From the NCBI RefSeq assembly GCF_988242995.1, contig NZ_OZ547043.1: a stretch of DNA of 64,000 bases. One strand, given 5' to 3'. The notes under the pieces are model-generated. The model ran no database searches, had not been told where the DNA came from, and worked only from the letters and a program-made list of their open reading frames with translations. Position 1 is the first letter of the stretch, and each line of letters begins with the position of its first letter. Shown one piece after another: positions 1 to 64,000 of the stretch. The translations under genes were made by a program, and so were the position numbers.

Positions 1-867
1 TCCTTTGCTGCCTGCGATATCAATCCCCTTGTTGCCCCCCTCAGAAGCGCCAAAGGTTTCGATCACTTTGCCCTCAGTCGGCCAGCGCCAGGTGGAGATA
101 GGCGTACTGGTTGATGTACTGCTGACAGTCGGCTCGGTTGTGCTTGCTGTTGGTACCGTTACAGGCGCTGTGACCGTGGTCGCAGTTGGCTTGTTGTTCG
201 GCAACATTTTGTTAGCACTCTGTTCACCCGAAGACTCAGAATACGTAATTGTCGGTTGCGAAGCAACAGCAACGGTGGAATTTTGTGCAGGCTTGATCAC
301 AACTCCTTGCTCTGCTGCATCGGCCTGGGTAATGGCATTTCCGCCAGTGATTGGCGTACCGGAAGCATTACCCACCTGTAAGGTCTGACCGACGTTCAGC
401 GCGTATGGTGCCTGAATATTGTTGCGCTGAGCAAGGTCACGGAAATCGTTGCCAGTAATCCAGGCGATATAGAAAAGTGTGTCGCCTTTTTTCACGGTAT
501 AGGTACTGCCGCTATAACTGCCTTTCGGAATGTTCCCATACTGACGGTTGTAGACGATGCGTCCGTTTTCCATCTGTACCGGCTGCTGAGCTACTGGCTG
601 CACCGGCTGGATTTGCGGTTGTTGAGTTGCCTGAATTTGTGGCTGCTGTACCGGCTGAATTTGCGGTTGCTGAGCTGTAGACGTCGTCCCCATTTTCGGC
701 GGCGGCGTAATCAACATACCAGAATTGGTATTTGCAGGCGCATTGCCATTAACGGAGCTGACCGGGGCCGGTGGATTTGAAGTGTCAGAACAGCCTGCCA
801 GCCATAGCGAAACCAGTGACAAAGCCGCAATGCGGCGAACGGTGAATTTTGGGCTTCCCGCGCTCAT
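1..867 (-). CDS. nlpD: Murein hydrolase activator lipoprotein NlpD, 5' part only (3' end lies beyond window start)
   Basis: Reverse-strand ATG at 867-865 reads [26 protein letters not shown] (signal peptide plus lipobox) and stays open to position 1, passing through Q/P-rich tandem repeats near 590-690. Absent from the ORF track because it runs off the window edge. Confidence 0.85.
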
Positions 868-1005
868 TTATCCCCCAGGAAAAATTGGTTAATAACCAGT
901 GACATAATTACCGTGCAAGGCACCATACTGAACACTGGAAAAGATGTTCCGATACGCTGACCTGCGGCAAAATAACCAGGAAAAATCCAGGTATTTCCTC
1001 ACGTT

Positions 1006-2367
<1,362 letters not shown>

Positions 2368-2387
<20 letters not shown>

Positions 2388-3417
2388 AATCACCTGTTGT
2401 GTTGATAAGTTCCCTGACAACGCTGGTTGCAAAACTTCCCGCCGGAAGCCAGAAACGGATTTCTACGGTGACGTCATCCCACCAGTTCCAGCTTAATTGT
2501 TGCGGATACAGCAGCATCGCTCTGCGCGCGGCTTCAACTTTTTCGCGCACCAGTAAGGCTTGTAATTCAGTTTCTGCGGCGACAGCTGCTTGTTCGAATG
2601 CCAACGCTTCACGCTGAGTTCCCCATTCGCCACTGCCCGGCAATGCGGCGGTTATCATCAGCTCTTTATCGTTGACGCGACGCTGTAATTCCGCCAGTTC
2701 TTCGGTGGTTGCGACAAACCAGCTACCACGTCCGGCTAATTGTAGCGCATCGCCGTCAACAACTTGATTAACGTCTGCTTTTTTGAGGCGCTCAGCAACA
2801 ATCTGATTAAACAACGCACTGCGGGCTGCCGACAACCAAAAACTCCGTTTATTGCGATCGCGCACCGGAGTATTGGTTTGCGCCCAGCGCAGCGCGCCCT
2901 GCAAGTTGCTACCGCCAATCCCAAAACGTTGGGCACCGAAGTAGTTCGGTACACCTTTTACGCAAATATCGATCAGACGTTGTTCAACGTCATCGCGATT
3001 GCTCACTTCGCGCAGAACCAGGGTAAAGGCGTTACCTTTCAGCGCGCCTAAACGCAGCTTGCGCTTGTGCCGCGCATACTCCAGCACCTGGCAGCCTTCC
3101 AGTTGAAAGGCGCTCAGATCGGGCATTTCCTTGCCCGGCACGCGAGCGCATAACCACTGTTCCGTAACAGCATGTTTGTCTTTTTGCCCAGCGAAGCTGA
3201 CTTCACGGGAATGAATTTTCAGGAATTTCGCCAGTGCATCCGCCACAAAACGGGTATTGCAGCCGTTTTTGAGGATTCTAACCAGAATATGCTCACCTTC
3301 ACCATCAGGCTCAAAGCCCAAATCTTCCACCACCACAAAGTCTTCCGGATTGGCTTTCAGCAGCCCGGTGCCTTGCGGTTTACCGTGGAGGTAAGTGAGA
3401 TTATCAAACTCAATCAT
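2368..3417 (-). CDS. truD: tRNA pseudouridine(13) synthase TruD
   Basis: ORF track 349 aa, recognised as TruD by sequence and by position in the surE-truD-ispF-ispD-ftsB block. Confidence 0.92.
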
Positions 3418-3893
3418 TTTGTTGCCTTAATGAGTAGCGCCACCGCTTCACAGGCAATCCCTTCCCCACGTCCGGTAAATCCAAGTTTTTCCGTAGTAGT
3501 GGCTTTCACGTTAACATCATCCATATGGCAGCCGAGATCTTCGGCAATAAACACGCGCATTTGTGGAATGTGCGGCAACATCTTCGGTGCCTGAGCGATG
3601 ATAGTGACATCGACGTTGCCCAGGGTATAACCCTTCGCCTGAATACGACGCCAGGCTTCGCGTAGCAGCTCGCGGCTGTCAGCACCTTTAAATGCCGGAT
3701 CGGTATCCGGGAACAGTTTGCCGATATCCCCCAGCGCCGCCGCGCCAAGCAATGCATCGGTCAACGCATGGAGCGCCACGTCGCCATCAGAATGCGCCAG
3801 CAATCCTTTTTCGTAAGGAATGCGTACGCCACCAATGATAATTGGGCCTTCACCGCCAAAGGCGTGTACGTCAAAACCGTGTCCAATTCGCAT
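3414..3893 (-). CDS. ispF: 2-C-methyl-D-erythritol 2,4-cyclodiphosphate synthase
   Basis: ORF track 159 aa, [12 protein letters not shown]... recognised as IspF; 4 nt overlap with truD. Confidence 0.95.
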
Positions 3894-4603
3894 TATGTAT
3901 TCTCCTGATGGATGGTTCGGGTGAGGTAAAACTCGGCCAGTGCCAAATCTTCCGGGCGCGTGACTTTAATGTTATCCGCGCGGCCTTCGACCAACTGCGG
4001 ATGAAATCCGCAATATTCCAGCGCCGAGGCTTCGTCGGTAATGGTAGCGCCTTCATTTAGAGCGCGCATCAGGCAGTCATGTAACAGCTCACGAGGGAAA
4101 AATTGCGGCGTCAGCGCGTGCCATAAGCCGTTGCGATCAACGGTATGAGCAATGGCATTTTTGCCCGGTTCGGCACGTTTCATCGTATCGCGCACTGGTG
4201 CGGCGAGGATCCCCCCCGTGCGGCTGGTTTCGCTCAACGCCAACAATCGCGCGAGGTCATCCTGATGCAGACAAGGACGAGCGGCGTCATGCACCAATAC
4301 CCACTGCGCGTCGCCAGCGGCTTTCAGACCTGCCAGCACCGAATCGGCACGCTCATCACCGCCATCTACAACGGTGATTTGCGGATGATTCGCCAGAGGA
4401 AGTTGTGCAAAACGGCTATCGCCAGGACTTATGGCAATGACGACATGTTTCACCCGGGGGTGCGCCAGCAGCGCATGCACCGAGTGTTCAAGAATGGTTT
4501 GATTACCGATTGAGAGATATTGCTTAGGACATTCCGTTTGCATTCGACGGCCAAATCCGGCCGCCGGAACCACGGCGCAAACATCCAAATGAGTGGTTGC
4601 CAT
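3893..4603 (-). CDS. ispD: 2-C-methyl-D-erythritol 4-phosphate cytidylyltransferase
   Basis: ORF track 236 aa, [11 protein letters not shown] motif; stop/start overlap with ispF. Confidence 0.95.
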
Positions 4604-4621
4604 GTTAATTCCTGGGCTGAT

Positions 4622-4933
4622 TTATCGATTGTTTTGCCCCGCAGACTGTGCGCGCTTCGACGCGTCAGGCACCAGACGATAAAAAGTTTCGCCCGGCCTG
4701 GTCATGCTGAGTTCATTACGCGCACGCTCTTCGAGCGCCTCCTGGCCGCCATTGAGATCGTCAATTTCGGCAAAAAGTTGATCGTTTCGCGCTTTAAGTT
4801 TCGCGTTTGTAGCTTGCTGTGCCGCCACATCATCATTGACGCGGGTATAGTCATGTATACCGTTCTTACCGAACCACAGCGAATACTGTAGCCAGACCAG
4901 AATAGCCAGCAACAGCAGCGTTAGTTTACCCAT
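4622..4933 (-). CDS. ftsB: Cell division protein FtsB
   Basis: ORF track 103 aa; N-terminal TM segment followed by a coiled-coil region, recognised as FtsB. Confidence 0.93.
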
Positions 4934-5126
4934 CCTGCCCCCTGAAAAACGGCATCTTCATCCCATGCATCCGAAGACGACTCTACATCCTCTGTTGGGG
5001 ATACCGCGACAACGCGGGCAAATGTACCACATTTGTCCATTGTTACGTATACCCAGGGCGTGCAGAACATAATCTCATTATTAGTTACGGTTTGAATTAT
5101 GAACAGAGGAGACAAGAAAGTACAAA

Positions 5127-5450
5127 TTAGCCCAGTAGCCACATAAACAGTGCGCCAAACATAATGCCTACTGTCATCAGGGTGAAAACAATACTGTAGC
5201 GTAGCTTTCCGTCCATCAATGAATGCAGCGCAATCCCCACCACTACCGCGACAGGCATCAGTGCCAGAAAGAAAGGCCAGGTGTAGATAAAGAAGAACAG
5301 CGTGTTAGAGCCATAAATCAACATCGGCATCGCCAGCGCAAATAACCAGGAGATAAAACCGACCACGGCACCAGGCAGTGACCATGTGGTTTCTTCATCC
5401 TCAGTAAGGCTGTCGTTATTTGTTAGTGTAATGTTATGGCTATTACGCAT
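5127..5450 (-). CDS. ygbE: Inner membrane protein YgbE (DUF3561)
   Basis: ORF track 107 aa with hydrophobic helices; position between ftsB and cysC. Confidence 0.85.
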   Translation of the reverse strand: MRNSHNITLTNNDSLTEDEETTWSLPGAVVGFISWLFALAMPMLIYGSNTLFFFIYTWPFFLALMPVAVVVGIALHSLMDGKLRYSIVFTLMTVGIMFGALFMWLLG

Positions 5451-5499
5451 ATTTGATCCTGTTACTTTGACGAACCGGGCATGGAAACCCGGTGGTGTC

Positions 5500-6105
5500 T
5501 CAGGATCTGATAATATCGTTCTGTCTCAACAGATCTAATAATTGCTGTACCAAATTTGTTACTAATTGTTCACCATTGAGATGAATTTCTGCCGATTCAG
5601 GCGCTTCGTAAACGGAATCTATTCCCGTAAAGTTGCGCAGTTCACCGGCACGCGCTTTCTTATATAAGCCTTTTGGATCGCGGGCTTCGCAAATCGCCAG
5701 CGGCGTATCGACAAACACTTCGATAAAGCGCCCTTCTCCTACGCGTTCACGAACCATCTGGCGTTCGGCGCGGTGTGGCGAGATAAATGCGGTCAGCACC
5801 ACCAGTCCGGCTTCAACCATCAAATTCGCCACTTCACCGACGCGACGGATATTCTCTTTACGATCGGCATCGCTAAAACCGAGATCGCTGCATAATCCGT
5901 GGCGAACATTGTCGCCATCCAGCAGATACGTACTGACGCCGAGTTTATGTAACGCCTCCTCCAGCGCCCCGGCGACCGTTGATTTACCGGACCCGGAGAG
6001 GCCGGTAAACCACAGCACTACACCACGATGACCGTGGTGTAGCTCGCGTTGTTGTACAGTGACTGGATGGCTATGCCAGACGACGTTTTCGTCATGCAGC
6101 GCCAT
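5500..6105 (-). CDS. cysC: Adenylyl-sulfate (APS) kinase
   Basis: ORF track 201 aa with P-loop GLSGSGKST; stop overlaps cysN. Confidence 0.95.
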
Positions 6106-7532
6106 TATTTATCCCCCAGTAAATCGCGCGCGCCCCAGTGTGGAAAGTGGCGGCGAACCAGGGCATTCAATTCCAGTTCGAATGCACTGAATTCAGATGG
6201 CGCAGTAGTTGCCTGGCTAACTGGCTCGTGCACCATACCGGCACCTACGGTCACATTACTCAGGCGATCGATAAAAATCAGCCCACCGGTAACCGGGTTT
6301 TGCTGATAACGATCTAACACCAGTGGCTCGTCAAAAGTGAGATCCACCAGGCCGATGCCGTTCAGCGGCAGGTTTTCAACTTCGCGTTGGGTAAGGTTAT
6401 TAATATCAACCTGATAACGAATGCCATCAACACGAGCACGCGTCTTCTTACCGGCAATTTTGATGTCGTAACTCTGGCCTGGGGAAAGCGGCTGTTCCGC
6501 CATCCATACCACATCCACCGACGCGCTCTGCACAGCCGGTAACGCTTCGTCTGCCGCCAGCAGCAGATCGCCACGGCTGATGTCGATCTCATCCGTCAGC
6601 ACCAGGGTGATCGCTTCTCCGGCAAAGGCTTCTTCGCGATCGCCATCAAAAGTCACGATCCGCGCGACGTTTGATTCCACACCAGAGGGCAGCACTTTTA
6701 CACGTTGCCCGACTTCCACGCGACCGGATGCCAGCGTTCCGGCGTAACCACGAAAATCGAGATTCGGGCGGTTAACATACTGCACCGGGAAGCGCATTGG
6801 CTGGGCATCCACCACTCGCTGCATCTCCACGGTTTCCAGCACTTCGAGCAATGTTGGACCGCTGTACCACGGCATACTTTCACTTTGCGAAGCCACGTTG
6901 TCACCTTCCAGTGCGGAGAGCGGCACAAAGCGGATATCCAGATTACCCGGCAGCTGCCCGGCAAAGGTCAAATAATCTTCACGAATACGGGTGAACGTCT
7001 CTTCACTGTAATCCACCAGATCCATTTTGTTGATCGCCACGACCAGATGTTTGATCCCCAACAGTGTGGAGATAAAACTGTGACGACGGGTTTGATCGAG
7101 CACGCCTTTACGGGCATCGATCAGTAAGATCGCCAGTTCACATGTCGATGCGCCAGTCGCCATATTGCGGGTGTACTGCTCGTGCCCTGGGGTGTCGGCG
7201 ATAATAAATTTACGCTTCTCGGTAGAGAAATAACGGTAAGCCACGTCAATGGTGATGCCCTGTTCGCGCTCAGCTTGCAGGCCGTCCACCAGCAGTGCCA
7301 GATCCAGTTTTTCGCCCTGGGTGCCGTGACGTTTACTGTCGTTATGCAGCGATGAGAGCTGATCTTCGTAGATTTGGCGGGTATCGTGCAGCAGGCGACC
7401 AATCAGGGTACTTTTGCCGTCATCGACGCTACCACAGGTCAGAAAACGCAGCAGGCTTTTATGTTGTTGCGCAATCATCCAGGCTTCGACGCCGCCTTCA
7501 TTGGCGATTTGTTGTGCAAGTGCGGTGTTCAT
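6105..7532 (-). CDS. cysN: Sulfate adenylyltransferase subunit 1 (GTPase)
   Basis: ORF track 475 aa with GTP-binding motifs GSVDDGKST and DTPGH. Confidence 0.95.
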
Positions 7533-7533
7533 C

Positions 7534-8442
7534 TTAAAAATACCCCTGACGTTTTTTCAGCTCCATAGACCCCGCCTGGTCGCGGTCAATCACGCGGCCC
7601 TGACGTTCACTGGTGGTGGAAACCAGCATCTCTTCGATGATTTCCGGCAGTGTTTGTGCATTTGACTCCACCGCACCGGTCAGCGGCCAGCAGCCCAGCG
7701 TACGGAAACGCACCATCCGTTTTTTAATCACTTCGCCCGGTTGCAGGTCGATACGGTTGTCATCAATCATCATCAACATACCGTCGCGTTCCAGAACCGG
7801 TCGTTCCGCAGCGAGATACAGCGGAACAATGTCGATATTTTCCAGCCAGATGTATTGCCAGATATCCTGCTCGGTCCAGTTAGAGAGCGGGAAGACGCGA
7901 ATGCTTTCGCCTTTGTTAATTTGCCCGTTGTAGTTGTGCCACAGCTCCGGGCGCTGATTTTTCGGATCCCAGCGATGGAAGCGGTCACGGAAAGAGTAGA
8001 TTCGCTCTTTAGCGCGGGATTTCTCTTCGTCGCGGCGTGCACCACCGAAGGCGGCATCAAAACCGTATTTATTCAGCGCCTGTTTCAGGCCTTCAGTTTT
8101 CATAATATCGGTATGTTTCGCGCTGCCATGAACGAATGGATTAATCCCCATCGCCACGCCTTCCGGGTTTTTATGCACCAGCAGCTCGCAGCCGTAGGCT
8201 TTAGCCGTACGATCGCGGAACTCATACATCTCGCGGAATTTCCAGCCGGTATCGACATGCAGCAACGGGAAAGGCAGCGTACCTGGATAAAACGCCTTGC
8301 GCGCCAGATGCAGCATGACGCTGGAATCTTTACCGATAGAGTAGAGCATCACCGGATTTGAGAATTCTGCCGCCACCTCGCGAATAATGTGGATGCTTTC
8401 CGCCTCCAGTTGCCGCAGGTGAGTAAGTCGTATTTGATCCAT
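7534..8442 (-). CDS. cysD: Sulfate adenylyltransferase subunit 2
   Basis: ORF track 302 aa, PAPS-reductase-like fold; directly upstream of cysN. Confidence 0.95.
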
Positions 8443-8693
8443 AACCGTTCCTTTGCAATACCGCTATTTTCTTGCCATCAGATGTTTCGACTATAGGGAG
8501 CGTAAGAGAACGAATGAAATTACCAATTAGAATGAGTAGTTCCTTAACGGAATAACGATTTGGCAAAGCTAATATCAAAAAGTGCTTAAGGCACCGGATT
8601 TCGGGCGTTTAGGAAGATTTGAAATTGTTTTAGCGCAGCGGCAGTTTCATACTATGGCGGTAAAAAAATTTGCATGGTATTTAAGGACTCACT

Positions 8694-9731
8694 ATGTTTT
8701 CCGCATTGCGCCACCGTACCGCTGCCCTGGCGCTCGGCGTATGCTTTATTCTCCCCGTACACGCCTCGTCACCTAAACCTGGCGATTTTGCTAATACTCA
8801 GGCACGACATATTGCTACTTTCTTTCCGGGACGCATGACCGGAACTCCTGCAGAAATGTTATCTGCCGATTATATTCGCCAACAGTTTCAGCAAATGGGT
8901 TATCGCAGTGATATTCGGACATTTAATAGTCGGTATATTTATACCGCCCGCGATAATCGCAAGAGCTGGCATAACGTGACGGGAAGTACGGTGATTGCCG
9001 CTCATGAAGGCAAAGCGCCGCAGCAGATCATCATTATGGCGCATCTGGATACATACGCCCCGCTGAGCGATGCTGACGCCGATGCCAATCTCGGCGGGCT
9101 GACGTTACAAGGAATGGATGATAACGCCGCAGGTTTAGGTGTCATGCTGGAACTGGCAGAACGCCTGAAAAATACGCCTACCGAGTATGGTATTCGATTT
9201 GTGGCGACCAGTGGTGAAGAGGAAGGGAAATTAGGTGCTGAGAATTTACTCAAGCGGATGAGTGACACCGAAAAGAAAAATACGCTGCTGGTGATTAATC
9301 TCGATAACTTAATTGTTGGCGATAAATTGTATTTCAACAGCGGTGTAAAAACCCCTGAAGCAGTAAGGAAATTAACGCGCGACAGGGCGCTGGCAATTGC
9401 GCGTAGTCATGGAATTGCCGCAACGACCAATCCGGGTTTGAATAAAAATTATCCGAAGGGTACTGGCTGTTGTAATGACGCCGAAGTTTTCGACAAAGCC
9501 GGTATTGCCGTACTTTCGGTAGAAGCAACAAATTGGAATCTTGGGAATAAGGATGGTTATCAGCAACGCGCAAAAACAGCTGCATTCCCTGCGGGAAATA
9601 GCTGGCATGACGTAAGACTGGATAATCAACAACATATTGATAAGGCACTTCCTGGAAGAATAGAACGTCGCTGCCGTGACGTTATGCGGATAATGCTACC
9701 TCTGGTGAAGGAGTTGGCGAAGGCGTCTTGA
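8694..9731 (+). CDS. iap: Alkaline phosphatase isozyme conversion aminopeptidase
   Basis: ORF track 345 aa with signal peptide; M28-type peptidase; classic neighbour of the CRISPR array. Confidence 0.92.
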   Translation: MFSALRHRTAALALGVCFILPVHASSPKPGDFANTQARHIATFFPGRMTGTPAEMLSADYIRQQFQQMGYRSDIRTFNSRYIYTARDNRKSWHNVTGSTVIAAHEGKAPQQIIIMAHLDTYAPLSDADADANLGGLTLQGMDDNAAGLGVMLELAERLKNTPTEYGIRFVATSGEEEGKLGAENLLKRMSDTEKKNTLLVINLDNLIVGDKLYFNSGVKTPEAVRKLTRDRALAIARSHGIAATTNPGLNKNYPKGTGCCNDAEVFDKAGIAVLSVEATNWNLGNKDGYQQRAKTAAFPAGNSWHDVRLDNQQHIDKALPGRIERRCRDVMRIMLPLVKELAKAS

Positions 9732-9751
9732 TGGGTTTGAAAATGAGAGCT

Positions 9752-11000
9752 GGGAGTTCTACCGCAGGGGCGGGGAATTCTAAGTGATATCCATCATCGC
9801 ATCCAGTGCGTCCGGTTTATCCCCGCTGACGCGGGGAACACGCTTTTCCCCACGCGTCCAGATCTTCGACTGGCGGTTTATCCCCGCTGGCGCGGGGAAC
9901 ACTCATTAAATTGTTTTTCCCGATCCCAGCTCTGCGGTTTATCCCCGCTGGCGCGGGGAACACCTGGAGCGCAGAAAGTTTGATATCGAAAATGCCGGTT
10001 TATCCCCGCTGGCGCGGGGAACACAGTTAACAACCCGCGCCGAACAAGCCCGACAACGGTTTATCCCCGCTGGCGCGGGGAACACCAGGTTCGTAAAGGT
10101 GAACACGGCACGACGGCCGGTTTATCCCCGCTGGCGCGGGGAACACGCGTCGCCATTCTATTAGCTTTTCCTCATCACCGGTTTATCCCCGCTGGCGCGG
10201 GGAACACCCGACAATCTCCGCCTCCAGTCGGTCGACCTGCGGTTTATCCCCGCTGGCGCGGGGAACACTGTGCCCGACTGCGTGCCGCGTCGAGCGCCTG
10301 CGGTTTATCCCCGCTGGCGCGGGGAACACTTCGCCGCCATCATCCTGTGGTGCCAGTTGACCGGTTTATCCCCGCTGGCGCGGGGAACACATACCGCAGC
10401 AAATTACGGTTCCAGAAACGCGCGGTTTATCCCCGCTGGCGCGGGGAACACTGACACGTTAAACGGTGCGTTGTCGTCGCTGTCGGTTTATCCCCGCTGG
10501 CGCGGGGAACACCCTGCCGCCCCCTTTAGCCCATATGGGGGCGGCGGTTTATCCCCGCTGGCGCGGGGAACACTTCAACATTACGAAACGGGATCACGCC
10601 GCTGACGGTTTATCCCCGCTGGCGCGGGGAACACCGGCTCCGCGTCGACATAAAAGTCCTCGGGATCGGTTTATCCCCGCTGGCGCGGGGAACACATATT
10701 TCGCCCCGTCACGCTGAATCAGCCAGCCGGTTTATCCCCGCTGGCGCGGGGAACACTCGCTTTTAAAGCGCCGGAGGAAAGTAAGCTCCGGTTTATCCCC
10801 GCTGGCGCGGGGAACACTAGCATAAATTACCCGATCAGATCGCGGACATCGGTTTATCCCCGCTGGCGCGGGGAACACTCGATCAAAAATTTACAACCAA
10901 AGGCTTCAACCGGTTTATCCCCGCTGGCGCGGGGAACACTCCCCGGTATCAGAAATAATTCCCTGCTCGATCGGTTTATCCCCGCTGGCGCGGGGAACAC
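9752..11000 (-). CRISPR. CRISPR array, type I-E repeats, 21 repeats and 20 spacers
   Basis: 29 bp repeat CGGTTTATCCCCGCTGGCGCGGGGAACAC with exact 61 bp period, starts at 9813, 9874, ... 10972; all spacers 32 bp. Repeat at 9813 has one mismatch (CTGACGCG). A degenerate terminal repeat sits at 9752-9780 (about 19/29 matches). Leader is on the right, so crRNA is read on the minus strand. Confidence 0.98.
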
Positions 11001-11096
11001 ACTAAGCATACATAACTGTTTTTAAACAAATTTATTCCGCATCAACAATCTACCAACTAAATTAAAACATTTCCTTATTTTTAAAGAACAGATAAC
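11001..11096 (-). promoter_or_regulatory. CRISPR leader (AT-rich) between last repeat and cas2 stop
   Basis: AT-rich 96 bp abutting the newest repeat; contains CAATCTACCAACTAA at 11046-11060, also present at the same offset in the second array's leader. Confidence 0.8.
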
Positions 11097-12306
<1,210 letters not shown>

Positions 12307-12310
<4 letters not shown>

Positions 12311-12957
12311 GCCTCTGCTCCGGGTTTGATCAGCATCAGACCACAGCCGAACGCGCGGCTTTTGCCATACCCCTGACTGAGACGTTGCAGAAATAACCCG
12401 GGATCGGTGACCGTAAGCATCCCCGTATAATCCACGCTACTGAACTGGATCAGTTGCCGGGAGTTTTCCCGCCACAGTTGCTGTTGTCGGTAGGCATCAA
12501 CCGAGGTATCCAGCAGTGTAAAACCGCTTCTCTCCCCCTGCGCTGCCAGCCAGTCCAGCGCCGCCTGTTGTTGATGCAACCAGACATCACTTCCTTCCGC
12601 CTGCCCCCTCACCTGCCGTTTCGCCTCCATCAGCAGATCGTGGCGCTTGCCCGCTTTACAGATTGTTGGATTCGCCCGCAGGTTGAAACAAAGTTGTTGT
12701 CCGGTACGCAGCTCGGGCACAAATGACCGGCATTCGATGGTGAACGTTTCACTTTCCGCCGGGCGTTCCTGCGACAGGACAAAAAAGCGAAACGCCCCCT
12801 GGAGTTCTTCCCGACGATAAAGAAATTGCCTTTCTTTGCCGCCAGGAAAAAGATCCCACAGCCACTGATGCATTACATATTCACCGCGATCCACCAAATG
12901 CAGCAACTGCGCAGGCGAAAGCTGGCCGGTATGTAAGGTTATTCTTGAGAGGTACAT
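12307..12957 (-). CDS. casE: Cas6e/CasE crRNA endoribonuclease
   Basis: ORF track 12307..13095; start moved to the internal Met (MYLSRITLHTGQ...) so it does not run through casD; 216 aa; ends GCGLMLIKP. Start is a judgement call. Confidence 0.8.
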
Positions 12958-13685
12958 GGTTCCTCCTTGCTGAGCCACGGCCCCTGATTGATGGTGCGTT
13001 CCCCAAACAGCCACTGCTGACGATTTAAAGGAACATCCCGGCGACGTAATATTTTGCTCGCGACCAGGCCGTCGTGTTCCCCTTCCCACCAGCATTCATC
13101 CTGAAGTTTCGGGAGTGAGACTTTCAGTTCGCGGAAACTATCCTGATACTGTTGGTATGCGTTACGTAAGACATCAGACGCGTTGCCTTCGAGCAGTAAC
13201 GGCGCAAGTGGTAACGCCAGCGGATGACTTTTTCGCCCCAGATAAAGCGGAAAAACCGGATGACGTAAACCGTCCTGCAACTGTTCAAGCCTGTAAGGCG
13301 CATCGGGGGTTGTTGCCACCGCCACCATCCACCAGGCATCGGTGTAGTAGTCGCGCCGGGAGATAATCGCGCTCAGAAGTTCAGGGGCGCTCAACTCTTC
13401 GCGACGGCTGAAATAACGCGCTTTACGCACCTCTTTTGGCATCTGGACCGTGTGATAATCCCGTGCCCAGCGCGGGTTACGGCTGGCGCAAACCACCAGT
13501 GAATAGTGGCGGTTAAACGCGTTTAATCGTTCGGTATCATCACGCCGAATCCCTACCCCGGCAGCCAGCAGCCCCAGCAATGCTGAGCGCGAAGGCAGTT
13601 CATGGGTATGACGCACTTCGCCGGGGGCATCGACGCCCCAGGATGCCATTGGCCCATGAAGCTGAAAAATCAAATATTGGCTCAT
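12939..13685 (-). CDS. casD: Cas5e/CasD Cascade subunit
   Basis: ORF track 248 aa (MSQYLIFQLHGPMASWG...); overlaps casE start. Confidence 0.85.
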   Translation of the reverse strand: MSQYLIFQLHGPMASWGVDAPGEVRHTHELPSRSALLGLLAAGVGIRRDDTERLNAFNRHYSLVVCASRNPRWARDYHTVQMPKEVRKARYFSRREELSAPELLSAIISRRDYYTDAWWMVAVATTPDAPYRLEQLQDGLRHPVFPLYLGRKSHPLALPLAPLLLEGNASDVLRNAYQQYQDSFRELKVSLPKLQDECWWEGEHDGLVASKILRRRDVPLNRQQWLFGERTINQGPWLSKEEPCTSQE

Positions 13686-13695
13686 TAGCCGCCCC

Positions 13696-14751
13696 TTACG
13701 CGCAGATAAAGTCCAGCACGTCCTTCATGCTTCCCTGTTTGTTCATCACGTCAAAGCTTGCGCATTCGGTCTTCTGTTCATAGACCGTATTCATATTTTC
13801 GCGAAGCGTTGTAATACGCTGCACCGCCACATCTAACTGCCGGGTGCCATTAATGGGTTCATAGAAAGCCGCCGCCAGAGAGCGTGGTTGTTCAGTGCCT
13901 TTTTCTGCCAGCGCCCAGGAGGCGTAGGCACGGCTGGCAAAGCTGTTCTGTTTGCCGGTTGGGGAGACTTTAAGTGCGGCTTCTGTAAAGGCGCGCAAGG
14001 TCTGATTAGCTAACGCTTCGTCACCGCCGAGGTTTTCGACCAGCAGATCTTTATCGATGCAGATATAGGTGTAGAACAGCGCAGAACCGAATCCGGTTTC
14101 ACCAAGATGCCCGGCACCGGCATCTTCAGAAGCCTGGCGCAAATCATCAACGGCGGTGAAAAAATCATCTTCGACAATCGTTTCACTGACACCAAATGCA
14201 TGCGCGACCTGGCAGGCGGCTTCAACATTAAATTCGGGTTTATTCGCCAGCATACGACCAAACATAGCGATATCTACCGCCATGCGATCTTTACGTAACA
14301 ACGCGAGATCTTCCTCTTTTGGCGCGCGCTTTTCTTCGGCCAGTTGATGGGCCAGCGCTTTTACGGCGTCAAATTCTGCCGGGCTGATATGGACTAGCTG
14401 TTCAGTTTCGGCGTTAGTGAGCGGATCTTTTGGTTTTTTGTCGTTTTTAGCTTTCCCAAGATAATCCGCAATTTTTGCCGCCCATTCGATGGCTTTTTTC
14501 TCTTCGATGCCTTTCTCAATCAGGATAGTTGCCGCCTCACGCGCAATACGCCCACTGCGAATACCAATATGGCCCGCCAGTGCCTGTTCAAAAAGTGCAG
14601 AAGTGCGCCACGCACGTTTCAGACTTTGTGAGGAAACGCGCAGACGCGTTGCTCCACCCAGTACCACAGTTTTTGGCGCACCGGTGTCATCACGGTTAAG
14701 GTTGGCAGCAGGGTAAGCGGTTAACAAATGAAGCTGAATAAATGTCGTCAT
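13696..14751 (-). CDS. casC: Cas7e/CasC Cascade backbone subunit
   Basis: ORF track 351 aa (MTTFIQLHLLTAYPAANLNRDDTGAPK...), recognised as Cas7e. Confidence 0.92.
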   Translation of the reverse strand: MTTFIQLHLLTAYPAANLNRDDTGAPKTVVLGGATRLRVSSQSLKRAWRTSALFEQALAGHIGIRSGRIAREAATILIEKGIEEKKAIEWAAKIADYLGKAKNDKKPKDPLTNAETEQLVHISPAEFDAVKALAHQLAEEKRAPKEEDLALLRKDRMAVDIAMFGRMLANKPEFNVEAACQVAHAFGVSETIVEDDFFTAVDDLRQASEDAGAGHLGETGFGSALFYTYICIDKDLLVENLGGDEALANQTLRAFTEAALKVSPTGKQNSFASRAYASWALAEKGTEQPRSLAAAFYEPINGTRQLDVAVQRITTLRENMNTVYEQKTECASFDVMNKQGSMKDVLDFICA

Positions 14752-14765
14752 GAGATAGTCCTTTA

Positions 14766-15302
14766 TTAATTTTGTTCGTTATCGGCGTCGCCAGCCTGGT
14801 AATATTCCAGCGCCCAGCGGATACGGATAAATTCTGTTGGCCGCTGCTGGCGGCGGTGATGATTGAGCAGGTCGTCGCTCTCCTGGCACCAGCGGAAAAT
14901 ATCGTCTGCCAAAGAGATAAGATTGACGGAACCATTTAATAATTTGACCGCGCGACGTAACTGACGCAGTAAATCATCAGGCGTTTTTACTGCCGACAGG
15001 CGAGTAAAACGCCCCTCCGACATTACCGCCGCCAGCTGCGCGGCAAAAGGCTGCCGTTCATCAATAGCTTTAACATTGGCGCTAACTGCGGCGACCAGCG
15101 CCAGTGCGGTAAAACGCCACTCTTGTGCTTCAATTTTCCACAAAGTGTGGGTCTGCATCAGCAGAGAACGAAACCCTTCTGACAGACAAACATCATTAAC
15201 CGTTGTGCTACGCCGCAGACTGGCACGATTGCCGCGTTTTTCCTGCAACTCTTCGTGCCATTTACGCAGCGTGGCTTTGTGCTCCTCTTTTACAATACTC
15301 AT
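14766..15302 (-). CDS. casB: Cse2/CasB Cascade small subunit
   Basis: ORF track 178 aa between casA and casC; exact start uncertain. Confidence 0.8.
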   Translation of the reverse strand: MSIVKEEHKATLRKWHEELQEKRGNRASLRRSTTVNDVCLSEGFRSLLMQTHTLWKIEAQEWRFTALALVAAVSANVKAIDERQPFAAQLAAVMSEGRFTRLSAVKTPDDLLRQLRRAVKLLNGSVNLISLADDIFRWCQESDDLLNHHRRQQRPTEFIRIRWALEYYQAGDADNEQN

Positions 15303-16867
15303 TCAGCAGCCTCCTGCTTTTTCTCCCTGGCGGCTTTAGCATTTTGCTTCTCCGCCGATGTTGTAAAATATTTCTTGCGCGCGGTCATGACGCGTTTCAA
15401 ATCAACGGGCTCATATGGATTGGTGAAGACACGCTCGTCAAAATCCTGACGCGCGAATAACCAAATTTCCTTTTGCCATTTGCTGAGTAATTCATCCGCA
15501 TCCTGACCTTCTTCAATGTGGCGCACTAACCTCAGGAAGCGATGCTGAGTTTTGTTCCAGAAGTCGATATCCACAAAACTGAAATCACCCCGTGCACCTT
15601 TTGGATCGGAGAACCACGCTTCTTTCAATGCACTCCGTAACAGACTCAGAATCCGTGAAGCCGTTTGCGCAGCCAGCCGCAGCTTCGGTATCTGGCCTTC
15701 TTTTTTATCGAGCAGCAGCGGAAAATGGTGTTCGTACCAACAGCGCGCTTTCATGTTGTCAAAATCATAACCAAATCCCCACAGGCCCACTTTTGCCTGC
15801 TTGAGACTGCTGGCATTAAAGAGTTTCACCACCAGCGCGGGAAGTTCCGTATTGTTTTCTGATTTACCCGTTTCGATAAGGCCTAACCAGTCGCGCCAGA
15901 TTAAACCGCCTGGTTGTGGTTTGACCGAGTAAAACTCGCCGCCCTCTTTAAGGGGTACACGGTAAGGCGTTAAGGGATGCTGCCACATGGCATAATTCGC
16001 GCCGTAATTTTTGGTCGTCATCAGGCTCAGGAGCGCGTCGTTCTGCTCGCCGCAAATATCGCAGTTGCCGACTGTCGTGGTATTAAAATCAATACGAATA
16101 CGCCGCGGCATTCCCCAGTACGCCTGGAGTTTATTAACCTGATCATCGGTTACCACCGCACCGGCCAGTTCGCTGGTACGCGTCGGGCCAAGCCAGGGGA
16201 AAACCAGATCGTCAAATTTTTTGGGTAGCGGTAAGTCGGCTTCGTCCTGCGGCATCACATTGAGCCACAGTTTGCGCCACAAGGGCGTTTGTTGATTGCC
16301 CTGATATTCCTGTAATTCAATCAGAGTGGTCATCGGCCCACCGCCGCGTAAACCGGTGCGGTAGCCTTTACCACCTGACGGCGCATTTAACTGTAGGGAG
16401 AACAGAGCTAACGCAGAACAATGTGGGCAAAGGTATTCCGTTACACCACGCTTGATAAAGTGGTCTTTATTAAACTTCGTTGTTTGAGCGCCGGGAATCT
16501 CAGGCAGTAGCGAAGCGACCTGAACTTTATCTCCTGTGAGCGCCTCGAAATCCTGCATAAATGAAGGGGAATCTGGCCCAAACTGGAAAGCGTGTTCTAA
16601 GGACAGCAATGCTTCCCGTAGCTTTTCAGATTCCAGTCCGTCTTCCCAGATATCATCCCAACGACGATGATCTTTTGGCGCAAAGCTGGTTTGTAGTAGC
16701 CCCAGCAAAAACTGCCATGCCGCTCCCTGGAGATCTGCCCGTGGCGCAGCAATATCGACAACATTTTCATCCGCCAGATCGACAGGCGCCAGTTTGCCTG
16801 TCGTTCCGTCTTTATAACGAACGGGCAACCACGGGGTTGTCAGAAGTGAAAACGAGTTCATACGCAT
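15299..16867 (-). CDS. casA: Cse1/CasA Cascade large subunit
   Basis: ORF track 522 aa; 4 nt overlap with casB. Confidence 0.9.
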   Translation of the reverse strand: MRMNSFSLLTTPWLPVRYKDGTTGKLAPVDLADENVVDIAAPRADLQGAAWQFLLGLLQTSFAPKDHRRWDDIWEDGLESEKLREALLSLEHAFQFGPDSPSFMQDFEALTGDKVQVASLLPEIPGAQTTKFNKDHFIKRGVTEYLCPHCSALALFSLQLNAPSGGKGYRTGLRGGGPMTTLIELQEYQGNQQTPLWRKLWLNVMPQDEADLPLPKKFDDLVFPWLGPTRTSELAGAVVTDDQVNKLQAYWGMPRRIRIDFNTTTVGNCDICGEQNDALLSLMTTKNYGANYAMWQHPLTPYRVPLKEGGEFYSVKPQPGGLIWRDWLGLIETGKSENNTELPALVVKLFNASSLKQAKVGLWGFGYDFDNMKARCWYEHHFPLLLDKKEGQIPKLRLAAQTASRILSLLRSALKEAWFSDPKGARGDFSFVDIDFWNKTQHRFLRLVRHIEEGQDADELLSKWQKEIWLFARQDFDERVFTNPYEPVDLKRVMTARKKYFTTSAEKQNAKAAREKKQEAAE

Positions 16868-16958
16868 CCTCTCGTAAAAAAGACCATCCTAGGTCGGTTG
16901 TCCATCATTCCATCCTTTTCGGTGTATCAACTATTCAGAGAGCCCTGTCGCAGGCATC

Positions 16959-19658
16959 TCAACCAACCTTGCCAGTCAATCCTTCCATAGCCGAATACCC
17001 GCAACTTTCGTCATCGGTAACTAAAATCACGTTTGCCATCTCCGGATCTTTCCGCTGTTCAATGCACCACTGCCTGAACGCTTCCCCTTCCAGTAAAGAA
17101 AACTCATCCCGATGTTTTTTCCACCAGCTTCGACGCACTCTGACAACGCTCATTTCCCATGCGTGAGCACCGTTGGCATAAGGCTTCACCACACTGGCAA
17201 TACAGGTAGCCAGCCACAGGGAAACAGACTCCTCCGCCAGACGTGTCGACAGCTTTTCCGGAAGGTAATCGTTGATATTGGCGGCATAGCCAGGCCTGAA
17301 GTTCAGCACAAACTTTTTAGCCATTGCGCGATCGCAGTAATATTTGCCCACTTGCTCCTGCTCGCTGCGGGCAAATCCTTCCGGCATTACCACGTCCTCA
17401 CCGTAGACTGATTCAATAAGAAGGCGGGCTGCGTGTGGCATTTGAATAGCGCCTTGCTCACGCAGTACACGCTGCGTCAGCCAGATTCGTCCATGATCGG
17501 GATAGACATATGCACTGTTACGCATGGCACTGCCGAACCATTCGTCACCTGGAGCGTCGTCCCAGACGGGGGCCAGAATCAGCAATTCAGGAGGGGAACG
17601 CTCGTCTTTTCCGTCACGCTTTAACTGACCATTAATATCGCGGATATGCCGCTGTAATCGCCCCGCTCGCTGGATCAGCAAATCAACAGGGGCCAGGTCG
17701 GAAATCATTTCGTCCATATCGCAATCAACGCTCGACTCTAAGACCTGAGTACAAATGAGGACTTTTCCGGCACGCTGTGAGCTATCTTCTTTACCGAAGC
17801 GTGCCAGCGTTTCCGTTTCAATTCGCTGGCGATCGCTAAAAGCAAAGCGGCTATGAAACAGAGAAAGGCTGGAAGCAGGAATGACGCCGCGGGCAAGCAA
17901 CTGACGATAAACCTTAATAGCGTCATCGACAGAATTCCGGATCCAGGCGATGCATTTCCCCTGACTTACTGCCGATTCGATACGCGCAATACATTCTTGT
18001 TCGCTATGAAGCCAACCCACGCTCACGCTACGCTCAACGTCTTTGCGCGTCGCTACCCGGTGTGAATGCACATCGGATTTCGTAACGTGCGTCAGCCAGG
18101 GGTAATCATCCTTTTCCAGGAACGGAGCTTCTTGCTGGCCCTCTGTACCACGCGCAAAGGCAGCAACGAGTTTGTCGCACTGCTGTTGAGATAACGTGGC
18201 AGAAAGCAAAATGACGCTGTTTCCGCCACGCGCCTGCCGCTCGATCAGCCCTTCAAGAATGCATGACATGTAAGCGTCACAGGCATGGATCTCATCAGCC
18301 AGCAGGATTTTGTTACTCAGTCCCAGAAGCCGCAGATTATTATGTTTGAACGGCATCACAGCCATCATCGCCTGATCCAGCGTGCCGACGCCAATTTCAG
18401 CCAGTAGCGCCTTCTTGTTACTGTCGGCAAACCAGGCCGCACATCCCTGACTGAACGTTTGTTCATCCGGTTCTTCTGACCCGACTAAATCACCGGACCA
18501 GAGTGATTCATTAAAGCGGTCCATTAATGTTCGGGCACTGTGTGCCAGCACCAGGCTGGGGCGGGACTCTGGCGAATAGAAAGCAAGCCAGGTTTTGACC
18601 AGTCGATCGTACATGGCATTGGCCGTTGCCATTGTTGGCAGGCCAAAAAACAAACCCTGCGCTTTACCCGCAGCCATCAACCTGTGCGCCAGGATAAGCG
18701 CCGCTTCCGTTTTACCTGCGCCAGTCACATCTTCCAGAATAAATAACTGTGGCCCTGGCTGGCTGATATCCAGATCCAGCACCTTTTGCTGTAACGGTGT
18801 CGGATTCTCAATAAAAGGAAACAGCGTATTAATTCCGGTGAAAGGCGCGACTTTTGCTTTTAGAGGAAAGACGGTTAAGGCGTTTTGAGCCTGAACTAAA
18901 GTTTTCTGCCAGTAACCTTTATTATCCATTGGGTGTGCGACGCGTGGAAAAAATCGCGTTGACGAACCCGTCCAGTCTGCGAGCACGACGGTTGCAGAGA
19001 TATACCAGGAAAGGTGTTTTATAAGTTCAATGCCCTCATCATCATCCCAGAATGCGGGGATCTCTATGAGCGGAAACAGTGGTTTGATTTCAAGAAGAAA
19101 ATCTCGCGCGGCAGCTTTGTCTTCAGGCAGAAAATTATCCAGTTCATCAATACGGTCAGGCGGGCGACCATGATGCCCGGTAGTTATGGGCATCCACATC
19201 GCTATTACACGTGTAAGTTTGCGGGGAGAGAGTGAAGAGGAAGGAAGTAACTCCTGACATTCACTTAAATAATGATGCCACAACCAGTAGCCCAGCGTTG
19301 AATGAGAGATTTTTTCGTAATTTTTTCTAGCACCTTCCGGAACCCTGAGTTTCGGGTGCAGGTAAAGTTGCTGAAATGAGCGGGCAAATTTACCAGTATC
19401 GTGCCAGCACAACAACCAGGCGAAAAATTGAGCCGCCTGTTCCTTGTCAGAAATCTCTAATTGACGAAAATAGTCAGCCAGTCCGAAGCAATTGCTTTTA
19501 ACCATTAAATAGCCCATCGCGGCTACATCCAGCGAATGCCAGCAAAGAAGGTGATAGTCGTCGCCCCCGTCTTTCTCGCCGCGTCGGGTTTTTCCCCAGA
19601 AATCAAAAAAAGTCACAATATTTTTATCCTTCAGTAAACTTAAAGGATATTTACGCAT
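16959..19658 (-). CDS. cas3: Cas3 HD-nuclease/helicase
   Basis: ORF track 899 aa with N-terminal HD region and DEAD/DEAH helicase motifs; only 91 bp upstream of casA. Confidence 0.93.
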   Translation of the reverse strand: MRKYPLSLLKDKNIVTFFDFWGKTRRGEKDGGDDYHLLCWHSLDVAAMGYLMVKSNCFGLADYFRQLEISDKEQAAQFFAWLLCWHDTGKFARSFQQLYLHPKLRVPEGARKNYEKISHSTLGYWLWHHYLSECQELLPSSSLSPRKLTRVIAMWMPITTGHHGRPPDRIDELDNFLPEDKAAARDFLLEIKPLFPLIEIPAFWDDDEGIELIKHLSWYISATVVLADWTGSSTRFFPRVAHPMDNKGYWQKTLVQAQNALTVFPLKAKVAPFTGINTLFPFIENPTPLQQKVLDLDISQPGPQLFILEDVTGAGKTEAALILAHRLMAAGKAQGLFFGLPTMATANAMYDRLVKTWLAFYSPESRPSLVLAHSARTLMDRFNESLWSGDLVGSEEPDEQTFSQGCAAWFADSNKKALLAEIGVGTLDQAMMAVMPFKHNNLRLLGLSNKILLADEIHACDAYMSCILEGLIERQARGGNSVILLSATLSQQQCDKLVAAFARGTEGQQEAPFLEKDDYPWLTHVTKSDVHSHRVATRKDVERSVSVGWLHSEQECIARIESAVSQGKCIAWIRNSVDDAIKVYRQLLARGVIPASSLSLFHSRFAFSDRQRIETETLARFGKEDSSQRAGKVLICTQVLESSVDCDMDEMISDLAPVDLLIQRAGRLQRHIRDINGQLKRDGKDERSPPELLILAPVWDDAPGDEWFGSAMRNSAYVYPDHGRIWLTQRVLREQGAIQMPHAARLLIESVYGEDVVMPEGFARSEQEQVGKYYCDRAMAKKFVLNFRPGYAANINDYLPEKLSTRLAEESVSLWLATCIASVVKPYANGAHAWEMSVVRVRRSWWKKHRDEFSLLEGEAFRQWCIEQRKDPEMANVILVTDDESCGYSAMEGLTGKVG

Positions 19659-19852
19659 ATATTAAAAATTATCTGTGATATATATCGTTCAATAAAATAT
19701 TTACATTATGAATAATCAAATAATTTTCATCAGTAATATATATGAATAATAAACATAGGCATAATATTCACATAAACAATATAAATTAAAAAAGGGTGCA
19801 GGAGACCAAACCATCACAATTCAATACGCGGGGTTTTACCCCCGCGTGGTGG

Positions 19853-20005
19853 CTACTTCTTCGATTCGTAAGCGAGAACTGCCTTAAACTCCATACCACG
19901 TTCTCTGATACTCAACTCACACAACGAGTCGCCTACCATCAGCGTGAATCCCAGTACTGTACAACACAGTACGATGATTGCCACAAGGGCATATTTTGTC
20001 AGCAT
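19853..20005 (-). CDS. Hok/Gef-family type I toxin (HokE-like), 50 aa
   Basis: Hand-translated minus-strand [53 protein letters not shown]: one TM helix then the Hok signature (SLCE...IR...AYES). GGGAGG Shine-Dalgarno 6 nt upstream. Not in the ORF track (below size cut-off); the 84 aa plus-strand ORF 19796..20050 is its antisense. Confidence 0.7.
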
Positions 20006-20270
20006 GTCTTGCCTCCCTGCAAAGAAGAGACTAACATTCGAATTGCTTAGGTTCGAACGCTGGCCTCAGGTTGATAGAAATATCGCCTGGGGCTTTTGTC
20101 CATCTGGAACCTCGCGAATGCTTAACGCCAGACAGCCTCAAGCACCCAACGCCATTCTATACTTGATAATTCTTCCAGCGGCGTTCACGTTTAAAATCAG
20201 GAATGCTGCTCGCAAAATAAAAACGCCCCCATCTTTTCAGACAGAGACGTTTATTAAGCGGTACGATATT

Positions 20271-21005
20271 TTACCCTTCGTGCAGCCCACATTCCCTTTT
20301 TAAGCCAAAGAAACGCGTTTCTTCTTCCGCCATGCCGGGTTCCCATTTACGGGTTGTATGGGTATCACCGACGGATAAATATCCTTCGTCCCATAATGGA
20401 TGATATTTCAGGCCATGTTTTTGCAGATACTGATATATCGTTCGGTTATCCCAGTCGATAATCGGCAGCACTTTAAATACGCCACGCTGAATTGCCAGCA
20501 CCGGTAAATTGGCGCGACTGCCGGATTGTTCGCGGCGCAGGCCAGCAAACCACGTTTGCGCATTCAGTTCTTTCAGCGCCCGGTTCATCGGTTCGACTTT
20601 GTTGATGTCATTGTACTTTTCAATGCCTTCAACACCCTGCTCCCACAGTTTGCCGTAGCGCGCTTCCTGCCAGGCGGCGCTTTCGGTAGCGCGGTACACT
20701 TTCAGGTTGAGCTTGAGTTTGTCCGTTAACTCGTCAATAAAGCGGTAGGTTTCCGGGAACAGATAACCCGTATCGGTCAGGATCACCGGGATATCCGGGT
20801 GAATCTGATTCACCAGATGCAGGCTCACCGCCGCCTGAATGCCGAAACTGGAAGAAAGTACATATTCACCGGGCAGATTATCCAGCGCCCAGGCAACGCG
20901 GCCTTCAGCATCCAGTTTTTCCAGTTCGGCGTTAGTTTCTGCCAGCGCCAGAATGCGATCTACCTTCGGCAGTTCGTTCAGGGCGTTTAGATCGAGTTTG
21001 GACAT
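20271..21005 (-). CDS. cysH: Phosphoadenosine phosphosulfate reductase
   Basis: ORF track 20271..21158; start trimmed to [14 protein letters not shown] (244 aa) because the upstream extension runs through the REP element and cysI stop. Confidence 0.92.
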
Positions 21006-21026
21006 AGATTCCTCACTGTTTGCCTT

Positions 21027-21063
21027 GCCTGATGCGACGCTCACGCGTCTTATCAGGCCTACA
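21027..21063. repeat. REP (repetitive extragenic palindromic) element between cysI and cysH
   Basis: GCCTGATGCGACGCTCACGCGTCTTATCAGGCCTACA, the classic REP palindrome. Confidence 0.85.
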
Positions 21064-21078
21064 AGACCGGGCTGATGG

Positions 21079-22791
21079 TTAATCCCACAAATCGCGCGCC
21101 GGATCGAGCACCGGGCGAATGATGCCCGCACGCACCGTAAAGTCGCCGAAGCCTTCACCCGCTTCGCGCTCTTTCGCCCAGCGCCCTATCAGTTCATCAA
21201 GCGACGCCAGGATTTCCGGCTCGGTGATGTTTTCTTTATACATCCGTGGGATACGTGTCCCAATGCGGTTGCCGCCAAGATGCAGGTTGTAGCGACCCGG
21301 CGCTTTACCCACCAGGCCCACTTCCGCCAGCATCGCGCGACCACAACCGTTCGGGCAGCCTGTTACACGCATCACGATATGCTCATCGCTGACACCATGT
21401 TTCGCCATTAAATTATCGATGTTGTCGATAAAAGACGGCAGGAAACGCTCGGCTTCGGCCATCGCCAGCGGGCAAGTCGGGAATGACACGCAGGCCATTG
21501 AGTTTTCACGCTGCGGCGTGACGGCATTCATTAACCCGCTCTCTTTGGCGATCTTCTCGATCTTCGCTTTCTCGCTTTCCGGCACACCGGCGATGATCAG
21601 ATTCTGGTTCGCCGTAATGCGGAAATCACCTTTGTGGATCTTCGCGATCTCCAGCAGGCCAGTTTTCAGCGGACGCCCCGGATAATCAAGGATGCGACCA
21701 TTTTCGATAAACAGCGTCAGGTGCCAGTTATCATCAATGCCCTTAACCCAACCAATACGATCGCCGCGTCCGGTAAACTCATACGGACGGATCGGTTCAA
21801 ATTTGATCCCCGCGCGACGCTCCACTTCCGCTTTAAACGTCTCAACCCCCACGCGCTCCAGCGTGTATTTGGTTTTGGCATTTTTACGATCGGTACGGTT
21901 ACCCCAGTCGCGCTGAGTCGTCACGACGGCTTCTGCCACCGCCAGCGTATGCTCCAGCGGCAGATAACCAAACTCACTCGCCGTGCGGGCGTAGGTTTTC
22001 TTGTTGCCGTGCTCGATGGAAAGCCCACCGCCCACCAGCAGGTTAAAGCCCACCAGCTTGCCGTTTTCGGCGATCGCCACGAAGTTCATGTCGTTGGCGT
22101 GCAGATCGATATCGTTCTGCGGCGGGATCACTACCGTGGTTTTGAATTTACGCGGCAAATAAGTCTGACCGAGGATCGGTTCTTCATCGGTGGTGGCGAC
22201 TTTTTCCTGATCGAGCCAGATCTCCGCATACGCGCGGGTACGCGGCAGCAGATGTTCAGATATTTTCTTCGCCCATTCATAGGATTCCGCGTGCAGCTGC
22301 GACTCGTAAGGGTTCGAGGTACAGAGTACGTTACGGTTCATGTCGTTGGCGGTAGCCAGCGCATCAAGACCGACTGAGTGCAGCATCTGGTGCACCGGTT
22401 TGACGTTCTTTTTCAGAATGCCATGGAACTGGAACGTCTGGCGGTTGGTCAGGCGAATGCTGCCATAAATGGTGTTTTCACCGGCAAATTTATCGATCGC
22501 CTGCCACTGTTTGGTGGTAATCACCCCACCCGGCAGACGACAGCGCAACAGCATTGCATGACGTGGCTCCAGCTTCTGTTCAGCACGTTCAGCGCGGATG
22601 TCGCGGTCATCCTGCTGATACATGCCGTGGAAGCGGATCAGCAGGAAGTTGTCGCCCTTAAAACCACCGGTCAGACCGTCGTTTAAATCTTCCGCAATGG
22701 TGCCGCGCAGGTAGTTGCTTTCAAGCTTCATGCGCTCGGCGTCTGTCAGTTTTCCTTCGACCACTAAAGGCCCTGGATGTTTTTCGCTCAT
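21079..22791 (-). CDS. cysI: Sulfite reductase hemoprotein beta subunit
   Basis: ORF track 570 aa with siroheme/Fe-S cysteine cluster region. Confidence 0.95.
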
Positions 22792-24590
22792 TAGTAGACA
22801 TCTCGCTGATAACGGCGCTCTACGCGCAGCTCACTTAAAAATTCATCCGCCGCTTCGGTGTCCATGCCACCAAATTCGGCAATCACTTCCAGAAGTGCCT
22901 GCTCAACGTCTTTCGCCATGCGATTAGCGTCGCCGCAGACATAAATGTGGGCACCGTCATTGATCCAGCGCCACAGCTCCGCGCCCTGTTCGCGCAGTTT
23001 GTCTTGTACATAAACTTTTTCTTTTTGGTCGCGCGACCAGGCAAGATCGATGCGGCTCAATACGCCTTCTTTCACGTAGCGCTGCCACTCCACCTGGTAG
23101 AGGAAATCTTCCGTAAAGTGTGGGTTGCCAAAGAATAGCCAGTTTTTACCCGGCGCTTCGTCGGCAGCACGCTGCTGCATAAAGGCACGGAACGGCGCGA
23201 TGCCGGTGCCAGGGCCAATCATGATCACCGGGGTTTCCGGGTTAGCGGGCAGGCGGAAGTTGTCGTTATGTTCGATAAAGACGCGGACTTCACCCTCTTC
23301 TTCCACACGATCCGCGAGGAAGCTGGAGGCACCACCGGCACGGGCGCGGCCTTCCACGTCGTAACGCACCACACCAACGGTAACGTGCACTTCGTTCTCG
23401 ACTTCCGCCTGCGAGGAGGCGATGGAATACAGGCGCGGGGTCAGCGGGCGCAACAGATTAATCAGCGCTTCGGCATCCAGTTGCGCCGGAGAGAAACGCA
23501 CCATGTCGACAATCGGCGTGGTCGCGGCGTAATGCTGTAACTTCGCTTTATCGCCCACCAGCGGCAGCAGCGTTTCGCTGCGGGTAAGCGTGGCATAGTT
23601 CTCAACAATGTTGGCGGTGTTGACGGTCAGTTCGAAGTGCCACTGTAGCGCTTCGTTCAGCGGCAGGGTTTTGCCGTCAACGGTGACAGTTTCATCGCCT
23701 TTCAGCCACAGCAGTTCGACAAGTTCTTTCACCAGTGCCGGATCGTTCTGATACCAGACGCCCAGCGCGTCACCCGGCTGGTAACGCAGGCCCGAGTCAC
23801 CTAAGTCAATTTCGATATGGCGAACGTCTTTTTCAGAGTTACGCCCGGTAATTTTCTGGTTAACAGAGAGGCTCGCCACCAGCGGCGCGTCTTTGCTGTA
23901 CGGGCTGGTGTGGATTTCATTTACCGCGCCAGTAGCGACGGATTGCGAAGGTGCCGCGACAGGCGCACGCGATTTAAGCGCATCAACCACGCGGGCGCGC
24001 CACTCGCTGGCAGCGGCCTGATATTCAACATCGGCATCGACACGGTCGAGCAGGCGTTCACCGCCCAGTTCCGCCAGCTTACTGTCAAAATCTTTCCCGG
24101 ACTGGCAGAAAAATTCATAAGAGCTATCGCCGAGGCTAAACACGGCAAACGCGGTGTTTTCCAGCTTTGGCGCTTTTTTGGAGAACAGGAACTTATGCAG
24201 CGCGACGGCTTCTTCCGGCGGTTCCCCTTCCCCTTGCGTTGACGTCACCACGATGAGCAGTTTTTCGCTGGCGATTTGTTTGAATTTATAGTCGCCCGCG
24301 TTCACCAGCTTAACGTTCAGTTTTGCCGCTAATAAATCATCGCGTAATGCTTCAGCAACCCGGCGCGCATTGCCGGTTTGCGAAGCGGAGATAATAGTTA
24401 TACCCGGCATTTCTGCGGCGGGCGCTGGCGTCGCTGCAAGCGCAGCAGGCTGCTGGTTGAGCACGCCCCAGAAATAGCCAGAAACCCAGGCAAGCTGGGT
24501 GGGAGTTAAATCGGTCGTGGCCGCCTGAAGGCGTGCCAGTTGCTCCGGGTTCAACGGAAGCAACGCGGAAGGTGGGACCTGTGTCGTCAT
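22791..24590 (-). CDS. cysJ: Sulfite reductase flavoprotein alpha subunit
   Basis: ORF track 599 aa, flavodoxin plus FAD/NADPH reductase domains. Confidence 0.95.
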
Positions 24591-24905
24591 GCGTCGTTAT
24601 GTTCCAGTAAGCAAAGCTGTTTCTGCGCCCTGTCAGCGCCCATAAAACAGAAGAGAAGGTAAGGTTAACGGGGTGAACGGTGTGGATTAAAGACGGGATA
24701 GCGATAACTAATAACCAAATCGACTAACCTGTTTTAGCAATAGTCTTTAACAACAAAATAGATTAACCAACCCAATGAAAAACAAATGAATTTAGCCAAT
24801 CATTAAGATAAATCAGCGATTTTGCGCAACAAAGTCGTTTTAGATAATGCGAAAAAACAGCCTTTCCGGTACTCTACGGCGGTTTTATCGTCCTGTAGAG
24901 AAATT

Positions 24906-25271
24906 ATGATGTCCACCACGTTATTTAAAGATTTCACCTTCGAAGCCGCTCACCGCTTACCACACGTCCCGGAAGGGCATAAATGTGGTCGCCTGCACGG
25001 ACATTCCTTTATGGTGCGACTGGAAATTACCGGGGAAGTCGATCCGCATACGGGCTGGATTATCGATTTCGCTGAACTGAAAGCGGCATTTAAACCAACC
25101 TATGATCGCCTCGATCACTATTATCTCAATGATATTCCTGGCCTGGAAAACCCGACCAGCGAGGTTTTAGCAAAATGGATTTGGGATCAGGTTAAACCGG
25201 TTGTTCCGCTGTTAAGTGCGGTTATGGTGAAAGAAACCTGCACCGCAGGTTGCATCTATCGCGGCGAATGA
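24906..25271 (+). CDS. queD: 6-carboxy-5,6,7,8-tetrahydropterin synthase
   Basis: ORF track 24822..25271; start set at [35 protein letters not shown] (121 aa); codon-by-codon check confirms stop at 25269-25271. Confidence 0.92.
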
Positions 25272-25348
25272 TAAGAGTGTGTCGGCGGTCAATTTCCCTT
25301 AAGTAACGCCATGTTAGGGTGTTGTGTTCTGGATATCTGGGGCATGAC

Positions 25349-26620
25349 ATGGAAGACGACTGCGACATTATTATTATTGGTGCGGGTATAGCAGGCACCG
25401 CTTGTGCTTTACGCTGCGCGCGGGCAGGTTTGTCCGTTCTGTTACTGGAACGCGCTGAAATCCCCGGCAGCAAAAATCTTTCCGGCGGGCGTTTATACAC
25501 CCATGCGCTCGCGGAACTCCTCCCGCAATTTCATCTGACCGCGCCTCTTGAACGACGCATCACTCACGAAAGCCTTTCTCTGCTAACGCCGGATGGCGCA
25601 ACGACGTTTTCCAGCTTACAGCCCGGCGGTGAATCCTGGAGTGTATTACGTGCACGGTTCGATCCGTGGCTGGTTGCCGAAGCCGAAAAAGAAGGTGTCG
25701 AATGCATCCCTGGTGCGACGGTGGATGCGCTGTATGAAGAAAACGGCAGGGTGTGTGGTGTCATTTGTGGTGACGATATTCTCCGCGCCCGTTATGTGGT
25801 GCTGGCAGAAGGTGCCAACAGCGTCCTGGCTGAACGTCACGGGTTAGTGACTCGTCCTGCTGGCGAAGCGATGGCGTTGGGGATCAAAGAAGTGCTGTCG
25901 CTGGAAACATCCGCTATTGAAGAACGTTTTCATCTGGAGAATAACGAAGGCGCAGCGTTGCTGTTCAGCGGCGGGATCTGTGATGACTTACCCGGCGGCG
26001 CATTTCTTTATACTAATCAACAAACGCTCTCGTTAGGGATTGTTTGCCCGCTCTCTTCCCTTACGCAAAGTCGTGTTCCGGCAAGCGAGCTGCTGGCTCG
26101 CTTTAAAACGCATCCGGCAGTGCGCCCGCTTATCAAAAACACGGAATCACTGGAGTATGGTGCGCATCTGGTGCCAGAAGGTGGCTTGCACAGTATGCCG
26201 GTGCAATACGCCGGTAACGGCTGGCTGCTGCTGGGCGATGCGTTGCGCAGTTGCGTCAATACCGGAATTTCCGTGCGCGGCATGGATATGGCGCTAACTG
26301 GCGCGCAGGCGGCGGCACAAACGCTGATAAGCGCCTGCCAGCACCGCGAGCCGCAAAATCTGTTTCCGCTTTATCATCACAACGTCGAGCGCAGCCTGCT
26401 ATGGGATGTTCTACAACGTTATCAGCATGTTCCGGCGCTTTTGCAACGCCCTGGATGGTACCGTGCGTGGCCTGCGTTAATGCAGGATATTTCCCGCGAT
26501 TTATGGGATCAGGGTGATAAACCTGTTCCACCGCTGCGCCAGTTATTCTGGCGTCATTTACGTCGTCACGGCCTGTGGCATCTGGCGGGCGATGTTATCA
26601 GGAGTCTGCGATGTCTGTAG
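25349..26620 (+). CDS. ygcN: FAD-dependent ETF-quinone oxidoreductase-like protein (FixC family)
   Basis: ORF track 25319..26620; internal start MEDDCDIIIIGAGIAGTACAL gives a Rossmann GxGxxG N-terminus (423 aa). The upstream alternative start is possible. Confidence 0.85.
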   Translation: MEDDCDIIIIGAGIAGTACALRCARAGLSVLLLERAEIPGSKNLSGGRLYTHALAELLPQFHLTAPLERRITHESLSLLTPDGATTFSSLQPGGESWSVLRARFDPWLVAEAEKEGVECIPGATVDALYEENGRVCGVICGDDILRARYVVLAEGANSVLAERHGLVTRPAGEAMALGIKEVLSLETSAIEERFHLENNEGAALLFSGGICDDLPGGAFLYTNQQTLSLGIVCPLSSLTQSRVPASELLARFKTHPAVRPLIKNTESLEYGAHLVPEGGLHSMPVQYAGNGWLLLGDALRSCVNTGISVRGMDMALTGAQAAAQTLISACQHREPQNLFPLYHHNVERSLLWDVLQRYQHVPALLQRPGWYRAWPALMQDISRDLWDQGDKPVPPLRQLFWRHLRRHGLWHLAGDVIRSLRCL

Positions 26621-26871
26621 CCCGTAATCTCTGGCGCGTTGCCGATGCGCCGCACATTGTTCCGGCTGACTCCGTTGAGCGCCAGACGGTACAACGGTTG
26701 ATTAACGCTTGTCCGGCTGGTCTTTTTTCGCTCACACCGGAAGGTGACTTACGCGTTGATTATCGCGGCTGCCTGGAGTGTGGCACCTGCCGTTTGCTGT
26801 GCGACGAATCAACACTACAACAGTGGCGCTATCCGCCTTCCGGATTCGGCATCACCTACCGTTTTGGATAA
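26611..26871 (+). CDS. ygcO: Ferredoxin-like protein (FixX family)
   Basis: ORF track 26575..26871; start set at MSVARNLW (86 aa); overlaps ygcN end. Confidence 0.85.
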   Translation: MSVARNLWRVADAPHIVPADSVERQTVQRLINACPAGLFSLTPEGDLRVDYRGCLECGTCRLLCDESTLQQWRYPPSGFGITYRFG

Positions 26872-26887
26872 ATAATAAGGATAATTT

Positions 26888-27463
26888 ATGCCCCTCTTAC
26901 ACCTGCTCCGCCAGAATCCGGTGATTGCTGCCGTTAAAGATAATGCCAGCCTGCAACTGGCAATCGACTCTGAATGCCAGTTTATTTCCGTGTTGTACGG
27001 CAATATCTGCACCATTAGTCAAATCGTTAAAAAGATTAAAAATGCCGGAAAATATGCTTTTATTCATGTTGATTTGCTGGAAGGCGCGTCAAATAAAGAA
27101 GTGGTGATTCAGTTTTTGAAACTGGTGACTGAGGCGGACGGCATTATCAGTACCAAAGCCTCAATGTTGAAAGCGGCAAGAGCGGAAGGTTTTTTCTGTA
27201 TTCATCGCCTGTTTATTGTTGATTCAATTTCGTTTCACAACATTGATAAGCAAGTTGCGCAATCGAATCCGGATTGTATTGAGATCCTGCCAGGCTGTAT
27301 GCCTAAAGTGCTGGGCTGGGTGACGGAGAAAATCCGCCAACCGCTGATTGCCGGCGGGCTGGTGTGCGATGAAGAAGATGCGCGTAATGCGATTAACGCA
27401 GGTGTCGTGGCGCTTTCCACCACAAATACCGGGGTCTGGACGCTAGCGAAAAAATTGCTTTGA
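26888..27463 (+). CDS. ygcP: GlpP-family putative transcription antiterminator
   Basis: ORF track 191 aa, recognised as the GlpP-like (glycerol-3-phosphate responsive antiterminator family) protein YgcP. Confidence 0.85.
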   Translation: MPLLHLLRQNPVIAAVKDNASLQLAIDSECQFISVLYGNICTISQIVKKIKNAGKYAFIHVDLLEGASNKEVVIQFLKLVTEADGIISTKASMLKAARAEGFFCIHRLFIVDSISFHNIDKQVAQSNPDCIEILPGCMPKVLGWVTEKIRQPLIAGGLVCDEEDARNAINAGVVALSTTNTGVWTLAKKLL

Positions 27464-27499
27464 CGGGATAATCGTAACGAATTGAATTTGTGTGATTTG

Positions 27500-27609
27500 T
27501 AGGCTGCACGCCACATCCGACATTCAGCGCCTGATGCGACGCTTGACGCGTCTTATCAGGCTTACAAGTCCCCAAGCCAGAACCGTAGGCAGGATCATCC
27601 GGCAGCACG
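27500..27609. repeat. Cluster of REP-type palindromes (BIME-like) between ygcP and ygcQ
   Basis: Central unit GCCTGATGCGACGCTTGACGCGTCTTATCAGGCTTACA (about 27529-27566) flanked by two weaker REP-like units. Confidence 0.7.
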
Positions 27610-28470
27610 TTATTGGCAATCTGCGTGAATGGTTGTCACCAGTGCCTCCAGCACCGCTTTCCAGTCATCAACCACGCCAACATCTGCCTGTGAAAATACC
27701 GCTGCACTGGCGTCATGATTAATCGCCACCACAAACTTGCTATTGCGTACGCCCGCCATTAACGCTGCTGCGCCGGAAGCGCCAACGACAATACACACCT
27801 CAGGTGCCAGCAGATGTCCAGAAATACCAATCACTTTTTCGGCATCAACGCCACCATTCATCACTCGTGCCCGACTGTAGCCCACTTCGGCTCCCAGCTT
27901 TTCTGCCAGCATAGCGATTTCCTGGTTATCTGCCTCTCCGCCCTGCCCCACCACCAGCACCCGTCTGGCCTCAGCTAATGGGTCACGGGTAACATTTTTC
28001 AGATCCTCTGTGCTAACCAGCCAGTCGGGAAGCGCGCCGGGGACAATGTTCAGTTGCTGCATACCAGAGGGCAATGTGGCGTTTTTCACTGCTCCCGCCT
28101 GGCGGGCAAGGGAAAGGCATAGCGGGCGTTTTTCTGTTTGCAGCGTCGCCGTTAGCGCATTTCCCCAGTGGGATTTGCGCACGCTTACGGTTGAAATATC
28201 TAACGAAGTCACCTGGCAGATGCTTGCACCATGTAAACGCCAGGCCAGCCGGGTCGACAGTTCATCACCAAACGTTCCCGGCGGAAAGAGAACAACGTCC
28301 GCTGGCGTTCGCTGCCACTGTTCCACCAGCGCATCCAGCACCTGTTCCGCCACTACGGGCTGAGGTTCAATCTGCCAGTGTGCCAGGGTACAACCGCTGA
28401 AATCCTGTTCTGCCAGCCAGCTCGCTATTGCGGCATTCTCCTGATTTATTGTCACAATTGCGATATTCAT
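27610..28470 (-). CDS. ygcQ: Electron transfer flavoprotein alpha-subunit-like protein (FixB family)
   Basis: ORF track 27610..28503; start set at MNIAIVTINQ (286 aa) to give the usual 4 nt overlap with ygcR. Confidence 0.85.
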   Translation of the reverse strand: MNIAIVTINQENAAIASWLAEQDFSGCTLAHWQIEPQPVVAEQVLDALVEQWQRTPADVVLFPPGTFGDELSTRLAWRLHGASICQVTSLDISTVSVRKSHWGNALTATLQTEKRPLCLSLARQAGAVKNATLPSGMQQLNIVPGALPDWLVSTEDLKNVTRDPLAEARRVLVVGQGGEADNQEIAMLAEKLGAEVGYSRARVMNGGVDAEKVIGISGHLLAPEVCIVVGASGAAALMAGVRNSKFVVAINHDASAAVFSQADVGVVDDWKAVLEALVTTIHADCQ

Positions 28471-29246
28471 GGCTGCATCCTTTGGCGTAAATAGTCCTGC
28501 CATAGCTTTTGCGCTTTTTCTGCTACCGTTTGCCCATCAATCAGCGTCGCTCCGCGTTGTTGCTCTGCTCTTGCCAGTTGCAGACACTGCATCGCTGGCG
28601 ATTCGGCAGCAACAGTTTTACGGATAATTGCTGCTTTCCCCGCCGCCATTCGCTGACGCATTCCCGGTACTGGCAAGGCCACTTCACCGCACTGACGCAC
28701 GGCAATCACCGCAGGCAAGCGAACCCGGCAACAGCGCAGCCCGTTTTCAGTACGCTGTTCGAGGGTGATAAACAGCGCGTCGAGAGTGAAACGCTCCACC
28801 TGGGTGAAGCAGGGCCAGCCCAGCATTTCCGCCAGCAAAAATGGCGTTTGCCCATTCTGCCCTTCGCTGCTTTGGCAGCCGGTAATTATCAGATCCAGCG
28901 GATTCTGACGCTGCCATTCGGCAATATGGCGAGCGACAAATTCCGGCGCAAAGCGCAGATCTGCCGCCGTCTCCAGTAATACAGCTTCCTCAAACCCAAG
29001 AGCCATGAGATAGCGCAGCCAGTGCAACGCCCGTTCATCCCCCATGCTCAACGCGGTTAAAGACATCGACGTACCGTTTTTTCTCTGCGTCAACAGCAGC
29101 GCGGCGGCAGCCTGTTCATCAGCACCGAGTAAACTTCGCAGAAGCGAAACATCCGGTCCGCTATTACCCTGAGCCGCCGCCTGCCACTCTTTTTCCGCCA
29201 GCATTCCGGCATCCGGTTCGGCTTTAAACGCTAACAGAATGTTCAT
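28467..29246 (-). CDS. ygcR: Electron transfer flavoprotein beta-subunit-like protein (FixA family)
   Basis: ORF track 28467..29252 (261 aa); start at first or third Met. Confidence 0.85.
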   Translation of the reverse strand: MNILLAFKAEPDAGMLAEKEWQAAAQGNSGPDVSLLRSLLGADEQAAAALLLTQRKNGTSMSLTALSMGDERALHWLRYLMALGFEEAVLLETAADLRFAPEFVARHIAEWQRQNPLDLIITGCQSSEGQNGQTPFLLAEMLGWPCFTQVERFTLDALFITLEQRTENGLRCCRVRLPAVIAVRQCGEVALPVPGMRQRMAAGKAAIIRKTVAAESPAMQCLQLARAEQQRGATLIDGQTVAEKAQKLWQDYLRQRMQP

Positions 29247-30561
29247 TCGCACCTCCTACATTTCCCGCCGCCACCAGCGGGAGTGCTTTGGTTTCTGGTG
29301 CCCATAGCCAGGTCACGACAAAACCAACCAACAACACTGCCGCCAGGAGCAATAAGGTGACTTGCATTCCCCACTGCGCCAGCACCCACGGCAGCAGGCC
29401 AGTACTTACCGCCGCCCCCAACCGACTCATGGCGGTGGCAAAACCGACGCCCAGCGAGCGAATGTCAGTAGGAAAACTTTCCGCAGGCAAAATGCCCACC
29501 AGATTACTGACTGCCGAAATGGTGGTGCTGAAGAGAACAAAAAGCAGCAGCGTTAATGAACTGCCGGAAGGCAAACAGGCCATCACTACCAGCGTTGCCG
29601 CCAGCAGCAAAAAACTTCCCAGCAAAAATTTGCGATGTGCCAGCAGGTGCGTCAGAACTAATCCCAGCAGCGCGCCAACAATTAACAACGCATTAAGCAT
29701 CAGGCTGGCGGTCAGCGCATCTTCCAGACCAATAGTTTGGGCAATGGTAGGCAGCCAGGTATAAATCACAAACCATGGGATTACGAGGCAGACAAAGAAG
29801 ACGCTGTTAAACGCCGTGCGCCGCCAGTAGCGCGAAGAGAACAAGGTTTTGATGTGTTTATGGGTCGCCGTTGCCACTTCATCGCCCAGTAAAACATGGG
29901 GACCAAAATAGCGATGCACGATAGCGTGAGCTTCTGCAAAACGCCCCTGGCGCAGTAGCCAGCGTGGCGATTCTGGCGTTCCCCAGCGTAATAACGTAAT
30001 CAACAACGCGGGCAGAGCTGCCGATGCCAGCAGCCAGCGCCAGGCCTCCGGGCTTTCGCTAATAAAGTGATGTCCGGCAATACTTGCCAGCACATAGCCT
30101 ACGGTCCACACCACACTGAATGCGCCCAGCAAAATACCGCGATGGCGGCGCGGGGAAAATTCAGCCAGCAAGGTGTGACCGACTGAGTAATCGCCTCCCA
30201 GACCAATGCCGATCAAAATGCGTAGTCCAATAAGATGCTCTGGCGTGGTGGCAAAAAATTGCAAGAACGAAGCGAGCGTAATCAGCAAAAAGCTGAAGGT
30301 GAAGATTTTTTGCCGACCAATATAGTCGGAGATCCACCCCAAAACCAGGCTACCGATAAACAGGCCAAGTAGCGCCGAGCCGCCAATCATTCCCGCCATA
30401 AACGGCGTCAGTTGCATGGCGGGCGTAAGCTGAATAATGGCGTAACCAATGACGCCGAGAACATAACCGTCGGTCAGGTGCGCGCCGAAAGTGAGCGCAG
30501 CAATTCGACAGTGAAAACGGTTAAGCGGTAAATCATCCATTCGCACCGGTGAAGTGTTCAT
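29224..30561 (-). CDS. ygcS: MFS transporter (sugar-porter type)
   Basis: ORF track 29224..30633; start set at MNTSPVRMDDLPLNRFH (445 aa); multiple TM helices. Confidence 0.85.
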   Translation of the reverse strand: MNTSPVRMDDLPLNRFHCRIAALTFGAHLTDGYVLGVIGYAIIQLTPAMQLTPFMAGMIGGSALLGLFIGSLVLGWISDYIGRQKIFTFSFLLITLASFLQFFATTPEHLIGLRILIGIGLGGDYSVGHTLLAEFSPRRHRGILLGAFSVVWTVGYVLASIAGHHFISESPEAWRWLLASAALPALLITLLRWGTPESPRWLLRQGRFAEAHAIVHRYFGPHVLLGDEVATATHKHIKTLFSSRYWRRTAFNSVFFVCLVIPWFVIYTWLPTIAQTIGLEDALTASLMLNALLIVGALLGLVLTHLLAHRKFLLGSFLLLAATLVVMACLPSGSSLTLLLFVLFSTTISAVSNLVGILPAESFPTDIRSLGVGFATAMSRLGAAVSTGLLPWVLAQWGMQVTLLLLAAVLLVGFVVTWLWAPETKALPLVAAGNVGGANEHSVSV

Positions 30562-30591
30562 CTTTACCCCTTCATTGTCCGGTAATAAGAA

Positions 30592-30613
30592 CGGCTTCTC
30601 GCCTGAGAAGCCG
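30592..30613 (-). terminator. Intrinsic-terminator-like hairpin between ygcU stop and ygcS start
   Basis: Perfect 9 bp stem CGGCTTCTC / GAGAAGCCG with 4 nt loop; on the minus-strand RNA it is followed by UUCUUAUU. Confidence 0.5.
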
Positions 30614-30654
30614 AAAAGGCAACGCTCCGTCATCGCGGAACGCTGCCTGACACA

Positions 30655-32109
30655 TTATTTTTCAATCGGATAGATAGTACCCGTATTCATAATGCCGTTA
30701 GGATCGAACTGCTTTTTCAGCCCTTCCAGCAACGCCCACGCGCTGCCGTGTTCCAGCTTGCTCCAGTGAACGCGATGTTTACCAATGCCGTGGTGGTGCA
30801 CCATCGAACCACCGAGGCGAATGGTTTCTTCGCAGATGATTTTGTTGAGCGGATTGTGGTACTTGTCGATTTCCTCTTCCGGCTTACAGTCAACGACGTT
30901 GTAGTCGTAGACGAAGTACATGTTGGTGCCGTTCTGGTAGCTATGAGAGGAGTGACCGCCCAGCATGGTGATGTCGTCGGCGTGCGGGAACTCGGTACGA
31001 ATACGGTTAATAACGCTTTCGTAGATTTCGTGGATGCAGCTCCAGCAGCCGGACACTTCGGTGGTAAAGCCCATGTTGCCGGTTTTGAGGATCTGCACAC
31101 GTTCAGCGGCCACTTTATCCGGCCCCCAGTTCAGGTGATTAAACCAGGTTTCGATCAGCTTGCTGTCCACTCGCTGGCATTGCGGGTAACGTGCCACGAT
31201 TTCCGCAATCCCTTCGCCTGTCGCCTTCGCAATGCGAGGGTTGCCTTCAGCCATAAAGATCAGCACACATTTACCATCGGCAAAATGGGTGAAGTGTTGG
31301 GTGCCATCTTCAGCGTCATACAAACGAGCGATCGACGGACGATACCCTTCCACCATGATTTCACGCAGGATGTTGAAGCCGGTTTTCATGTCTTCCAGGA
31401 TATAGCCGTAGAAGAGGTTGTTTTCCGGGGTGAACTTAAAGATTTTCACAGTTACTTCAGTGATATAGCACAATGCACCTTCGTTGCCGATGATGATGTG
31501 ACGAATGTCCGGGCCTGCCGCGCGGCGTGGTACGTTTTTAATGCGTGTTACGGTGCCATCAGCCAATACTGCTTCCAGACCAACGACCATATCTTCGATT
31601 GCGCCGTAGAGTGTGGAGAACTGCCCGATACTGCGGGTTGCTACCAGGCCGCCCATCTGCGCCAGCGGCTTTGACTGCGGAGAATGCCCCGTGGTGTAAC
31701 CTTTTTCACGCAACGCGTTTTCCAGCACTTCCAGCAGAACTCCGCATTGCGCCGTGGCCTGCATATTCTCAATATCAATATTAATGATTTGATTCATGGC
31801 AGAGCCGTCGAGCACCACCGAGTTTTCCACAACGGTTTCCAGCCCACCTTCGGTAGCGGAAGCACCGGTACGCGGCACACCGTTAATTTTGTGCGCATTC
31901 ATAAAATTCAGCACACGGGATACTTGTTCTGTGGAACCGAGTTTTACGACCGCTGCCGGAATCGGCAAAGTATAAATGCCATGAATATCCGGAAATTTGC
32001 GAAAACGGTCAATACTGTTCTTCTTTAATACTGTTTCATCGGTAATTACGCGATCTGCACCAACAATTTCCTTTAGCTGGTCGACAATCGCTGCGCGAGA
32101 TAAAGACAT
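30655..32109 (-). CDS. ygcU: FAD-linked oxidoreductase (alkyl-DHAP-synthase / D-lactate dehydrogenase-like)
   Basis: ORF track 484 aa with FAD-binding PCMH-type N-terminal half. Confidence 0.88.
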   Translation of the reverse strand: MSLSRAAIVDQLKEIVGADRVITDETVLKKNSIDRFRKFPDIHGIYTLPIPAAVVKLGSTEQVSRVLNFMNAHKINGVPRTGASATEGGLETVVENSVVLDGSAMNQIINIDIENMQATAQCGVLLEVLENALREKGYTTGHSPQSKPLAQMGGLVATRSIGQFSTLYGAIEDMVVGLEAVLADGTVTRIKNVPRRAAGPDIRHIIIGNEGALCYITEVTVKIFKFTPENNLFYGYILEDMKTGFNILREIMVEGYRPSIARLYDAEDGTQHFTHFADGKCVLIFMAEGNPRIAKATGEGIAEIVARYPQCQRVDSKLIETWFNHLNWGPDKVAAERVQILKTGNMGFTTEVSGCWSCIHEIYESVINRIRTEFPHADDITMLGGHSSHSYQNGTNMYFVYDYNVVDCKPEEEIDKYHNPLNKIICEETIRLGGSMVHHHGIGKHRVHWSKLEHGSAWALLEGLKKQFDPNGIMNTGTIYPIEK

Positions 32110-32178
32110 AGTAATTCCTTCCTGATAATAAAAATGGAATAATCATTAATAAGAGAAAACAGAAACCACCGTTATGGA

Positions 32179-32964
32179 TTAGCGCACTAAATAACCGCCA
32201 TCAACCACTAATAAATGTCCGTTGACATAATTCGATGCCGGACTTGCGAGGAATACGGCTGCGCCCATTAAATCCTGAGTATCGCCCCAACGGTTTGCCG
32301 GAATATGATCAAGAACGCGCTGGTTAGTTTCTGGATTACTACGGGTCGCCAGAGTGATATCGGTAGCGTAATATCCCGGAGCAATACCATTTACCTGAAT
32401 ATTATATTGACCTAGTTCATCACAATAAGCTTTGGTGAACCCGGCAAGAGCATGTTTAGTGGCAGAATATGCAGGTGACCATTGTCCACCTAAGTAAGAG
32501 AATAATGAACAGATATTAATGATTTTACCGCTTTTCTGCGGGATCATAATTTTTGCAGCTTCATAGCTTAACTCGAATGCGGCGGTCAGGTTCACATCAA
32601 TCATCGGGTCCCAGTCGGCACGACCGAAGTCCAGCACCTTATTCAGCTTACAAATACCGGCATTGTTAATCAGAATATCGACGGTACCGAAACGTTCGCA
32701 ACAGGCGGCGATTATCTTCTGCGGCGCGCCTTCTGCGGTGATATCCACCTGCATGAAGTCCACCTCAACACCCTGTTTTTCAATCATTTCCTTTGTTTCG
32801 CCGTTATCTTTAACGAAGCTTGGAATAAAGATATTTGCGCCTGCTTTGGCCAGCGCCATGGCAAATGCCTGGCCTAAACCGCTATTCCCGCCGGTAACAA
32901 TTGCGGTTTTACCTTTCAGGGAGAAAAAATCCATTGAGAACGCATTGAGAGATTCGATTGACAT
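32179..32964 (-). CDS. ygcW: Short-chain dehydrogenase/reductase
   Basis: ORF track 32179..33039; start set at MSIESLNAFSMDFFSLKGKTAIVTGGNSGLG (261 aa). The longer ORF would translate straight through an obvious terminator hairpin and A9 tract. Confidence 0.88.
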   Translation of the reverse strand: MSIESLNAFSMDFFSLKGKTAIVTGGNSGLGQAFAMALAKAGANIFIPSFVKDNGETKEMIEKQGVEVDFMQVDITAEGAPQKIIAACCERFGTVDILINNAGICKLNKVLDFGRADWDPMIDVNLTAAFELSYEAAKIMIPQKSGKIINICSLFSYLGGQWSPAYSATKHALAGFTKAYCDELGQYNIQVNGIAPGYYATDITLATRSNPETNQRVLDHIPANRWGDTQDLMGAAVFLASPASNYVNGHLLVVDGGYLVR

Positions 32965-32988
32965 AGTTAGCTCCAATTTCCGTAAGGC

Positions 32989-33036
32989 AAAAAAAAAGAA
33001 AGGTAACTTCCCCCGCGAGAGGGAAGTTACCTTTCT
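32989..33036 (-). terminator. Strong intrinsic-terminator-like hairpin plus U8 in the ygcW 5' leader
   Basis: Perfect 16 bp stem (32997-33012 pairs with 33021-33036), 8 nt loop CCGCGAGA, then on the minus-strand RNA eight U (plus A-run 32989-32996); ends 24 nt upstream of ygcW ATG. Confidence 0.7.
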
Positions 33037-33088
33037 CATTATCTCTGGTAACTGGAGATAATTTTTATCATAAGGGCATAATCGCTAA

Positions 33089-33104
33089 TGTGATCGTAAT
33101 CACA
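33089..33104. promoter_or_regulatory. Candidate CRP binding site in ygcW/yqcE divergent region
   Basis: TGTGATCGTAATCACA, a perfect TGTGA-N6-TCACA palindrome. Confidence 0.6.
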
Positions 33105-33210
33105 GTGTGATATTCGAATTGTCAAATAATTTTAAAAAGCAGAAGCGTGATTACTCTCACACAACACCACTACTTTCCATGTTATTTCTTATTGCAATTA
33201 CTAGAGACCT

Positions 33211-33258
33211 GAGAAAAGTAATCCACCTGAAAGGGCGGCTTACTTTTCTCTTTTTTTT
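33211..33258 (+). terminator. Intrinsic-terminator-like hairpin plus T8 in the yqcE 5' leader
   Basis: Perfect 11 bp stem GAGAAAAGTAA / TTACTTTTCTC with 18 nt loop, followed by TTTTTTTT (33251-33258); ends 24 nt upstream of yqcE ATG (33283). Confidence 0.65.
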
Positions 33259-33282
33259 GTCTATTACAAATGGGAATACGAT

Positions 33283-34560
33283 ATGCAACACAACTCATAT
33301 CGCCGTTGGATAACCCTCGCGATAATTAGTTTTAGCGGCGGCGTTAGTTTCGACCTGGCTTATTTACGTTATATTTATCAAATTCCCATGGCGAAATTTA
33401 TGGGATTCAGCAATACCGAGATAGGTTTAATAATGAGTACCTTTGGTATTGCGGCTATTATTCTTTATGCCCCCAGCGGCGTTATTGCCGATAAATTTTC
33501 ACACCGCAAAATGATTACTTCCGCGATGATCATTACCGGATTACTGGGTCTGTTAATGGCAACATATCCACCGCTGTGGGTAATGCTCTGTATTCAGGTC
33601 GCCTTTGCGATAACGACGATTTTAATGCTGTGGTCGGTGTCGATTAAAGCCGCCTCGTTGCTGGGCGATCATAGCGAGCAAGGGAAAATTATGGGCTGGA
33701 TGGAAGGGCTGCGCGGCGTCGGTGTAATGTCGCTGGCGGTGTTTACCATGTGGGTCTTTTCTCGCTTTGCACCGGATGACAGCGCCAGCCTGAAAACGGT
33801 CATTATTATCTATAGTGTGGTTTACATTCTGCTGGGCATTTTGTGTTGGTTTTTTGTTAGCAATAACAACAACCTGCGCAATACCAATAACGAAGAAAAA
33901 CAGTCATTCCAGCTTAGCGACATCCTGGCCGTTTTGCGCATCAGCACCACCTGGTATTGCAGCATGGTGATTTTTGGTGTCTTCACCATCTACGCCATTC
34001 TGAGTTACTCCACCAACTATCTGACCGAAATGTACGGCATGTCGCTGGTGGCGGCGAGCTACATGGGGATTGTGATCAACAAAATCTTCCGCGCACTGTG
34101 CGGACCACTTGGTGGCATTATCACCACCTACAGCAAAGTGAAATCCCCTACCCGCGTGATCCAAATCCTTTCCGTACTCGGCTTACTGGCGTTAACTGCC
34201 CTGCTCGTCACGAACTCTAACCCGCAATCGGTCGCGATGGGGATTGGCCTGATTTTACTGCTGGGATTCACCTGTTACGCCTCACGCGGGCTGTACTGGG
34301 CCTGCCCTGGCGAAGCGAGAACACCGTCTTACATTATGGGCACCACGGTAGGTATTTGTTCGGTGATTGGATTCCTGCCGGATGTCTTCGTTTACCCGAT
34401 TATCGGCTACTGGCAAGACACCCTGCCCGCTGCAGAAGCCTACCGCAATATGTGGCTGATGGGCATGGCGGCGCTTGCCATGGTGATCGTCTTTACCTTT
34501 TTGCTGTTCCAAAAAATTCGTACTGCTGATAGCGCCCCTGCTATGGCTAGCAGCAAGTAA
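33283..34560 (+). CDS. yqcE: MFS transporter
   Basis: ORF track 425 aa, 12-TM-like hydrophobic profile. Confidence 0.88.
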   Translation: MQHNSYRRWITLAIISFSGGVSFDLAYLRYIYQIPMAKFMGFSNTEIGLIMSTFGIAAIILYAPSGVIADKFSHRKMITSAMIITGLLGLLMATYPPLWVMLCIQVAFAITTILMLWSVSIKAASLLGDHSEQGKIMGWMEGLRGVGVMSLAVFTMWVFSRFAPDDSASLKTVIIIYSVVYILLGILCWFFVSNNNNLRNTNNEEKQSFQLSDILAVLRISTTWYCSMVIFGVFTIYAILSYSTNYLTEMYGMSLVAASYMGIVINKIFRALCGPLGGIITTYSKVKSPTRVIQILSVLGLLALTALLVTNSNPQSVAMGIGLILLLGFTCYASRGLYWACPGEARTPSYIMGTTVGICSVIGFLPDVFVYPIIGYWQDTLPAAEAYRNMWLMGMAALAMVIVFTFLLFQKIRTADSAPAMASSK

Positions 34561-34586
34561 GTCCAGAAAATTACAGGAGAAAAATC

Positions 34587-36065
34587 ATGTCGAAAAAATA
34601 CATCATAGGGATTGATGGTGGAAGTCAGAGCACAAAAGTGGTGATGTACGATCTGGAAGGTAATGTGGTTTGCGAAGGCAAAGGCTTATTGCAGCCGATG
34701 CACACGCCAGATGCCGATACCGCAGAACATCCTGACGACGATTTATGGGCATCATTATGCTTTGCCGGTCACGATTTGATGAGTCAGTTTGCCGGAAATA
34801 AAGAAGATATTGTCGGTATTGGTCTGGGATCCATCCGTTGCTGCCGTGCGTTATTGAAAGCCGATGGCACGCCAGCTGCGCCGTTGATTAGCTGGCAGGA
34901 TGCACGCGTTACACGCCCTTACGAACATACGAATCCTGACGTGGCATATGTCACCTCTTTTTCAGGTTATCTGACGCATCGCTTAACCGGCGAGTTTAAA
35001 GACAATATCGCCAACTATTTTGGTCAGTGGCCGGTGGATTATAAGACCTGGGCATGGAGTGAAGATGCCGCAGTCATGGAGAAGTTTAATATCCCCCGTC
35101 ATATGCTGTTTGATGTGCAAATGCCGGGCACTGTTCTTGGGCATATCACTCCTCAAGCCGCGCTGGCGACACATTTCCCGGCTGGGCTGCCGGTTGTTTG
35201 TACCACCAGTGATAAACCGGTTGAAGCACTGGGAGCTGGGTTACTGGATGATGAAACGGCGGTAATTTCTCTTGGCACTTACATCGCGCTGATGATGAAC
35301 GGCAAAGCACTGCCGAAAGATCCGCTGGCGTACTGGCCGATTATGTCTTCTATTCCGCAAACATTGCTGTATGAAGGTTACGGTATCCGCAAAGGCATGT
35401 GGACGGTGAGCTGGCTACGCGACATGCTAGGCGAGTCGTTAATTCAGGATGCCAAAGCACAGGATCTTTCACCGGAAGATTTACTCAACAAAAAAGCGTC
35501 TTGTGTGCCGCCAGGCTGTAATGGTCTGATGACGGTGCTGGACTGGCTGACCAATCCGTGGGAACCGTACAAACGCGGGATTATGATCGGCTTTGATTCC
35601 AGCATGGATTACGCATGGATATATCGTTCGATACTGGAAAGCGTGGCGCTGACGCTGAAGAACAATTTCGACAATATGTGTAATGAAATGAATCACTTTG
35701 CAAAGCATGTGATCATTACTGGCGGCGGTTCGAACAGCGATCTGTTTATGCAGATTTTTGCCGACGTGTTCAACCTTCCGGCACGCCGTAACGCCATTAA
35801 TGGTTGTGCAAGCCTGGGGGCAGCGATTAATACGGCGGTAGGTCTGGGGCTATACCCGGATTACGCAACGGCTGTCGACAAAATGGTTCGCGTGAAAGAT
35901 ATCTTTATGCCTGTTGAGAACAATGCCAAACGCTACGACGCGATGAATAAAGGCATTTTCAAGGAGTTAACCAAACATACTGATGTAATCCTGAAAAAAT
36001 CGTATGAAGTGATGCATGGGGAATTGGGGAATGCGGATTCGATCCAGAGCTGGTCGAATGCGTAA
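34587..36065 (+). CDS. ygcE: FGGY-family carbohydrate kinase
   Basis: ORF track 492 aa, N-terminal IGIDGGSQSTKVV (FGGY kinase signature). Confidence 0.88.
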   Translation: MSKKYIIGIDGGSQSTKVVMYDLEGNVVCEGKGLLQPMHTPDADTAEHPDDDLWASLCFAGHDLMSQFAGNKEDIVGIGLGSIRCCRALLKADGTPAAPLISWQDARVTRPYEHTNPDVAYVTSFSGYLTHRLTGEFKDNIANYFGQWPVDYKTWAWSEDAAVMEKFNIPRHMLFDVQMPGTVLGHITPQAALATHFPAGLPVVCTTSDKPVEALGAGLLDDETAVISLGTYIALMMNGKALPKDPLAYWPIMSSIPQTLLYEGYGIRKGMWTVSWLRDMLGESLIQDAKAQDLSPEDLLNKKASCVPPGCNGLMTVLDWLTNPWEPYKRGIMIGFDSSMDYAWIYRSILESVALTLKNNFDNMCNEMNHFAKHVIITGGGSNSDLFMQIFADVFNLPARRNAINGCASLGAAINTAVGLGLYPDYATAVDKMVRVKDIFMPVENNAKRYDAMNKGIFKELTKHTDVILKKSYEVMHGELGNADSIQSWSNA

Positions 36066-36111
36066 GTGAGGAAGACCGGGCGGGAAACTGCCCGGCCTGA
36101 ACATACCTGAA

Positions 36112-36249
36112 TGGTTATCCCCGCTGGCGCGGGGAACATAAGTTCGACAACTTAAAAAATGATAACAAGTCCGGTTTATCCCCGCTGATGCAGGGAACAT
36201 AATAAAAACTTTAACTAGTTCGGTTTATCCCTGTTTTTACAAGGAATAT
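36112..36249 (-). CRISPR. Degenerate CRISPR remnant (3 decayed repeats)
   Basis: TGGTTATCCCCGCTGGCGCGGGGAACAT, CGGTTTATCCCCGCTGATGCAGGGAACAT and CGGTTTATCCCTGTTTTTACAAGGAATAT, separated by 32 bp and 20 bp. Confidence 0.75.
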
Positions 36250-36702
36250 TAACTACACTCGATGTATTTAGAATAAAAGACAATACGAATCGCACTTTAT
36301 CAATTTTCACTTAAAGTATGAACTGGATATCTTTATTCATAAGAACTATTCATCAACAGCGTATAGAGGCGATTATGTAAAACCACTCATTAGCCTCAAA
36401 ACAAAGACAAATTTCCAGATTTATTACTTAATCAATGAATAACAAGCTTAAAAAATACACTGTTATTCTAAAGAAAAAATTAACAGGCATTAATTAATAT
36501 TAAAAAAATAATATGTTAAAATTTCTTAACGGTTTAAGGATTATACAAATAACACTTTGATTAAATTTTATTTTTTGTATCGATAATTGTGAACTTGTCA
36601 TATATGGAGAGCTATTTTGAACATGAGGTGTTACGTGGATATGTTGCTTAATACGAGTACTGCTAATATAAAAACTTGAGAAAGAGATAACGGGTTATAT
36701 GG

Positions 36703-37219
36703 TGGTTTATTCCCGCTGGTGCGGGGAACTCATCAGTGATATCCAACATTGCGGAGCTAAACGCGGTTTATCCCCGCTGGCGCGGGGAACTCAATTAGCC
36801 CGCCTCGCGCGGGTTTTTTTGTGCCGGTTTATCCCCGCTGGCGCGGGGAACTCTTTACTTATCTGCAAATATTTTTTGTCAGCTGCGGTTTATCCCCGCT
36901 GGCGCGGGGAACTCACGAACGCGGCACACCAGGGCGTCTCATCGTCCGGTTTATCCCCGCTGGCGCGGGGAACTCGAACACGACAGGAGTGATAAATGTA
37001 CGCACATCGGTTTATCCCCGCTGGCGCGGGGAACTCGGCTGATAGTGCTTCTGATTATTCGGCGCAAGCGGTTTATCCCCGCTGGCGCGGGGAACTCTAG
37101 GACCCAATATAAAACCGACTGGTTATTTTCGGTTTATCCCCGCTGGCGCGGGGAACTCTTTCAGTCTGGAACACAACGGCGTTAAATAACCGGTTTATCC
37201 CCGCTGGCGCGGGGAACTC
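36703..37219 (-). CRISPR. Orphan CRISPR array, type I-E repeats, 9 repeats and 8 spacers
   Basis: Repeat CGGTTTATCCCCGCTGGCGCGGGGAACTC, period 61 bp, starts 36703 (degenerate distal repeat, 3 mismatches), 36764 ... 37191; 32 bp spacers; leader on the right; no adjacent cas genes. Confidence 0.97.
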
Positions 37220-37300
37220 ACTAAACATAACCTATTATTAATTATTGATTTTTTAAGTCAGTCACAATCTACCAACTTAACAGAAACACACAAACAACAC
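37220..37300 (-). promoter_or_regulatory. Leader of the second CRISPR array
   Basis: AT-rich; contains CACAATCTACCAACTTA at 37264-37279, matching the first array's leader motif at the same distance from the last repeat. Confidence 0.7.
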
Positions 37301-37558
37301 ATCCATTATGTTAAAGAGCACTTAATTCATTGATTGAAAAGCCAAATATTTAAAGTAATTCTATACCGACTAAAATCCACCAAACTCCGACGTAATAATT
37401 TTCACTCCAACGAAAAATTAACGCCACAGAATTTGTAGATAATGACAATGATTAGTCCGGAATGGGCAAAATGGATGAGTTTTCAGAGGCGACAAAAAAT
37501 ATAAATGAGTGGAAGTCTTTACAGGTTCCACCCATTTATAACGCTTATAAATGTTTAA

Positions 37559-38230
37559 TCAGGCAATATTTAAATATTTATGTGTTTGCATCGACAAACG
37601 CCAGTTGCGCGCAATGCACGTATCGATACATAAACGAGTAGCATCTTCCTTTTGGCTAATCGGCTGCAGCGCAATGACTCGCGGTTTATCATCGGTCAGT
37701 GTTGCCAGTAGTTCATCCAGTGCTTCAATATCACGCACGCGTCCCACTGGATGCTTGATTTCGTTGGCTCGCTCCAGTGCCTGTGACAACACTTCATAGC
37801 CGCCGCGCATGTTCAGCTTTGGCGATACGGTAACCCAGGTATTCGGTGTGCAGCGTACTTCATGAGTACCACTGGTTTCGATCTGGCAGCTAAAACCGTT
37901 CTTTTCGAGCAGGTCAGTCAGTGGCAGCAAATCATGAATGCAAGGCTCACCACCCGTAATCACCACATGCCGCGCGGTGTATCCCTGGCGACCAATGACA
38001 GCCAGCAAGTCTTCACTGCTCGCCGCCCCCCACTTATCACTCTCTTTGGTCTTCGCCAGAATGCTGAAAAGGGAGACTTCCCGATCCTCAAGCTTTTCCC
38101 AGGTGTGTTTGGTGTCGCACCAGGCACAGCCAACCGGGCATCCCTGTAAACGAATAAAAATGGCGGGGACGCCGGTAAAGTAACCCTCACCTTGCAGGGT
38201 CTGGAACATCTCGTTAATCGGGTACTGCAT
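37559..38230 (-). CDS. queE: 7-carboxy-7-deazaguanine synthase (radical SAM)
   Basis: ORF track 223 aa with CxxxCxxC-type cluster motif (GCPVGCAWCDT). Confidence 0.93.
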   Translation of the reverse strand: MQYPINEMFQTLQGEGYFTGVPAIFIRLQGCPVGCAWCDTKHTWEKLEDREVSLFSILAKTKESDKWGAASSEDLLAVIGRQGYTARHVVITGGEPCIHDLLPLTDLLEKNGFSCQIETSGTHEVRCTPNTWVTVSPKLNMRGGYEVLSQALERANEIKHPVGRVRDIEALDELLATLTDDKPRVIALQPISQKEDATRLCIDTCIARNWRLSMQTHKYLNIA

Positions 38231-38523
38231 AGCATTCTCTGTGAAGTGGATAATTGTTAATTATTGCAGATCCTGCCGCAACAATCATGTCTTATTAACA
38301 TTCTGTTACAGGCAGGTTTAAAGAAAAATGAGAAACAGATCGTTAATAATAAAAGGGAGTAACGTATTATGTCAGAAATAAATAAAGCAAATGGATTTAA
38401 TCATGTCAAAAACATTCACCAAAATTATACTTATTTTTTCTGTGTTCGTTTTTAATTATAACGAATCTCAAATTACCGATGTCGCCGTCAATTTATTTAT
38501 CCAGCTTTAATGGGACATTTATA

Positions 38524-39396
38524 ATGCGCTATTTCATACTAATATTCACATTCGTGAGTTCCTTTGTTGCAGCCCAACCAACTATTATCCCACAATTACA
38601 GCAACAAGTTACGGATCTTACGAGTAGCTTAAACTCACAAGAAAAGAAAGAACTGACGCGGAAGTTAGAATCTATTTTCAATAATACCCAAGTACAAATT
38701 GCTGTATTAATTATTCCCACAACCAAAGACGAGACAATTGAACAATATGCTACAAGGGTTTTTAACAATTGGCGTTTAGGAGATGCCAAACGCAATGATG
38801 GGATACTGATCATTGTTGCCTGGTCGGATCGTACTGTCCGCATCCAGGTAGGTTATGGGCTGGAAGAAAAGGTAACCGATGCTCTGGCTGGAGATATCAT
38901 CCGTAGCAACATGATACCCGCATTTAAACAACAAAAATTAGCTAAGGGATTAGAGTTAGCTATAATCGCTTTGAATAACCAACTCACTTCACAACACCAA
39001 TATTCGGCTAATCCTTCAGAAAGTGAATCAGCGTCTTCCAGCGATCATTACTACTTTGCTATTTTTTGGGTATTTGCAGTGATGTTCTTCCCTTTCTGGT
39101 TTTTTCATCAAGGCAGTAATTTTTGTCGCGCATGTAAAAGCAGTGTCTGTATTTCAGCAATCTATCTTTTAGATTTATTCCTGTTCTCCGATAAAACTTT
39201 TTCCATTGCTGTATTTTTCTTCTTTTTTACTTTCACCACCATTATGGTCTTTACCTGTTTATGTGTACTTCAGAAAAAAGCATCTGGTAGAAGTTATCAT
39301 TCAGACAACAGCGGTTCCGGTGGCGGCTCAAGTGGCGGCGGATTTAGCGGCGGGGGCGGTTCTTCTGGCGGTGGCGGCGCGTCCGGTCGCTGGTAA
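38524..39396 (+). CDS. ygcG: TPM-domain protein with C-terminal TM segment and Gly/Ser-rich tail
   Basis: ORF track 38479..39396; start set at [19 protein letters not shown] (signal-like N-terminus, 290 aa); tail [27 protein letters not shown]. Confidence 0.82.
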
Positions 39397-39455
39397 CTCA
39401 ACCATAAAAAATGCCAGCCCGAAGGCTGGCATTTTTAAATCAGATAAAGTCAGAC

Positions 39456-40769
<1,314 letters not shown>

Positions 40770-40841
40770 TCACTAGTTAAACTGAAACTCCAGACAAACA
40801 ACGCGTACCCAGGGTACGCGTTGCCGTTCTAACTTTTTTAC

Positions 40842-42494
<1,653 letters not shown>

Positions 42495-42706
42495 TTAGGT
42501 TGAAAAGACGATGGAATAACCAGGACGGGAAAGCAGTATACCCGAACATGACCTGTGCCACAAACTTTCATTATCCCTCCTCTTCGCCAGCGCACTATTG
42601 AAATCAGGAGTGAGAAAATAGCCCCTTTGGGGTAAATGTTTTTGACGCAAATCAAGCGCTTGTCATTTAAAAAATGACACAAATCGCGCTTGACCACGTA
42701 ATTCCC

Positions 42707-43498
42707 TTAGAGATCAATTTCCTGCCGTTTTACCTGTTGCCAGACTTCTTCCATTGTTTCGAGGTCAACACCTGTCATTTCCAGTCCACGCGCGGCAACA
42801 ATACGCTCCACTTCGCGAAAACGACGCTCGAATTTTTCATTGGCTTTTTGCAATGCGATTTCCGCTTTTGTCCCTAAATGACGAGCCAGATTGACCGTGG
42901 CAAACAGCAGGTCGCCCATTTCCTCCTCCAGTTTAGCCTGGTCGATAACAGCCTGCCGTGCCTCGTACATCACCTCGTCGATCTCTTCGTAGACTTTATC
43001 GACTACCGGACCAAGCGTCGTCCAGTCAAAACCAACGTTGGCGCAACGTTTCTGGATTTTTTGTGCACGCATTAATGCCGGTAAACTACGAGGAATATCG
43101 TCCAGCGCCGAATGCTGCGCTTTCTGCGCGCGCTCTTCGGTTTTGATTTGCTCCCAACGGGCAAGCACTTCACTACTGTTTTCGGCAGAACTGTCAGCAA
43201 AAACATGCGGATGGCGACGTTCTAATTTATCGCTGATCGCGGCGCAAATATCATTAAAGTCAAAGCGCCCTTCTTCCTGGGCCATTTGTGCGTAAAACAC
43301 CACCTGGAACAGCAGATCGCCCAGTTCACCGCGCAGATCGTCAAAATCTTCACGGGCGATGGCGTCCAGCACCTCGTAGGTTTCTTCAAGGGTGTAAGGC
43401 GCAATGGTGGCAAATGTCTGCTCTTTATCCCACGGGCAGCCGTTTTCCGGGTCGCGCAGGCGCTGCATGATGGTGAGCAAACGGTCGATTTGATTCAT
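42707..43498 (-). CDS. mazG: Nucleoside triphosphate pyrophosphohydrolase MazG
   Basis: ORF track 263 aa, tandem MazG domains. Confidence 0.93.
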   Translation of the reverse strand: MNQIDRLLTIMQRLRDPENGCPWDKEQTFATIAPYTLEETYEVLDAIAREDFDDLRGELGDLLFQVVFYAQMAQEEGRFDFNDICAAISDKLERRHPHVFADSSAENSSEVLARWEQIKTEERAQKAQHSALDDIPRSLPALMRAQKIQKRCANVGFDWTTLGPVVDKVYEEIDEVMYEARQAVIDQAKLEEEMGDLLFATVNLARHLGTKAEIALQKANEKFERRFREVERIVAARGLEMTGVDLETMEEVWQQVKRQEIDL

Positions 43499-43593
43499 TG
43501 AATTGTCCTGAAAATTGCGGGTCTGTCAGGTGTAATACCTTCGAGTAAAAGATATCGCTGGATACGGCTGACGCCATATCCAGCTATGTAAGA

Positions 43594-45828
43594 CTAACTC
43601 CCGTGCAACCGACGCGCGTCGATAACATCCGGCACCTGGTTGAGTTTACCCAGCACGCGGCCCAGCACTTGCAGGTTGTAAATCTCAATGGTCATGTCGA
43701 TGGTCGCCAGTTGCTGTTTGGTGTCGCTACGGCTGGCAACGCCAAGCACGTTCACCTTCTCGTTGGCGAGAATGGTCGTGATATCACGTAACAACCCACT
43801 ACGATCATTAGCCACCACGCGGACCACCAGCGAATATCCGGCGGAGTAGCTCTCGCCCCATACCGCGTCAACAATGCGTTCTGGCGCATGGGAGCGCAGT
43901 TCCGCCAGTTGCTCACAGTCTGCACGATGCACTGAAATACCGCGTCCCTGGGTAATGAAGCCGACAATCTCATCTCCAGGAATCGGCTGGCAGCAGCGCG
44001 CGATGTGGTGCATCAGGTTACCGACACCTTCAACCACCACACGACCGTTATCTTTACTGCGGTTTTGCGGCGTGTAGCTTTTTTGCTGAAGTTGCTTCAG
44101 CGCGGCGGCGTCCTGCTCTTCGGCACTCGGCTTATTAAATTGCGATTGCAGGAAGTTCACCATCTGATTGAGACGGATATCCCCGCCACCAATCGCCGCC
44201 AGCAACTCGTCGACATCATTGAAGTTGTAACGCGGCAGCAGATGTTTTTCTGCTTCTTTCAGGCTGATCCCCAGATGTTCCAGCTCGTCGTCAAGGATTT
44301 GCCGCCCAGCCAGAATGTTTTTGTCACGGTCCTGTTTACGGAACCAGGCGTGAATTTTCGAACGCCCACGGCTGGTTGTGACGTAACCGAGGTTTGGGTT
44401 TAACCAGTCACGGCTGGGGTTCGGCTGTTTCTGGGTGATAATTTCAATCTGGTCGCCCATCTGCAGCTGGTAGGTGAACGGCACAATGCGCCCGCCAATT
44501 TTTGCCCCGATGCAGCGGTGTCCGACATCACTGTGGATGTGGTAAGCGAAGTCCAGCGGTGTTGATCCCGCAGGCAAATCAACGACATCACCTTTCGGCG
44601 TAAAGACGTACACCCGGTCGTCAAAGACCTGGCTACGTACTTCGTCGAGCATTTCGCCGGAATCAGCCATCTCTTCCTGCCACGCAATCAGTTTACGCAG
44701 CCAGGCAATCCGGTCTTCATGTCCCGAACGTGCGCCGCCAGCTGCCGCGCCCTCTTTATATTTCCAGTGCGCAGCAACACCCAACTCTGCATCTTCATGC
44801 ATCTGTTTAGTGCGGATTTGGATCTCAACGGTTTTGCCACCTGGTCCCAGAACCACGGTATGAATAGACTGATAACCGTTTGGTTTCGGGTTAGCGACGT
44901 AATCGTCAAACTCATCCGGCAGGTGGCGATAGTGAGTGTGCACTATCCCCAGTGCGGCATAACAATCCTGTAAACGCTCGGCGACAATACGTACCGCACG
45001 CACATCAAACAGCTCATCGAAGGCGAGGTTCTTTTTCTGCATTTTGCGCCAGATGCTGTAGATGTGTTTCGGACGACCATACACTTCAGCTTTAACGCCT
45101 TCAGCTTTCATCTCAGCGCGCAGATGGCCGACAAACTCTTCGATATAGTGTTCGCGGTCGAGACGGCGTTCATGCAGCAGTTTTGCGATGCGTTTGTATT
45201 CGGTCGGGTGGAGATAACGGAAGCAGTAATCTTCCAGCTCCCATTTCAGTTGTCCAATCCCAAGACGGTTCGCCAACGGCGCGTAGATATTGGTGCACTC
45301 TTTTGCCGCCAGTACGCGTTCATCTTCCGGCGCGTCTTTTACTTCGCGCAGATGAGCAATACGCTCTGCCAGTTTGATGACCACGCAGCGAAAATCATCG
45401 ACCATCGCCAATAACATCCGGCGAACGTTATCGACCTGTTCGGAGGAAACAGAATCGGTATGCGTCGCTTTCAGCTGGCGGATCGCCGCCATATCACGCA
45501 CGCCGTGAATAAGGTTAACGACCGACTTACCGACGCTCTCACGCAGCACATCTTCGCTGACTACGTTGGCATCCGCCAGAGGGAACAGCAGCGCCGCCCG
45601 CAGCGTGTCAATGTCCATACTTAATGTCGAGAGGATCTCCACCATCTCAACACCACGCCACAATAACAGACTGGCATCCGGATGCCCCTGCGTCTGTTGC
45701 AGACAATACGCCCAGGTTTCGGCTAAGCACTCACACGACTTCTGGCTGGTAATACCCAGACTTGCGATCCATTTTTCCGGATCAAATTCACCAGCCTTAT
45801 TGATATGTGCACTTCTTACCGCAACCAT
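43594..45828 (-). CDS. relA: GTP pyrophosphokinase ((p)ppGpp synthetase I)
   Basis: ORF track 744 aa ending ...DARRLHGS. Confidence 0.97.
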   Translation of the reverse strand: MVAVRSAHINKAGEFDPEKWIASLGITSQKSCECLAETWAYCLQQTQGHPDASLLLWRGVEMVEILSTLSMDIDTLRAALLFPLADANVVSEDVLRESVGKSVVNLIHGVRDMAAIRQLKATHTDSVSSEQVDNVRRMLLAMVDDFRCVVIKLAERIAHLREVKDAPEDERVLAAKECTNIYAPLANRLGIGQLKWELEDYCFRYLHPTEYKRIAKLLHERRLDREHYIEEFVGHLRAEMKAEGVKAEVYGRPKHIYSIWRKMQKKNLAFDELFDVRAVRIVAERLQDCYAALGIVHTHYRHLPDEFDDYVANPKPNGYQSIHTVVLGPGGKTVEIQIRTKQMHEDAELGVAAHWKYKEGAAAGGARSGHEDRIAWLRKLIAWQEEMADSGEMLDEVRSQVFDDRVYVFTPKGDVVDLPAGSTPLDFAYHIHSDVGHRCIGAKIGGRIVPFTYQLQMGDQIEIITQKQPNPSRDWLNPNLGYVTTSRGRSKIHAWFRKQDRDKNILAGRQILDDELEHLGISLKEAEKHLLPRYNFNDVDELLAAIGGGDIRLNQMVNFLQSQFNKPSAEEQDAAALKQLQQKSYTPQNRSKDNGRVVVEGVGNLMHHIARCCQPIPGDEIVGFITQGRGISVHRADCEQLAELRSHAPERIVDAVWGESYSAGYSLVVRVVANDRSGLLRDITTILANEKVNVLGVASRSDTKQQLATIDMTIEIYNLQVLGRVLGKLNQVPDVIDARRLHGS

Positions 45829-45875
45829 CGTCCTCTCCTTTAGGGACCAGACCTGCCGAAATCGGCAAATCGTAA

Positions 45876-47177
45876 CTATTTAACGCGCGAGAAAAGTACC
45901 ATCGATTCCAGATGTCCCGTGTGTGGGAACATATCCAGCATCGCCAGTCGCGCAATGGTATATCCTGCTTTTAATAACGCTTCGCTATCCCGAGCCAGCG
46001 TTGCAGGGTTACAGGATACATAAACTATACGAATAGGTTCCAGTTTTATAATTTGCTGCATAACACCTGCGGCACCTGCTCGCGCGGGGTCCAGCAACAC
46101 TTTATCGAAGCCGTTTTTCGCCCACGGCTGCTTTGTGACATCTTCTTCAAGATTTTCGTGATAAAACGTCACATTGTGTAAGTCATTAAGACGCGCATTC
46201 TGCTGGCCTTTTTCCACCAGCGCCGGAACACCTTCTACACCCACCACACTGGCAGCTTGTGTCGCCAATGGCAGTGTAAAGTTGCCCATACCGCAGAACA
46301 GATCCAGTACGCGATCTTCAGGTTGCACATCCAGCCATTCCAACGCACACGCTACCATTTTTTGGTTCACACCCGCATTGACCTGAATAAAATCGCGCGG
46401 GCTAAAAGTTAAGCGCAACCCGTTTGAGTCATACCAGGGCATCTCACCAGCGACGGTTTCGAGTATCTCACTATCGGGGGCGAGATACAGATCCAGGCCT
46501 TCAGAATGCGAAAAGCGTTCCAGTTTTTCGCGATCAGCCGAACTTAGCGGTGCGGTATGGCGCAAAATCATCAGCGTGCCGCTGGTTGCCTGTACCAGTT
46601 CAACATGACCAAGATGGCGCATAGCTTGTAAGCTGCCCAGGCATGCCCTGACTTTGGGCAGCAATGCTTCAAGTTGGGGCACTAAAATGGGGCATTGTTT
46701 AACGTCGACAATGTCACTGGAGCCCGCTTTGCGAAAGCCCATCTGAAGTTGCTGTGTTTTCGGTAAGTAGTTCAAACTTAAACGCGCGCGACGGCGATAG
46801 CCCCAGGGAACATCGGCGATCACTTCAGAGACCTCGTGTTTCATTAATCGGGCGAGTGCCGCACTTTTGCTTCGCTGCTGTAAATCCTCGCTGGCGTGTT
46901 GTTGCTGACAGCCGCCGCATACGCCAAAATGAGGGCAGCGTGGCGTTTCGCGTTCCGGGCTATCGCTTAACCGGCGCACGACTTTAGCGCGGGCGTATTG
47001 TTTTTTATCTTCAGTAACAGTAACTTCCGCGTTTTCCTGTGGCAATAATCCAGGAATAAATAACGCTTTGCCGTTATGTCGTGCCACGCCCTGACCAAAA
47101 GAGTCGAGGTCGTTGACTGAAACAGTTATGATCTGACGCGTCGTCGTGCGTCGTTTTGCAGAGTAGAATTGCGCCAT
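45876..47177 (-). CDS. rlmD: 23S rRNA (uracil1939-C5)-methyltransferase
   Basis: ORF track 433 aa with TRAM region, Fe-S cysteines and SAM-MTase domain. Confidence 0.93.
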
Positions 47178-47233
47178 TGGCGAGACTTTCTCAATTTAAC
47201 AGTGTGACCTTAATTGTCCCATAACGGAACTCC

Positions 47234-49990
47234 ATGACCAACTACAGCCTGCGCGCACGCATGATGATTCTGATCCTGGCACCGACCGTCCTTATTGGTT
47301 TATTGCTGAGTATCTTTTTCGTTGTGCATCGCTATAACGATTTGCAGCGTCAACTGGAAGATGCCGGAGCCAGCATTATTGAGCCGCTTGCAGTTTCTAC
47401 TGAATATGGCATGAGCCTGCAAAATCGCGAATCTATCGGTCAGTTAATAAGCGTACTGCATCGTCGCCATTCCGATATTGTTCGCGCGATTTCGGTTTAT
47501 GATGAAAATAACCGACTCTTTGTCACCTCCAATTTTCATCTTGATCCCTCATCAATGCAGCTCGGCAGCAACGTGCCGTTTCCTCGCCAGCTCACTGTCA
47601 CTCGTGACGGCGATATTATGATCCTCCGCACACCGATTATTTCTGAGAGTTACTCCCCCGACGAATCGCCCAGTAGCGATGCCAAAAATAGTCAAAATAT
47701 GTTGGGATATATTGCGCTTGAGCTGGATCTTAAATCGGTTCGCTTGCAGCAATATAAAGAGATCTTTATTTCCAGCGTGATGATGCTGTTTTGTATCGGT
47801 ATTGCGCTTATTTTTGGCTGGCGCTTAATGCGCGATGTAACCGGTCCGATTCGCAATATGGTGAATACCGTCGACCGCATCCGTCGCGGGCAACTCGACA
47901 GCCGGGTGGAAGGATTTATGCTCGGCGAGCTGGATATGCTGAAAAACGGTATCAACTCGATGGCAATGTCGCTGGCTGCTTATCACGAAGAGATGCAGCA
48001 CAATATCGACCAGGCGACGTCCGATCTGCGTGAAACGCTGGAGCAGATGGAAATTCAGAACGTTGAGTTGGATCTGGCGAAAAAGCGTGCCCAGGAAGCG
48101 GCGCGTATTAAATCCGAGTTTCTGGCAAATATGTCACACGAGCTGCGTACACCACTGAATGGTGTTATTGGCTTTACTCGCCTGACGCTGAAAACAGAAT
48201 TAACACCAACGCAGCGCGATCACCTGAATACGATTGAACGTTCGGCAAATAATTTGCTGGCAATTATTAATGATGTTCTCGACTTCTCGAAACTGGAAGC
48301 AGGTAAGCTGATTCTGGAAAGTATTCCATTCCCACTACGCAGCACGCTGGATGAAGTCGTTACCCTGCTGGCACATTCTTCTCACGATAAAGGGCTGGAA
48401 CTGACGCTCAATATTAAGAGCGACGTGCCCGATAACGTAATTGGCGACCCACTGCGATTACAGCAAATCATCACTAACCTGGTAGGGAATGCAATTAAAT
48501 TCACCGAGAATGGCAACATTGATATTCTGGTAGAAAAACGTGCGCTGAGTAATACCAAAGTGCAGATTGAAGTGCAGATTCGGGATACCGGCATTGGTAT
48601 TCCTGAACGCGATCAATCGCGCTTATTCCAGGCCTTCCGACAGGCTGATGCCAGTATTTCCCGCCGTCATGGTGGCACCGGGCTGGGGCTGGTGATTACA
48701 CAAAAACTGGTTAATGAAATGGGCGGCGATATTTCGTTCCATAGCCAGCCGAATCGCGGTTCAACTTTCTGGTTCCACATTAATCTCGATCTGAACCCGA
48801 ACATTATTATCGAAGGGCCATCCACCCAGTGCCTAGCCGGCAAGCGCCTGGCCTATGTCGAACCAAACTCCGCAGCAGCGCAATGCACGCTGGATATTTT
48901 AAGTGAAACGCCGCTGGAAGTGGTTTATAGCCCAACGTTCTCCGCGCTGCCTCCCGCGCATTACGACATGATGTTGTTAGGCATCGCGGTGACCTTCCGC
49001 GAGCCGCTAACAATGCAACATGAGCGATTAGCGAAAGCGGTATCGATGACCGATTTTCTGATGCTGGCACTTCCTTGCCATGCACAAGTCAATGCTGAAA
49101 AACTTAAGCAAGATGGTATCGGCGCGTGTCTGCTGAAACCATTAACACCTACGCGCCTGTTACCTGCCCTGACGGAATTTTGTCATCACAAACAAAACAC
49201 GCTTTTGCCTGTAACCGATGAAAGTAAGCTGGCAATGACAGTCATGGCGGTTGATGACAACCCCGCTAACCTGAAACTTATCGGCGCATTGCTGGAAGAT
49301 ATGGTGCAACATGTGGAACTTTGCGATAGCGGGCATCAGGCGGTTGAACGGGCGAAACAAATGCCGTTCGATTTGATCTTAATGGATATTCAAATGCCGG
49401 ACATGGACGGCATTCGGGCCTGCGAGCTCATCCACCAGCTCCCCCATCAGCAACAAACGCCAGTTATCGCGGTAACGGCGCATGCAATGGCCGGGCAAAA
49501 AGAGAAGCTGCTTGGCGCAGGGATGAGCGATTATCTGGCGAAACCGATTGAAGAAGAGCGATTGCATAATTTGTTGTTGCGCTACAAGCCTGGCAGCGGT
49601 ATTTCCTCTCGCGTCGTGACGCCCGAAGTCAACGAAATTGTGGTGAACCCGAATGCGACCCTCGACTGGCAACTGGCACTACGCCAGGCAGCAGGAAAAA
49701 CCGATTTAGCGCGCGATATGCTGCAAATGTTACTCGATTTCCTGCCTGAAGTTCGCAACAAAGTTGAGGAACAGCTGGTTGGAGAAAACCCGGAAGGCCT
49801 GGTTGATTTGATTCATAAACTGCATGGCAGTTGCGGCTATAGCGGTGTGCCGCGTATGAAGAATCTCTGCCAACTGATCGAACAACAGCTACGTAGCGGT
49901 ACTAAAGAAGAAGATTTGGAGCCGGAGCTGCTGGAACTGTTAGACGAGATGGATAATGTAGCGCGCGAAGCCAGCAAAATTCTCGGGTAA
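47234..49990 (+). CDS. barA: Hybrid sensor histidine kinase BarA
   Basis: ORF track 918 aa: two TM segments, HAMP, HisKA (H-box SHELRTPLN), HATPase, receiver and HPt domains. Confidence 0.96.
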
Positions 49991-50122
49991 CGGACGTCTT
50001 GTCGAGTCAAAATAGGTTCCGTCCAATGCCAATGCTGGGAGCAGCACAGACAGTCCCCTCGCCCCTCCGGGGAGAGGGCGAGGGGGAAAACCGGCCCCGT
50101 AAACCACTTCGTCAGTAATCTC

Positions 50123-50157
50123 AAACCGACTTCTTATGAAGCCGGTTTTGGTTTTCT
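50123..50157 (+). terminator. Possible intrinsic terminator downstream of barA
   Basis: Hairpin AAACCGAC / GCCGGTTT (one mismatch) followed by TGGTTTTCT. Confidence 0.4.
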
Positions 50158-50160
50158 GTC

Positions 50161-51501
50161 TTAACGCACCATGCACGGGCGCTTGTTATCAAACGTCCAG
50201 CCAGGAATCAGATACTGCATTCCCATCGCATCGTCTCGCGCACCAAGCCCATGTTTCTGATACAGCTCGTGGGCTTTCATCACCTGATCCATATCGATTT
50301 CTACGCCCAATCCTGGTTTTTGCGGCACCTGTACCAGCCCGCCTTTGATCTCAAACGGTTCTTTGGTCAGACGCTGATTGCCTTCCTGCCAGATCCAGTG
50401 CGTATCAATAGCAGTAATTTTACCCGGTGCAGCAGCGGCTACATGAGTAAACATCGCCAGGGAAATATCGAAGTGGTTGTTAGAGTGTGAACCCCAGGTC
50501 AGGCCAAATTCATGGCACATTTGCGCCACACGTACCGAACCTTGCATCGTCCAGAAATGCGGATCCGCCAGCGGGATATCAACGGATTGTAACGAGAGCG
50601 TATGGCCCATCTGCCGCCAGTCGGTGGCGATCATATTGGTTGCGGTCGGCAGGCCAGTCGCGCGACGGAACTCTGCCATCACTTCACGCCCGGAGAAACC
50701 TTGCTCCGCACCACACGGATCTTCTGCATAAGCCAGCGAACCTTTCAGGTATTTACCAATTTTAATCGCTTCGTTCAGCGACCAGGCACCGTTAGGATCG
50801 AGGGTAATACGCGCCTGTGGGAAGCGTTGCGCCAGTGCCACAATAGATTCTGCTTCTTCTTCCCCGGCCAGTACACCGCCCTTCAGTTTGAAATCGTTGA
50901 AGCCATATTTTTCATATGCCGCTTCCGCCAGGCGCACCACCGCATCCGGCGTCATCGCTTCTTCGTGACGCAGGCGATACCAGTCACATTTATCATCCGG
51001 CTGGCTTTGATACGGCAGCGGTGTGGCTTTGCGATTACCGACGAAGAACAGATAACCGAGCATTTCGACTTCGCTACGCTGTTGACCATCGCCCAGCAGC
51101 GATGCCACGTTAACCCCCAGATGCTGCCCCAGCAGATCCAGCATTGCCGCTTCTATCCCGGTAACCACATGAATAGTGGTCCGCAGGTCAAATGTCTGCA
51201 AACCGCGCCCGCCGGCATCACGATCGGCAAATGTATTACGCACCAGCGTCAGAACGTTTTTGTATTCACCCAGCGTTTTACCCACCACCAGCGGAATCGC
51301 ATCTTCCAGCGTTTTACGGATTTTCTCGCCGCCGGGAATTTCCCCTACCCCGGTGTGACCAGAATTATCTTTGATAATCACAATATTACGCGTGAAGAAC
51401 GGTGCGTGTGCACCACTCAGATTCATCAGCATACTGTCATGGCCCGCCACCGGGATGACCTGCATTTCAGTAACAACAGGCGTCGAAAATTGAGAACTCA
51501 T
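50161..51501 (-). CDS. gudD: Glucarate dehydratase
   Basis: ORF track 50161..51525; start set at [22 protein letters not shown] (446 aa), parallel to the gudX N-terminus. Confidence 0.9.
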
Positions 51502-51521
51502 CTTTATGTCCTTTTTCAAAA

Positions 51522-52862
51522 TCAATGACGGCCGAAAACGGGACGTTTACAGTCAAAGGTCCAGCCGGGGATCAGGTACTGCATCGGGCCCGCGTCGTTA
51601 CGCGCACCCCCAGGCAGACGTTTATAGGCCTCATGCGCCTTTTGTACCTGCTCCCAGTCCAGTCCCACGCCCAGACCGGGCGCATCAGGAACGGCAATTT
51701 TTCCGTTTTTAATCTCCAGCGGATTTTTGGTCAGGCGACAATCGCCCTCCTGCCAAATCCAGTGGGTATCGATAGCGGTAGGATTACCCGGTGCCGCCGC
51801 ACCCACATGGGTAAACATCGCCAGAGAGATATCAAAGTGGTTATTGGAATGGCAGCCCCAGGTCAGCCCCCAGTCGTCGCAAAGTTGCGCCACGCGGACT
51901 GCACCGGAAAGCGTCCAGAAGTGCGGATCGGCAAGTGGAATATCTACCGCATTGAGCATCACCGCATGGCCCATTTCGCGCCAGTTGGTGGCGATCATGT
52001 TAGTCGCGACGGGCAAGCCGGTCGCCCGTCGAAACTCCGCCATCACTTCACGTCCGGAGAACCCCTGTTCTGCTCCGCATGGATCTTCAGCATAGGTAAG
52101 AACATCATTCAGCCCTTTGCACAGAGAAATGGCTTCATCAAGCAGCCATGCACCGTTGGGATCAACGGTAATCCGCGCATCCGGGAAGCGTTTCTTCAAT
52201 GCACGAACAGTGTCGATTTCTTGCTCGCCAGGTAACACGCCGCCCTTAAGTTTGAAATCTTTAAAGCCGTAGCGATCCTGTGAGGCTTCCGCCAGACGCA
52301 CAACGGCTTCGCTGTTCATCGCTTTCTGATGGCGCAACTGATACCACTCATGGTTGCCCGGCGTATTTTCCAGATAAGGAAGATCGGTTTTGGTCCGATC
52401 ACCGATATAAAACAGATAACCGAGGACGGTAATAGCCTCGCGTTGCTTGCCTGGCCCCAACAGTTCGCAGACCGGAACATTCAGCGCCTTACCTAGCAGG
52501 TCAAGCAAGGCGGCTTCCAGCGCCGCCACGGCATTAACGCGCAATTCAAAAGTCCAGGCACCTTTGCCGAAGGTATCAAAATCGGCTGCCTGATTACCTT
52601 TATGCACCTGCTGAACCACTTTATTCAGGCGCGCAACTTCCTGGCCCAACACCATCGGAATAGCATCGACCAGTGTCTGATAAATCACCTCTCCGCCTGG
52701 CGCTTCACCAATGCCGGTATGCCCGGCGTTATCGGTGAGTACCACAATATTGCGAGTGAAATATGCGTTATGCGCCCCACCAATATTAAGCAACATGCTA
52801 TCGTGCCCGGCGACCGGAATGACTTTCATATCAGTAATAACAGGACTGGATTGTGTCGTCAT
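51522..52862 (-). CDS. gudX: Glucarate dehydratase-related protein (paralogue of GudD)
   Basis: ORF track 446 aa, collinear with GudD over its length (visible in the two translations). Confidence 0.9.
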
Positions 52863-52863
52863 C

Positions 52864-54216
52864 TTATTGCCCCGCGACAGGTTTCAGCTCGATACGCTTG
52901 ATATCGCCCACCAGCACCAGGTAGCTCAGTACCGCGATTAAGGCATGAACACCAACATAAATCAGCGCCCCATTAAAGGAGCCAGTCGTGCCAACGATAT
53001 AACCAATTGCGATTGGCGTGACGATGCCAGAAATGTTACCGAACATGTTGAACAGGCCACCGGAAAGACCGCTGATCTCTTTTGGCGCGGTATCAGCCAT
53101 TACTGCCCAACCCAGCGCCCCGATGCCCTTACCGAAGAAGGCCAGCGCCATAAAGCCGATGATCATCCACTCAACGTTGACGTAGTTGCAGAACACCATC
53201 ACCATCGACAGCAACATGCCCATTACGATCGGTGTTTTACGCGCAATGTTCAGCGATCCCGTGCGGCGCATCAGCCAGTCGGAAATAATCCCACCCAGCA
53301 CACCGCCGATAAAACCGCAAACCGCCGGAACGGAAGCCACAAAGCCCGCTTTCAGAATCGACATCCCACGCGCCTGCACCAGATAAACCGGAAACCAGGT
53401 AATGAAAAAGTAAGTCAGGGCGTTGATACAGTACTGACCGATATAAACGCCGATCATCATCCGTGACCCGAGCAGCTGTTTGATCTGCCCCCACTTCACG
53501 CTGAACGGCACTTTAACTTTGGTATTTTGCTGATCCATATTGATCAGCGCGCCACCCGCGGCGATGTACTCCAGCTCTTTCTGATTTACACCCGGATGTT
53601 GATTTGGCTCGTGGATGACTTTCAACCAGATAAAGCTGATGACAATGCCCAGACCGCCCATAAAGAAGAAGACGTGTGACCAGCCCACTTCATGCGTCAG
53701 CCAGCCCATAATCGGCGCGAAGATCACCGTTGCGAAGTATTGAGCGGAGTTAAAAATCGACACCGCCGTTCCCCTTTCCTGCGCCGGAAACCAGGCCGCA
53801 ACAATGCGACTGTTGCCGGGGAAAGATGGCGCTTCAGCAAGCCCGACCAGGAAGCGCAGCGTAAACAGGGCAACGATAATGCCGAATCCACTAAAAATAT
53901 CGACGAAGCCTTGCAGCAAGGTAAACATCGACCAGATAAAGATCGACCAGAAGTAGACGCGTTTTGAACCAAAACGATCCAGCAACCAGCCACCAGGGAT
54001 CTGCCCGATAACATAAGCCCATGAGAAAGCAGAGAACACATAGCCCATTCCCACAGGATCAAGGCCGATATCTTTGGCCATTTCCGAACCGGCGATAGAG
54101 AGCGTAGCGCGGTCGCCGTAGTTGAAGGATGTGACGATAAACAACATCACCACTATCCAGTAACGAGCATTCGTGCGTTTTTCCACACTGCTCGCAGCCT
54201 GACTTAAAGAACTCAT
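52864..54216 (-). CDS. gudP: Glucarate/galactarate MFS transporter
   Basis: ORF track 450 aa, MFS anion:cation symporter-like. Confidence 0.92.
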
Positions 54217-54670
54217 TGTTGCACTCCTGAAAATTCGCGTTAGCCACGCTCACTCTGGACTGCGACATCGCCAGGAAATCAGAGGTGACGTAGGGTGTTT
54301 TTTGCCGTTTTTATAGGTCGTTCGCCGAATACGGCGCGTGTTTATATCTGGCAATAGCAGTATAAAAAGCGCGCCATAGCGGCTCACCGTGCAACAACAC
54401 AACATTAATGCGTTCAATGAGGCCCAATTTTGGCATTAGCCCTGGACGGTGGAATCCACTTCACGGAAATGAAAACAAGAACAAGAAAGGAAGGGTTAAA
54501 ACGAAGAAATAAAGAAGAGTATGAAATGGATCGCTTGACTCCAGGCAAACGCCAGTAAAAATCCGCGCTATGAAGCAGTTTTTACTGGCATTTGCCTGAA
54601 AAGATTCGATTCAGCACCGCTAAAACGGCATTTACACCGCTAAAACGGCATTTACCGCTCGCTGAACGTA

Positions 54671-55120
54671 TCAGGACAACAGCGTGCCCCAATGTTCGAC
54701 CCACGGATTTGATTCCGTTTCCGGTTCCGGGTTCTCACTGGCGTCAATCAACAGCATTTCGCCAACCCGCTGAGCGCTCTGTTCCTGCAACAAGGCATCG
54801 AACTGTTTGCCACCATTGCAGAAATTCACATAACTACTGTCGCCGAGCGCAATCACGCCATAACGCAGATTCGGCTGGAAGCCCAGGGTATCTTTAATTC
54901 CCTGAAAGAGCGGCACAATGCTATCAGGAAGGTCGCCCTGCCCGGTCGTGGACGTAACCACCAGAACATACTTATCCTGATAGGGCAGCCAGTCGCTTAA
55001 TTCAGGATCTTCAAATACCGTTGCTTTGTGGCCCTGCGCGGTCAGAATTGCTTCCGCTTCTTCCGCCACTAACAGCGAATTTCCGTACATAGTGCCGACA
55101 AAAATACCAATTTCCGCCAT
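54671..55120 (-). CDS. yqcA: Flavodoxin-like protein
   Basis: ORF track 149 aa ([15 protein letters not shown]...). Confidence 0.88.
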
Positions 55121-55137
55121 ACCATTTTCTCCCTGGA

Positions 55138-55920
55138 TTAGGAACTTATCTCTCCATCCTGACCCGATGGCGCACTGAACTCAACCCTTTCATTTTCAGG
55201 AAGCAGACCCCGCCAGCCAAATTGTGATAACGCCTGCATCCAGGTGTCGTCCAGGCCCGCGTGAATAGTCAGCGGCTCGCCAGTAAAAGGATGCGTCAAT
55301 GACAACTGACTGGCATGCAGCATTAACCGCTGAAGGCCAAAATGTTCAGCACCGCTGCGATTCTGGCGTAAATCACCATGTTTGCTGTCGCCAATAATCG
55401 GGTGGCGCAAATGGGCAAGATGGCGACGGAGCTGGTGCTTGCGTCCGGTTTTCGGCTCCAGTTCCACCAGGCCGTAGCGCGTGGTCGGGTAACGTCCGGT
55501 CGCTACCGGCATTTCTACGGTCGCCAGACCGCGATAATGCGTCACTGCTGGCTGTGGGCCTTTATCTTCGCGGGCAAATTTATCAGCGATTTTGTCCAGT
55601 TCTTCCACCAGTGGATAATCCAGAACTGCTTCTTCCATCAACCAGCCGCGCACAATCGCATGGTAACGTTTCTGGATTTGGTGCTGTTCAAACTGTTGTG
55701 CCAGCAGCCGTCCGGCCTCGCTGGATAATCCCATCAACAACACACCAGAAGTTGGTCGGTCCAGACGATGAGCAGTAAACACATGCTGGCCTATCTGGTC
55801 ACGCACGGTTTGCATGACCACTACTTTCTCGTCGCGATCCAGCCAGCTACGGTGAACCAGCCAGCCGGAGGGTTTATTTACCGCAACCAGCCATTCATCC
55901 TGATAGAGTATTTCCAGCAT
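55138..55920 (-). CDS. truC: tRNA pseudouridine(65) synthase
   Basis: ORF track 260 aa, RluA-family motif [12 protein letters not shown]. Confidence 0.92.
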
Positions 55921-56249
55921 TAGCTCGCATCATCCGCAAAAAGAGCATCCAGTTTTTCCAGCTCAGCCAGAATAAGCGCGCGTTGCGGGTGGTCCGTCGC
56001 CAGCGCCATTTCATAATAGGGAGCAACGGCAAAAGCGCCCGGTAACGGCTGGTTGTTTTCTAACAAATCGTGCATTCGCGGGATCAGCACCCACTGCAAC
56101 CACTCCAGTGGTTCCATGGTGTCCATAAAGAACGGTTGGGTACTATTAAATTGATGCGGCTGGGGTTCATCGTTTCGCCAGTGCTGATGTTCACGCAGTA
56201 ACGCTTCAAGCGCCTGCAACTGGAAACGAACGCGGTCATGAGTGGTCAT
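55920..56249 (-). CDS. yqcC: DUF446-family protein
   Basis: ORF track 109 aa, stop/start overlap with truC. Confidence 0.85.
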   Translation of the reverse strand: MTTHDRVRFQLQALEALLREHQHWRNDEPQPHQFNSTQPFFMDTMEPLEWLQWVLIPRMHDLLENNQPLPGAFAVAPYYEMALATDHPQRALILAELEKLDALFADDAS

Positions 56250-56292
56250 AAAGCAACCTCAATAAGAAAAACTGCCGCGAAGGATAGCAGGA

Positions 56293-56660
56293 ATAAAAAA
56301 AGGGAGCACTGTATTCACAGTGCTCCCGGTTCGTTTCGCAGCATTCCAGCTACTTTTGTTGCTCCCTGCTCATCCTTGACAACTTTTCCTCTGGCCTTGC
56401 GGCCAATCGTTCATCCTGAACTATTGCTTCCTGCTCACACCACCCCGATGTGATACTTCATCCTGAAGTGTCCCTGGCCTTCCTGACCCACCGAATCATC
56501 CTGACCGGTTCTCATTCTCCATCCTGGAGGTGTCCTTTAACGCGTCCTGCGTCATCCTCTTCGCTTCATCCAGAAGCCTTTCCCTGAAACACCATCCTGG
56601 TGTGTCCTTCAGAAGTGTCATCATCCTGATGTTCACTTCGTTGTCTGACTCCCTGTCGAC
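56293..56660 (-). ncRNA. csrB: CsrB small RNA (CsrA-sequestering)
   Basis: Minus strand carries at least 8 CAGGATG-type and about 18 GGA motifs (plus-strand CATCCTG repeats), begins GTCGACAGGGAGTCAGACAACGAAG, and ends with hairpin GGGAGCACTG / CAGTGCTCCC (56302-56327) plus U7. Length about 368 nt, matching csrB. Confidence 0.9.
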
Positions 56661-56833
56661 GAAGATAGAATCGTCTTTTTCGCGAAGTCTTACAAGGCGC
56701 TTACAGACAATGCCTTAAGGAAAATTTCATATGAAAGTTAAGGATTAACAAGCAATATATTGATTTTAAATGAAAATAACGATTCTTATCTTTTTAAGTA
56801 TTCGCTTATTTCCTGGCGATCTCCTACAGAGTC

Positions 56834-56851
56834 TGTAAGAGATCTCTCACA
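56834..56851. promoter_or_regulatory. UvrY/SirA-type 18 bp palindrome upstream of csrB
   Basis: TGTAAGAGATCTCTCACA (reverse complement TGTGAGAGATCTCTTACA), about 175 bp upstream of the csrB 5' end. Confidence 0.75.
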
Positions 56852-56870
56852 ACCAGATGGGGTATTTGGA

Positions 56871-57416
56871 TTACAGAAGAGGCTTAAGTTGATTAAGGAA
56901 TTCCGCAAGATTTGAGGCTAAATGCGCCCGTTTACGTGTTCCCAGCGTCTCTTTACACACTTCACCGGAGAGATTACACACCGAGATCACCTCTAACTCT
57001 TCTTCCAGCGTCGCGATAAATAGCGTGGGCGGCAATTTTAGCCTTTTCTGAGTCACCAGATGACCAATCAGATTTTCCTGCACCCGACGGAAGTCGTCTT
57101 CACTCCAGGTTTGCAGCAATGTCAGTTTAATATCGCCAAACTGCGCGTGCATATCCCCGGCAAACTGAGTCGTATAAAAGGTATGAATTGTGGGTTGTAT
57201 CACAATATCAAAAGCGCGTTCAACCGCGTTTACATTTTGTTCCCCGGTAAACGGCTGGGGTTGCCAGTATACGGCGTCTTCGGTGGTTGAAATAATGCAC
57301 GGTGAAGGAACGCCGTACAGTTCCTCACTCAACGGCCAGCTTTTATGCTCTTCATGCCACGCATCGCAGTAGCGTGCAGTAAAATCTTTCAGGGCTTGTG
57401 CGGTCAAATCGTCCAC
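56871..57416 (-). CDS. syd: SecY-interacting protein Syd
   Basis: ORF track 181 aa. Confidence 0.92.
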
Positions 57417-57483
57417 TAATTTCTCTCTTCACTTAAACCAGATACACTTGTCGTTTAGTTTATCTGGTTTATGACGGTGAAAC

Positions 57484-58332
57484 ATGTCTTCTTATGCAAA
57501 CCATCAGGCACTTGCGGGCCTGACTCTTGGAAAATCAACCGATTACCGGGATACCTATGACGCCAGCCTACTGCAAGGCGTTCCGCGTAGTCTGAATCGC
57601 GATCCGCTGGGTCTGAAAGCGGATAACCTGCCTTTTCACGGTACGGATATCTGGACGCTATATGAACTTTCCTGGCTGAATGCGAAAGGTTTGCCGCAGG
57701 TCGCCGTCGGTCATGTTGAACTTGATTACACCAGCGCAAATCTGATTGAGTCGAAGAGTTTTAAGCTCTATCTCAACAGTTTTAACCAGACGCGTTTTAA
57801 TAACTGGGATGAGGTGCGCCAGACGCTGGAGCGCGACTTAAGCACTTGCGCTCAGGGTAAGGTTAGCGTGGCGTTATATCGTCTTGATGAACTGGAAGGC
57901 CAACCGATAGGTCATTTCAATGGCACTTGCATTGATGACCAGGATATCACTATCGATAACTATGAATTCACTACTGACTATCTGGAGAATGCCACCAGTG
58001 GAGAAAAAGTAGTAGAAGAGACGCTCGTCAGCCACCTGCTGAAATCAAATTGCCTGATCACCCATCAACCAGATTGGGGATCGATCCAAATTCAGTATCG
58101 TGGACGCCAAATTGACAGAGAAAAACTGCTGCGTTACCTGGTTTCTTTCCGTCATCACAACGAGTTCCACGAACAGTGCGTGGAACGCATCTTTAATGAC
58201 CTGTTACGCTTCTGCCAGCCAGAGAAATTGAGCGTTTACGCACGTTATACCCGTCGTGGCGGTCTGGACATTAACCCGTGGCGCAGTAATAGCGATTTTG
58301 TCCCATCGACCACAAGACTGGTTCGGCAATAA
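57484..58332 (+). CDS. queF: NADPH-dependent 7-cyano-7-deazaguanine reductase
   Basis: ORF track 282 aa. Confidence 0.93.
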
Positions 58333-58443
58333 ATTTTTTCTCAATTTTGCGTGCTGGATTCACGCAGAAGGTTGTGAAAGGTCATCAGGCAGGGCTATTG
58401 TAATCAAAGGGAATGACGATATTCGTCCCATAAGGAGTTTTTC

Positions 58444-59808
58444 TTGATTACACATATTAGCCCGCTTGGCTCCATGGATATGTTGTCGCAGCTGGAAGTG
58501 GATATGCTTAAACGCACCGCCAGCAGCGACCTCTATCAACTGTTTCGCAACTGTTCACTTGCCGTACTGAACTCCGGTAGTTTGACCGATAACAGCAAAG
58601 AATTGCTGTCTCGTTTTGAAAATTTCGATATTAACGTCCTGCGCCGTGAACGCGGCGTAAAGCTGGAACTGATTAATCCCCCGGAAGAGGCTTTTGTCGA
58701 TGGGCGAATTATTCGCGCTTTGCAGGCCAACTTGTTCGCGGTTCTGCGTGACATTCTCTTCGTTTACGGGCAAATCCATAACACCGTTCGTTTTCCCAAC
58801 CTGAATCTCGACAACTCCGTCCACATCACTAACCTGGTCTTTTCCATCTTGCGTAACGCTCGCGCGCTGCATGTTGGTGAAGCGCCAAATATGGTGGTCT
58901 GCTGGGGCGGGCACTCAATTAACGAAAACGAGTATTTGTATGCCCGTCGCGTAGGGAATCAGCTGGGCCTGCGTGAGCTGAATATCTGCACCGGCTGTGG
59001 TCCGGGAGCGATGGAAGCGCCGATGAAAGGCGCTGCGGTCGGACACGCACAGCAGCGTTACAAAGACAGTCGTTTTATTGGTATGACAGAGCCGTCGATT
59101 ATCGCCGCTGAACCGCCTAACCCGCTGGTCAACGAATTGATCATCATGCCGGATATCGAAAAACGTCTGGAAGCGTTTGTCCGTATCGCTCACGGTATCA
59201 TTATCTTCCCTGGCGGTGTGGGTACGGCAGAAGAGTTGCTGTATTTGCTGGGAATTTTAATGAACCCGGCCAACAAAGATCAGGTTTTACCATTGATCCT
59301 CACCGGCCCGAAAGAGAGCGCCGACTACTTCCGCGTACTGGACGAGTTTGTCGTGCATACGTTGGGTGAAAACGCGCGCCGCCATTACCGCATCATCATT
59401 GATGACGCCGCTGAAGTCGCTCGTCAGATGAAAAAATCGATGCCGCTGGTGAAAGAAAATCGCCGCGACACAGGCGATGCCTACAGCTTTAACTGGTCAA
59501 TGCGCATTGCGCCAGATTTGCAAATGCCGTTTGAGCCGTCTCACGAGAATATGGCTAATCTGAAGCTTTACCCGGATCAACCCGTTGAAGTGCTGGCTGC
59601 CGACCTGCGCCGTGCGTTCTCCGGTATTGTGGCGGGTAACGTAAAAGAAGTCGGTATTCGCGCCATTGAAGAGTTTGGTCCTTATAAAATCAACGGCGAT
59701 AAAGAGATTATGCGTCGTATGGATGACCTGCTACAGGGTTTTGTTGCCCAGCATCGTATGAAGTTGCCAGGCTCAGCCTACATCCCTTGCTACGAAATCT
59801 GCACGTAA
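58444..59808 (+). CDS. ppnN: Pyrimidine/purine nucleotide 5'-monophosphate nucleosidase (LOG-family)
   Basis: ORF track 454 aa ([23 protein letters not shown]...); non-ATG (TTG) start implied by the track. Confidence 0.88.
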
Positions 59809-60364
59809 TCTCCCCTCCCCCGGTGACGTTTGTTGCCGGGTTTTCTCGTTTTTGGTCACTTACTCATCAACTCATTTCATTTGTTATATGAATGTTTCTT
59901 ACCACCCTCACGCAACAAATATCATCACAGTTAATATGTCATACAATTTATATTGCAACGCAAACGTTTCCCTATTTTCATAAACCACATTTTATCGCTA
60001 TGAAAAAGAAATTATCGCCATGATTAACTAAAAGTATTGATTTTTTCAGTTCAACCTACATATATTGCGCGCCCCGGAAGAAGTCAGATGTCGTTTAATG
60101 GGCAAATATTGCCCTTAAATTCTCTTTTACTTTTGATTTACAGAGTAAAGCGTTGGGATAATCTATCTTCCAAGTAGATTATTGTATTTGGGATCAAGAT
60201 CACTGATAGATACATAACTTGTGTGTATCTTTCCGCCCTCAAATTATTACGGCGGTAAATGATTAAGCCATCGCCGATAGACAGATTTCATTTTTACGGT
60301 CAGGCACCTTCCCGGGCTGAACTGGCTAAAAGCTGAATTATTTGCATTCCTCCAGGAGAAATAG

Positions 60365-61654
60365 ATGGAAACGACTCAAACCAGCACGATTGCGTCGAAA
60401 GACTCTCGTAGTGCCTGGCGCAAGACAGACACCATGTGGATGCTGGGCCTTTACGGCACGGCAATCGGCGCGGGCGTGCTGTTCCTGCCAATCAACGCCG
60501 GTGTTGGCGGTATGATCCCGCTGATCATCATGGCTATCCTTGCGTTCCCGATGACATTTTTTGCTCACCGCGGTCTGACTCGCTTCGTACTGTCTGGTAA
60601 AAACCCGGGCGAAGACATCACCGAGGTTGTAGAAGAACACTTTGGTATTGGCGCAGGTAAACTGATTACCCTGCTCTACTTCTTCGCTATCTACCCGATC
60701 CTGCTGGTTTATAGCGTGGCAATCACCAATACAGTTGAAAGCTTCATGTCTCACCAGCTGGGTATGACACCACCGCCGCGTGCGATTCTGTCGCTGATCC
60801 TGATCGTGGGTATGATGACCATCGTTCGCTTCGGTGAGCAGATGATCGTTAAAGCGATGAGTATTCTGGTATTCCCGTTTGTTGGCGTACTGATGCTGCT
60901 GGCTCTGTACCTGATCCCGCAGTGGAACGGCGCAGCACTGGAAACGCTGTCTCTGGACACTGCATCGGCAACCGGAAACGGTCTGTGGATGACCCTGTGG
61001 CTGGCAATTCCGGTAATGGTGTTCTCGTTCAACCACTCTCCGATCATCTCTTCTTTCGCTGTTGCGAAGCGTGAAGAGTACGGCGATATGGCAGAACAGA
61101 AATGCTCGAAGATCCTGGCATTCGCACACATCATGATGGTGTTGACCGTAATGTTCTTCGTATTCAGCTGCGTACTGAGCCTGACTCCAGCAGACCTGGC
61201 TGCGGCTAAAGAGCAGAACATCTCAATTCTGTCTTACCTGGCTAACCACTTTAACGCACCGGTTATCGCGTGGATGGCTCCGATTATCGCGATTATCGCT
61301 ATCACCAAATCCTTCCTCGGCCACTACCTGGGCGCACGTGAAGGCTTCAACGGTATGGTGATTAAATCTCTGCGTGGTAAAGGTAAGTCTATCGAAATCA
61401 ACAAGCTGAACCGTATCACTGCGCTGTTCATGCTGGTAACGACCTGGATTGTTGCCACCCTGAACCCGAGCATCCTGGGTATGATTGAAACCCTGGGCGG
61501 CCCAATCATCGCGATGATCCTGTTCCTGATGCCGATGTACGCAATTCAGAAAGTACCGGCAATGCGTAAGTACAGCGGTCACATCAGCAACGTATTCGTT
61601 GTCGTGATGGGTCTGATTGCAATCTCCGCAATCTTCTACTCTCTGTTCAGCTAA
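60365..61654 (+). CDS. sdaC: Serine:H+ symporter
   Basis: ORF track 429 aa, HAAAP-family transporter profile. Confidence 0.95.
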
Positions 61655-61711
61655 GTCCTTTCGCGCCGCTTTCGGGCGGCGCTTCCTCCGTTTTAACGCG
61701 ATGTATTTCCT

Positions 61712-63945
<2,234 letters not shown>

Positions 63946-64000
63946 CGGCGTGCCGGATGCAAACGATTATCAACACATTGAATTTAATGAACTTATACGC

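Follow-up and report, generated by a model that had tools for sequence, protein, structure and literature searches.

The ygcU-ygcS junction harbors a perfect GC-rich hairpin, referred to below as hairpin 2, which is found at the orthologous place across the Enterobacteriaceae, shows covarying base pairs and is followed by a T-rich tail. On balance, it appears to be a leaky intercistronic intrinsic terminator and 3'-end stabilizer that lowers ygcSRQ relative to ygcWU. It belongs to the known class of internal operon terminators and attenuators, where it is itself uncharacterized. Taken by itself, hairpin 2 is of minor importance, and its value lies mainly in a contrast: the antitermination test applied to it revealed the probable antitermination targets of the cluster, a pair of twin leader RNAs preceding ygcW and yqcE, which represent the more interesting result.

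The 601 nt surrounding the site are matched in 5093 of 5426 complete E. coli genomes, with around 96% identity to most of them, including K-12, and 99.5% to strain Ecol_316. The source of the window (the whole 64-kb stretch of DNA that was analyzed) is identified by its sequence as Escherichia coli DNA. Like ygcW, ygcU and ygcS, the ygcR and ygcQ genes lie on the minus strand, ygcS overlapping ygcR and ygcR overlapping ygcQ, and the plus strand carries ygcN, ygcO and ygcP on the upstream side and yqcE and ygcE on the downstream side (Table 1). Synteny of the three groups yqcE-ygcE, ygcW-ygcU-ygcS-ygcR-ygcQ and ygcN-ygcO-ygcP is kept across Enterobacterales, and for a core composed of ygcP, ygcW, ygcU and ygcE it extends to Firmicutes. 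The literature searched on the function or regulation of ygcU, ygcS, ygcW and ygcP consists of SELEX promoter tables, one remark in a D-serine transcriptome and screens, none of which deals with the ygcU-ygcS junction.

Table 1. Features of the ygc cluster in the window, with the terminator score d where it was calculated
Feature	Position	Strand	Basis	Terminator score d (ranking alone meaningful)
ygcP, GlpP-family (PF04309) antiterminator protein gene	26888..27463	+	Pfam PF04309, E 1.4e-62, full length	
ygcS gene, from the conserved ATG	29224-30561	-		
Possible weak structure, ACCGG and UGAAG of the 5' UTR with CUUCA and CCGGU of codons 3-6	30545..30583	-	folding	
ygcS Shine-Dalgarno AAGGGG (30572-30567) and conserved start ATG (30561-30559)	30559..30572	-	orthologous YgcS alignment	
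U-rich tail UUCUUAUU, 6 U of 8, interrupted at positions 3 and 6	30584..30591	-	sequence	
Hairpin 2, CGGCUUCUC-AGGC-GAGAAGCCG, perfect 9-bp stem and tetraloop	30592..30613	-	sequence, terminator scan, folding, conservation	about 2
Hairpin 2 orthologues				-56 to +44
Hairpin 1, (A)GGCAGCGUUCCG-CGAUGA-CGGAGCGUUGCC(U), 12-13-bp stem	30617..30648	-	folding, Escherichia-specific	about 11
In-frame ATG in the hairpin 1 loop, PGAP start of ygcS (469 aa)	30631..30633	-	RefSeq/PGAP annotation	
ygcU gene, stop codon TAA at 30657-30655	30655-32109	-		
ygcW gene	32179-32964	-		
ygcW leader RNA, terminator/antiterminator switch, candidate YgcP target	32986..33055	-	CM R1 80 bits, E 3e-14	about 56 (leader terminator)
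yqcE leader RNA, second copy of the switch, opposite strand	33194..33260	+	CM R1 76.8 bits, E 1.4e-13	

The spacer separating ygcU from ygcS on the minus strand measures 93 nt and reads, as RNA, TAA-UGUGUCA-(GGCAGCGUUCCG-CGAUGA-CGGAGCGUUGCC)-UUUU-(CGGCUUCUC-AGGC-GAGAAGCCG)-UUCUUAUUACCGGACAAUGAAGGGGUAAAG-AUG, where the first parentheses enclose hairpin 1, described below, and the second hairpin 2. The stem of hairpin 2 is made of nine Watson-Crick pairs (six G-C and three A-U) closed by a 4-nt loop, the minus-strand DNA being CGGCTTCTC AGGC GAGAAGCCG followed by TTCTTATT (30591..30584). Alone, it folds with -14.9 kcal/mol (ViennaRNA), and it is present in both the MFE and the centroid structures of the 131-nt junction, which as an entire segment has a z of -4.1, with none of 200 shuffles as stable. 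The hairpin lies 41 nt past the ygcU stop codon and its stem ends 30 nt ahead of the ygcS ATG (30561). The first-pass annotation had described a same-strand ygcW-ygcU-ygcS-ygcR-ygcQ string with a hairpin between cistrons, a perfect 9-bp GC-rich stem with a tetraloop, and a site between the ygcU stop and the ygcS start, 30 nt before the ATG, and the gene map, the sequence and the folding agree with it on all these points.

When the 93-nt spacer was shuffled with its dinucleotides preserved, a perfect stem of at least 9 bp with a loop of 3-8 nt arose in 31 of 20000 sequences (0.16%), and eight distinct hairpins of this quality are present in the window. Hairpin 2 ranks third among the 31 sites returned by a terminator scan of 14 kb, and its stem-loop is of the type found in intrinsic terminators (GC-rich, about 5-14 bp, loop of 3-8 nt). 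A scan of positions 24000-38000 against Rfam 15 with E up to 1 gave no match at the junction, and three weak matches away from it that are all far below the gathering scores. Hairpins 1 and 2 each occur as a single copy in the window and at a median of one place per genome in 5092 E. coli genomes; an identity with REP, BIME or ERIC repeats was rejected for both on account of this single-copy occurrence.

In most E. coli genomes, RefSeq/PGAP annotates ygcS from the ATG at 30633, which places both hairpins inside the coding sequence. According to this annotation, the spacer would hold the first 24 codons of a YgcS of 469 aa and the palindrome would be incidental, as could be argued from the prevalence of the long form in RefSeq and from the frame between ATG 30633 and ATG 30561, which is open in all Escherichia sequences. 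We regard this as highly improbable, given that the alignment of the 40-odd orthologous YgcS sequences begins in every case at Met 30561, that the upstream in-frame ATG (codon -24) is found in Escherichia only, and that other genera mostly lack an upstream in-frame start and have a spacer of just 52-64 nt. Moreover, AAGGGG is located 5 nt ahead of ATG 30561, whereas ATG 30633 is not preceded by a good Shine-Dalgarno sequence, the substitutions in the region track base-pairing and not codon logic, and some RefSeq records have no CDS over the hairpin. The ATG at 30633 is probably not the real start of ygcS, and the junction spacer is treated here as untranslated because both the orthologue comparison and the Shine-Dalgarno sequence favor the start at 30561. 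The analysis of the hairpin thus flags a probable mis-annotation of the ygcS start codon in most RefSeq E. coli genomes.

Directly upstream of hairpin 2 lies hairpin 1, which is limited to Escherichia. Its stem includes two G-U pairs, folds with -21 to -23 kcal/mol and begins 6-7 nt past the ygcU stop. Counted from the 12-bp stem, its tail is UUUUCGG, the first U of which (30617) closes the optional 13th pair. One of its pairs follows a U-A / U-G / C-G series among Escherichia lineages. This hairpin is absent from the description given in the first-pass annotation.

The conservation of hairpin 2 was examined from a YgcU scan with one genome per species, which yielded 63 loci. Each of the 34 Enterobacteriaceae junctions examined has a hairpin at the orthologous place, its end lying 19-32 nt ahead of the ygcS ATG, and the remainder of the spacer is unconserved. 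In a plain MAFFT alignment of these 34 orthologues, 92.3% of the hairpin 2 cells are paired and changes on both sides are observed at eight of the nine pairs; none of 500 shuffles reaches these values, and controls slid to other positions pair at 39-58%. The consensus in most genera is GGCUUCYC-N4-GRGAAGCC, and differing stems are found in others (GGCUCCUC/GAGGAGCC, GGCUUUUC/GAAAGCC, GCCGGCUC/GAGCCGGC, GUCGGCUC/GAGCCGAC and GUGCGGUCUC/GAGGCCGCAC), with free variation of the loop sequence. Among E. coli genomes, the 42 nt comprising hairpin 2 and its tail are 100% identical in 5007 out of 5092, to be compared with the ~96% identity of the 601-nt surroundings to the window. The stem is interrupted by a C-A mismatch in one lineage of Escherichia (L002).

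In five lineages, hairpin 2 tolerates insertions of 40-200 nt that separate it from the ygcU stop. The spacer of Klebsiella, Raoultella, an Enterobacter sp. and Citrobacter koseri contains inserted ERIC-like elements of 50-200 nt, which in every case lie on the upstream side of hairpin 2. Unrelated GC-rich hairpins follow the ygcU stop in more distant Enterobacterales (Limnobaculum, Budvicia, Rahnella and Serratia; loci L034-L036, L042, L046 and L052), and a hairpin is also present past this stop in loci where ygcU is the last gene, from which it seems that the element probably originated as a terminator of ygcWU.

The quality of the putative terminator was ranked with a score d of the d'Aubenton-Carafa type (1990), calculated with ViennaRNA energies, so that its ranking alone is meaningful (Table 1). 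On this scale, which serves for ranking, about half of the hairpin 2 orthologues are at or below zero. The 10 nt past the stem contain a mean of 5.8 T in the orthologues, and the hairpin is constant across genera while the U-tract ranges from canonical (T7-T8) to poor. Citrobacter sedlakii, Pluralibacter, Mixta and others have canonical T6-T8 runs, in many cases together with a 5' flank rich in A, with T6-T8 tails in loci L014, L015, L016, L017, L019, L020 and L021. The terminator-like character attributed to the hairpin in the first-pass annotation is therefore upheld by its conservation in 34 orthologues, with covariation and a T-rich tail. With its 9-bp stem and interrupted U-tract, the Escherichia version is predicted to be a marginal intrinsic terminator, and in the low-scoring genera the hairpin may act mainly on RNA stability or processing.

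No promoter-like site with at least 9 of 12 matches was detected on the minus strand from ~30540 to 31980. Since no promoter is predicted and the 30-nt gap ahead of ygcS is filled by the tail and the Shine-Dalgarno sequence, ygcSRQ must be transcribed through hairpin 2. The MG1655 Term-seq tables of Adams 2021 (PMC7815308), which cover LB OD 0.4, LB OD 2.0 and M63 glucose, all of them non-inducing for the operon, list no 3' end at the junction (K-12 28977xx-28980xx, about 2897.89-2897.92 kb), an absence that carries little weight under these conditions, and the supplements of TERMITe make no mention of the ygc genes.

In every Enterobacterales locus, an RNA element of a different kind precedes ygcW and also yqcE (87 distinct sequences). 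Its consensus is CAGUUACYAGAGA-N3-5-UGAGAAARGUAAC-(variable hairpin top)-GUURCYUUUCUC-U8-9, and its signature, TTACYAGAG-N3-6-GAGAAARGTAA, overlaps the 5' arm of a terminator, which then follows. The upstream GUUACY can pair alternatively with RGUAAC, which is part of this 5' arm. The antiterminator helix is 98.1% paired with three of six pairs compensatory, the terminator is 97.3% paired, and covariation links one column to each of its two alternative partners. Copies of the leader also adjoin PF04309 genes in a Syntrophomonadaceae MAG, a Firmicutes MAG and Enterococcus canis, where one copy lies between ygcP and ygcE. A comparison of the leader RNA with Rfam 15 gave no match. In MG1655, Term-seq 3' ends are located at 2900311(-), 38 nt before ygcW (40640 reads, intrinsic score 15.8), and at 2900556(+), 36 nt before yqcE (intrinsic score 11.4), both of them outside Rho regions (PMC7815308, supplementary files 1 and 3). 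The first of these 3' ends confirms in K-12 the ygcW leader terminator that had been put forward from the sequence of the window.

YgcP is a full-length protein of the PF04309 (GlpP) family, and the ygcW and yqcE leaders are its probable targets. The B. subtilis glpD terminator sits between glpK and glpD. GlpP of this species acts on several glp regulon terminators (PMC9604022, PMC10573289), and the sequence of its binding site, sought for direct comparison, was not found in the literature searched. The twin leaders, which have no Rfam family and lie near PF04309 genes from Enterobacterales to Firmicutes, offer a tangible starting point for working out what YgcP does in E. coli.

A covariance model built from the leader RNA (CM R1) was used as a test of hairpin 2. 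In the window, it recovers exactly the two leaders and their antisense echoes. At 30540-30660, a segment that includes hairpin 2, it gave no leader-type match with the filters off and E up to 10, and the score of hairpin 1, 9.9 bits (E 4.3) on either strand, is typical of palindromes in general. The model likewise gave no match at the ygcU-ygcS junction in 62 loci, and none there when seven genera, among them the ones whose hairpin 2 is strong, were searched with the filters off. A pattern search with the primary leader motif returned one site in the window, in the ygcW leader. When the 130 nt upstream were searched in 34 orthologues for an antiterminator partner of the hairpin 2 5' arm, no conserved position emerged, the best duplexes being weak (-4 to -16 kcal/mol) and scattered. 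Since there is neither a CM match nor a conserved alternative pairing, hairpin 2 is, as judged from its sequence, not a copy of the antitermination module of the cluster. Two resemblances were considered and rejected: the conserved UUACCGGACAAUGAAGGGGUA located 3' of hairpin 2 is similar to the leader motif GUUACCAGAGAUAAUGAGAAAGGUAA, a likeness treated as chance plus Shine-Dalgarno because the model missed it, and a CUUCCC..GGGAAG stem top common to hairpin 2 orthologues and the ygcW leader is missing in the yqcE leader and is thus not a common recognition feature.

The preferred reading takes hairpin 2, which separates the enzyme genes ygcW-ygcU from the genes ygcS-ygcR-ygcQ for transport and electron transfer, as an intercistronic hairpin of the Rho-independent-terminator type. 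We infer that a fraction of the transcripts initiated at the ygcW promoter would end at this hairpin, with their 3' end protected by the stem, and that the remaining ones would read through it, so that ygcSRQ would be expressed below ygcWU. The terminator would have a low intrinsic strength in Escherichia, with the lineage-specific hairpin 1 in tandem upstream. In most other genera, where the stem is 8-9 nt past the ygcU stop, the terminating ribosome may suppress the terminator and make read-through dependent on ygcU translation. In this way, hairpin 2 could explain how one promoter gives ygcWU above ygcSRQ in an uncharacterized catabolic cluster of sugar type.

Other explanations have to be weighed against this one. 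Hairpin 2 could be a conditional terminator suppressed on induction by YgcP or another factor, which would couple ygcSRQ to ygcWU only in the presence of the inducer. This would be consistent with a full-length PF04309 YgcP that is syntenic with the cluster across phyla, with the terminator/antiterminator switches of the operon leaders, at which 3' ends occur in vivo, and with the action of B. subtilis GlpP on several glp terminators (PMC9604022, PMC10573289); the leader copy between ygcP and ygcE of Enterococcus canis indicates that intercistronic copies are possible, and the strong hairpin 2 of some genera (L014, L015 and L016) would need overcoming. We nevertheless consider it quite unlikely in view of the absence of any CM R1 match at the junction, the single occurrence of the primary motif in the window and the lack of a conserved alternative pairing for the 5' arm. 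Moreover, the loop varies freely, and the insertion of ERIC-like elements and of hairpin 1 just upstream has left hairpin 2 in place; as these upstream insertions did not cost hairpin 2, it appears to need no fixed upstream partner. The Escherichia version would in addition need no antiterminator for read-through because it is a marginal terminator with an interrupted U-tract. The antitermination-controlled pathway suggested in the first-pass annotation is thus supported for the cluster, which has a GlpP-family YgcP and two leader switches, but not for hairpin 2 as a controlled gate, which has no CM match, no alternative pairing and a marginal U-tract. The rph-pyrE and pyrBI attenuators are ribosome-sensitive terminators near stop codons. 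Hairpin 2 could be an attenuator of this kind, the ribosome ending ygcU close behind the RNA polymerase suppressing termination and uncoupling permitting it. In most short-spacer genera, it begins 8-9 nt past the stop (range 5-17), as does the Escherichia hairpin 1 at 6-7 nt, and in a series of tR2 positions the ribosome nearly completely represses terminators ~8-10 bp or less from the stop codon, with full efficiency reached beyond ~30 bp (PMC4824070); on account of this spacing and these data, read-through into ygcS may depend on ygcU translation in the short-spacer genera. The distance from the stop to the hairpin is also weakly and negatively correlated with the terminator score (Spearman -0.35, p = 0.04), which is a hint only, as the sequences are not independent and the value is uncorrected for phylogeny. 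However, at 41 nt the window hairpin 2 lies past the ~30 nt at which ribosome repression fades and outside the spacing of the rph-pyrE type (~10-15 nt of the stop), within which hairpin 1 and the hairpin 2 of the short-spacer genera do fall. The tolerance of 40-200 nt insertions in five lineages and the absence of an evident nucleotide-sensing pause element also speak against translational coupling, and we hold it to be an unlikely explanation.

We give a similarly low probability to a reading of hairpin 2 as a regulated checkpoint, at which read-through into ygcSRQ would occur only with active ygcU translation or with YgcP or another factor, Escherichia having been rewired by a hairpin 1 near the stop and a weakened U-tract. 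If true, it would mean a two-tier control, with leader antitermination first and junction read-through second. An A/U-rich single strand beside a stem is the usual context of RNase E cleavage. The hairpin could accordingly be an RNA stability or processing element that is not involved in termination, blocking 3' exonucleases after an endonucleolytic cut in its A/U-rich tail or shielding the 5' end of a processed ygcSRQ RNA, which would result in segmental differences of mRNA half-life like those due to the REP hairpins of malEFG. In line with such a role, the hairpin is invariably kept while the quality of the U-tract is variable, and the tail UUCUUAUUA is single-stranded, A/U-rich and located beside a stem. 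Against it, the T-enrichment 3' of the stem is conserved, several genera combine T6-T8 runs with A-rich 5' flanks, which is the signature of an intrinsic terminator, and hairpin 2, single-copy in the window and per genome, is not a REP, BIME or ERIC element. Termination and stability roles can also coexist, and a role restricted to stability or processing seems improbable, to about the same degree as translational coupling.

Internal partial intrinsic terminators or attenuators are present in E. coli operons such as rplL-rpoB (the attenuator) and rpsU-dnaG (T1). Hairpin 2 resembles them in being a GC-rich hairpin with a U-rich tail between co-directional genes, in preceding genes that have no room for their own promoter, and in the graded expression of the operon that would be expected. 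It differs from them in that its termination is deduced from the sequence, in that the Escherichia version is weak by sequence criteria, and in the second, lineage-specific hairpin found alongside. With rph-pyrE, pyrBI and the tR2 series (PMC4824070), it shares, in most genera, a position 8-9 nt past the stop, where a terminating ribosome blocks folding; in the window, unlike in rph-pyrE and pyrBI, hairpin 1 alone is near the stop, and there is no sign of NTP-sensitive pausing. The likeness to the B. subtilis glp regulon (glpD, glpFK and glpTQ leaders) concerns the PF04309 gene of the cluster and the ygcW and yqcE leaders, which resemble GlpP targets. Hairpin 2 itself is unlike these targets, being short, devoid of a leader module or an antiterminator alternative, and weak in Escherichia. 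Finally, as a stable intercistronic hairpin able to protect the upstream mRNA, it is comparable to the REP/BIME and ERIC stabilizers, for example in malE-malF, but it is single-copy, has a T-rich tail and occupies one orthologous site across genera, the neighboring ERIC-like inserts being separate from it.

Folding also points to a possible weak structure between the 5' UTR and the first codons of ygcS, which would leave the AUG in a loop and cover half of the Shine-Dalgarno sequence. It is found in the Escherichia, Citrobacter and Klebsiella group, where both of its sides are invariant and thus allow no covariation test.

The probable target of YgcP, the GlpP-family (PF04309) antiterminator protein encoded in the same cluster, is a leader RNA present upstream of both ygcW and yqcE. 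Its consensus reads (C)ARUUACYAGAGA-N3-5-GAGAAARGUAAY, followed by a variable hairpin, YUURCYUUUCUC and a U8-9 tract. The antiterminator and terminator helices are mutually exclusive and both display covariation. In K-12, Term-seq data for MG1655 place 3' ends at the ygcW and yqcE leaders alike (PMC7815308). Moreover, copies of the leader adjoin PF04309 genes from Enterobacterales to Firmicutes (loci L054, L061 and L063 of the YgcU search). A search of Rfam 15 with these RNAs gave no match, and the literature searched contains no description of them.

In the ygcU-ygcS spacer, the hairpin reported by the first-pass annotation (hairpin 2, 30592-30613, minus strand) forms a tandem pair with a second one, hairpin 1, which starts 6-7 nt past the ygcU stop and is found only in Escherichia, as one copy per genome. 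In most E. coli genomes, RefSeq/PGAP annotation starts ygcS at the ATG at 30633, within the hairpin 1 loop, giving a product of 469 aa, while in some O157:H7 records no annotated CDS lies across the hairpin. The ATG at 30561, which would give a protein of 445 aa, is the more likely start, judging by the orthologues, by where the Shine-Dalgarno lies and by other genera having no in-frame start further upstream. The spacer also carries ERIC-like elements (for example ...CUUGAAGUAUGACGGGUAUA...) in Klebsiella spallanzanii, Citrobacter koseri, Enterobacter sp. 10-1 and Raoultella terrigena, in every case inserted upstream of hairpin 2, which still lies 27-29 nt from the ATG. Finally, a weak structure around the ygcS start is possible, in which the AUG would stay in the loop and the Shine-Dalgarno would be partly covered; the sequences offer no covariation as a test of it. 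Its UTR half, UUACCGGAcAAUGAAGGGG, is near-invariant across the Escherichia/Citrobacter/Klebsiella group and is missing from the Pluralibacter/Mixta group.

Features located in the window and, for the ERIC-like elements, in YgcU-search loci
Feature	Coordinates	Strand	Remarks
Leader RNA upstream of ygcW	32986-33055	-	conserved motif
Leader RNA upstream of yqcE	33194-33260	+	conserved motif
Hairpin 1	30617-30648	-	12-13 bp stem, UUUU tail; directly upstream of hairpin 2
ygcS start region, both candidate ATGs	30559-30633	-	annotation vs orthologues
Possible weak structure, ygcS UTR and codons 3-6	30545-30583	-	ACCGG/UGAAG pairing with CUUCA/CCGGU
ERIC-like elements	L006 7453-7640; L008 3686-3799; L009 7453-7708; L056 7453-7628		ygcU-ygcS spacer
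Type I-E CRISPR repeats	36797-36850	+	terminator-like matches (…CCCCGCUGGCGCGGGGA…)
naRNA4/REP-like Rfam match	27529-27561	+	weak, 29 bits, below threshold

The genes of this cluster have diverged to very different degrees: YgcP, YgcW and YgcU share 93-97% identity between Escherichia and Klebsiella/Citrobacter (L006-L031 vs the window), whereas YgcR, YgcQ, YgcO and YgcN share 56-78%. This could reflect relaxed constraint or recombination. Two loci of the search (L003 and L026) look like contamination or mis-binning in public assemblies: the first, deposited under the label of a Planctomycetota MAG, encodes a YgcU 99% identical to that of E. coli, and the second, under the name Chryseobacterium sp., carries an Enterobacteriaceae-type cluster (YgcU, 88%).

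The Term-seq table that lists the leader ends also contains a 3' end within ygcN (K-12 2892741, plus strand; PMC7815308), corresponding to ~25.4 kb in the window, near the ygcN start. It comes after a GC-rich hairpin (…CCGCUUGCGCG…CGCGCGAGCGGGUUUAUCCG) and could represent an ORF-internal terminator of the ygcNOP operon, which encodes the antiterminator. The terminator-like matches at 36.8 kb are CRISPR repeats; the K-12 record has a CRISPR array annotated at this place. The naRNA4/REP-like match falls where ygcP and ygcQ converge, in the gap between the two genes.

What the first reader, a model, noticed from the sequence alone, without database searches (positions are those of the whole stretch)
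32989..33258. Mirror-image leader terminators on both sides of a CRP palindrome in the ygcW/yqcE divergent region
Both divergent genes have an unusually strong rho-independent-terminator-like structure immediately before the start codon, each ending 24 nt upstream of the ATG. For ygcW (minus strand) it is a perfect 16 bp stem, 8 nt loop and U8; for yqcE (plus strand) a perfect 11 bp stem, 18 nt loop and T8. There is no room for a promoter between hairpin and ATG, so any transcript must read through the terminator. The two 3' arms plus U-tracts resemble each other (ygcW RNA ...AAGUUACCUUUCU-U8, yqcE ...GGCUUACUUUUCUC-U8). A 7 nt segment AGUUACC upstream in the ygcW leader is complementary to the 5' arm of its terminator, a possible weak antiterminator. 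A perfect CRP palindrome (33089-33104) lies between them, positioned roughly like a class II site for a minus-strand promoter near 33062-33072. The same cluster encodes YgcP, a GlpP-family protein (the Bacillus glpD leader antiterminator family). Inference: a conditional termination/antitermination switch controls both divergent units, possibly via YgcP. I know of no description of this, but I cannot search to confirm that.
Basis: partly seen in the sequence, partly recalled or inferred. Interest (0 to 1): 0.75.

Follow-up and report, generated by a model that had tools for sequence, protein, structure and literature searches.

The report
GlpP-type antitermination leaders of ygcW and yqcE
Two divergent E. 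coli operons of unknown function each begin with a real transcription stop signal, preceded by a conserved RNA element matching the one that the Bacillus antiterminator protein GlpP acts on, so the neighbouring GlpP homologue YgcP most likely switches both operons on.

Summary

The terminators work in vivo. Published RNA-seq lists short RNAs ecr2774 (73 nt) and ecr2775 (63 nt, northern-positive) at these positions. Published Term-seq finds Rho-independent 3' ends in both leaders.

In YgcP-homologue loci from Enterobacterales, Vibrio, Listeria, Bacillus, Clostridia and Sporomusa, the cluster's operons carry the same leader wherever the contig reaches them. It reads H1, (A/U)GAGA, N3-4, GAG(A)AA, H1', a variable apical stem, an invariant lower stem, then a U-tract.

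H1 pairs with the terminator's 5' arm, forming an antiterminator, and covaries across lineages. The B. subtilis glpD leader, the experimentally defined GlpP target, has the same layout.

Each E. coli leader starts about 2 nt after a conserved class II CRP site plus an extended -10; there are two CRP sites, not one.

Best explanation: CRP-activated promoters whose transcripts terminate unless ligand-bound YgcP (full-length PF04309) holds the antiterminator. YgcP binding and its ligand are untested.

Novelty: a new member of a known kind. The RNA motif is absent from Rfam, and I found no paper linking YgcP to these leaders.

The parts
33089..33104 (.). CRP site 1, TGTGATCGTAATCACA, centre 33096.5. 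It serves the ygcW promoter at class II distance.
   Evidence: Sequence. The GTGA..TCACA halves are invariant in 17 taxa. CRP binds it in vitro with an estimated Kd of 1.7 nM (PMC12871828) and in vivo by ChIP-seq in ETEC (PMC4287617).
33062..33070 (-). Extended -10 of the ygcW promoter (TGaTAAAAA on the minus strand). The predicted transcription start is about 33055.
   Evidence: Conserved block in the intergenic alignment, starting 29.5 bp from the centre of CRP site 1. The published 5' end of ecr2774 maps to about 33057 (the coordinate offset is confirmed).
33047..33053 (-). H1, the 5' strand of the ygcW antiterminator helix (AGUUACC).
   Evidence: Pairs with 33031..33025. It is conserved and covaries. 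The nascent-RNA minimum-energy fold is this hairpin, at -6.7 kcal/mol.
33032..33046 (-). Antiterminator loop AGAGA-UAAU-GAGAAA, holding the two GAG(A) boxes. This is the proposed YgcP recognition site.
   Evidence: The GAG cores are invariant columns in 92 distinct leaders. The same boxes occur in the Listeria, Bacillus, Vibrio, Clostridium and Sporomusa leaders and in B. subtilis glpD.
33025..33031 (-). H1' (GGUAACU). It belongs to the terminator's 5' arm and pairs alternatively with H1.
32996..33037 (-). ygcW leader intrinsic terminator hairpin.
   Evidence: Term-seq places a 3' end at window 33002 with intrinsic-terminator score 15.8 and no Rho dependence.
32989..32997 (-). U9 tract of the ygcW leader terminator.
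   Evidence: Sequence. The T run is conserved in all leaders.
33146..33161 (.). CRP-like site 2, CGTGATTACTCTCACA, centre 33153.5. It serves the yqcE promoter at class II distance.
   Evidence: The GTGA..TCAC halves are invariant in 17 taxa. yqcE-ygcE is listed as Crp-activated (PMC8085971). I found no direct binding data for this site.
33180..33188 (+). Extended -10 of the yqcE promoter (TGtTATTTC). The predicted transcription start is 33195/33196.
   Evidence: Conserved block whose -10 hexamer (33183) starts 29.5 bp from the centre of site 2. The 5' end of ecr2775 maps to about 33196. This intergenic strand is transcribed in vitro (PMC3141248).
33197..33202 (+). H1 of the yqcE antiterminator (AUUACU).
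   Evidence: Pairs with AGUAAU at 33217-33222. The A-U closing pair covaries with G-C in other leaders, and that U is unpaired in the terminator.
33203..33216 (+). Antiterminator loop AGAGA-CCU-GAGAAA, holding the GAG(A) boxes.
33217..33222 (+). H1' (AGUAAU), within the terminator's 5' arm.
33211..33251 (+). yqcE leader intrinsic terminator hairpin.
   Evidence: Term-seq places a 3' end at window 33247 with intrinsic score 11.4 and no Rho dependence. ecr2775 is northern-positive.
33251..33258 (+). U8 tract of the yqcE leader terminator.
   Evidence: Sequence; conserved.
26888..27463 (+). ygcP, the proposed trans-acting RNA-binding antiterminator.
   Evidence: Full-length PF04309 G3P_antiterm match, E = 1.6e-62. 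PDB relatives are 3kts and 1vkf. It is always clustered with the leader-bearing operons.
27610..32964 (-). Genes downstream of the ygcW leader: ygcW (SDR), ygcU (FAD oxidase), ygcS (MFS transporter), ygcR/ygcQ (ETF beta/alpha).
   Evidence: No further leader motif or long gap lies between them. That they form one operon is inferred.
33283..36065 (+). Genes downstream of the yqcE leader: yqcE (MFS transporter) and ygcE (FGGY sugar kinase).

Best explanation
The ygcW-yqcE intergenic region holds two inverted copies of one regulatory module. Each copy consists of a class II CRP site, an extended -10 promoter and a GlpP-type leader.

How it works:
1. When cAMP-CRP is present, RNA polymerase starts about 2 nt before H1.
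2. The first ~30 nt of RNA fold into a weak antiterminator hairpin: H1 (AGUUACC or AUUACU) paired with H1', with a 14-15-nt loop that carries two GAG(A) boxes.
3. If nothing holds this hairpin, the 3' arm displaces H1. The much stronger terminator forms (-31 and -21 kcal/mol) and transcription stops at the U-tract. This releases the 63-73-nt RNAs seen in vivo.
4. When YgcP has bound its inducer, it binds the GAG-box hairpin and keeps H1' away from the terminator's 3' arm. Polymerase then reads through into ygcW-ygcU-ygcS-ygcR-ygcQ and yqcE-ygcE.

By analogy with GlpP and glycerol-3-phosphate, the inducer is presumably a phosphorylated product of the cluster kinase YgcE.

What is shown: the structures, the in vivo 5' and 3' ends, CRP binding at site 1, conservation and covariation of both helices, the family membership of YgcP, and the same leader layout at the experimentally defined GlpP target.

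What is inferred: YgcP binding, the identity of the ligand, and the operon extents.
For: - Structure: both hairpins fold far better than shuffled sequence.
- In vivo RNA ends: ecr2774 maps to window ~32984-33057 and ecr2775 to ~33196-33259; the latter is northern-positive (PMC4681348).
- In vivo termination: Term-seq finds 3' ends in both 5' UTRs with intrinsic-terminator scores 15.8 and 11.4 and no Rho dependence (PMC7815308).
- Gene cluster: 65 loci found through YgcP keep the core genes ygcP, ygcU, ygcW, yqcE and ygcE from Enterobacterales to Listeria and Bacillus.
- Motif placement: there are exactly two leader motifs per locus, always directly upstream of ygcW and yqcE. That is 85 hits in 915 kb and none elsewhere.
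- Wider range: the same motif occurs in Vibrio, Clostridium sediminicola and Sporomusa and, in divergent form, in Listeria, Bacillus, Lachnoclostridium and Faecalibacterium.
- Terminator helix: 98.2% of cells paired, against 60-67% when the partner is slid.
- Antiterminator helix: 84.5-94.9% paired, against 15-54% when slid. There are 49 cells with a change on both sides, and 0 of 500 shuffles reach the observed value.
- Covariation of H1/H1': eight different sequences across lineages all stay complementary (and my reading).
- Folding order: the nascent RNA's minimum-energy fold is the antiterminator; the full-length RNA's is the terminator.
- Known GlpP target: the B. subtilis glpD 5' UTR reads GGUC-cUGAGAuGAGGAGA-GACC, then a long terminator stem and U-tract, which is the same layout (sequence from PMC9604022 Table S4). 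In two Clostridia the motif precedes a G3P-oxidase-like gene next to glpP.
- The regulator: YgcP is a full-length PF04309 protein.
- Promoters: two invariant CRP sites and extended -10 elements sit at class II spacing. CRP binding is reported.
Against: - No experiment links YgcP to these RNAs, and the ligand is unknown.
- The loci were collected through YgcP, so co-occurrence of motif and protein holds by construction in one direction. I did not run a motif-first search of whole genomes.
- Within Enterobacterales the covariation rests on few independent events. The cross-phylum cases were partly read by eye.
- The Term-seq 3' ends (window 33002 and 33247) lie inside the 3' arms, 13 and 11 nt before the end of the U-tracts. 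I explain this only by assumed 3' trimming.
- Only one canonical GlpP target sequence (glpD) was available for comparison.
- ygcP sits in the separate ygcNOP unit, which has no such leader.
Confidence: 0.75

Rival explanations
1. The two short RNAs are stand-alone small RNAs, or constitutive unregulated attenuators or insulators. The hairpins are simply their terminators. Expression of ygcW and yqcE depends on basal read-through or on some factor other than YgcP.
For: Romero et al. listed them as candidate sRNAs and detected ecr2775 by northern blot. The Term-seq signal at the ygcW leader is strong in LB (40,640 reads), which shows abundant terminated product. No read-through condition is known.
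Against: Only 24 nt, including the ribosome-binding site, separate each U-tract from the ATG, and the mapped 5' ends lie upstream, so the mRNAs must read through. H1 and the GAG boxes are conserved and covary with the terminator's 5' arm, which a plain terminator does not need. The layout matches a proven protein-controlled leader.
Confidence: 0.12
2. The conserved 5' element is a small riboswitch that binds a metabolite directly, and YgcP has another role.
For: The element is a conserved leader with mutually exclusive antiterminator and terminator helices, and it has invariant loop nucleotides.
Against: The element is only a 4-9-bp helix with a 12-18-nt loop. Every instance found lies beside a PF04309 gene. 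In B. subtilis, antitermination at the equivalent leader needs GlpP: a glpP deletion strain cannot be induced (PMC9604022). No Rfam riboswitch family matches.
Confidence: 0.05
3. The hairpins are REP-like or ERIC-like repetitive palindromes, or bidirectional terminators that insulate the divergent promoters, with no specific regulatory role.
For: [quoted passage not shown] The ygcW stem is a near-perfect palindrome.
Against: The element is single copy. blastn across 5,064 E. coli genomes finds only this locus, and the second 'place' per genome is the palindrome itself on the other strand. Each hairpin has a U-tract on one strand only. The positions are orthologous and conserved across orders.
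Confidence: 0.03

Closest known systems
Bacillus subtilis GlpP and the glpD (also glpFK, glpTQ) leader conditional terminators
   Same: The regulator has the same protein family (PF04309). The leader has the same layout: a short helix H1/H1' enclosing GAG(A) repeats, with H1' as the start of a long intrinsic terminator, followed by a U-tract (glpD sequence; E. coli and others). The regulator gene lies beside a kinase, a flavin dehydrogenase and a transporter.
   Different: The host is Gram-negative. The promoters are class II CRP-dependent, not CcpA-controlled. Two divergent copies share one intergenic region. H1/H1' is 6-7 bp here against 4 bp in glpD. The lower terminator stem is an invariant GAGAAARGU/ACYUUUCUC. 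The controlled genes are not glp genes, so the ligand is probably not glycerol-3-phosphate. YgcP matches the Listeria GlpP-like PDB entry 3kts only distantly, at E = 8.5e-28.
BglG/SacY/LicT RAT-terminator antitermination (E. coli bgl, B. subtilis sac/lic)
   Same: The logic is the same. A protein stabilises a weak antiterminator hairpin that overlaps the 5' arm of a leader terminator of a catabolic operon. This comparison rests on established knowledge and was not tested here.
   Different: The protein family differs (CAT-PRD domains, PTS-controlled). The RAT sequence and structure differ. No PRD protein is annotated in this cluster.
HutP and TRAP, which bind (N)AG-repeat RNA
   Same: They are oligomeric proteins that read spaced GAG/UAG triplets in a leader to decide between terminator and antiterminator. 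HutP is described in the abstract of PMC2425495; TRAP is from general knowledge. The GAG boxes here suggest a similar reading.
   Different: The protein folds are unrelated. TRAP promotes termination, while HutP acts by destabilising the terminator. Only two or three GAG boxes are present here, and they sit inside a hairpin loop.
Candidate sRNAs ecr2774 and ecr2775 (Romero et al. 2014) and the Term-seq 5'-UTR 3' ends (Adams et al. 2021)
   Same: They are the same molecules: window ~32984-33057 (minus strand) and ~33196-33259 (plus strand), with 3' ends at 33002 and 33247.
   Different: They were published as uncharacterised short RNAs or 3' ends. No regulatory element, antiterminator or link to YgcP was noted.

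Membership tests
GlpP-type (PF04309) leader antitermination | A regulator with the G3P_antiterm domain is encoded with the controlled genes. | tested here: met
   YgcP matches PF04309 over 173/173 model positions, E = 1.6e-62. It is clustered with the leader-bearing operons in all loci examined.
GlpP-type (PF04309) leader antitermination | An intrinsic terminator lies in the 5' leader, between the promoter and the start codon, and terminates in vivo. | tested here: met
   Folding and scans. Published short RNAs and Rho-independent Term-seq 3' ends.
GlpP-type (PF04309) leader antitermination | The leader resembles the experimentally defined GlpP target, the glpD leader. | tested here: met
   glpD reads GGUC-cUGAGAuGAGGAGA-GACC, then terminator and U-tract. 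E. coli ygcW reads AGUUACC-AGAGAuaauGAGAAA-GGUAACU, then terminator and U-tract. The comparison was made by eye on one canonical sequence. Two Clostridia carry the motif before G3P-oxidase-like genes.
GlpP-type (PF04309) leader antitermination | The protein binds the leader RNA and raises read-through in response to a small-molecule ligand. | not testable with these tools
   This needs EMSA or in vitro transcription with purified YgcP and candidate ligands.
Terminator/antiterminator attenuator (generic) | There are two mutually exclusive helices that share a strand, and both are evolutionarily maintained. | tested here: met
   Antiterminator 84.5-94.9% paired with changes on both sides. Terminator 98.2% paired. 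Alternative folds of nascent and full-length RNA.
Curated Rfam cis-regulatory RNA families | A match to an Rfam covariance model at or near the gathering score. | tested here: not met
   The best hits are unrelated families far below threshold. For the E. coli region, rliE scores 26 bits against a gathering score of 90. For the Listeria leader, L20_leader scores 17 bits against 58.7.
REP/ERIC-type repetitive extragenic palindromes | Many dispersed copies per genome. | tested here: not met
   One locus per E. coli genome. The second blast place is the palindrome on the opposite strand.
Class II CRP-dependent promoter | A CRP site is centred near -41.5, overlapping the -35 region, and CRP binds it. 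| tested here: met
   The site centres are 33096.5 and 33153.5, the conserved extended -10 elements start 29.5 bp away, and the published 5' ends lie within 1-2 nt of the prediction. Binding is shown for site 1 only. Dependence of transcription on CRP was not tested here.
Trans-acting Hfq-type small RNA | A chaperone-bound RNA with mRNA targets elsewhere. | not tested
   No data were retrieved, and no paper found assigns targets.

The most novel reading that the evidence does not exclude
The hairpin H1-(A/U)GAGA-N3-4-GAG(A)AA-H1', fused to a terminator, is the family-wide RNA recognition element of PF04309 antiterminators and is not catalogued in Rfam. The YgcP subfamily uses it in Gammaproteobacteria, Bacilli, Clostridia and Negativicutes. 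It would respond to a phosphorylated intermediate other than glycerol-3-phosphate and switch on a widespread, uncharacterised catabolic pathway (FGGY kinase, GlcD-like flavoenzyme with its own ETF, SDR, MFS or BCCT transporter). This would make ygc the first GlpP-type antitermination regulon in E. coli and give a reporter for finding the pathway's substrate.
Probability: 0.5. Interest if true: 0.65.

Novelty: new member of a known kind. Interest (0 to 1): 0.55.

Why it matters
E. coli K-12 still carries the ygc/yqc cluster as genes of unknown function. This result gives the cluster a concrete, testable control circuit: CRP plus YgcP-dependent antitermination.

It also explains two orphan short RNAs (ecr2774, ecr2775) and two unexplained Term-seq 3' ends.

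It defines, by comparison across phyla, the RNA element that GlpP-family proteins probably read. I found no description of it beyond a DBTBS-derived 'GlpP binding site' annotation for the B. subtilis glp promoters, whose extent I could not read, and it has no Rfam model.

Leader-reporter fusions would serve directly as a screen for the unknown inducer and substrate of the pathway. GlpP/terminator pairs are already used as portable expression switches in Bacillus (PMC9604022), so a Gram-negative counterpart could be useful too.

Tried and rejected
- Rfam at permissive E-values on the E. coli region and on a Listeria leader found nothing relevant.
- REP-like repeat: rejected, because the element is single copy.
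- Coding explanation. An ORF can be extended from ygcW to an ATG at 33039, inside the hairpin. That ATG is not conserved (many leaders read GAAGAG or GACGAG there), the apical indels break the frame, and a GGAG ribosome-binding site precedes the annotated ATG. Rejected.
- Bidirectional terminator or insulator: rejected, because each stem has a U-tract on one strand only.
- The plus-strand hairpin at 33038-33062 is the complement of the ygcW leader's 5' end. The transcript starts inside it, and it is not conserved outside Escherichia, so I do not count it as part of the mechanism.
- The search for homologous proteins with YgcP returned only the close subfamily (54% identity or more) and did not reach B. 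subtilis GlpP. The canonical glpD leader therefore came from a paper's supplement, and glpFK and glpTQ could not be compared.
- The Footprint-seq preprint has no supplement held as text, so binding at CRP site 2 could not be checked.
- My automatic H1/H1' finder mis-parsed three divergent leaders (Bacillus ygcW, Lachnoclostridium, Faecalibacterium). I read those by eye.
- I did not use the metagenome scan. Short contigs cannot show that ygcP is absent, so the test would have been weak.
Full report
**Identity and coordinates.** The window is E. coli. A 901-bp query around the finding is 100% identical to strain ST2747 and is present in 5,073 of 5,426 complete E. coli genomes. Window coordinate = NC_000913.3 coordinate minus 2867309. 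The ygcW ATG is at 32964 on the minus strand and the yqcE ATG at 33283 on the plus strand, leaving a 318-bp intergenic region.

The surrounding genes are:
- ygcN, ygcO and ygcP on the plus strand;
- ygcQ, ygcR, ygcS, ygcU and ygcW on the minus strand;
- yqcE and ygcE on the plus strand.

**Observation check.**
- The ygcW leader on the minus strand has a stem at 33037..32996. It has 16 perfect pairs, or 19 with G-U pairs and a 4-nt loop. Its energy is -31 kcal/mol, z = -7.4. A U9 run follows and ends 24 nt before the ATG.
- The yqcE leader has an 11-bp stem plus a structured apical part at 33211-33251. Its energy is about -20.6 kcal/mol, z = -3.5. A T8 run follows and ends 24 nt before the ATG.
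- The region holds 8 terminator-like sites against 1.6 expected.
- The shared arm motifs occur exactly only at these two leaders in the 64-kb window (the 5'-arm motif also once on the opposite strand of the yqcE stem); the totals with near matches, 6 each, exceed every shuffle.

**The terminators act in vivo and were already seen.** Romero et al. 2014 (PMC4681348, Table S5) list two 'potential novel sRNAs' between ygcW and yqcE.
- ecr2774 is on the ygcW strand at U00096.2 2898315-2898388 (73 nt).
- ecr2775 is on the yqcE strand at 2898527-2898590 (63 nt) and was detected by northern blot.
- The offset from U00096.2 to NC_000913.3 is +1978. A probe name in PMC3141248 places the end of the intergenic region at 2898613 and so confirms it.
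- With that offset the RNAs map to window ~32984-33057 and ~33196-33259. Each runs from just before the conserved leader element to the U-tract.

Adams et al. 2021 (PMC7815308, supplementary file 3, LB OD 0.4) report Term-seq 3' ends in both leaders.
- One is at 2900311 (minus strand; window 33002), 38 nt upstream of ygcW, with 40,640 reads.
- The other is at 2900556 (plus strand; window 33247), 36 nt upstream of yqcE, with 1,557 reads.
- Both are classed as not Rho-dependent (Rho scores 0.50 and 0.61).
- Both have high intrinsic-terminator scores, 15.8 and 11.4, against a threshold of 3.
- No regulatory element is noted for either.

**Comparative evidence.** A scan of one genome per species with YgcP returned 65 loci. 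tblastn shows a conserved core of ygcP, ygcU, ygcW, yqcE and ygcE. The ETF genes and ygcNO are often present too. The core is found across Enterobacterales and also in Listeria, Bacillus and Thalassobacillus, where YgcW is about 76% and YgcP about 56% identical.

In every enterobacterial locus that reaches the divergent region except L033 (one merged hairpin), there are exactly two copies of one motif, directly upstream of ygcW and of yqcE and nowhere else in the ~20-kb loci. A covariance model, R1, found 85 hits in 915 kb. That is two per locus, all in leader positions.

The alignment of 92 distinct leaders (A1) gives this consensus: (C)AGUUACY, AGAGA, N3-4, GAGAAARGUAAC, a variable G+C-rich apical stem-loop, YUURCYUUUCUC, then U7-9.
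- The GAG cores, the lower stem and the U run are invariant.
- The apical stem varies, with compensatory changes.

**The antiterminator.** The upstream AGUUACY (H1) is complementary to RGUAACU (H1'), which lies in the terminator's 5' arm right after GAGAAA.
- In my own register-corrected count, 94.9% of cells pair, against 15-49% for shifted registers. Pair 1 shows C-G/U-A exchange and pair 6 shows G-C/A-U exchange.
- The A-U form of pair 6 occurs in the E. coli-type yqcE leaders. There that U is not paired in the terminator, so this covariation is specific to the antiterminator.
- The tool count on the uncorrected MAFFT alignment gives 84.5% paired against 16-54% when slid. There are 49 cells with a change on both sides, and 0 of 500 shuffles reach the observed value.
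- Across more distant lineages H1/H1' takes other complementary forms:
  - AGUUGCU/AGCGACU in Listeria and Bacillus;
  - GAAAUUACU/AGUAAUUUC in Sporomusa;
  - GUUUC/GAAAC in Faecalibacterium;
  - UUGC/GCAA in Lachnoclostridium;
  - GGUC/GACC in B. subtilis glpD.
- The nascent RNA up to H1' folds into this hairpin as its minimum-energy structure (-6.7 kcal/mol for ygcW, -1.4 for yqcE). The full leader folds into the terminator (-31.2 and -20.7 kcal/mol).
- The antiterminator therefore cannot win unaided.

**Link to GlpP.** YgcP is a full-length PF04309 (G3P_antiterm) protein, E = 1.6e-62. Its PDB relatives are 3kts and 1vkf.

The B. subtilis glpD 5' UTR is printed in Table S4 of Han et al. 2022 (PMC9604022). 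It reads ...ACGGUCCUGAGAUGAGGAGAGACCACAGC...GUUGUGGUCUCUUUUUC. This breaks down as:
- H1 (GGUC);
- a loop with GAGA, GAG and GAGA;
- H1' (GACC), which opens a long terminator;
- a U-tract.

That paper reports that a glpP deletion strain cannot be induced and that the UTR alone confers glycerol control on foreign promoters.

In Lachnoclostridium and Faecalibacterium the motif lies between glpP and a type-2 G3P-oxidase/GlpA-like gene. In Vibrio hannami, Clostridium sediminicola and Sporomusa the ygc-type cluster carries two leaders each, at 44-67 bits.

The E. coli leaders are thus members of a leader type that travels with PF04309 proteins. Rfam has no model for it, and I found no paper connecting YgcP with these leaders.

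**Promoters.** The intergenic alignment from 17 taxa (A2) shows two invariant CRP-type sites.
- Site 1 is at 33089-33104, centre 33096.5.
- Site 2 is CGTGATTACTCTCACA at 33146-33161, centre 33153.5.
- Each is followed at 29.5 bp by a conserved extended -10: TGaTAAAAA on the minus strand at 33070..33062, and TGtTATTTC on the plus strand at 33180-33188.
- This is class II geometry. It predicts transcription starts at 33055 and 33195, within 1-2 nt of the published 5' ends and 2 nt before H1.

Site 1 binds CRP in vitro with an estimated Kd of 1.7 nM (PMC12871828) and in vivo by ChIP-seq (PMC4287617). PhyloScan had predicted it in 2007. yqcE-ygcE is listed as Crp-activated. I found no direct binding data for site 2.

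**Mechanism, with status of each step.**
- CRP-dependent initiation: binding is shown for site 1; dependence of transcription on CRP is inferred.
- Default termination at the leader terminator: shown by RNA-seq and Term-seq.
- An alternative antiterminator hairpin: supported by covariation.
- Stabilisation of that hairpin by ligand-bound YgcP through the GAG boxes: inferred from family membership, synteny and the glpD precedent.
- The ligand is probably the product of the FGGY kinase YgcE, by analogy with GlpK, G3P and GlpP: inferred.

The cluster proteins match GlcD-like FAD oxidase, ETF alpha and beta, FixC/FixX-like, KduD-like SDR, MFS and FGGY kinase families. All score below the curated cut-offs, so the substrate is unknown.

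**Rivals.**
- Stand-alone sRNAs or unregulated attenuators do not explain the conserved, covarying H1 and GAG boxes.
- A riboswitch is unlikely. The element is very small, every instance found lies beside a PF04309 gene, and antitermination at the equivalent Bacillus leader needs the protein.
- REP-like repeats are excluded because the element is single copy.
- Bidirectional terminators are excluded because each stem has a U-tract on one strand only.

**Unexplained.** The Term-seq 3' ends lie inside the 3' arms, after ...GUUACC at 33002 and after ...UUACUUUU at 33247. These are 13 and 11 nt before the ends of the U-tracts. The RNA-seq coverage of Romero et al. extends to the U-tracts. Exonucleolytic trimming into the A/U-rich lower stem is my assumption. 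Early termination after the apical G+C-rich hairpin is the alternative.

**Verdict.** This is a new member of a known kind: GlpP-type protein-dependent antitermination, here in E. coli under CRP control. Its added value is that it defines a cross-phylum RNA motif. Confidence in the YgcP mechanism is 0.75, and interest is 0.55.

Noticed in passing
Its halves are invariant in 17 taxa, and it sits at class II distance from the yqcE leader start. I found no published binding data for it.
   Followed up: partly
window 33002 (minus strand) and 33247 (plus strand): The published Term-seq 3' ends fall inside the 3' arms of the terminator stems, not in the U-tracts. This could be trimming or early termination, and it is unresolved.
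   Followed up: partly
L011:16322-16469 and L013:12668-12815: In Citrobacter youngae and Klebsiella spallanzanii about 125 bp is inserted between the yqcE leader terminator and the start codon. From memory, the insert (…GAGCTTACTGTAGTAAGTGATTCGGGTGAGTGAACGCAGCCAACGCATCAGCAACTTGAAGTATGAAGGGTAT…) looks like an ERIC/IRU repeat. The leader motif itself is intact.
   Followed up: no
L033:13871-13966: In Limnobaculum eriocheiris the ygcW-yqcE spacer is only 130 bp. It holds a single palindromic hairpin flanked by A9 and T9 that matches the model on both strands. It has no H1, GAG-box 1, CRP sites or promoters. This may be a deletion or an assembly collapse between the two inverted leaders. The sister species (L035) has the normal two-leader spacer.
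   Followed up: partly
L068:10715-12286, L069:1-386, L070:18120-20194: A BCCT-family transporter gene accompanies the ygc-type cluster in Vibrio, Clostridium sediminicola and Sporomusa. In Sporomusa it has its own copy of the leader motif. This may be a hint about the substrate class.
   Followed up: no
window 33038-33062 (plus strand): A terminator-like hairpin, ATTATCTCTGGTAACTGGAGATAAT followed by TTTTAT, lies on the plus strand. It overlaps the ygcW transcription start and H1. It is not conserved outside Escherichia and is probably incidental.
   Followed up: partly
window 34587-36065; L001:16888-18366: ygcE is annotated as a pseudogene (internal stop) in strain ST2747, but it is an intact 492-aa ORF in the window. 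The window is therefore not that strain, despite 100% identity over the 901-bp query. About 350 of 5,426 complete E. coli genomes lack the region altogether.
   Followed up: no
window ~36700-36980, and upstream of 24600 (by offset from L001): The reference strain's annotation shows a CRISPR array just downstream of ygcE, and a cas3 gene and a Hok/Gef toxin gene upstream of cysH. These are unrelated to the finding.
   Followed up: no

Follow-up and report, generated by a model that had tools for sequence, protein, structure and literature searches.

The CRISPR-II Locus and Its Genomic Context

The interval between ygcE and queE (ygcF) is the CRISPR-II locus of Escherichia coli, one of the two chromosomal loci of type I-E arrays in this species. 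In the window (the whole 64-kb stretch of DNA analysed here), it holds an array of nine repeats, CRISPR2.3, and a remnant of three degenerate repeats, CRISPR2.2, with an AT-rich interval between them (Table 1). The left boundary gene encodes an FGGY-family carbohydrate kinase, the orthologous position of which is annotated as ygcE in the E. coli genomes of RefSeq, and queE forms the right boundary. The names CRISPR2.2 and CRISPR2.3 follow Diez-Villasenor et al. (2010), in the summaries given by PMC3903273 and PMC4489801, and a three-repeat CRISPR2.2 with “two invariable spacers” has been described since 2010. The locus, with both of its arrays between ygcE and queE, is thus already known, and represents nothing new in itself, being the textbook second array locus of the E. 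coli I-E system.

The original prediction described CRISPR2.3 as an orphan array with no cas genes. This is accurate for the immediate neighbourhood of the array, but not for the window, which contains the complete type I-E set (cas3, cse1, cse2, cas7, cas5, cas6e, cas1, and cas2) together with the 20-repeat CRISPR2.1, both at 17–26 kb from the CRISPR-II arrays. The array is therefore no orphan, and the division of the arrays between two loci is the standard layout of the E. coli I-E system (PMC3903273, PMC4489801). The seven genes from cas3 to cas1 scored above the NCBIfam I-E equivalog cut-offs, and cas2 was recognized by its position and a reading of its sequence, without an HMM match. The K-12-specific models of Cse1 and Cas3 remained below their cut-offs in the window, and the cas operon is therefore a non-K-12 variant. 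No evidence contradicting the identification of the locus as CRISPR-II was encountered in the course of the analysis.

Table 1. Coordinates of the genes, arrays, and other features of the window, with the basis on which each was recognized.
Feature	Description	Position	Strand	Basis
CRISPR2.1	20 repeats, T-type (GUGUUCCCC...)	9813–11000	-	Same CGGTTTATCCCCGCTGGCGCGGGGAACWC pattern search
CRISPR2.1 leader		11001–11096	-	Common motif
cas operon	Complete type I-E, cas3 to cas2	11097–19658	-	NCBIfam; cas2 by position and sequence reading
cas2		11097–11390	-	ORF; position and sequence reading, without HMM match
cas1		11387–12310	-	NCBIfam
cas6e		Within 12307–13095	-	NCBIfam
cas5		12939–13685	-	NCBIfam
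cas7		13696–14751	-	NCBIfam
cse2		14766–15302	-	NCBIfam
cse1		15299–16867	-	NCBIfam
cas3		16959–19658	-	NCBIfam
ygcE	FGGY-family carbohydrate kinase, left boundary gene	34587–36065	+	ORF; NCBIfam FGGY kinase
CRISPR2.2 R1	Leader-distal terminal repeat, 1-T deletion (GGTTATCC)	36111–36139 (start 36111/36112)	-	24/29 to consensus
CRISPR2.2 S1	Spacer, 32 nt, crRNA sense GACTTGTTATCATTTTTTAAGTTGTCGAACTT	36140–36171	-	Spacing between R1 and R2
CRISPR2.2 R2	Repeat (AUGUUCCCUGCAUCAGCGGGGAUAAACCG)	36172–36200	-	24/29 to consensus
CRISPR2.2 S2	Spacer, 20 nt, crRNA sense AACTAGTTAAAGTTTTTATT	36201–36220	-	Spacing between R2 and R3
CRISPR2.2 R3	Most diverged repeat (AUAUUCCUUGUAAAAACAGGGAUAAACCG)	36221–36249	-	18/29 to consensus
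Conserved block	Half of R1, S1, R2, S2, R3, and 110 nt of the interval	36128–36360	-	Alignments
Inter-array interval	453 bp, AT-rich	36250–36702		GC 0.27; E. coli chromosomes only
CRISPR2.3	Nine A-type repeats (GAGUUCCCC...) and eight spacers of 32 nt	36703–37219	-	Pattern search
CRISPR2.3 leader	AT-rich, abuts the queE stop codon	37220–37558	-	Conservation, common motif
queE (ygcF)	Right boundary gene	37559–38230	-	TIGR04322, E = 7e-111

The CRISPR2.3 Array and Its Leader

The search of the window for CGGTTTATCCCCGCTGGCGCGGGGAACWC, with at most three mismatches, recovered the nine predicted repeats at 36703–37219, each of 29 nt and set at a spacing of 61 nt, and the same pattern had no matches in dinucleotide shuffles of the window. 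Eight of these repeats are perfect, and the leader-distal one (36703–36731) is degenerate, with three mismatches. The hairpin of the CRISPR2.3 repeat has a folding energy of -15.1 kcal/mol (z = -3.6), and “CRISPR” is annotated in RefSeq at the orthologous position. The arrays went unreported by Tandem Repeats Finder, because the spacers break the similarity between the units.

The spacer at 36854–36885 matches the tail-fibre genes of Escherichia phages at 31 of 31 aligned positions, the 32nd base of the spacer being different, and the protospacer has AGG at the PAM position. AGG is a PAM that permits interference. Another spacer of the array is approximately 94% identical to an Aeromonas phage.

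The leader of CRISPR2.3, which abuts the 3' end of queE as had been predicted, has a GC content of approximately 0.31, and is 90–92% identical in K-12, Nissle, and E. albertii (92% in the last). It shares the motif TTAGTTGGTAGATTGT... with the leader of CRISPR2.1. According to the literature, the promoter and the signals for integration are located in this region (PMC3903273, PMC3737337), with promoters being reported in the leaders of both CRISPR2.1 and CRISPR2.3 (PMC3903273), and the CRISPR2.3 leader of BL21-AI supports the acquisition of spacers (PMC3737337).

CRISPR2.3 presents the sequence features that characterize a type I-E array, namely the repeats and their period, a leader and a degenerate end, the cas genes, and a phage-derived spacer with a PAM. 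Judging from its sequence, then, it appears to be an array of the working type. By analogy with the systems described in the literature, transcription would proceed on the minus strand from the leader, the pre-crRNA would be cut by Cas6e at each repeat hairpin, and new spacers would be added by Cas1-Cas2 at the leader-proximal repeat, at 37219, all the proteins required coming in trans from the cas operon. In laboratory conditions, H-NS has been reported to silence the I-E system of E. coli.

The Three-Repeat CRISPR2.2

CRISPR2.2 consists of three degenerate repeats separated by segments of 32 nt and 20 nt, as in the original prediction, which was also correct on its polarity, given that all 12 repeats of CRISPR2.3 and the remnant share the same orientation. 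R1 and R2 lie at a spacing of exactly 61 nt. The most diverged repeat, R3, keeps CGGTTTATCCC exactly, and its identity to the consensus is above that expected by chance, considering that the best matches in shuffles of the 453-nt interval averaged 12.7 identical positions and never exceeded 16. These identities, together with the orthology of R1 to the terminal repeats of related arrays, bear out the claim that the remnant is derived from repeats.

In the crRNA sense, all three repeats have the same 7-bp stem and 4-nt loop. The hairpin of R1 is intact, and its 3' tail is degenerate (AUGUUCCCCGCGCCAGCGGGGAUAACCAU), while R2 keeps the stem through a U.G pair that is available in the crRNA sense only, and in R3 two double changes and one U.G pair preserve all seven pairs. 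Both R2 and R3 also have an intact AUAAACCG 5' handle. When folded as the plus strand, R2 and R3 each lose one pair. The retention of the hairpin in R3 alone is not statistically strong (P ~0.16; 36 of 500 shuffles). The repeats of the remnant have AUG or AUA at their 5' ends, whereas those of CRISPR2.3 have GAG, and those of CRISPR2.1 have GUG.

With its three repeats, its two invariable spacers, and its distance of 453 bp from the first repeat of CRISPR2.3, CRISPR2.2 is the fixed three-repeat mini-array known from the literature. Its S1 spacer is 100% identical in 4048 of the 4062 E. coli genomes that carry it, and S2 is invariant among 13 diverse genomes. The spacer content of CRISPR2.3 varies among genomes, unlike that of CRISPR2.2, which never gains or loses spacers because it is without a functional leader. 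No protospacers of S1 or S2 were found among the phages searched, and no second near-identical copy of either was found in the E. coli genomes searched.

The AT-Rich Interval

The interval between the remnant and the array is AT-rich, as predicted, and its GC content falls from 0.27 overall to 0.19 in its middle part. The approximately 110 nt adjoining R3 (36250–36360) are nearly invariant, and the stretch at approximately 36400–36632 is hypervariable. The possibility that the interval is a decayed stretch of array was rejected, its best repeat identity being 12/29, which is equal to the shuffle expectation, and no further repeats were found in it, either in or out of the 61-nt phase counted from either array.

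The interval had also been considered a possible fossil leader. This proposal survives in part, in that the sequence is AT-rich and its repeat-proximal portion is highly conserved, but its resemblance to the system's own leaders does not rise above that of shuffled sequences. The local alignment scores were 24 for the CRISPR2.3 leader and 19 for the CRISPR2.1 leader, in comparison with shuffled scores of 22.5 +/- 2.3 and 21.1 +/- 2.6, respectively, whereas the two real leaders scored 31 against each other (shuffled 20 +/- 2.5). The fixed content of CRISPR2.2 in more than 4000 genomes, with its unchanged S1, also suggests that spacers would not be acquired at the adjacent repeat.

Of 5426 complete E. 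coli genomes, 4533 carry the 637-bp stretch formed by the remnant and the interval, 4123 of these at a coverage of 80% or more, and no homologue of the interval was found in 80 queE loci of the Enterobacteriaceae. The candidate origins for the interval outside the chromosome were all rejected. No phage matches were obtained, three “plasmid” matches proved to be mislabelled E. coli chromosomes of 4.8–4.9 Mb, and the single match in IMG/VR was a fragment of the E. coli chromosome.

Conservation of CRISPR2.2 and the Adjoining Sequence

The conserved block of 233 nt, which extends from the middle of R1 into the interval, reaches 99% identity or more in 3614 of the 4162 genomes that carry it (87%), in comparison with 469 of 5371 genomes (9%) for a control in the ygcE coding sequence and 289 of 1752 (16.5%) for a mid-interval control. 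Among 13 diverse genomes, only two of the 233 sites of the block segregate, both as singletons, as against 111 of 1000 sites in ygcE and 52 of 453 in the interval, or approximately 11% each. The two singletons fall in the approximately 110 nt adjoining R3, and no segregating sites were found from S1 through R3. In R1, the polymorphisms are restricted to the loop (36127) and the post-cleavage tail (36113). The binomial probability of this degree of constraint is approximately 6e-10, calculated from alignments that are uncorrected for phylogeny or recombination.

The near-invariance of the block throughout the species implies present-day selection on something within it, and the constraint on it is strong. 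No Rfam family was found in the block at the gathering threshold, with only chance-level matches at E values up to 10, and no convincing ORF was found, the candidates being of only 20–31 aa. The 31-aa ORF starts with GTG and is not preceded, by eye, by any evident ribosome-binding site, and the one of 20 aa (36318–36380) carries the local polymorphisms.

The original prediction interpreted the repeats as progressively degenerate, and proposed a comparison across genomes as a check. This comparison upheld the derivation of the remnant from repeats, but ran counter to any ongoing decay, with CRISPR2.2 being nearly identical in thousands of strains, and hence no longer decaying. The remnant is, in fact, the most conserved stretch of the locus. 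The “decay” of CRISPR2.2 predates the diversification of E. coli, and has since stopped. Overall, the identity of the locus as CRISPR-II, the working-type nature of CRISPR2.3, and the fixed and constrained condition of CRISPR2.2 together form an explanation that can be held with high confidence.

Ancestry of the Locus

In Nissle (phylogroup B2), E. whittamii, and E. albertii, queE is followed by a homologous leader and a single short array, which ends in ...GCGGGGATAACCAT beside the same ygcE flank as R1; the underlying scan of the queE loci of relatives covered three non-K-12 Escherichia species, with E. fergusonii, E. marmotae, and E. ruysiae falling outside the sample. Given the R1-like terminal repeat and the common flank, R1 is the old leader-distal end of the same locus. 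The queE-side leader, which heads these R1-ended arrays in the relatives, is by the same comparison ancestral rather than a replacement. The scenario of decay and re-establishment put forward in the original prediction is thus not supported by these one-array loci, and the outcome is a corrective one, in which the array is no orphan and its leader is ancestral.

Two orders of events may be considered. In one, the 453-bp segment was inserted into an array that had been single, an order favoured by the three outgroup lineages that are without it. The other is a repeat-to-repeat deletion in B2 and the outgroups. The terminal repeat of Nissle, which looks like a hybrid of a GAG repeat and R1, favours deletion in B2, in line with the distinct 5' ends of the remnant (AUG/AUA) and CRISPR2.3 (GAG).

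Possible Roles of CRISPR2.2

The contrast in conservation between the block and its two controls (87% vs. 9% and 16.5%), together with the retention of the hairpins in the crRNA sense only, provides a testable hint of a function for CRISPR2.2. It is suggested, as a tentative proposal of low probability, that the remnant is the core of a selectively maintained element of approximately 230 nt in non-B2 E. coli, most likely a crRNA-like mini-array together with an upstream region of its own, the fixed 32- and 20-nt guides of which direct Cascade to a partly matching chromosomal site, or else a structured RNA with some other role. In its more specific form, which is likewise rather unlikely, CRISPR2.2 and the approximately 110 nt upstream would be a maintained gene for one or two crRNA-like RNAs, comparable with CreR/CreA. 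The transcript of the minus strand would be cut by Cas6e and loaded into Cascade, and a partial chromosomal match would lead to regulation rather than immunity.

A gene of this kind would be consistent with the strong constraint on the block, and with the conservation of the stem and loop in all three repeats in the crRNA sense, when R2 and R3 both lose a pair on the plus strand. The parts of the repeats that are kept also fit the pattern of the I-E CreR, with the 5' handle persisting in R2 and R3, and the 3'-handle hairpin in R1, where the tail that would be cleaved off is degenerate, and the polymorphisms are confined to the loop and this tail. Cascade has a 6-nt step, into which the 20 nt of S2 would fit, as 32 minus 2 x 6. 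An extended -10-like sequence, TGaTAAAGT, was noted by eye on the minus strand at 36302–36294, within the invariant block.

Other observations weigh against a crRNA-like gene. The scan of the 64-kb window found no seed-plus-PAM target for S1 or S2 beyond the expectation for shuffled spacers, with a best seed of 10 and a mean shuffled maximum of 9.5, and no match with a valid PAM at the cas promoters or in the interval. The retention of the R3 hairpin is weak evidence on its own, and no promoter that was both strong and conserved emerged from the promoter scan. On the minus strand, the best match to the consensus, at 36399–36372, was discarded as unconvincing because its -10 hexamer falls on polymorphic positions. 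The known I-E mini-arrays are found in the cas3–cas8e intergenic region, whereas the remnant lies 17 kb from cas3, and the gap between cas3 and cse1 in the window is only 91 bp. Strains without cas genes, such as BL21, nevertheless retain CRISPR2.2.

It is doubtful that CRISPR2.2 is instead an older, independent array in the course of neutral decay, with the interval as its dead leader, and with CRISPR2.3 and a new leader established later. The 5' ends of the remnant repeats, which are unlike those of both CRISPR2.3 and CRISPR2.1, would fit a separate template repeat, and the degenerate terminal repeat of CRISPR2.3 makes each array look complete. The interval also has a leader-like gradient, from the AT-rich and highly conserved portion adjoining R3 to the variable distal part. 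This history is difficult to reconcile, however, with an interval that resembles neither leader beyond shuffles, when the real leaders share a motif, or with a queE-side leader that is conserved in E. albertii and E. whittamii, where it heads R1-ended arrays, and can hardly be a newcomer. In addition, R3, which lies beside the putative fossil leader, is the most degenerate repeat, the opposite of the usual gradient, and the remnant is the most conserved part of a locus in which it should be decaying. The interval has no homologue outside the chromosomes of E. coli.

Improbable to a similar degree is a DNA-level or non-CRISPR element that overlaps the old repeats, such as a protein-binding or nucleoid-structuring site, a terminator, or an insulator. 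The extension of the constraint 110 nt past the repeats, into AT-rich DNA, would be explained by such an element, as would the lack of a crRNA target in the window, of an Rfam family, and of a convincing ORF in the block. No specific motif was found, however, and the block is dispensed with in B2 strains and in other species of Escherichia. The changes in the repeats preserve the hairpin better on one strand than on the other, which favours an RNA in the crRNA sense. The idea that the remnant is a chance resemblance or belongs to an unrelated repeat family, and is not CRISPR-derived, has nothing in its favour beyond the low identity of R3 (18/29), and can be set aside with near certainty in view of the 24/29 identity of R1 and R2 against a chance maximum of 16, the 61-nt spacing between them, the common polarity, the preserved hairpin, and the orthology of R1 to the repeat that ends genuine arrays in relatives.

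Comparison with Known Systems

The locus agrees with the CRISPR-II of the literature in its position between ygcE and ygcF/queE, in its 29-nt repeats of cluster 2, and in the placement of the CRISPR2.3 leader on the ygcF side. CRISPR2.2 likewise has the same three repeats and two invariant spacers as its published counterpart, at approximately 0.5 kb from CRISPR2.3. In the literature, CRISPR-II lies approximately 24 kb from CRISPR-I and the cas operon, and here the two arrays are 25.7 kb apart. In comparison with a K-12 derivative, CRISPR2.2 is identical but for one base, and CRISPR2.3 has eight spacers where K-12 has six, differences which are of strain-level content only, although the cas variant of the window is not that of K-12. 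The closest CRISPR2.3 arrays are those of ST405-type genomes, which have three fewer spacers.

The locus described here has its boundary genes, its leader, and the 1-T-deleted terminal repeat in common with the single “CRISPR2.2-3” array of B2 E. coli and with those of E. albertii and E. whittamii, none of which has S1, R2, S2, R3, or the 453-bp interval. In these single arrays, the terminal repeat starts with GAG or GGG, like its neighbours, whereas that of the remnant starts with AUG. Further afield, the CRISPR2 of Salmonella, which adjoins ygcF (PMC2886076), has the same type of repeat and the same queE-adjacent position, and arrays of the same type adjoin queE at four loci of Phytobacter and Pseudocitrobacter. 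Neither a CRISPR2.2-like remnant nor a homologue of the 453-bp interval was found in the queE loci examined in these three genera.

The closest parallel to the proposed function is found in CreR and CreA (bioRxiv 10.1101/2023.03.10.532045; 10.1101/2023.03.03.530964). CRISPR2.2 differs from these in having three repeats and two spacers, rather than two repeats and one spacer, in its location outside the cas3–cas8e region, and in having no PAM-flanked partial target in the window. The resemblance lies in the degenerate repeats around a fixed spacer, in the conservation of the element without turnover, and in the parts of the repeats that are retained, namely the 5' handle on the upstream side and the 3' hairpin on the downstream side, given that, in the I-E CreR, the 5' handle persists in the upstream pseudo-repeat and the 3' handle in the one downstream (bioRxiv 10.1101/2023.03.10.532045). 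If CRISPR2.2 were indeed a gene of this kind, the class of crRNA-like regulators would extend to the best-studied model organism of CRISPR research.

Organization of the Locus

This locus is already known, as E. coli CRISPR-II in the literature, and comprises the array CRISPR2.3, the only part covered by the RefSeq "CRISPR" annotation, and the mini-array CRISPR2.2. The original prediction was sound as an observation, given that both the nine-repeat array and the three degenerate repeats, with their 32- and 20-nt segments, were recovered, while its interpretation was only partly supported. The array had been called an orphan, which does not hold, since a complete type I-E cas set and the 20-repeat array CRISPR2.1 lie in the same window.

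Coordinates of the features of the CRISPR loci and their surroundings
Feature	Position	Strand	Details
CRISPR2.1	9813-11000		20 repeats; same window
Type I-E cas set	11097-19658		complete: cas2 (11097-11390), cas1, cas6e, cas5, cas7, cse2, cse1, cas3; adjoins CRISPR2.1
sok antitoxin RNA	19990-20147		Rfam RF01794, 111.7 bits
FGGY-family kinase	34587-36065	+	annotated as ygcE in RefSeq E. coli genomes (orthologous position)
R1 (CRISPR2.2)	36111-36139	-	24/29 identity; one-T deletion
S1 (spacer)	36140-36171	-	32 nt
R2 (CRISPR2.2)	36172-36200	-	24/29 identity
S2 (spacer)	36201-36220	-	20 nt
R3 (CRISPR2.2)	36221-36249	-	18/29 identity
CRISPR2.3 repeats	36703-37219		nine x 29 nt, CGGTTTATCCCCGCTGGCGCGGGGAACTC on + strand; 61-nt period, eight 32-nt spacers
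QueE	37559-38230	-	other flanking gene
CsrB sRNA	56292-56651	-	RF00018, 382.9 bits

From cas1 to cas3, all seven genes exceed the NCBIfam equivalog cut-offs, and cas2 is an open reading frame assigned from its position and a reading of the sequence. The K-12-specific models of Cse1 and Cas3 fall below cut-off, so the set represents the other (non-K-12) E. coli variant. The sok RNA lies directly past cas3 and represents the hok/sok element, which serves as a marker of CRISPR-I arrangements in PMC3903273. The CsrB sRNA is unrelated to the CRISPR finding.

The minus strand of CRISPR2.3 bears the canonical crRNA-sense repeat GAGUUCCCCGCGCCAGCGGGGAUAAACCG, which places the leader at 37220-37558, directly against the queE stop codon, as had been predicted. 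The degenerate repeat at 36703-36731, with three mismatches, is thus the array's leader-distal end, and CRISPR2.2 is situated past it. This leader, the one that serves in the BL21-AI assay of spacer acquisition (PMC3737337), shares the motif TTAGTTGGTAGATTGT... with that of CRISPR2.1 (alignment score 31 vs. 20 +/- 2.5 in shuffles), and approximately 15% of its columns vary among 11 strains. The repeats differ by array, being T-type (GUGUUCCCC...) in CRISPR2.1 and A-type (GAGUUCCCC...) in CRISPR2.3, types that are tied to leader and cas variants (PMC3737337).

The CRISPR2.3 array looks live. The spacer at 36854-36885 matches the tail-fibre genes of several Escherichia phages at 31/31 aligned positions, with a mismatch at the 32nd base, position 1 in the crRNA sense, and AGG in the PAM position, and an Aeromonas phage is ~94% identical to the spacer at 36915-36946. 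On the + strand, the spacer at 36793-36824 (AATTAGCCCGCCTCGCGCGGGTTTTTTTGTGC) is in itself a hairpin of the terminator type, with a T7 run after it; it shows ~87% similarity to sites of SRT8/T1-like Escherichia and Citrobacter phages, and its source was probably a phage terminator. The nearest CRISPR2.3 arrays are found in genomes that serve as references for ST405, a sequence type of phylogroup D.

The CRISPR2.2 Repeats and the Adjoining Interval

R1, R2, and R3 are phased repeat-like units upstream of CRISPR2.3 on the + strand. Shuffles of the window yielded no repeat matches, and those of the 453-bp interval between the two arrays (36250-36702) reached at most 16/29 identity, which indicates that R3 is also real. 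Within 36155-36249, a 46-nt stretch made up of R2 and the 3' part of S1 shares 74% identity with S2 plus R3, which suggests that the third unit is a duplicate of the second that has lost 12 nt, rather than an independent spacer acquisition. In E. coli strain 121, exactly one 61-nt repeat-spacer unit is missing relative to 36133-36193 (S1 and half of R1 and R2), a deletion by repeat-to-repeat recombination within CRISPR2.2, which shows that the mini-array is able to lose units, such variants being rare.

The interval is AT-rich (GC 0.27 overall, down to 0.19 in the middle), and had been proposed as a possible fossil leader, a reading that is not supported, as its similarity to both leaders is no higher than that of shuffles. 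It contains no additional decayed repeats, either in phase or out of it, and no homologue was found beyond E. coli chromosomes. The middle of the interval (36400-36632) is hypervariable and directly adjoins nearly invariant sequence; its identity with O157 and K-12-like strains is only ~90%, and at 36600-36603 the haplotype switches over several bases (ATAT vs. TGGC, split 6 to 7). The locus is also remodelled by IS elements: in E. coli OkiPb01688, IS1B has taken the place of ygcE, CRISPR2.2, and all but the last 62 bp of the interval, and in ISHS7, ygcE is truncated by IS3.

Ancestry of the Arrays

A QueE-anchored scan of species-representative genomes recovered three other Escherichia lineages. 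In E. albertii, queE is followed by a leader 92% identical to that of the window and three repeats, the last of which (...GCGGGGATAACCAT) abuts the same ygcE-side flank. In E. whittamii, this leader carries an internal deletion and is followed by a single repeat like the last one of E. albertii, and the third, divergent genome lacks a CRISPR at the ygcE/queE position. In E. coli Nissle (B2), the array consists of two repeats, the last of which is again this one-T-deleted repeat. These arrangements identify R1 as an orthologue of the repeat that ended a single ancestral array, and the queE-side leader as the ancestral one. The array was not founded anew under another leader, and the decay and re-establishment originally envisaged are not supported.

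The single array may have been split into CRISPR2.2 and CRISPR2.3 by an insertion, given that the interval is missing from the three outgroups and B2. Alternatively, the interval may have been lost in B2 through repeat-to-repeat recombination, given its presence in phylogroups D, A, B1, and E alike, and the resemblance of the Nissle terminal repeat to a cross between a GAG-type repeat and R1.

The CRISPR2.3 leader of the window shows higher identity with that of E. albertii (92.3%) than with those of K-12 (90.5%) and Nissle (89.9%), and the QueE proteins of the window and E. whittamii are 100% identical, although their queE DNA agrees to only 92%. These identities suggest old haplotypes or recombination around the locus. 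A contig in a viral collection (IMG/VR UViG_2531839665_000019) carries the ygcE-CRISPR-queE region at 11477-13757 with ~88% identity, preceded by ~11.4 kb with no match to the window, and may represent a provirus called next to the ygcE of a different strain.

Conservation and Possible RNA Role of CRISPR2.2

The CRISPR2.2 remnant is not decaying. Of the complete E. coli genomes, 4533 of 5426 carry the stretch of remnant and interval (4123 with at least 80% coverage), and CRISPR2.2 of a K-12 derivative differs by one base. In an alignment of 12 diverse E. coli loci to the window, segregating sites amount to 111/1000 at the 3' end of ygcE, 9/46 in the ygcE-side flank, and 52/453 in the interval (29/150 in its middle), and to 0/110 in S1, R2, S2, and R3 together. 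The block at 36128-36360, from half of R1 through R3 and 110 nt of the interval, has two singletons in 233 nt (binomial P ~6e-10 at the ygcE rate). It is at least 99% identical in 3614 of 4162 genomes, compared with 469 of 5371 for a 233-nt ygcE coding control, and 289 of 1752 for the adjacent 233 nt of the interval, for which megablast missed over 2000 additional genomes owing to their divergence. Uncorrected for phylogeny or recombination, these figures set neighbouring segments of the same genomes around tenfold or more apart. S1 by itself shows no difference in 4048 of 4062 genomes, and even the CRISPR2.3 leader, though functional, is more variable than the block. This strong conservation of CRISPR2.2 and the adjoining 110 nt deserves a second look from a specialist.

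No Rfam family or convincing ORF was found in the block, and a whole-window scan recovered no seed-plus-PAM targets of S1 or S2 above the shuffled-spacer expectation. In the crRNA sense, R1, R2, and R3 form the same 7-bp stem and 4-nt loop (-15.1, -12.1, and -7.9 kcal/mol), with pairing kept by a U.G pair in R2, and by two double changes and one U.G pair in R3; on the + strand, one pair is lost in each of R2 and R3. Hairpin retention alone is statistically weak (P ~0.16 for R3; 36/500 shuffles). The AUAAACCG 5' handle is intact in R2 and R3, and the polymorphisms of R1 are limited to the loop (36127) and the tail past the Cas6e cut site (36113). The same pattern has been reported for I-E crRNA-like regulators.

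Follow-up and report, generated by a model that had tools for sequence, protein, structure and literature searches.

A short open reading frame between queE and ygcG of E. coli as the front end of a frameshifted yqcG allele, and its probable origin from a lemA relic

The DNA considered in the present work, called the window below, is a stretch of 64,000 nucleotides. Between the divergently transcribed genes queE and ygcG it has a spacer of 293 nt with a GC content of 30%, and this spacer holds the short open reading frame (ORF) that is the subject of the study. The features needed for the discussion are the following (positions in the window, strand, description).

37559 to 38230, minus strand: queE, the divergently transcribed neighbour
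38231 to 38437, plus strand: segment of 207/207 nt whose alignment with six lemA-type E. coli loci (queE-lemA spacer plus lemA 5' end) is free of gaps, at 82-84% identity
38294 to 38322, minus strand: hexamers of the queE sigma-70 promoter, TTTAAA-17-GTTAAT, from the K-12 genomic SELEX list (PMC3946193); the window is identical to K-12 here
38353 to 38359, plus strand: Shine-Dalgarno (SD)-like AAGGGAG, with a spacer of 9 nt to the ATG at 38369
38369 to 38455, plus strand: the reported ORF of 28 sense codons, with its ATG at 38369-38371 and its stop codon TAA at 38453-38455
38369 to 38510, plus strand: the whole yqcG locus of the strain, annotated by RefSeq as a frameshifted pseudogene in the record of strain MEW
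38391 to 38510, plus strand: 39-codon version of the +1-frame ORF, from an extra in-frame ATG at 38391
38403 to 38510, plus strand: 35-codon +1-frame ORF with a first codon homologous to the start codon of lemA; it corresponds to the C-terminal 33 residues of K-12 YqcG
38408 to 38412, plus strand: run of five A's (A5; A4 in K-12) that separates the 28-codon from the 46-codon allele
38524 to 39396, plus strand: ygcG, a TPM-domain gene (PF04536), which starts 13 nt past the stop codon shared by yqcG and the +1-frame ORF

A reading made from the letters alone, referred to as the sequence-only reading, had put the 28-codon frame forward as a weak candidate for a small-protein gene. Its description of the sequence is exact as regards the ATG at 38369, the length of the frame and the AAGGGAG located 9 nt before the ATG. 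The role of chance was evaluated with 2000 dinucleotide-preserving shuffles of the 293-nt spacer. An ATG-initiated ORF of at least 28 codons appears in 72% of the shuffles (with a mean of 1.07, compared to 2 observed), which justifies the earlier caution that AT-rich DNA readily gives chance ORFs. With the additional demand of an SD-like 4-mer inside the 16 nt before the ATG and at least 4 nt away from it, the fraction is 6.6%. By itself, the 28-codon ORF is not beyond chance. The start site at 38369 is judged to be real because of homology, as yqcG is annotated to begin there. The 28-, 39- and 46-aa peptides gave no match in Pfam and NCBIfam, libraries that have no YqcG HMM, and an Rfam scan of 37400-39500 with E<=1 gave three weak matches, far under the gathering scores and none overlapping the ORF. 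A consensus scan of 38150-38600 returned 3 promoter-like sites, compared to 2.1 expected, and no terminators.

The identity of the locus follows from comparison with other genomes. A megablast search with 38100-38700 matched 5421 of 5426 complete E. coli genomes, with strain MEW being 100% identical, and the annotation in this identical record, at window positions 38369-38510, reads 'hypothetical protein, frameshifted'. In a pairwise alignment with a K-12-derived genome, the ATG at 38369 coincides with the annotated yqcG start, and the SD and start region AAAGGGAGTAACGTATTATGTCAGAA is the same base for base in the window and in K-12 yqcG. The sole length difference between the two is one nucleotide in the A-run, for which the context is GTCAAAAAC in the window and GTCAAAAC in K-12. 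The N-terminal codons 1-14 are in the yqcG frame, and 12 of the 14 residues are the same as in the K-12 counterpart MSEENKENGFNHVK. After codon 14 the frame departs from that of yqcG, and codons 15-28 are read out of it. The 46-codon frame with its hydrophobic segment KIIFIFSVLVF is interrupted in the window, where the segment sits in the +1 frame. Removal of one A in silico gives a product that is 37/46 (80%) identical to K-12 YqcG. The queE/yqcG/ygcG layout, with its strands and the 13-nt gap to ygcG, is the same in the MEW and K-12-derived records.

YqcG was reportedly detected by epitope tagging in work of Hemm et al. from 2008 and 2010, and it is said to be induced by SDS/EDTA. The RefSeq name of the K-12 protein (46 aa, b4682, WP_001288228.1) is 'cell envelope stress response protein YqcG'. 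A passage of PMC5821084 attributes the first description of yqcG to Hemm et al. 2008, and the gene goes unmentioned in the Weaver 2019 preprint.

Judged by these alignments, the reported ORF is the front end of the known gene yqcG and not a new gene, and both the locus and its frameshifted allelic state are already known and annotated. What stands of the small-ORF proposal is the translation-start signal, which is genuine in being the SD and ATG of yqcG; the 28-codon frame, on the other hand, is not a conserved small-protein frame. The sequence-only reading had named conservation of the frame in relatives as a check, and this does not hold up: about half of the complete E. coli genomes read 46 codons, and in about 27% the homologous ATG is followed by TTT and TAA, and then by a full lemA gene.

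The same A5 run is present in four more genomes, the haplotypes of which are diverged from each other. A 37-mer specific for A5 is found in 1162 of the 5426 complete genomes (ca 21%), one of them an O25b:H4-ST131 strain, and the A4 37-mer in 2731 (ca 50%). At most one genome combines a K-12-type haplotype with A5, and two genomes combine an A5-type haplotype with A4. The indel is tightly linked to the haplotype. It is an old and stable polymorphism, and the extra A can be put down neither to a hypermutable tract nor to faulty assembly. Some additional yqcG alleles with indels were also encountered (locus L007 of strain SMN152SH1 and proteins P0026, P0042 and P0088), and some variants have paired, frame-restoring shifts between the A-run and a run of six T's at window 38434-38439. 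One frameshift in the T-run, on a K-12-type background, gives 28 codons that end at the same TAA. Some of these extra indel variants may be assembly errors.

It is important to point out that another gene can occupy this position. Full-length lemA was found by a gene search in 1452-1455 of the 5426 genomes, including O157:H7 and strain 83972. In lemA-type E. coli, queE is followed in divergent orientation by lemA, several genes with a TPM domain (three in those stretches that were fetched far enough) and eno. A LemA protein search with contig look-ups located the same layout in E. albertii, E. marmotae and one Klebsiella contig. Downstream of lemA there are between 1 (Klebsiella) and 3 (E. coli, E. 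albertii) TPM genes. In E. marmotae (locus L018, 3604-4509), ca 900 bp without a called gene, possibly a decayed TPM paralogue, lie between lemA and a single TPM gene.

LemA is a protein of 200 aa in which residues 32-193 form the PF04011 domain; a lipobox is present in the N-terminus MLRTFIVIIFIFNLSGCGYNDIQTYDEQVN. In the megablast search, the 80-90% identity band contains 1335 records; among the matches listed, the match stops at window 38437, and 'LemA family protein' is the annotation under it. The lemA start codon corresponds to the ATG at 38403 of the window, and the homology comprises this codon and the first 70-100 nt of the coding sequence, in the same frame. The peptide of this +1 frame, called the relic peptide below, is identical to the LemA N-terminus at 15/33 positions (45%) in a gapless pairwise alignment with E=2e-5. 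The lipobox LSGC of LemA (IFIFNLSGCGYN) is lost in the window, which has SVFVFN instead. The LemA domain is absent, as there is no Pfam match for the 39-aa or 46-aa ORF. Going by this comparison, the window locus has homology to the lemA 5' end; as the LemA domain is missing, it does not belong to the LemA family.

In an alignment of ten sequences, those of K-12 type have a gap at the A-run relative to every lemA and every A5 sequence, and this is the sole such place. The upstream ATG of lemA-type loci leads only to ATG-TTT-TAA in E. coli and to a 5-codon ORF in E. albertii, and the alignment has no ATG at the position of the yqcG start in E. marmotae. The AAGGGAG motif is present in all relic (yqcG-type) haplotypes except AJ5, which has AAGGAAG, and is lacking in lemA-type haplotypes. 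The additional ATG at 38391-38393 was created by the same G-to-T change that weakens the SD of lemA from AAAGGGA to AAATGGA; this change is common to the window and K-12 and is not found in the other four A5 haplotypes examined. Over the 5426 complete genomes, the locus has a full lemA in ca 27%, the relic with A5 in ca 21%, and the relic with A4, i.e. intact yqcG, in ca 50%. These states are mixed inside phylogroups, as seen for the B2 strains ST131 (A5) and 83972 (lemA).

On the other side of the relic, the 13-nt spacer between stop codon and ATG and the GGGAC...ATGCG junction before ygcG are similar to what separates lemA from the first TPM gene. The YgcG N-terminus, MRYFILIF, can likewise be set beside MRNFIFLM of the first TPM gene. 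These features hint that the 3' end of lemA and the TPM junction may have been retained. In local alignments of the last codons of the relic with the lemA 3' end, the best shuffle p was ca 0.02, in one of four comparisons. Gap-permissive global alignments made for the 3' endpoint of the lemA deletion fragment inconsistently, and the protein search with K-12 YqcG returned no full-length lemA with relic-type 5' sequence.

As to ygcG itself, window 38699-39460 matches, at 94% identity, the last of the three TPM genes in one lemA-type locus (L010). In another (L013), the last TPM gene shares 92% identity with 38701-38945, and the fetched stretch ends there. The part between 38438 and 38698 has no nucleotide match in the six lemA-type loci, and the N-terminus of YgcG still resembles the first TPM gene. 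This apparent mosaic suggests recombination or deletion among TPM paralogues. A search of genome contigs with YgcG gave one E. coli locus only, with lemA and three TPM genes, plus a short contig of 413 bp and low coverage (L011, NZ_RAWK01000597.1) in the assembly of Corallococcus aberystwythensis; the latter carries a fragment 94% identical to E. coli YgcG and is almost certainly E. coli contamination. Sequestration of the ribosome binding site of ygcG, which would tie ygcG to translation from upstream, was considered by folding 38440-38550, and the result, -14.5 kcal/mol with a z of -0.5, does not differ from that of shuffles. At the far side of queE, just upstream of it, there is a CRISPR array at 36600-37219 with repeated 'VYPRWRGEL' and 'FPAPAGIN' ORF translations, where the identical RefSeq record also has a CRISPR direct repeat annotated.

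From these comparisons we infer that yqcG is what is left of a deleted lemA, with its hydrophobic part corresponding to the signal peptide of the LemA lipoprotein. In the proposed sequence of events, a lemA gene adjacent to queE would be the ancestral state. In one family of E. coli haplotypes the LemA domain would then have been deleted, which would leave 35 codons, namely the start of lemA and its signal peptide in decayed form. This family would have acquired, or would already have had, the strong SD and an open frame at the upstream ATG. The A5 run keeps the spacing of lemA, and on the basis of parsimony and of this colinearity we infer that it is the ancestral form. Finally, in the lineage leading to K-12, a deletion of one nucleotide would have joined the strongly initiated upstream ORF to the relic, giving the 46-aa YqcG. 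The 'frameshifted' label of RefSeq describes the window relative to K-12, and the evolutionary direction is probably the reverse. K-12 YqcG is likely to be a young chimera, in which the signal-peptide half of lemA and 13 upstream codons were joined by a single-base deletion. The window would represent the unfused ancestor. This state is carried by about one fifth of E. coli, and there a 28-aa peptide would be driven by the same strong ribosome binding site. The literature searched does not mention a link between yqcG and lemA, the relic origin or the polarity of the ORF fusion.

Concerning translation in the window strain, the SD and ATG are those of K-12 yqcG, and for this reason ribosomes probably initiate at 38369, to release a non-hydrophobic peptide of 28 aa at 38455. 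A 35- or 39-aa relic peptide could in addition arise at a low level from 38403 or 38391. We do not expect a conserved function for the 28-aa peptide.

Sequence constraint was examined with seven haplotypes that are not independent of each other and ca 45 codons. On this basis, the N-terminal 13 codons give a pN/pS of 2.4 and the relic frame one of 1.3, the latter falling to 0.75 when only A5 alleles are compared. In the out-of-frame tail of the 28-codon ORF, the differences among A5 alleles are all nonsynonymous. The yqcG segment of the window is 91.5% identical to K-12, making it the most diverged of the neighbourhood, while the flanks have 95.6-98.4%. Nothing in this small sample suggests purifying selection on any encoded peptide. 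The protein search with K-12 YqcG named homologues from E. coli and Shigella only, along with many further frameshift variants. A TraDIS study suggested that yqcG may be essential (PMC5821084), but this is hard to reconcile with a gene that is intact in only about half of the complete E. coli genomes and for which a deletion strain exists (PMC4974570). A gene that is intact in about half of the genomes, frameshifted in ca 21% and replaced by lemA in ca 27%, and that has no detected constraint, argues against a conserved core function of YqcG.

Taken together, we hold with high confidence that the feature is the 5' half of yqcG in its A5 allele, with the +1-frame ORF as a relic of lemA. The A5 form would be ancestral, K-12 YqcG would derive from it by the 1-nt deletion, and a 28-aa peptide that lacks a conserved function would probably be made.

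A number of other interpretations were considered. It is conceivable, though doubtful, that the key element here is not a peptide but cis-regulatory DNA for queE with binding of PhoP and H-NS, which would be compatible with the preferred reading. In K-12 delta-mgrB, queE transcription rises strongly when yqcG is deleted, and the 300 bp upstream of queE, all of yqcG included, are bound by phospho-PhoP (PMC4974570). The spacer is also listed as bound by H-NS (PMC3946193), the GC content is 27-33%, and there are candidate PhoP-box-like repeats at 38304-38320 and 38398-38414, the second one being on the minus strand. However, each of these candidate matches has 2 mismatches and lies in AT-rich DNA, and the deletion phenotype could stem from the scar of the resistance cassette or from loss of the protein.

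Some further observations concern these elements. The candidate at 38304-38320 (plus strand, TGTTACAGGCAGGTTTA) is a direct repeat with 2 mismatches to KGTTTA-N5-KGTTTA, and it overlaps the -35 hexamer of queE at 38317-38322. It is nearly invariant in eight aligned E. coli sequences, one of which has an A to C change and another a G to A change; E. albertii and E. marmotae have one or two further changes. The minus-strand candidate spans the A-run, so the spacing of its half-sites would differ between A4 and A5. For yqcG, the promoter hexamers given by Shimada 2014 are TTAACA-18-GATAAT, and these were not found by reading the window sequence. The allele differences may alter the translation of ygcG or the PhoP-dependent control of queE, the latter because the locus falls in the region reported to regulate queE (PMC4974570).

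Another option, also compatible with the preferred reading but unlikely, is that A5 strains express the relic peptide, of 35 (or 39) aa, from 38403 (or 38391). The lemA ATG is kept in all haplotypes, and its SD, AAAGGGA located 7 nt before it, is kept in four of five A5 haplotypes, but in the window this motif is weakened to AAATGGA. The start is moreover inside an overlapping ORF with a stronger SD, the elongating ribosomes of which would interfere. Gene callers often predict the 35-aa ORF (as in proteins P0099 and P0085), but the lipobox LSGC is lost. No lower pN/pS was measured than that of the relic frame within the A5 alleles, but on ca 33 codons a value of 0.75 is indistinguishable from neutrality.

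It is very unlikely that the 28-codon ORF is a functional small-protein gene in its own right. It has a good SD and ATG, the five A5 haplotypes examined agree in its length and stop, and an ORF of such length with an SD occurs in the small fraction of shuffles given above (6.6%). However, its second half is read in another frame in ca 50% of the genomes, and in lemA-type genomes, with their ATG TTT TAA, the ORF is absent. The tail differences among A5 alleles are nonsynonymous throughout, Pfam and NCBIfam give no match, and the search with K-12 YqcG found no relatives beyond E. coli and Shigella.

Even less plausible is that A5 strains still make a full-length YqcG-like protein by +1 slippage, ribosomal or transcriptional, on the A-run. 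The shift needed is indeed +1 and falls exactly at GTC AAA AAC, where a tRNA-Lys paired to AAA would be able to slip onto the AAA that overlaps it. Against this, five A's are well under the run lengths known for efficient transcriptional slippage, the fold of 38440-38550 downstream of the slip site is no better than that of shuffles (z -0.5), and the sequence shows no coding constraint. Finally, one may ask whether the additional A stems from a homopolymer error in sequencing or assembly, in which case the strain would truly encode intact 46-aa YqcG. Homopolymer indels are common among assembly errors, and the protein database has many odd YqcG frameshift variants. This idea can nevertheless be practically dismissed, given that A5 is present in 1162 complete genomes from many laboratories and is tied to distinctive haplotype SNPs. 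It is also colinear with lemA, as seen in six E. coli loci and, for the A-run, in both E. albertii and E. marmotae.

The small ORF that seemed new is a frameshifted allele of an annotated gene, and there is no new gene to call here. The lemA-relic origin and the polarity of the fusion would be a modest addition, chiefly for researchers working on bacterial small proteins. If true, they would make yqcG a clean and datable case of a detectable small protein built from a pseudogene remnant by the deletion of one nucleotide.

It is instructive to compare the window locus with known systems. With K-12 YqcG it shares the locus, strand, SD, start codon and a stop 13 nt before ygcG, but the extra A of the window shortens the frame to 28 codons, without the hydrophobic segment. 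The syntenic lemA (PF04011; E. coli, E. albertii, E. marmotae and Klebsiella) lies at the same place and in the same orientation, next to queE and upstream of TPM genes; it has 200 codons, compared to 35 in the relic, which lacks residues 32-193 and the LSGC motif. The third comparison is with the birth of genes from relics, in which small ORFs arise from pseudogene remnants or from frameshift fusion of ORFs, and which is not a curated family. Here yqcG would fit as a short translated ORF made of a leftover signal-peptide region and of upstream sequence that has no substantial ORF in lemA-type genomes, with no sequence constraint and with a distribution limited to one species. The difference is that in the window strain the fusion would not yet have happened, and the two ORFs overlap unfused.

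Follow-up and report, generated by a model that had tools for sequence, protein, structure and literature searches.

The window analysed here, a stretch of 64,000 nucleotides of the E. coli contig NZ_OZ547043.1 (RefSeq assembly GCF_988242995.1), carries relA directly upstream of mazG, with pyrG and rlmD as neighbours of the locus (Table 1). Both proteins match their equivalog profiles at full length, RelA against NF008124 (residues 1-744 of 744, 1678 bits) and MazG against TIGR00444 (419 bits) and NF007113 (370 bits), so that the intact relA and mazG expected of a mazEF-free allele are both present. An earlier note on this DNA had placed the relA stop at 43594 and the mazG start at 43498, 95 bp apart and without an open reading frame between them, and these coordinates proved exact. 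The spacer holds no free-standing open reading frame; only trivial ones occur there, overlapping relA or mazG in other frames. As an annotation, the relA-mazG locus of the window is normal and intact.

Table 1. Features of the relA-mazG locus in the window.
Feature	Coordinates	Strand	Remarks
relA (GTP diphosphokinase)	43594..45828	-	full length, 744 aa; TAG stop 43594-43596; coordinates equal those of the annotated relA of MEI003
relA-mazG spacer, mazEF-free ('empty-site') allele	43499..43593	-	95 bp
Allele-specific segment	43533..43593	-	61 bp; stands where K-12-type strains have the 697-bp mazEF cassette
REP-like hairpin	43557..43584	-	GCTGGATATGGC-GTCA-GCCGTATCCAGC; 12-bp stem, 4-nt loop; from a terminator-like scan
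Tail after the hairpin	43547..43556	-	GATATCTTTT (as RNA GAUAUCUUUU); four-T run 43547..43550
mazG leader, common to both alleles	43499..43532	-	34 bp; AGGA ribosome-binding site 43506..43509
mazG (nucleoside triphosphate pyrophosphohydrolase)	42707..43498	-	full length, 263 aa; ATG 43496-43498; annotated as mazG in MEI003

The absence of the MazEF type II toxin-antitoxin module, which the earlier note had combined with intact relA and mazG, is borne out by these profile matches and by protein searches. Used as tblastn queries, the K-12 MazE and MazF proteins gave no match with E<=1e-3 anywhere in the 64 kb of the window; the window accordingly contains neither an open reading frame for a MazF/PemK-fold toxin nor a mazE frame upstream of and overlapping mazF. 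The autoregulated mazEF promoter and operator palindromes are likewise missing downstream of relA, as the 77-bp relA-mazE spacer of K-12 aligns with the 61-bp segment of the window at a score of 12, against a mean of 12.9 for shuffled sequences. A search of positions 42600..46000 for Rfam families returned no match at E<=1. The order relA-mazE-mazF-mazG that the earlier note gave for K-12, with about 0.7 kb between the outer genes, is correct: the K-12-derived strain EC600 carries mazE and mazF, with 731 bp from the relA stop to the mazG start, and the reference arrangement therefore does not itself lack mazEF at this position.

An alignment of the window, its closest genome MEI003 and K-12 defines how the two alleles differ. 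The sequences are identical up to the relA stop codon and agree again from CACCTGACAG... onwards, 34 bp ahead of the mazG ATG; the stretch between these blocks measures 61 bp in the window and 697 bp in K-12, where it is a cassette that comprises the promoter, both toxin-antitoxin genes and a portion of the mazF-mazG spacer. The window thus shares with the K-12 operon the relA and mazG flanks, at 96.5-97.2% DNA identity, together with the same mazG leader and ribosome-binding site, and differs from it in lacking mazE, mazF and the mazEF promoter/operator palindromes and in containing, where K-12 has its 697 bp, the 61 bp with the REP-like hairpin. The leader hardly differs among the window, MEI003 and K-12, and of the 23 enterobacterial spacers that we read most have a TTTCAGGA motif ahead of mazG. 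Fixed differences between the three mazEF alleles and the five empty alleles compared are confined to 43536-43593.

The 61 bp show no kinship with either end of the K-12 cassette: 766 of 1000 shuffled sequences scored at least as high as the real segment against the relA-mazE spacer, and 892 of 1000 did so against the allele-specific part of the mazF-mazG spacer. The mazEF allele lacks 61 of the spacer's 95 bp, so that the allele found here cannot be the product of a clean deletion of mazEF. Whether the arrangement was ancestral or a clean deletion had been called undecidable from the window; this question is now mostly settled, in that clean deletion of a K-12-type locus does not apply. The alignment with mazEF strains that had been proposed as a way of finding deletion scars or direct repeats revealed neither, as the window bears no remnant of the cassette and no direct or inverted repeats flank the cassette boundaries in K-12, which thus lack a transposon-like signature.

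Within the allele-specific segment, a hairpin begins 10 nt past the relA stop, and the five E. coli empty alleles compared do not differ in it. Its folding energy is -23.3 kcal/mol (z = -7.5), and seven pairs of its stem are G-C, as is typical of the G+C-rich stem-loop of an intrinsic terminator. A lenient scan scores hairpin and tail together as terminator-like, yet the tail offers only four consecutive U, beginning 7 nt past the stem, which is atypical. With so short a T run, set apart from the stem, the hairpin is unlikely to terminate transcription completely.

The hairpin resembles the repetitive extragenic palindromes (REP/BIME elements) of Enterobacteriaceae, of which the canonical REP begins with GTAG. 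Shared features are an imperfect, extragenic palindrome of about 28 nt just past a stop codon, a sequence near GCCGGATAAGGCG...ATCCGGC and a position equal to that of the REPs in Citrobacter and Klebsiella. In local alignments with the REPs that directly follow relA in these genera, including the trailing GC(G/A)AT(A/T)TC, only 0, 1 and 5 of 1000 shuffled sequences scored as high, and the match to a REP consensus was likewise significant against shuffles. The hairpin differs from REP/BIME in its head, which reads ATAG (43584..43587) instead of the GTAG found at the same place in the Escherichia record L003, and in its stem, which is more perfect than that of the Citrobacter REP (-17.7 kcal/mol). 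As REPs form a repeated family, the likeness to those of Citrobacter and Klebsiella is a correspondence of position and sequence rather than proof of orthology. Within the 64-kb window, a search for the 14-nt core of REP that allowed two mismatches recovered the hairpin site and one other match that looks like chance.

With respect to function, the hairpin could act as a REP-type stabiliser of the 3' end of relA mRNA or as a partial terminator, and in this way could set the ratio of relA to mazG expression. MazF would not be made from this locus in the present strain. The only candidate for a mazG promoter in the spacer is a weak sigma-70-like match (9/12, CTGACA-16-GACAAT, 43529..43502), which we find unconvincing because its -10 element ends just 3 nt before the mazG start codon. 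In strains without mazEF, such as UTI89, relA and mazG have been described as an undisturbed bicistronic operon (2020 review, PMC7167474). This description, taken together with the want of a convincing promoter in the spacer, suggests that mazG is transcribed by read-through from relA.

A set of 5426 complete E. coli genomes was searched with a 155-bp query centred on the relA-mazG junction, and matches were counted at a coverage of at least 80%. The mazEF-free junction occurs in 1006 of them and is 100% identical over the 155 bp in MEI003. This agreement with a complete genome, and the recovery of the junction at that coverage from 1006 independent complete assemblies, makes it scarcely conceivable that the mazEF region was collapsed by an assembly or sequencing artefact. 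A 611-bp query for K-12 mazEF matched 4419 genomes; all of these matches are chromosomal and none lies on a plasmid. The relA-mazG locus itself is present in 5425 of the 5426 genomes, which is exactly the sum of 1006 and 4419. The two states are therefore complementary and, at the sensitivity of megablast, the empty-site genomes have no K-12-type mazEF elsewhere.

The junction runs without interruption from the relA stop to the mazG start and is colinear with that of other empty-site genomes, both over the 155-bp query and in the 61-bp segment, which is identical in the window, Nissle 1917, R10, O158:H23 and MEI003. With mazEF-free strains of the UTI89/Nissle 1917 type the window shares gene order, the 95-bp spacer and the 61-bp segment; the differences, a few SNPs in the mazG leader and a relA stop codon that reads TAG in the window and TAA in Nissle 1917 and R10, are of no substance. 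The review cited above, whose reference list includes Fiedoruk 2015 and Ramisetty & Santhosh 2016, regards mazEF as inserted and such loci as plastic, and cites a parDE system at relA-mazG in Salmonella (PMC7167474). The mazEF-free junction is thus a common and published presence/absence polymorphism, and neither a novel feature nor a deletion peculiar to this genome; the unusualness implied by the earlier note does not hold. What we add to the published picture is small: the empty allele has a REP-like signature of 61 bp and is also present in divergent Escherichia lineages, and E. albertii retains a remnant of mazEF.

These counts also bear on the use of K-12 as a reference. Since about one in five complete E. 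coli genomes is without mazEF at relA-mazG, K-12 is not a template for the species at this locus, and phenotypes ascribed to MazEF cannot be universal traits of E. coli.

Beyond E. coli, a MazG query with one genome per species retrieved 80 enterobacterial loci, and 23 of their spacers were read. In 79 of the 80 species representatives relA is the gene immediately upstream of mazG, and the spacer between the two genes measures about 40-420 bp in 76 of them. K-12-type MazE or MazF was found at none of the 80 fetched loci. The spacers of Citrobacter, Klebsiella, Leclercia and others consist mostly of REP-type palindromes (GTAGGCCGGATAAGGCG...CGCCATCCGGC) that start a few bases past the relA stop. 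The order seen in the window, in which the relA stop is followed by the 61 bp with the REP-like hairpin and then by the mazG leader, looks like the ancestral enterobacterial arrangement.

Some of these loci have other contents. In Buttiauxella agrestis ATCC 33320 (L042:1341-2928), a three-gene insert between relA and mazG encodes Hcp (PF05638), a DUF4225 protein and a 109-aa membrane protein, and looks like an orphan type VI effector-immunity island. The approximately 950-bp spacer of Superficieibacter holds an open reading frame for a 112-aa membrane protein (L016:2566-2904) with weak similarity to the membrane protein of Buttiauxella (29% identity, E = 0.003). Six spacers of Pectobacterium, Brenneria and Samsonia (L062, L064, L065, L066, L069 and L073) span about 350-420 bp and carry no convincing open reading frame; the one of the six searched against Rfam, L062, gave no match at gathering level.

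Closer to E. coli, the same empty allele is present in two records that are labelled E. coli and are considerably diverged from the window: L003, which is about 92% identical to it in relA and mazG, and L004, at 94-96%. The segment of L003 aligns over 57 nt with six differences (about 90% conserved) and retains the GTAG head. All 12 stem pairs of its hairpin are standard, including a double change from T-A to C-G. The presence of the empty allele in Escherichia lineages of 92-96% identity argues that this allele is old.

The second allele has left traces in E. albertii NBRC 107761 (= DSM 17582), the representative of its species, whose relA-mazG spacer measures 261 bp (L005:2740-3000). On its left side, 27 of 30 nt correspond to the mazEF promoter region of K-12 (score 43, against a maximum of 28 among shuffled sequences); on its right side, 63 nt match the mazG leader and the mazF-mazG spacer of K-12, with the allele-specific portion of the latter among them (score 104, against a maximum of 24). 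The middle is occupied by REP-type palindromes, one of which matches the Rfam family ES036/CssrF. Judged by this sequence, the relA-mazG locus of E. albertii is a decayed mazEF locus. Its remnants imply that the mazEF allele is also old, or was exchanged between species early, and the REPs between them indicate that such elements can move in after the loss of mazEF.

It could be argued from this case that the window, too, derives from a deletion of mazEF in place, with the scar subsequently colonised by a REP, since the E. albertii spacer seems to document just such a sequence of events, with promoter and mazF-mazG remnants on either side of REP-type palindromes. We consider this highly improbable for the window. 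Its divergence from the mazEF allele begins at the first base past the relA stop and neither end of the cassette is detectable; moreover, the identity of the 61 bp among the five E. coli empty alleles, and the approximately 90% of it that is kept in an Escherichia lineage divergent at the level of species, speak for great age. E. albertii shows real loss in place, and the window is without any such scars.

A comparison can also be drawn with ccdO157 at folA-apaH, a decaying chromosomal toxin-antitoxin locus (cited in PMC7167474). Both cases represent a presence/absence polymorphism of a toxin-antitoxin cassette between core genes; they differ in that the window contains no decay intermediates, the remnant-bearing form of relA-mazG having been seen only in E. 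albertii.

Among E. coli strains, allele state does not go with the haplotype of the flanks. Over a 12-kb flank, the empty-site strain O158:H23 and the mazEF carrier 23AR0303 are both 99.3% identical to the window. Allele state was related to phylogroup for named strains only: LF82 carries mazEF and Nissle 1917 does not, and these two strains, both of phylogroup B2, have most of their flanking SNPs in common. A linkage between flank haplotype and allele state was considered and rejected, as the empty alleles of Nissle 1917 and R10 share their flanking SNPs with LF82, a mazEF strain, and not with the window. In every comparison, SNPs are denser in the 1 kb or so nearest the junction. Between the window and MEI003, 12 SNPs fall into 43660..43930, in the 3' part of relA, and none into 39456-43455; the cluster probably marks the boundary of a recombination tract beside the junction. 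Clustered SNPs and alleles that do not track their flanks are the signature of recombinational mosaicism around the locus.

The same observations could be read as a secondary loss by allele replacement, in which a mazEF-bearing ancestor of the window imported the relA-REP-mazG allele from an empty-site strain by homologous recombination, so that the allele would be ancestral and the lineage would have lost mazEF. The equal closeness of 23AR0303 and O158:H23 to the window, the occurrence of both alleles within B2 and the raised SNP density near the junction are all in keeping with it. The mosaic pattern, however, is explained just as well if the relatives gained mazEF by recombination, and each of the best 25 matches covers the 12-kb query and equals it in length (12,001 bases, give or take a few), which means that all of them are without the 636-bp cassette. 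We therefore regard replacement as possible, if on the whole rather unlikely. With both alleles inside B2 and among the window's nearest relatives, the lineage may either never have had mazEF or have regained the empty allele by recombination; in either case, the empty allele itself is of the ancestral type.

Altogether, the reading that we strongly favour is that the window carries an ancestral-looking enterobacterial mazEF-free allele, that the K-12 type arose by substitution of the mazEF cassette for 61 bp, and that the alleles have been exchanged by recombination. The 697-bp unit of promoter, mazE and mazF would have taken the place of the 61-bp segment, both alleles would be old in Escherichia and would now segregate across E. 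coli, and homologous recombination in the conserved flanks, relA and mazG, is the most likely route of exchange. The empty allele of the lineages with 92-96% identity has diverged about as much as the flanking genes, and the mazEF remnants of E. albertii have diverged to a similar degree. We speculate, as a tentative and on balance improbable extension, that the REP-type empty site and the mazEF cassette form a very old polymorphism across Escherichia species, that the cassette entered by replacing a REP, and that REP sites are in general alternates of small chromosomal toxin modules, or landing pads for them, as has been reported for ccdO157 at folA-apaH. The Hcp-DUF4225 insert at relA-mazG of Buttiauxella would, if this is true, fit the same pattern.

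Elsewhere in the window, two CRISPR arrays share the type I-E repeat GTTTATCCCCGCTGGCGCGGGGAAC. The first (9815-10998) has 20 repeats; the second (36113-37217) has 11 repeats and a repeat-free stretch at 36199-36704. Colinearity with MEI003 places a type I-E cas operon at about 11100-19660. The spacer content of the window differs from that of MEI003, and the block from the end of array 1 to the start of array 2 (10728-36137) is 97.75% identical to this genome, against 99.1-99.5% in the other aligned blocks. Between cas3 and cysH, an open reading frame of 50 aa (19853-20005, minus strand) belongs to the Hok/Gef family of type I toxins and is so annotated in MEI003.

Follow-up and report, generated by a model that had tools for sequence, protein, structure and literature searches.

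A rare GC-rich palindrome between barA and gudD of Escherichia coli descends from an inverted BoxC pair

BoxC-type repeats and the palindrome downstream of barA

BoxC repeats (Bachellier et al., 1990s), also called PIT elements (Hoyne et al. 2000), are dispersed, GC-rich sequences of E. coli. A BoxC unit has three blocks: a C-block, a G-block complementary to it, and a further G-block able to add as a third strand in single-stranded DNA. BoxC (1990s), the PIT elements (Hoyne and Maher 2000, 2002) and TMECO have been treated as one family by Holder et al. 2015 (PMC4666352), who give the TMECO consensus as CCCTCNCCC-N3-6-GGGNGAGGG-N3-GGGNGAGGG and distinguish type A from type B by the second loop, which is TTA in the former and CCG in the latter. 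They count 63 TMECO loci; 23 copies lie in K-12, every one of them intergenic, and five A+B pairs stand in inverted orientation, without association to transposons, phages or plasmids (PMC4666352). The same authors, who studied the triplex by CD/NMR, note that purine-motif triplexes do not form in RNA, and they describe a "palindrome effect" in which paired TMECO sites often lose part of both units, allowing a stable stem-loop; it accounts for 8% of intergenic changes and is illustrated in their Fig. S6 at K-12 sites 1/2, 12/13 and 17/18 (PMC4666352).

Here we consider a 32-nt palindrome in the spacer between the convergent genes barA and gudD. The window, by which we mean the whole 64-kb stretch of DNA that was analysed, comes from E. 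coli, and the nearest complete genome over 5.6 kb is that of strain Z1323HEC0462, at 3 SNPs. The parts of the locus are as follows.

47234-49990, plus strand: barA coding sequence (918 aa; ORF list and RefSeq annotation of near-identical loci)
49991-50160, no strand assigned: barA-gudD spacer, 170 bp, short allele (allele comparison)
50024-50054, plus strand: left flank of a repeated composite element, CAATGCCAA...GCACAGACAGT (megablast and alignment)
50055-50086, plus strand: the 32-nt palindrome CCCCTCGCCCCTCCGGGGAGAGGGCGAGGGGG (sequence read directly), with a perfect 10-bp outer stem, CCCCTCGCCC/GGGCGAGGGG, an inner 3-bp stem and one bulged A
50056-50078, plus strand: segment that stems from BoxC unit A, of type "A mm", with block 1 CCCTCGCCCC, loop TCC and block 2 GGGGAGAGGG
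50075-50078, plus strand: deletion junction AGGG, a 4-bp microhomology present twice in the long allele, 70 bp apart
50079-50086, plus strand: segment that stems from BoxC unit B, which is inverted; it corresponds to the complement of that unit's block 1, CGAGGGGG
50087-50097, plus strand: right flank of the same composite, AAAACCGGCCC (K-12 pair loci have comparable ends, GGAAAAGCG and AGAAAACGG)
50123-50157, no strand assigned: conventional hairpin at 50123-50148 and T-tract at 50146-50155, shared by all alleles
50161-51501, minus strand: gudD coding sequence, stop codon at 50161-50163 (annotation via the relative at 3 SNPs over 5.6 kb)

A preliminary description, made from the letters of the window alone, had identified a long imperfect hairpin at exactly these positions, between the barA stop and a more conventional terminator-like hairpin, and in this it was right. 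The 32-mer begins 64 nt beyond the barA stop (49990) and ends 36 nt before the conventional hairpin (50123), and its predicted RNA fold has a free energy of -27.5 kcal/mol on the plus strand and -26.5 kcal/mol on the minus strand, a stability matched by 0 of 200 dinucleotide shuffles on the former and by 3 of 200 on the latter (z about -2.9). In a 61-nt context around the palindrome the z-score of the fold is only -1.6, because shuffles this rich in G and C fold well too. A search for repeats with short arm spacing misses the element, whose stem is bulged and whose arms are only 10 nt long, and we used a custom hairpin scan instead; it found perfect stems of at least 10 bp with loops of at most 14 nt at only 6 loci in the 64-kb window, where block shuffling leads one to expect 0.6 on average, and among these 6 the barA-gudD palindrome has the highest stem GC content (90%). 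The preliminary description erred in calling the palindrome "G/C-only": 27 of its 32 bases are G or C (84% G+C), and there are T-A pairs within the stem. It was correct that there is no U-tract, as the next bases on either strand, AAAACCGG on the plus strand and ACTGTCTG / ACUGUCUG on the minus strand, contain no run of U or T.

The palindrome is equally distinct from the REP elements of the window, as had also been remarked. It bears no similarity to the REP consensus (GCCKGATGCGRCG...CTTATCMGGCCTAC) and shares no motif with it, and a motif search found REP-like tails in the window at 21049-21062 and 27552-27565 only (CTTATCAGGCCTAC and a 1-mismatch variant). What the two have in common is position and composition: like REP/BIME sequences, the 32-mer is a GC-rich extragenic palindrome in a 3' UTR between convergent genes. 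With regard to other structured elements, there are three G-runs (GGGG, GGG and GGGGG) in 50069-50086, whereas a G-quadruplex motif calls for four runs of at least three, with short loops, so that a canonical G-quadruplex is excluded here; a canonical BoxC unit has four such runs. No Rfam family lies at or near threshold around the element, where only generic miRNA-like hairpins match below threshold (best 19.5 bits against 71), and for the long form described below there is likewise no Rfam family, again with sub-threshold miRNA-like hairpin matches only. In the window as a whole, the Rfam matches at gathering threshold are just two, the CsrB sRNA at 56292-56651 (minus strand, 383 bits) and sok, the antitoxin RNA of a hok/sok locus, at 19990-20147 (minus strand, 112 bits).

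Spacer alleles and the deletion that produced the short form

A 570-nt query spanning the spacer matched 5,424 of 5,426 complete E. coli genomes. The middle of the spacer, however, is dimorphic, being either of REP type or of BoxC type, and the alleles can be set out as follows.

K-12-type allele, 231 bp: one REP element; most of the 5,424 genomes
Long allele, 240 bp: inverted BoxC pair; about 188 complete genomes
Short allele (the window), 170 bp: 32-nt palindrome; 13 of 5,426 complete genomes

The short allele is thus missing from about 99.8% of E. coli genomes; strains Z1323HEC0462 and XJ6.1 are among those that have it. Six of its 13 carriers are identical to the window over a 66-nt query around the palindrome, and the other seven have one C-to-T change at 50079. 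We considered whether the variant with T at 50079, as seen in strain 755, might be a second, different deletion, and set this aside, a single C-to-T change being simpler. In K-12 and the majority of E. coli a REP holds the position of the palindrome. The same is true of three further Escherichia genomes returned by a contig search with the barA 3' end (E. whittamii, Escherichia sp. E1V33 and one more), whose spacers are all of REP type; this is a weak indication that the REP type is the older of the two and that the BoxC-type allele is derived or imported. The segment exchanged between the two types, which lies between ...GTCGAGT and TCTCAAACCG..., is swapped wholesale (BoxC type in about 200 genomes), and recombinant spacers also occur, those of TUM1886 and Ch1 combining a degenerate B unit with a K-12-like terminator stem.

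The long allele, which reads ...ACAGT CCCCTCGCCCCTCCGGGGAGAGGGTTAGGGTGAGGGG AACAGGCCAACGCAAGTGCGAATGATTA CCCTCACCCCGCCCCTCTCCCTGAAAGGGCGAGGGGG AAAACCGG..., is a complete inverted pair. The TMECO consensus, used as a pattern, has two exact matches in it, one per strand: an A mm unit on the plus strand, which agrees at every base with K-12 TMECO no. 23 (type "A mm"), and, beyond a 28-nt spacer, a B-like unit with a GCG loop on the minus strand, which differs by 1 nt from K-12 TMECO no. 10 (type "B mm"). When spacer and short flanks are included, the pair can be aligned with the K-12 pairs at fepB-entC, ygfF-gcvP, alx-sstT and hrpB-mrcB, and as a query it has matches in 4,553 genomes, at 4 places in the median genome. 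The same pattern has no match in the window, where only the outer ends of the inverted A+B pair remain. The C-block, loop 1 and first G-block are common to the palindrome and K-12 TMECO no. 23, positions 50056-50078 being identical to the first 23 nt of the latter, and the B unit's block 1 is found in complement at 50076-50085. Like the canonical units, the palindrome is intergenic and GC-rich; unlike them, it lacks a third block. The second and third G-blocks here overlap by 3 nt (GGGAGAGGGCGAGGG), so that no third strand is able to fold back, and with the third block lost only a Watson-Crick hairpin, and no intrastrand triplex, is to be expected from the sequence.

These relationships also bear on how far the palindrome can be regarded as a repeat. 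The preliminary description had raised the possibility of a dispersed family of GC palindromes and proposed a mismatch-tolerant, genome-wide search for further copies of the 32-mer. That search returned none: the exact 32-mer is single-copy, with 1 match in the 64-kb window at up to 3 mismatches, and at 95% identity or more only orthologous copies are found among 5,426 E. coli genomes. The 66-nt query, by contrast, has matches in 5,425 of 5,426 E. coli genomes, with a median of 14 places in each and nearly all of them chromosomal; across more than 5,000 E. coli genomes, the median number of places with BoxC-related sequence is 13-14, and the genomes with the short allele have 11-16 such places each. 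With a 42-nt core as query, the top non-orthologous matches are canonical units, ungapped and at about 92% identity, and there are no further collapsed copies. The idea of a dispersed family therefore holds as regards descent from BoxC/PIT/TMECO; it fails for the 32-mer itself, a truncated derivative that does not match the consensus and has no other copies. Both the family and the collapse of its pairs are already published, and the palindrome is not a new family.

The step from the long to the short allele can be reconstructed exactly. When 70 nt are removed from the long spacers of three genomes, the result is the 170-nt spacer of the window with 1 mismatch, at the first base after the barA stop. 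The 70-nt deletion is equivalent at five offsets, and the junction is therefore a 4-bp microhomology, AGGG. Retained are the C-block, first loop and first G-block of unit A (50056-50078) and the complement of the C-block of unit B (50079-50086); the third block of unit A, the 28-nt spacer and most of unit B are gone. The long form is typical of the family, with two full units that align with the K-12 pairs, while the short form matches them only partially, and hence it is the short form that is derived. In single-stranded form the long pair is predicted to fold into three helices of 9-11 bp with 3-nt internal loops between them (-35.7 kcal/mol and z -4.5 as DNA, -72.2 kcal/mol and z -5.2 as RNA), and of this fold the window keeps only the outer, or basal, helix.

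In the ancestral 240-bp spacer, a type-A unit on the plus strand faces a type-B-like unit on the minus strand across 28 nt. The inversion of the partner means that the complement of unit B's C-block repeats the G-blocks of unit A in direct orientation, at a distance of about 70-76 bp. Loss of 70 bp between the AGGG repeats, presumably by replication slippage or microhomology-mediated deletion and perhaps aided by the long hairpin of the pair, fused the C-block and most of the first G-block of unit A to the complement of unit B's C-block. The triplex potential disappeared with the third block, and since only the basal helix of the pair hairpin is kept, what is left is a near-perfect GC palindrome without a U-tract. 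Direct repeats of this kind, formed by the G-blocks and the C-block complement, would ease deletions of ~70-76 bp in general, and the products are necessarily simple hairpins. Slippage or microhomology-mediated deletion is the mechanism that we infer, break repair and enzyme-mediated excision being other candidates, and beyond forming a stable hairpin the remnant would have no dedicated function.

The palindrome effect provides the closest precedent, as here too part of both inverted units is lost and a stable stem-loop stays; the difference is that the barA-gudD locus has no BoxC in K-12. A direct parallel is found at alx-sstT (K-12 TMECO 12/13), where 76 bp between 9-bp direct repeats, CCCTCTCCC, are missing from ATCC 25922 and related genomes, the single hairpin CCCTCTCCCCAAAAGGGGCGAGGGG being what is left. 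The register differs between the two sites, with a 4-bp AGGG repeat and 70 bp at barA-gudD as against 9-bp repeats and 76 bp at alx-sstT.

How often the short form has arisen at barA-gudD was approached through the SNP haplotypes of 11 loci, 7 with the short form and 4 with the long form, over 5.6 kb (47234-52862). Identity to the window across this region ranges from 98.9% to 99.9%, and the SNP patterns are mosaic, so that the region is a recombination mosaic. The short form stands on at least 2 barA-proximal haplotypes, one of which is also found in the long-form strains GF60 and 15.TR.026, and strain XJ6.1 has a spacer identical to that of the window with flanks 61 SNPs away. Judged from these sequences, the two short-form haplotypes would fit one deletion that recombination later spread, and equally a deletion that happened more than once.

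Transcript context and the question of function

Downstream of the palindrome, the hairpin at 50123-50148 has a predicted free energy of -12.0 kcal/mol on the plus strand, with one A.C mismatch, and -15.6 kcal/mol on the minus strand, where that position becomes G.U. A simple terminator scan of 49800-50400 returned nothing, and it missed the 50123-50157 hairpin owing to the A.C mismatch; the K-12 orthologue of this hairpin is terminator-like by the same kind of scan. The hairpin is a probable bidirectional terminator for barA and gudD. By its position, the 32-mer is predicted to be transcribed within the barA 3' UTR, upstream of the terminator hairpin.

Several minor observations concern this hairpin. 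The stem-loop of the window, CCGACTTCTTATGAAGCCGG, differs from that of K-12, CCGGCTCCAGATAGAGCCGG, at several positions, one compensatory pair among them, and resembles the barA-proximal hairpin of E. whittamii, CCGGCTTCTTATGAAGTCGG (4325-4352 of the retrieved locus). Other Escherichia genomes have two terminator-like hairpins in the barA-gudD spacer, and the sequences hint at possible gene conversion between the two. Directly 3' of the palindrome, AAAACCGGC is complementary to GCCGGTTTT, which comprises the 3' arm of the terminator and the T-tract. The minimum-free-energy fold of 191 nt indeed uses a long-range helix of AAAACCGGC (50087-50095) with GCCGGUUUU (50141-50149) in place of the terminator hairpin. 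We regard this helix as probably fortuitous, given that TUM1886 and Ch1 alter both of its sides without compensation.

A strong GC hairpin between convergent genes could in principle act as a roadblock to transcription of the gudD unit (or of that of barA), or terminate it in an unconventional way, and the preliminary description had suggested a roadblock for gudD. The 32-mer does share with intrinsic terminators a GC-rich stem-loop downstream of a stop codon, but a GC hairpin followed by a U-tract it is not: a U-tract is absent on both strands, and the terminator-like hairpin comes 36 nt further on. Seen from gudD, moreover, the 32-mer lies downstream of that gene's own hairpin with its T-run, and it is absent from most E. 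coli despite an identical arrangement of barA and gudD. In the assays of Hoyne and Maher 2002, as summarised in PMC4666352, PIT elements neither acted as promoters or terminators nor affected RNA polymerase; the units assayed were canonical ones rather than the collapsed form. We thus find the roadblock scarcely tenable, and the suggestion made for gudD unsupported.

A second candidate role is that of a barrier to 3'->5' exonucleases, by which the hairpin would stabilise barA mRNA in the manner of a REP. It would come into play once an endonucleolytic cut in the A/U-richer stretch 50098-50122 had removed the distal terminator. It is established that REP stabilises upstream mRNA, as reported by Newbury et al. 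in 1987. The analogy draws on the very stable RNA hairpin (-27.5 kcal/mol, with 0 of 200 plus-strand shuffles as stable), on its place within the barA 3' UTR upstream of the terminator, and on the REP that occupies the equivalent place in K-12 and most strains. We nonetheless think such a role unlikely: the element is present in only 13 of 5,426 genomes and arose through a deletion typical of an unstable repeat, and the 3' end is already protected by the terminator hairpin.

Overall, we believe with good confidence that the palindrome is a neutral deletion relic in the barA 3' UTR and not a regulatory signal. This is the best-supported reading because the allele has 13 carriers among 5,426 genomes and its origin is that of a typical decay product; functional neutrality is what we infer from this rarity together with the published negative assays on canonical PIT units. 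There are points against it, namely the extreme stability of the hairpin, its site in a 3' UTR and the presence of at least 2 flanking haplotypes, which could reflect repeated deletion or else recombinational spread, perhaps with selection at work. The strongest form of the contrary view would make the collapse itself consequential. The duplex of the long form, lying in the barA 3' UTR, would be a possible RNase III substrate and a possible obstacle to replication. Conversion of this interrupted 31-bp duplex (-72 kcal/mol) into a compact 14-bp GC hairpin would then let the transcript escape RNase III while blocking 3' exonucleases, strains with short, long and REP alleles would differ in barA mRNA stability and in BarA-UvrY-CsrB signalling, and the several haplotypes would represent recurrent selection or a selected spread. 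We hold this to be quite improbable. If the allele did alter barA mRNA stability, the Csr regulatory circuit would be touched, but nothing that we found indicates such an effect.

Taking both parts together, we consider it very probable that the 32-mer is the collapsed remnant of an inverted BoxC pair after a 70-bp deletion, persisting as a neutral relic in the barA 3' UTR. As such, the locus offers a clean and fully reconstructed example of how an inverted BoxC pair decays. It also has some value for annotation, as a striking GC palindrome without a U-tract, next to the gene of a global regulator, could be taken for a hitherto undescribed regulatory element or repeat family.

The inverted pair as a composite repeat

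The similarity of the long allele to other pair loci extends beyond the two units. By megablast, left-flank similarity begins at about 50040, and alignment with the four K-12 pair loci suggests that conservation reaches back to about 50024 (ATGMCAA motif); the comparison comprised K-12 loci L010 545-712, L011 955-1123, L012 565-734 and L009 513-667 together with 50024-50097 of the window. Besides the two 36-nt units and a conserved 28-nt spacer, AACAGGCC...GCGAA..ATTA, inverted BoxC pairs have both ends in common: on the left, an ATGACAA motif lies about 30 nt upstream and ..CAGACAGTC comes after it, and on the right the sequence is GGAAAAC/GCG. On the strength of these alignments, the true BoxC repeat unit may be about 125-160 bp long.

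That pair, spacer and short flanks recur as a ~125-160 bp unit with inverted ends could also be taken to mean that BoxC pairs are mobile but non-autonomous, in the manner of MITEs or REPINs, and that the 32-mer is an enzyme-made excision scar. In favour of this, the presence of pairs varies between strains, and REPINs are likewise outlined as two inverted palindromic units (PMC3116915, PMC3337134). Nonetheless, no associated transposase is known, no target-site duplication was seen at the aligned loci (the long pair and four K-12 pairs), and the family is reported without transposon, phage or plasmid association (PMC4666352), in line with our own searches, which gave 3 phage records and few true plasmids. 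The junction at barA-gudD is a plain microhomology, and because the deletion at alx-sstT took a different register, slippage fits the two sites better than site-specific excision would. We know of no RAYT-type transposase for BoxC. For the 32-mer, then, we regard enzymatic excision as highly improbable and retain as our reading the remnant of a pair, presumably left by slippage.

In plasmid and phage collections, the BoxC pair query also matched megaplasmids of Azospirillum, Sinorhizobium and Rhizobium, at 13-15 places per record, with about 70% of the pair covered and an identity of about 75%, and two Campylobacter phage records over a 41-nt stretch at 97.6% identity. These matches may represent related GC-rich triplex motifs, compositional convergence or contamination.
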